From Desulfurococcaceae archaeon (lineage in GTDB: Archaea > Thermoproteota > Thermoprotei_A > Sulfolobales > Desulfurococcaceae): 11,891 nt of DNA. The stretch lies in NCBI GenBank assembly GCA_038888155.1, contig JAWAJB010000031.1:1-11891 (forward strand), read 5' to 3'. The translations under genes and the position numbers were made by a program. Below are positions 1-11,891 of the stretch, one piece after another. Position 1 is the first letter of the stretch. Every line of letters begins with the position of its first letter. The notes under the pieces were generated by a model. The model saw only the letters and a list, made by a program, of their open reading frames with translations. It did not search any database and was not told the origin of the DNA.

Positions 1-742
1 GCTCACACTTGTCGAGACCCTCACGAACCCTATGGTGAGGGTTATTGACGTCAAAGAGATCGCCAAGAGATGCGCCGAGCTCGGAGTACCGTTGATCGTT
101 GATCACACTTTCTCTACACCGCTACTCTACAACCCGCTCGATGATGGTGCTTGGGTCACGGTTCACAGCTTGACGAAGTACATCGCAGGTCATAATGATG
201 TTGTTGGCGGTGCGGTAATCATGGGAAGTGAGGAGGATGCGGAGGTTCTTTGGAACTGGAGGAGAAAGCTCGGATCGATCATGAGCCCATTCGATGCGTT
301 TCTCACGATACGTGGAGTGGCAACCCTTGAGGCGAGGTTTGAAAAGCAGGCGAGGAGCGCCCTCGAGATAGCAGAGTTCCTTGAAGATCATCCAAAGATC
401 GAGAAGGTATATTATCCAGGGCTCTCGAGCAGCCCGTACAAGAGCATCGCAGACAGAATCTTCAAGCGACGGCTTTATGGAGGGGTTTTAAGCTTCAAGG
501 TGAGGGGAGGCCAAAGGGAGGCGCTCGAGGTTCTCAGGGGCACGGAGCTGATCAAGCCCTCGCCGAGCTTGGGCGGCGTCGAGTCCCTCTTAACCTACCC
601 AATCTGGACCGCGGCCAAGAACATGAGCAGGGAGCAGATGAAGATGCTTGAGATAAGTGAGAACCTTCTCAGATTATCGGTTGGTCTTGAAGATGTTGAG
701 GACTTGAAGGAGGACTTAGGTAAAGCTCTCTCGAGGGTTTAG
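1..742 (+). CDS. Cys/Met metabolism PLP-dependent enzyme (cystathionine gamma-synthase/lyase family), 5'-truncated by the window edge
   Basis: The frame is open from base 2 (LTLVETLTNPM...). Family motifs ETLTNP, VDHTF, HSLTKYIAGH (PLP lysine), SLGGVESL and LLRLSVGLEDVEDL. MetB versus MetC/MGL cannot be decided from sequence alone. Confidence 0.92.
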   Translation, partial: LTLVETLTNPMVRVIDVKEIAKRCAELGVPLIVDHTFSTPLLYNPLDDGAWVTVHSLTKYIAGHNDVVGGAVIMGSEEDAEVLWNWRRKLGSIMSPFDAFLTIRGVATLEARFEKQARSALEIAEFLEDHPKIEKVYYPGLSSSPYKSIADRIFKRRLYGGVLSFKVRGGQREALEVLRGTELIKPSPSLGGVESLLTYPIWTAAKNMSREQMKMLEISENLLRLSVGLEDVEDLKEDLGKALSRV

Positions 743-836
743 CTTTCTGTAGACAGTACGACAATAATGTCTGAGTATGATTCTTACCTATCTCTCCACT
801 TTAGGTTAAAGGTTACTTGAGGGATGTCTTGAATGG

Positions 837-2198
837 GTGAAGATGGAGACAATTTTAAGGCACTATTTGAGGGAGGATGTTACAAGAGAAATTTCAAGAT
901 TCTGCTCCGGTAGATGGGCCGCGTTAGAATGCCGGTCAGGCGGCGATAGTCGAACTTTCTACAGATATTGGCCTAACGGGAGACCACTCACAATCAAAGA
1001 GCCCGCCGATATTAAGAGGTTGATCAACAAGTTCGGAAATAGGGTGATGAGGACAATTTATGGATCGGCGAATATCTATAAGAAGCTGGAGCAGAGGGAA
1101 GACGTATCCGCCGAGGATAATATTCTCATGAGCACACCAAGCTGGGATGTTGATGGTTCTCTAGAGGAGGTAGAGTTGATCAAAGAGGCGGCTAAGATAC
1201 TCATCGAGACTCTCAGAAGCGAGGGCGTCGAAAAGTCCATCTACTTGGTCTGGTCGGGGCGGGGAATCCACGTTCACCTGAATGAAAAGGCAGTGAGTGG
1301 CGAGATATGGAGGAGGGGACCGCTGAGGGTCTCTTTTGCGATAGCTGAGTATGTTCTCATGCGCGCAAGAGACGGGCTTGAAAAAGTATGCGAGAGATCT
1401 AGATCGCCTGATAGAAGGCTTAAGATTGAGAACCTAATGGATATCCAGAGGGTTTTCACGGCACCCCTAAGCCTTCACCGCGAGCTCGATCTTGTCGCCA
1501 TAACGATCAAGCCTAACGACCTAGAGAACTTCAAGCTTGACTGGGCCAAGATCGAGAACTTCAGATATTGGAGTGGATGGAATGGATTTGAGGATGGTGA
1601 AGGTGATGAGCTGGCGCTAAGAGCTCTTGCCGAGATCAAGAGCGACTCGAGGACGATGGTTGGTGAAGAAGAGGCCGCCCCGCTCGCTCGAGTTGGTCAT
1701 GTTGGCAGGTTCCAAGTCATGGGCCTTCTCCAGGCAGCAAGATACTATGTGCTGAAGGGCGATCTAGAGCTCGCCAAATCGTTCGGCCTGAATAGAGCGA
1801 TATTTTATGCTTGGGCGAAGAAGCATGGTGTAACCGCGAGGAGGTTTGGAGGTAGTATGAGGGTTGGTCAGCTTGCCGAGAAGGAGGAAGTTGAAGAAAA
1901 AGTAGGAGATGAGGTCGCTTATCGATCTCGGAGTGGATACTTCACGATAGGTGGACAGATTCAGAGGCCCACGGATTTTCATAGAATGATAGCGGCAAGG
2001 TTCGGACCGAGCTTCGAGAAGTTCTGGAATGCCGCCATCAAGTACGTTAAAAGTTTCCCGGAGAATGTTCTCAAGAGTCAGCGTGACTTCTACGAGAAGA
2101 TCTACTTACCCGTTAGAGATTGTCCGGAGAAGATCCTTGAGCAGATAGAGCGTGACCAAAAGAGCTCAAGCCTCAATAAATCTCAAGATCCAACATAA
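837..2198 (+). CDS. AEP (archaeo-eukaryotic primase/polymerase) superfamily protein fused to an uncharacterised C-terminal helical domain
   Basis: 453-aa ORF (GTG 837 or ATG 843). AEP motif I WDVD (DxD), motif II WSGRGIHVH, motif III-like MDIQRVFTAPLSLH. A distinct C-terminal block GRFQVMGLLQAARYY...AKSFGLNRAIFYAWAK starts near base 1701. Confidence 0.75.
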   Translation: MKMETILRHYLREDVTREISRFCSGRWAALECRSGGDSRTFYRYWPNGRPLTIKEPADIKRLINKFGNRVMRTIYGSANIYKKLEQREDVSAEDNILMSTPSWDVDGSLEEVELIKEAAKILIETLRSEGVEKSIYLVWSGRGIHVHLNEKAVSGEIWRRGPLRVSFAIAEYVLMRARDGLEKVCERSRSPDRRLKIENLMDIQRVFTAPLSLHRELDLVAITIKPNDLENFKLDWAKIENFRYWSGWNGFEDGEGDELALRALAEIKSDSRTMVGEEEAAPLARVGHVGRFQVMGLLQAARYYVLKGDLELAKSFGLNRAIFYAWAKKHGVTARRFGGSMRVGQLAEKEEVEEKVGDEVAYRSRSGYFTIGGQIQRPTDFHRMIAARFGPSFEKFWNAAIKYVKSFPENVLKSQRDFYEKIYLPVRDCPEKILEQIERDQKSSSLNKSQDPT

Positions 2199-2346
2199 CC
2201 TCACGACTATCTGATGAGTTCAGTCTTAATAGATGGAGGTCGTATGTCAGGGTATCTCAAAAAGCAATGCGGCGGCTTTTACAACTTATATGAGCATCCA
2301 TTCTTAAAATTAGCTTTAATTGGCACAATAATGATTTTGTTTTTAG

Positions 2347-3564
2347 ATGCTGAGGTTTGCTAAGAGGATACCGGATAGATGCTCAGGATGCAATACGTGC
2401 GAGGAGATAGTGGCATGCCCTGCTGGAAAGCTATTCTCAGAAGATCTGTGCTTCGGTTGCGGCGCATGCCAGTTAGCATGTCCAGGGAATGCTGTTAGGA
2501 TGCTCAAGAGGACAAAAACAAAGGATGTCGAGATCAAAGTAAATGCTGAAAGATTCTGGGTGCCGGAAAGGATTACCATAAAGGCAGCTTTGGAGTTTAT
2601 CGGGTATAAGTTCTCAAGCTTTCCAGAGAAGGATAGCATATTTGCTCCATGTTCTGTCGGAGGTTGCTATTCTTGTGCAGTGCTGGTTAATGGCGAACTC
2701 ATGCCGAGCTGCGTCACGGGTATTAAGGAGGGTATGGAAATATCAACGGAGCTTCCGGAAGACTATGTTCCAAAAAGGATAGTGCACAGTTGGATGGGCC
2801 ATCCCGTTGGCGGCGTAGGAACGCCTTGGTGGTTAAAAGGTGATAGATACATAGAGGTTGCATGCTTTGCATGCGGATGCAACCTAAGGTGTCCGCAATG
2901 CCAAAACTGGACGACGACTTACTGCGGTAAGGATAGAGCTCTATCACCTTTCGAGGCGGCGAGAATAACAACTTACATGAGAAAGGTATACCGAGTGAAC
3001 AGGATGGCAATATCGGGAGGCGAAAGCACGCTCAATAGAAGATGGCTCCTAAATTACGTTAAAGCATTAAAGGAGTTAAACCAAGATAGCGATGCAAGGA
3101 TACACATAGACACGAACGCAACGATACTTACGAGGGATTACATAGACGAGCTAGTCGATGCAGGAATGACTGACATAGGACCTGACCTTAAGGGGCTGAA
3201 GGTCGAAACTTTCATGAGGATAACGGGCATAGAGAACCGTGAACTCGCCGAGAGGTACCTAAGAACATCTTGGGATGCATTTAGGTACCTAGTAGACAAC
3301 TACAAAGAAAGATTGTTCATAGGCATCGGCATACCTTACAACAGAGTGCTCATTAGCATGGAGGAGATAATAAGGATCGGCGAGGAGGTTGCGAAGATAG
3401 ACGATAGCGTACAAGTCTGTGTCCTCGACTACAGGCCAGAGTTTAGGAACGTCAAGATCCCAAGACCTAGCTATACGGAGATGCTGGATGTTTGGAAGGC
3501 ATTGAAGGGGGTTGGACTCAAGACGGTGATATGCCAAACGTCCCATGGCCACATAGGTCCTTAA
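2347..3564 (+). CDS. Radical SAM protein (PFL-activase-like) with N-terminal 2x[4Fe-4S] ferredoxin and [2Fe-2S] domains
   Basis: CSGCNTC...ACP and CFGCGACQLACP (ferredoxin); CSVGGCYSC...SC within an FDH/NuoG-like [2Fe-2S] domain; GCNLRCPQC (CxxxCxxC), SGGE, DTNA and DLKG radical SAM motifs. Confidence 0.9.
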   Translation: MLRFAKRIPDRCSGCNTCEEIVACPAGKLFSEDLCFGCGACQLACPGNAVRMLKRTKTKDVEIKVNAERFWVPERITIKAALEFIGYKFSSFPEKDSIFAPCSVGGCYSCAVLVNGELMPSCVTGIKEGMEISTELPEDYVPKRIVHSWMGHPVGGVGTPWWLKGDRYIEVACFACGCNLRCPQCQNWTTTYCGKDRALSPFEAARITTYMRKVYRVNRMAISGGESTLNRRWLLNYVKALKELNQDSDARIHIDTNATILTRDYIDELVDAGMTDIGPDLKGLKVETFMRITGIENRELAERYLRTSWDAFRYLVDNYKERLFIGIGIPYNRVLISMEEIIRIGEEVAKIDDSVQVCVLDYRPEFRNVKIPRPSYTEMLDVWKALKGVGLKTVICQTSHGHIGP

Positions 3565-3569
3565 AATTT

Positions 3570-4313
3570 CTAAACCTTTATCTTAAGTATTCTCATGGCG
3601 TTCTCCATCGTAATCTCTTCCACCTTCTCCAATGAAATCCCTTTTATCCTGCTCACCACCTCTGCGGATATCCTTACGTTGGATGGAGTGTTCACGGTAC
3701 CAGGAACAGGAGACAGAGCAGGAGCGTCAGATTCCAGCAAGATGTTCTCTAAAGGCACTTTGTTCACGAGTTTTTGTTTCTGAGTACTCCTAACAACGGA
3801 GGGCGGTATGCTGAAGAAATAGCCCTTTTCGAATCCAATCAACGAATGTGACGCCGAACCATCAAATGCGTGCATTATCACATTCTTCGCACCACACTCT
3901 ACTAACATTTCTAACGCATACTTTCCAGCACTCCTGGAGTGTACTATTAACGGAAGGTCTAGATTCAAGGACAGCTCTATGAATTCTTTAAAGACCTTTC
4001 TTTGCAACTCTTTATCAGGTCTGACGTTTACATGAAAGTCAAGACCGACCTCTCCTATGGCGACGATCTTCTTAGCACTCTTCTCTATCAAAGAGATTAC
4101 ATCCTCATAACCATCAAGCTTGTACGGCATTATTCCTAATGACGGAAAGATCGTTTTGTAATCGGACACCTCTAATGCTTTTAAACAATCCTCATACCCA
4201 AGCCCAGATGTTACAATTATAGCTACTCCAGACCTCTTAGCGTCCTCTACCACTTTTGCTAGGTTTGCCTTTATGGCCTCATCTGTCAGGTGGCAGTGCA
4301 CATCGACGAGCAT
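3570..4313 (-). CDS. tatD: TatD family metal-dependent DNase/hydrolase
   Basis: VDVHCH, AIGEVGLD, LPLIVHSR, IMHAF and LLESDAP motifs; 247 aa. Confidence 0.93.
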   Translation of the reverse strand: MLVDVHCHLTDEAIKANLAKVVEDAKRSGVAIIVTSGLGYEDCLKALEVSDYKTIFPSLGIMPYKLDGYEDVISLIEKSAKKIVAIGEVGLDFHVNVRPDKELQRKVFKEFIELSLNLDLPLIVHSRSAGKYALEMLVECGAKNVIMHAFDGSASHSLIGFEKGYFFSIPPSVVRSTQKQKLVNKVPLENILLESDAPALSPVPGTVNTPSNVRISAEVVSRIKGISLEKVEEITMENAMRILKIKV

Positions 4314-4365
4314 CGCTCTTAACCTAGGTTTACGCTTAAATACGCATCATCATCTTAAAAATTTT

Positions 4366-4440
4366 GGGCCCGTGGCCTAGAATGGATAGGGCGGCGGCCT
4401 CCTAAGCCGTAAGTCGTGGGTTCGAATCCCACCGGGCCCG
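4366..4440 (+). tRNA. tRNA-Arg (anticodon CCT), intronless, CCA not encoded
   Basis: Acceptor GGGCCCG/CGGGCCC, discriminator G4440, anticodon stem GCGGC/GCCGT with loop CT-CCT-AA (CCT at 4401-4403), T arm GTGGG-TTCGAAT-CCCAC. Confidence 0.97.
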
Positions 4441-4557
4441 CTATCATATCACACAAAATCTCCACTTCTATGGAGGCCTGGTGCATCTCGAAGGAAATGT
4501 AAAACCAAGAACTTTCATAACTTCATTATATGCCAGTCTTAAATAAAAAGAAGGAGT

Positions 4558-4923
4558 TTAGCGTGGAGTAAGCGATTTTTCCACATGAGTAACTGTTCTT
4601 AGTGCGGCTATCTTCTGCATGTAATGTGATGCTACGAGTATCGCTCCCCACACTGTTAAAGTCACGACGGACATTGTTATGCCTACCGTGAGCATTTCAT
4701 GGAGCATTACTGGTATCTCAACCGGGTTTGCCATAGCCGTCAGGAACGGCGGCCAAGGAACGACCTCGCCATGCCAGACGTGTTCGACAGCCAGCAATAT
4801 CACTCCGCCCCAAAGCAATACGTTGAGGATCCAGAGTTTAATTTTTCCAGCCAAGTTTCGTGCAGTCTTTTGGACGAGCGATGTTATGATCGCCAGCACC
4901 ATCGGAACTAGAAAGCACGCCAT
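4558..4923 (-). CDS. Small integral membrane protein (about 3 TM segments, WG-x7-EHV motif), function unknown
   Basis: 121-aa hydrophobic ORF starting MACFLVP; SD-like GAGGGTG just upstream on the minus strand; homologous to the divergent neighbour. Confidence 0.8.
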   Translation of the reverse strand: MACFLVPMVLAIITSLVQKTARNLAGKIKLWILNVLLWGGVILLAVEHVWHGEVVPWPPFLTAMANPVEIPVMLHEMLTVGITMSVVTLTVWGAILVASHYMQKIAALRTVTHVEKSLTPR

Positions 4924-4963
4924 CTTTACACCCTCTGTAATACTAAATTTAAGAATAGTAACA

Positions 4964-4995
4964 CCTATATAAACGTAACATTAAGCTTAAGCTTA
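4964..4995. promoter_or_regulatory. Candidate bidirectional TATA box (4966-4973) plus 14-bp palindrome (4982-4995) between the divergent membrane-protein genes
   Basis: TATATAAA on + begins 29 nt before ATG 4995 (leaderless spacing) and reads TTTATATA on -. Perfect palindrome TAAGCTTAAGCTTA overlaps the + start. Confidence 0.5.
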
Positions 4996-5285
4996 TGTGG
5001 CTCGTAGTGTTGGCGATGGCGGCTACCCTCTCGACAGCGATCTGGTACTCCAAAGCTGAAAATGACGTCTATATGTTAAAGCTGTTGAGCCTAATATTCT
5101 GGGGCGCGACTATAATGGTCTTCATTGACCACGTCATGGGCTACCTCATGGAGGGTGGAGCATTCCTCGAGATGTCCGTTGAAGCTACTGTTCTCGGCTT
5201 CATCCTTCTAATATTTGCGTTGATAGTCTGGGAAATAGTGTTGATAATCAAAGACCCTAAGGGTGTGCTGCGCAAAAGCGGATAA
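4995..5285 (+). CDS. Small integral membrane protein (about 3 TM segments, WG-x7-DHV motif), function unknown
   Basis: 96-aa hydrophobic ORF with three TM-like stretches; TATA box at leaderless spacing; homologous to 4558-4923. Confidence 0.8.
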   Translation: MWLVVLAMAATLSTAIWYSKAENDVYMLKLLSLIFWGATIMVFIDHVMGYLMEGGAFLEMSVEATVLGFILLIFALIVWEIVLIIKDPKGVLRKSG

Positions 5286-5378
5286 TCGACCGCAATATTT
5301 TCTTAACATTTTTTATACAAAAGACGACTGGTGAAAGGCTTAAGGAGAAGCTTTTTTAATAAATAAGCGACCGCGGTT

Positions 5379-5451
5379 GGCCGCGGTGAGGTAGCGGTTA
5401 GCCTTCCGGCCTGTGGAGCCGGCTGCCTGGGTTCGAATCCCAGCCGCGGCC
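5379..5451 (+). tRNA. tRNA-His (anticodon GTG) with genome-encoded G-1
   Basis: Acceptor GCCGCGG (5380-5386)/CCGCGGC (5444-5450); G5379 opposite discriminator C5451; anticodon stem CCGGC/GCCGG with GTG at 5413-5415; T arm CTGGG-TTCGAAT-CCCAG. Confidence 0.97.
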
Positions 5452-5538
5452 CTTTTACCTAAAACAGTCGAAGGTGTATGAAAAGCAAAAGGCTTATAGT
5501 TGACATTTAAGTTCTAGGAACGTTTTAAACATATTTAT

Positions 5539-5554
5539 GCAAAATATATATAAA
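5539..5554 (+). promoter_or_regulatory. BRE-TATA promoter of the 16S precursor
   Basis: Purine-rich GCAAAA followed by TATATATAAA. Predicted start near 5575-5577, just before the GC-rich structured leader. Confidence 0.7.
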
Positions 5555-5583
5555 CAGGCGATGATTACAATAATGTGCGAAAC

Positions 5584-5670
5584 TCCACGGCTCGACGGCG
5601 GTACCGCCCTCGAACGTATAGGGGCGTGAAAGCCCATCAGATGTAAGGGCGGCCTCCTAGCCGTGGGACA
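5584..5670 (+). ncRNA. H/ACA-like guide RNA hairpin in the 16S 5' leader; predicted target 16S U6805 (E. coli U1052 equivalent)
   Basis: P1 5584-5592/5659-5667 followed directly by ACA (5668-5670). Pocket strands 5593-5603 and 5653-5658; P2 5604-5610/5646-5652. The pocket pairs with 16S 6799-6804 (6/6) and 6807-6817 (9/11), leaving U6805-G6806 unpaired, with a 15-nt spacing to ACA. Confidence 0.68.
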
Positions 5671-5676
5671 AGATGA

Positions 5677-5704
5677 GGACCTAAGCGTTAGGATGCTTGG
5701 GTCT
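5677..5704 (+). other. Second leader hairpin immediately before the processing stem
   Basis: GGACCTAAGCGT-TAGG-ATGCTTGGGTCT: 12 bp including G-U pairs, with a 4-nt loop. Confidence 0.65.
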
Positions 5705-5705
5705 A

Positions 5706-5760
5706 ACTATGGGTTTTCAGCCCCCACAAATTCCTAGGGATGCGGCGTACTTCTCCAGGC
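5706..5760 (+). other. 5' arm of the 16S pre-rRNA processing stem with BHB motif
   Basis: ACTATGGGTTTTCAGCCC-CCAC-AAA-TTCCTAGGGA...TTCTCCAGGC is complementary to 7307-7353. Central 4-bp helix CCAC/GTGG; bulge AAA at 5728-5730. Confidence 0.93.
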
Positions 5761-5763
5761 TTG

Positions 5764-7287
<1,524 letters not shown>

Positions 7288-7306
7288 ACCGTTAATGTGC
7301 TTCCCT

Positions 7307-7353
7307 GCCTGGAGAACGTCCCTAGGAAGTGGAAAGGGCTGAAAACCCATAGT
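7307..7353 (+). other. 3' arm of the 16S pre-rRNA processing stem with BHB motif
   Basis: GCCTGGAGAA-CG-TCCCTAGGAA-GTGG-AAA-GGGCTGAAAACCCATAGT; bulge AAA at 7333-7335; 18-bp perfect outer helix with 5706-5723. Confidence 0.93.
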
Positions 7354-7366
7354 CTTTATGATTTTT
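7354..7366 (+). terminator. Possible T-rich terminator of the 16S transcript
   Basis: CTTTATGATTTTT directly after the processing stem, followed by AT-rich non-rRNA sequence. Confidence 0.35.
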
Positions 7367-7545
7367 ACACAAAACTTCCATCACAAAAGATGCGAGAGTT
7401 ATTCCGAAGGTAATGAGGTATTTTCAACTTACTGCCATTTTATCAACTTAGAAAAGAAGAACCTACGGATTAAGTTCAAGCTTTTGCGAAACTTCAAGTC
7501 CATTTGTAGCTTTTTAGCTTGACTAGGATTGTATCTACCTGTTAA

Positions 7546-7905
7546 TTAAATTCCTCCAGCCCTGAACAACCCGAGCTCGAACCTTCTCCTAAATGCTTCG
7601 TTGAAGTTTTCATCCCCACTACTGTACAATTCAACCTCACATATTGAGATGTATCCAGAAAGGCCGCTTGAGCGAAATGCAGGCTGCTCCTTTATCGGTA
7701 AGCTTGTGTAAGAGAGCTTAGCAAGGATGTTTACGCCCTCTTTCTCTGCGGATACGTTCCAAGCCTGTTTTCCACTCTTTTCTATGTTTTTTATATGCGC
7801 GCCATAGTTAGTGAGAACACGTTTAATATCATCCAGTAGGGTGCTTGGGTTACAAAAGCCGTATGCCTTTTTGAATATGAGCCGCATATACAAATTATGA
7901 TTCAT
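7546..7905 (-). CDS. Hypothetical protein
   Basis: 119-aa ORF filling an otherwise empty region; no motif recognised; start codon uncertain. Confidence 0.6.
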   Translation of the reverse strand: MNHNLYMRLIFKKAYGFCNPSTLLDDIKRVLTNYGAHIKNIEKSGKQAWNVSAEKEGVNILAKLSYTSLPIKEQPAFRSSGLSGYISICEVELYSSGDENFNEAFRRRFELGLFRAGGI

Positions 7906-8056
7906 AGTGCAATATAACTTTTTAACGCTGTTATTTTAACGACAGCTAAGTCGTGCTGTGTGTCTCGATTATGGTTGTGGGCAAAAGTGGTTTTATTCCA
8001 ACTTCATCGTTGTCCTTCTCGCCCGTTATAATCCACAAAAGTTATGTTCAACATGT

Positions 8057-8347
8057 TTAGAACTTTCTAAGCTTTAAAGATATTTGCTTCAGCAAGTCGC
8101 GTACGAGTCTGTCACAACTTTCCCTACCGACAAGTAGGACATTCCAATCTTTAAACATCCTCGAAAGTTTTACCTCAAACTTTGGATTTGAGTGACAAAT
8201 AACTTTTACAAAGCCTAACTCGCGTAGAGGACACTTCGGTGACGGACATACTATCTTGTAATATTCTTCCCCAATCCTTTCTATGATAAGCGAAGAGACA
8301 TCAACAGTTGCACCACAAATACAGGATAAGTTTCTTTCAGTCACCAT
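8057..8347 (-). CDS. Small hypothetical protein, possible Zn-binding (CxC...Cx4C)
   Basis: 96-aa ORF with CICG and CPSPKC; divergent from rfcS. Confidence 0.65.
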   Translation of the reverse strand: MVTERNLSCICGATVDVSSLIIERIGEEYYKIVCPSPKCPLRELGFVKVICHSNPKFEVKLSRMFKDWNVLLVGRESCDRLVRDLLKQISLKLRKF

Positions 8348-8459
8348 CTTAGTAACCTAAATAAAAAGTAATGTAATATAAAAGTATAGATTCAAAATAG
8401 TAAGACTTCCCAAAGTAACCTTTATTATACGTCGTTATACCAATCAAGCTGGTTGTGGG

Positions 8460-9434
8460 TTGTCTACGGTAAGTATGCTGCCTTGGATTGAAAAGTATAG
8501 ACCCACGACACTCGACGAGATAGTAAACCAGCATGAGGTAGTTTCCAGCCTAAAAAACATACTTAAGACAAAGGCAGTTCCACATATGCTGTTCACGGGA
8601 CCACCCGGCACAGGGAAGACTGCGACAGCTCATGCATTTGCAAGAGATCTGTATGGTGAGGGTTACATAAAAGATGGTCTATTTGTGGAAATCAACGCGT
8701 CCGATGAACGAGGCATAGCAACGATTCGTGAAAAGGTAAAGATGTACGCGAGGTCTATTCCATTCAGTGGTGTGGGCTTCAGGATACTTCTCTTGGATGA
8801 AAGTGACCAGCTTACGGATGACGCTCAACATGCTTTTAGACGTGTGATGGAGCAATTCTCTTCGACGTGCAGGTTCATACTCGTGGCCAATTATAGCAAC
8901 AGAATAATCGAACCGATACAATCAAGATGTGCAGTCTTTAGGTTCAAACCTCTTACGAAGACCGATGTGGCATCCCATTTGAAGAAGATAGCTAAGTCAG
9001 AAGGTTTGGAGATAGACGACGAGGCAATCGATGCCATATATGACTTCGCGCAGGGAGATATGAGAAAATGCATAAACATCCTACAAGCGGCCTCTACGCT
9101 CGGAAAGAAGGTAGATGAAAAAGCTGTTTACACAGTTATAGGGTATGTGAGTAGGGGCGATGTAAGGAGAATACTAGAATACGCAATGTCTGGCAAGTTC
9201 GTAGAAGCAAGGGACGCCCTCAGGGCTATTCTATACCTGCAAGGAATAGCTGGTAGAGACCTCATCTCAGCAATATACAGGGAGATTTTTGCACTCAATA
9301 TCTCAGAGGAATCAAAAGTTGAGCTACTCGACATCCTGGGCGAGGTTGACTACAGGATAGCGGAGGGCGCATCGGAAGAAGTACAGATTATGAGTTTCCT
9401 TGCTAAACTAGCTACAATGGCCAAAAAGAAATAA
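8460..9434 (+). CDS. rfcS: Replication factor C small subunit (clamp loader)
   Basis: PWIEKYRP, Walker A GPPGTGKT, EINASDERGI, Walker B LLDESD, PIQSRC and GDMRKCIN. The start may be ATG 8475 rather than TTG 8460. No intein. Confidence 0.97.
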   Translation: MSTVSMLPWIEKYRPTTLDEIVNQHEVVSSLKNILKTKAVPHMLFTGPPGTGKTATAHAFARDLYGEGYIKDGLFVEINASDERGIATIREKVKMYARSIPFSGVGFRILLLDESDQLTDDAQHAFRRVMEQFSSTCRFILVANYSNRIIEPIQSRCAVFRFKPLTKTDVASHLKKIAKSEGLEIDDEAIDAIYDFAQGDMRKCINILQAASTLGKKVDEKAVYTVIGYVSRGDVRRILEYAMSGKFVEARDALRAILYLQGIAGRDLISAIYREIFALNISEESKVELLDILGEVDYRIAEGASEEVQIMSFLAKLATMAKKK

Positions 9435-9523
9435 TGAGAAATCTATCCTTTCATTGAATAATGGTCTTTCTTTTAAACAAGTAAGCTACCTGAGGTCATT
9501 AACAATACTGGGAAGAAAAGCCT

Positions 9524-10537
9524 TTATGAATAGAGGTGACATGCAACTAGATGACCAGGCCTGACCTCAAAAAGTTCCGGTTCACAATGTTCGCAAACAT
9601 CCTCTTTATAAGCGCACCTCGGATGGAATCTGCACCCACTTGGAGGGTTGACTGGACTCGGCGGCTCTCCATGGAGGATTATCCTCTTACGCTTTATCTC
9701 AGGATTTGGTATAGGAATTGCAGAGAACAAGGCTTGTGTGTATGGGTGAAGAGGAGATTTGAAGATCTCTTCGGTCTCCGCGACCTCAACGATCTTCCCA
9801 AGATACATAACAACAACCCTTGTGCTAATAGTCTCAATTATTGATAGATCATGACTAATAAAAAGATAAGTCAACCCCATCCTTCTCTGGAGATCTTTAA
9901 ACAACTCTATTAATGATGCTCTTACTGATACATCTACGGACGACGTCGGCTCATCTAGGACGACGAATTTTGGATGTGTTATTAAAGCTCTTGCTATTGC
10001 TATCCTCTGTTTCTGACCTCCGCTGAACTCGTGTGGATACCTATATAGATGCTCTCTCGAGAGACCGACTTTCTCAAGCATTTTTAGAACACGTTCATCA
10101 GCTTCTTTTCCTTTACAAATTCCATGAACTATTAGAGGTTCGGCGACAATATCCTTCACCAGCATCCTTGGGTTAAGCGATGTTGATGGATTTTGGTAGA
10201 CTATTTGCATATATTTCCTTAATAATTTGAGCCTCCTTCCCTTGACATTCGTGATATCGTGATTTTTTGCATTCTCTTCAATCTGTGGATTATCTGAAAG
10301 AACCCCTTCAGGATCGAAAAATATTTTCCCTCCATCTGGGTCGAGAAGTCTTATGACGGTCTTTCCAAAGGTGGTCTTTCCGCACCCTGATTCGCCTACA
10401 AGACCCAAAGTCTCTCCTGACTTTATCGCTAGGGTTACGCCATCTACGGCTTTAACTTCGCCTACCTTCCTGCTAAATATTCCGCCTCTTATCGGAAAGT
10501 ATTTCTTCAGATCTACCGTGACCACCATATTTCCCAT
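9524..10537 (-). CDS. dppF: Oligopeptide/dipeptide ABC transporter ATP-binding subunit (DppF/OppF)
   Basis: GESGCGKTT, FSGGQKQR, LDEPTS and C-terminal PPSGCRFHPRC...VACH. The ORF opens at 10552, but GGTGA sits 5 nt before ATG 10537, favouring that start. Confidence 0.93.
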   Translation of the reverse strand: MGNMVVTVDLKKYFPIRGGIFSRKVGEVKAVDGVTLAIKSGETLGLVGESGCGKTTFGKTVIRLLDPDGGKIFFDPEGVLSDNPQIEENAKNHDITNVKGRRLKLLRKYMQIVYQNPSTSLNPRMLVKDIVAEPLIVHGICKGKEADERVLKMLEKVGLSREHLYRYPHEFSGGQKQRIAIARALITHPKFVVLDEPTSSVDVSVRASLIELFKDLQRRMGLTYLFISHDLSIIETISTRVVVMYLGKIVEVAETEEIFKSPLHPYTQALFSAIPIPNPEIKRKRIILHGEPPSPVNPPSGCRFHPRCAYKEDVCEHCEPELFEVRPGHLVACHLYS

Positions 10538-11717
10538 ATATCTCACCATCATAAAGCAAGCAAGCTACGTAATGATCTTCAGATACTTTGACAAGCTCGG
10601 GAACCTCAAGTTTACAAGCCTCCCTAACGTAGGGACACCTCGGATGGAATCTGCATCCACTCGGGGGGTTCACAAGGTTTGGAATAGTCCCTGGAATCGA
10701 TTTGAACGGGGAGCCCGGTCTAGGTATGGACTCTAGGAGAGCCCTTGTGTATGGGTGAAGGGGGTTATTGAAGAGCTCCTTAACAGGAGCAACTTCCACG
10801 ATGTTTCCAGCGTACATTACTGCAACTCTGTCACTTATCTCAGCTATGACTCCCATGTCATGGGTGATGTAAATTATGGACATATTGAGCTTGTTTTTTA
10901 ATCTCATGATCAAGTCAATTATTTGGGCTTGAACAGTCACGTCTAAGTTAGTGGTAGGTTCATCTGCGAGTAACAAAACAGGTGAGCAAGCCAAAGCTAT
11001 GGCTATCATTATTCTTTGTTGCATTCCTCCGCTTAGCTCGTGGGGATAGGCCTCGATAATTCTTTCAGGGTCAGGTATTTCCATGAGCTTGAGGAGTTCA
11101 ATAATCTCTTCTCGAACGACATGTTTAAGTCTGCGAGTCATCAAGTTTTTGATTATAGGAATCCTCCGTAGAATTGCTAGGATTGCGGATTTCGGATTTT
11201 CAAGCATCTTTCGGTAGGCCCAAAGTTCCAGCCTCGCTCCGAATCCACTGCGCCCCCTTCTCAGCTCCCCCTCGACAAACTTTATTACGTTCTCAAGAAT
11301 CTCGGGCAGTCTGTGGGAGAGTATTGCTTCAGCTATCTGATCTCCGACCCTGTAAAGTGGGTCTAGAGCAGCATTAGGTTCTTGGAAAATCATAGAGACC
11401 TCTTTACCTCTAATTCTCAGCAACTCAACCTCTTTGAGCTTGATGATATTTACAACATCTCCTTGAGCCCTTCTGAAATATACGGCTCCACCCTCAACCC
11501 TACCTGGAGAAGGAGTTAAGGCTATTATCGTGAAGGCGGTTACGGATTTTCCACTCCCAGTCTCACCCACGATTCCTAGAGTCTCGCCCTTTCTCAGCTT
11601 TAGGTTCGCCCTCTCAACGGCCTTCACTATGCCCTCATACGTATAGAATCGGACGACTAAGTCCTTGACACTCAACAATTCTTCATTATCTAAGGTTTCT
11701 AGAGTCAGCCTCTTCAC
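10473..11717 (-). CDS. dppD: Oligopeptide/dipeptide ABC transporter ATP-binding subunit (DppD/OppD)
   Basis: GETGSGKS, LSGGMQQR, ADEPTT, ITHD and PPSGCRFHPRC. The GTG start overlaps the dppC stop (GTGA). Confidence 0.93.
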   Translation of the reverse strand: MKRLTLETLDNEELLSVKDLVVRFYTYEGIVKAVERANLKLRKGETLGIVGETGSGKSVTAFTIIALTPSPGRVEGGAVYFRRAQGDVVNIIKLKEVELLRIRGKEVSMIFQEPNAALDPLYRVGDQIAEAILSHRLPEILENVIKFVEGELRRGRSGFGARLELWAYRKMLENPKSAILAILRRIPIIKNLMTRRLKHVVREEIIELLKLMEIPDPERIIEAYPHELSGGMQQRIMIAIALACSPVLLLADEPTTNLDVTVQAQIIDLIMRLKNKLNMSIIYITHDMGVIAEISDRVAVMYAGNIVEVAPVKELFNNPLHPYTRALLESIPRPGSPFKSIPGTIPNLVNPPSGCRFHPRCPYVREACKLEVPELVKVSEDHYVACLLYDGEIYGKYGGHGRSEEILSDKRRNI

Positions 11718-11891
11718 TTCCTCCGGATCATTGGATCTAATACGTCTCTAAATGCGTCTCCGAGAAGATTCCAGCCCATAACAAACAGGAAGAGGAAAAG
11801 CCCAGGAATCACATACACGTGCCAATATGCAAATGGATTCCCGGATGTCCCAGTAATCCAGTTTCTTGAGAGAGAGATAAGCTGACCCCAG
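11714..11891 (-). CDS. dppC: Oligopeptide/dipeptide ABC transporter permease (DppC/OppC), C-terminal part only
   Basis: Not in the ORF track. Manual translation of the minus strand from 11890: WGQLISLSRNWITGTSGNPFAYWHVYVIPGLFLFLFVMGWNLLGDAFRDVLDPMIRRK*, with the typical WG...PG...NLLGDxxRDxLDP end. Confidence 0.92.
   Translation of the reverse strand, partial: WGQLISLSRNWITGTSGNPFAYWHVYVIPGLFLFLFVMGWNLLGDAFRDVLDPMIRRK

Follow-up and report, generated by a model that had tools for sequence, protein, structure and literature searches.

A predicted Pab19-type H/ACA guide RNA in the 16S rRNA leader of Thermoproteota

Introduction

In archaeal box H/ACA guide RNAs, about 14-16 nt separate the target position from the ANA box. 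Guides can also lie inside the precursors of their own targets, as do the C/D-box guide in the intron of archaeal pre-tRNA-Trp and the snoRNAs in eukaryotic pre-rRNA spacers. The locus described here would resemble these in carrying guide and target on one transcript and in relying on the bulge-helix-bulge endonuclease for release, but most of them are C/D guides, whereas here an H/ACA guide would occupy the extreme 5' end of pre-16S rather than an intron.

The closest described RNA is Pab19 of Pyrococcus abyssi, which has an enlarged pocket, a small 5' stem-loop and a predicted target at 16S U1017; the Pab19 sRNP modifies U1017 in vitro (scored '+++'), and the in vivo state of this uridine is marked '?' owing to an RT pause (PMC2377435). 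According to two further reports, T. kodakarensis has Tko-19 directly upstream of its 16S-tRNA-Ala-23S operon, with which this RNA is likely co-transcribed (PMC4247193, 2014), and Tba19 lies in the 5' ETS, ~200 nt upstream of 16S, in 34 Thermococcales genomes (bioRxiv 10.64898/2026.03.23.713588), so a guide borne in a 16S leader, which the earlier note on this DNA had treated as unknown, is already published. The introduction of the same preprint mentions ligated by-products of rRNA excision in several archaea (bioRxiv 10.64898/2026.03.23.713588). In Sulfolobus islandicus the equivalent site, 16S-U1009, is reported to be pseudouridine in vivo, and the atypical H/ACA RNA sR136 guides its modification, as confirmed in vitro (PMC11077068). 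Thermococcales had therefore already provided the RNA family, its target and its position in the 16S leader, and Sulfolobus the pseudouridine at the site.

Results

Source of the window

The window, meaning the whole stretch of 11,891 nt that was analysed, comes from an assembly of 2.42 Mb with 6.4% contamination and two different 16S genes. About 200 nt upstream of the second 16S, on contig C4, Pab19 matches at 41.9 bits. Over its first 337 nt, the window 16S is only 75-81% identical to that of the nominal relatives of the assembly, and a blastn search with the window leader in these 40 relatives gave no match, which the mixed content of the bin explains. Among 400 sampled genomes of the phylum, the window 16S is 99% identical to that of genomes G071 and G087, which belong to another family than the nominal one, and 95-98% identical to that of four more genomes of the same genus (g58, family f27), and the window aligns with a G071 contig at 99.56% identity over 4525 nt. 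These 16S and contig identities indicate that the window belongs to a g58 organism whose DNA was binned together with that of another archaeon. Among named 16S sequences, those of an Aigarchaeota MAG (92% over 610 nt) and of Ca. Wolframiiraptor gerlachensis (89% over 947 nt) come nearest. DNA of the window is also present in hot-spring metagenomes (DNA runs).

A single hairpin with a lower stem, a pocket and an ACA box

The hairpin at 5584-5670 and its target comprise the following features.

5584..5592, + strand: 5' strand of the lower stem (P1), pairing with 5659-5667
5593..5603, + strand: 5' guide strand of the pseudouridylation pocket, CGACGGCGGUA, 11 nt
5604..5610, + strand: 5' strand of the upper stem (P2), pairing with 5646-5652 over 7 bp
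5611..5613, + strand: non-bulged strand of the K-turn-like motif (C, then G5612 A5613), by structural parse
5622..5635, + strand: apical hairpin (GGGC 5622-5625, loop GUGAAA, GCCC 5632-5635), by folding
5640..5645, + strand: bulged strand of the K-turn-like motif (GAU bulge, G5643 U5644, A5645), by structural parse
5646..5652, + strand: 3' strand of the upper stem (P2), partner of 5604-5610
5653..5658, + strand: 3' guide strand, CCUCCU
5659..5667, + strand: 3' strand of the lower stem (P1), partner of 5584-5592, by sequence and folding
5668..5670, + strand: ACA box, directly 3' of the lower stem
6799..6817, + strand: target stretch in helix 34, with U6805 the predicted pseudouridine and G6806 unpaired

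The earlier note had described a 9-bp basal stem ending at the ACA of 5668-5670, an internal pocket and a 7-bp upper stem. The coordinates of the lower stem proved exact in both the sequence and the RNAfold structure, with U5584-G5667 forming a wobble as the basal pair, and the pocket and upper stem are present as described. RNAfold recovers both stems at -43.8 kcal/mol (z = -4.2), a stability that none of 200 shuffled sequences equalled. In the unconstrained minimum free energy (MFE) structure, four pairs between the two guide strands shut part of the pocket, and this predicted pairing would count against reading the hairpin as a guide.

[quoted passage not shown] This sets it apart from sR136 of Sulfolobus islandicus, an atypical H/ACA RNA, with which it shares an equivalent 16S site and the same phylum-level group. 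From its sequence, 5584-5670 is predicted to specify a box H/ACA guide RNA with one hairpin, of the same type as Pab19 of Pyrococcus, Tko-19 and Tba19.

The pocket strands match 16S helix 34

A script confirmed the pairing with 16S that had been proposed for the two pocket strands. CCUCCU (5653-5658) forms 6/6 pairs with AGGAGG (6799-6804), and CGACGGCGGUA (5593-5603) forms 9/11 pairs with 6807-6817, in the order of seven contiguous Watson-Crick pairs, a mismatch, a G-U pair, an A-U pair and a second mismatch. U6805 and G6806 are left free in the target context GGAGG-U-G-CAUGGCCGUCG, and 15 nt separate C5653 from A5668, again as had been proposed. The two mismatches among the 11 positions of the 5' guide duplex would weigh against the guide reading. 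Among the 232 U sites of the 16S, U6805 is the best, with 15/17 pairs, the runner-up having 12; a score of 15 was reached by 6 of 2000 shuffled guides and by 3 of 500 shuffled 16S sequences.

By the Rfam boundaries of the gene (5764-7287), U6805 is position 1042 of 16S, not the ~1009 given by the earlier note. We take it to be the equivalent of E. coli U1052, on the strength of the UGCAUGG context and of the E. coli numbering.

The target GAGAGGAGGUGCAUGGCCGUCGCC is identical in 33 of the 37 loci in which it was found, and eight more loci gave no match. Family f42 has CAUCGCC as the target at three loci, where by hand alignment the guide, GGUGGCGGUG, would pair with it at 10/10 positions.

Similarity to Pab19

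A search of Rfam models had been suggested as a check of the H/ACA assignment, and its outcome was divided. A permissive scan of 5453-5770 gave an end-to-end alignment with the Pab19 family (RF02794) that puts GACGGCGG and CCUCC into the pocket columns and closes with ACA, but at 16.8 bits (E = 2.2) the window falls far short of the gathering cut-off of 55 bits. This low score counts against the assignment. The columns of the small 5' stem of the family are unpaired in the alignment of the window.

The window shares with the RNAs of this family (Pab19, Pfu19, Pho19, Tko-19 and Tba19) the single hairpin, the pocket cores GACGGCGG and CCUCC, a predicted target at the same helix 34 U (U1017 in P. 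abyssi), and a place upstream of 16S inside its leader. It differs from Pab19 in lacking the extra 5' stem-loop, in having a 5' guide of 11 nt where Pab19 has one of 15 nt plus an extra unpaired target base, and in the G-U at the second sheared pair of its K-turn. It also differs from the family as a whole, since it lies ~95 nt from 16S rather than ~200 nt, its 16S is unlinked to 23S, and its host belongs to another phylum.

Both stems covary around near-invariant guide strands

The upstream regions of 16S in relatives had also been proposed for comparison. A script that looked for the stem, GGCGG and ANA found 46 hairpins upstream of 16S in the fetched loci, one of which looks false, and pair exchanges in the lower stem, for example from GGC/GCC to GAC/GUC, are visible in the raw sequences. 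RNAalifold gave no structure for a plain MAFFT alignment of 42 hairpins, because the stems are out of register in that alignment, and covariance models were used instead. A first model, R1, was built from eight sequences belonging to two genera in the family of the window. In 42 of 57 loci it detected a single hairpin upstream of 16S (E<=0.05), among them the C4 locus at 24.9 bits.

In the R1 alignment of 42 sequences, 97.1% of cells are standard pairs and 18 of the 20 pairs have two-sided changes, figures to be read with the caveat that covariance model alignments are fitted to the model and favour its structure. The covariation score is 0.707, against 0.197 in shuffles (0/500 reach it), and partners slid out of register score <=0.14. 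By helix, the lower stem P1 is paired in 99.7% of cells across the 42 sequences and has two-sided changes in 8/9 pairs, the upper stem P2 in 93.5% of cells with two-sided changes in 6/7 pairs, and helix 3, the apical hairpin, in 97.4% of cells with two-sided changes in 4/4 pairs.

While the stems covary, the guide strands and ANA stay near-invariant in a broad set of genera. The GGCGG core of the 5' guide and the AUG(A/U) core of the K-turn are conserved at >=90% in alignments A4 and A6, and the CUCC of the 3' guide and the A.A of the final triplet reach >=90% in A4, whose 42 sequences end in ACA (28), AUA (8), AAA (4) or another triplet (2). The distance from pocket to ANA is 14-16 nt in 24 of 39 parsed rows, even with register slides of the stem, and values above 16 nt came mostly from mis-parsed rows.

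These data bear on whether the element could be some other leader structure, such as a processing or antitermination element, that matches helix 34 by chance. The pocket strands are rich in G+C and can in part pair with each other, and a match of 15/17 arises in 0.3% of shuffled guides. It would, however, be hard to reconcile such a coincidence with GGCGG, CUCC, ANA and the K-turn core remaining fixed while both stems covary, with the 14-16 nt spacing holding in 24/39 parsed rows despite the register slides, or with the same element matching Rfam Pab19. We therefore regard a chance match as strongly disfavoured, to the point of being scarcely credible.

A K-turn-like motif and the H/ACA proteins

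Most relatives have a regular K-turn about six pairs above the pocket, with GA and NNU-GA strands; the parsing script handled 39 of 42 rows, several of them visibly mis-parsed, and the statements made here come from the well-parsed rows. In the window the motif lies 6-7 bp above the pocket, no regular C-stem follows beyond it, and it consists of one sheared G-A pair and of G5612-U5644 at the second sheared pair. Its non-bulged strand reads GA in four of five same-genus sequences and AA in the fifth (L038). The GU at 5643-5644 stands where most relatives show GA, and this variant is common to the window, four same-genus (g58) sequences and three sequences of genus g121. Natural K-turns tolerate changes at the second sheared pair. 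Because the motif departs from the consensus, binding of L7Ae to the window hairpin is not assured, and by sequence this departure would count against the guide reading.

Cbf5, Nop10, Gar1 and L7Ae all score above curated cut-offs in 3/3 g58 genomes. In the mixed assembly of the window itself, copies of H/ACA proteins were found on contigs C3 and C4, and a search there for Gar1 gave no match.

The hairpin follows a predicted promoter and precedes the 16S processing stem

The surroundings of the hairpin, which lies between tRNA-His and 16S, contain the following features.

4366-4441, + strand: tRNA-Arg
5380-5452, + strand: tRNA-His
5539..5554, + strand: BRE/TATA-like promoter, GCAAAATATATATAAA, with the TATA box at ~5547-5554, conserved in the same-genus loci L037, L038, L040 and L041
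5677..5704, + strand: leader hairpin between the ACA box and the processing stem, 12 bp in the fold; GAGGACC...GGUCU recurs in the leaders of relatives
5706..5765, + strand: 5' strand of the 16S processing stem, with a 3-nt bulge at 5728-5730, by co-folding with 7291-7353
5764..7287, + strand: archaeal 16S rRNA gene (Rfam RF01959, 1461.8 bits)
7291..7353, + strand: 3' strand of the processing stem, with a 3-nt bulge at 7333-7335, from the co-fold pair list
7355..7366, + strand: T-rich stretch after the stem (TTT, then TTTTT at 7362-7366)

The ACA box ends 93 nt before the start of 16S, and 35 nt separate it from the processing stem. A blastn inverted match between 5706-5740 and 7319-7353 marks this stem, and in the co-fold it holds a canonical 3-4-3 bulge-helix-bulge made of 5728-5730, a 4-bp helix (5724-5727/7329-7332) and 7333-7335. 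A canonical 3-4-3 bulge-helix-bulge at the base of the 16S stem is what the window has in common with the systems that yield ligated 5' ETS-ITS/trailer by-products. The T-rich stretch at 7355-7366 is likely the terminator of a stand-alone 16S unit. The 16S looks like such a unit because an Rfam scan found no 23S in the window and the 23S of the near-identical genome G071 is on another contig; the leader of that 23S gave no H/ACA match when searched for a second built-in guide.

The TATA-like hexamers of the window begin 35-39 nt upstream of the hairpin. The TATA box would put the start of transcription at ~5575-5579, which would make the hairpin the first structure of the transcript, and the hairpin would accordingly be co-transcribed with 16S. 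The same spacing recurs in the arrangement to which the window belongs (arrangement B; 88 loci), in which ANA lies 73-124 nt from the 16S anchor: 68 of the 88 loci have a TATA-like hexamer 28-39 nt upstream of the hairpin, any other 12-nt window holds one in <=14/88, and a TATA-like box stands between ANA and 16S in 13/89. Arrangement A was found at 20 loci, most of them in the order that contains the nominal genus of the assembly, and has the hairpin 157-423 nt upstream.

It is arrangement A that lends weight to the alternative of an independent small-RNA gene beside 16S, with its own promoter and end, and with 16S transcription starting downstream of 5670. At 15 of its 20 loci a strong BRE/TATA box (for example AAAGTATTTAAAC) stands between the guide and the 16S leader, and separate transcription therefore probably exists in some lineages. 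For the window we consider an independent gene very unlikely. The promoter at 5539-5554, which the earlier note had called the only obvious one, is indeed the sole promoter-like element in the ~230 nt upstream of 16S, and it precedes the hairpin. No TATA-like or A/T-rich box was seen in 5671-5763, so the window sequence shows no candidate for a separate 16S promoter downstream of 5670. The sole T run in that interval (5714-5717) belongs to the processing stem, without being conserved in same-genus loci, and only 35 nt lie between ACA and stem.

Predicted leader-borne guides in Thermoproteota

The survey of genomes covered the phylum of the window, Thermoproteota; Euryarchaeota were covered through papers. 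A scan of named genomes for CCTCC-N9-11-ANA located 72-102 nt upstream of the 16S 5' end matched at least 119 stretches, of which 80 listed matches were analysed further. These 80 loci (L065-L144) were preselected for CCTCC and ANA, so these two features are present in them by construction. Names among the matches listed include Nitrosopumilus, Cenarchaeum, Nitrososphaera, Nitrosotenuis and Bathyarchaeia, as well as Caldarchaeum/Aigarchaeota, Methanomethylicia, Wolframiiraptor, Conexivisphaerales and Thermoprotei. By eye, the leaders of Nitrosopumilus, Nitrososphaera and Cenarchaeum hold the full hairpin with UGAUGA-type K-turns.

R1 alone found 23/80 of the named loci listed (E<=0.02), for which reason a broader model, R2, was needed; R2 found 69/80 of them (E<=0.1). 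In whole genomes, R2 matched 80/151 of the phylum at E<=0.01, nearly always with one match per genome, and in 43/43 cross-matched genomes the match lies, by eye, 72-655 nt upstream of 16S on the same strand. R2 gave no match in families f13 (0/7), f14 (0/22), f18 (0/10), f23 (0/13) and f31 (0/5). In whole-genome runs of R2 (>40 genomes), stricter filters lose weak matches, and the Nitrosopumilus, Cenarchaeum and Nitrososphaera loci, where the hairpin is present, score only 29-45 bits; the 71 genomes without an R2 match therefore do not show absence. On this sequence evidence, predicted helix 34 guides borne in the leader are widespread in a second archaeal phylum besides that of the Thermococcales, with Nitrososphaeria, Bathyarchaeia and Aigarchaeota among the carriers that have names.

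Discussion

The reading put forward in the earlier note, an H/ACA RNA with a helix 34 target placed in the 16S leader, is supported by the Pab19 alignment, the covariation, the spacing of the TATA box and the presence of the proteins in the genus. We consider it likely that the hairpin is a classic modifying H/ACA guide for helix 34 that forms the 5' end of pre-16S and acts while attached, after release, or both. Transcription would start 5-9 nt before the hairpin, set by the TATA box at ~5547-5554, and the polymerase would then pass the hairpin, the conserved leader helix and the processing stem before reaching 16S. [quoted passage not shown] We infer both the assembly of this RNP and the pseudouridine at U6805. 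The splicing endonuclease would cut the bulge-helix-bulge (5728-5730, 7333-7335), freeing the guide on a leader-trailer by-product of ~185 nt that could keep working in trans.

A true H/ACA RNP could also have a mainly non-catalytic job here, holding helix 34 open or timing the folding or processing of the 3' major domain, in which case it would resemble eukaryotic snR30/U17, an H/ACA snoRNP that serves 18S processing and not modification. snR30 is described as a non-modifying H/ACA RNA in PMC7601244. A fixed place at the 5' end of the precursor, kept across many families, suggests a role tied to the precursor, and the Thermococcales preprint states that why the guide belongs to the precursor remains to be understood (bioRxiv 10.64898/2026.03.23.713588). 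In S. islandicus, deletion of sR136, the guide for the same site, failed, which its authors ascribe to possible essentiality or to technical reasons (PMC11077068). The geometry is nonetheless that of a modifying guide, with the U and one further base free, 15 nt from ACA; the ortholog Pab19 is catalytically active in vitro (PMC2377435); and the equivalent U is reported to be pseudouridine in vivo in S. islandicus (PMC11077068). We thus judge a mainly non-catalytic role unlikely, although the two roles are not exclusive and may coexist.

For the modifying guide, the position of its target matters, because helix 34 lines the decoding site and the guide thereby bears on translation itself. Guide and target on one transcript would be supplied one to one, and modification could take place early. 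A literature search in which subscription journals were largely uncovered returned nothing relevant on leader-borne H/ACA RNAs outside Thermococcales. Within that incomplete coverage, we found in no paper the wide occurrence of the same built-in guide in Thermoproteota, its fixed distance behind a promoter, or the second arrangement with the promoter after the guide. By the present survey the arrangement is no oddity of Thermococcales, being found also in Aigarchaeota-like thermophiles, the ammonia oxidisers Nitrosopumilus, Nitrososphaera and Cenarchaeum, Bathyarchaeia and Methanomethylicia.

More tentatively, the guide could be an ancient built-in module of pre-16S that predates the split of Thermoproteota and Thermococcales, with one guide per 16S acting in cis on the nascent domain; we regard this as possible but doubtful. 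If it were true, the modification, and perhaps the folding, of the decoding-site helix would be coupled to transcription and to bulge-helix-bulge excision, and lineages without the hairpin (for example f13, 0/7, and f23, 0/13) would use a free-standing guide like sR136. In some lineages the promoter precedes the guide, in others it follows it, and in yet others no such guide was found, and the preprint's question of why the guide belongs to the precursor can now be tested by comparing them. For annotators, the pattern offers a simple rule for a non-coding RNA that the current Rfam model misses outside Thermococcales.

Two 16S genes in a mixed assembly

The assembly that contains the window is a mixed bin. 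It has two 16S genes, one on the window (contig C31) and one on contig C4, and over the first 337 nt their mutual identity is only 77%; G071, a genome assigned to a different family, is 99.56% identical to the window. A Pab19-type H/ACA guide was found upstream of each of the two genes, one apiece. In the C4 gene (locus L001, on the minus strand, at roughly positions 90 to 1 of the locus), the rRNA sequence breaks off directly after GGCCGTCGCCAG, a few bases beyond the stretch targeted by the guide, and is followed by A/T-rich sequence up to the contig end. The break resembles an intron within the 16S gene or an assembly error.

Promoter position and leader structure

Among relatives of the assembly's nominal genus (loci L008-L034), a strong BRE/TATA box, AAAGTATTTAAAC, lies between the guide and the 16S leader. 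In this taxonomic order, transcription of the guide may be separate from that of the 16S or may rely on read-through. In the window, an additional TATA-like box, TTTTAAACATA, is found at 5521-5531, roughly 20 nt further upstream than the main box, and is kept in three same-genus loci (L037, L038 and L041). The conservation of this second box suggests tandem promoters.

Loci with either promoter arrangement share a further element, found in nearly all of the leaders listed and placed downstream of the guide or of the promoter:

Window 5677-5704, leader hairpin with the motif AUG(A/G)GGACC...GGUCU, at the same place in L006-L144

The 16S and 23S genes are not linked in the window's genus (window 7288-7372; G071 contig C10, locus L186). 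The window 16S has a terminator-like T run of its own within 7288-7372, and the G071 23S is on another contig, C10, and has its own TATA box. We looked for an H/ACA match in the leader of this 23S (L186) and found none.

A split Cbf5 match in the window's genus

In all three same-genus genomes (G071, G057 and G087), the match to Cbf5 comes in two pieces, covering residues 6-70 and 71-322, which are in different frames and separated by about 20 nt:

G071 contig C8, 80177-81147 (L185), split Cbf5 match, also in G057 and G087

A small bulge-helix-bulge intron has been reported in crenarchaeal cbf5 mRNAs, and the split would fit such an intron.
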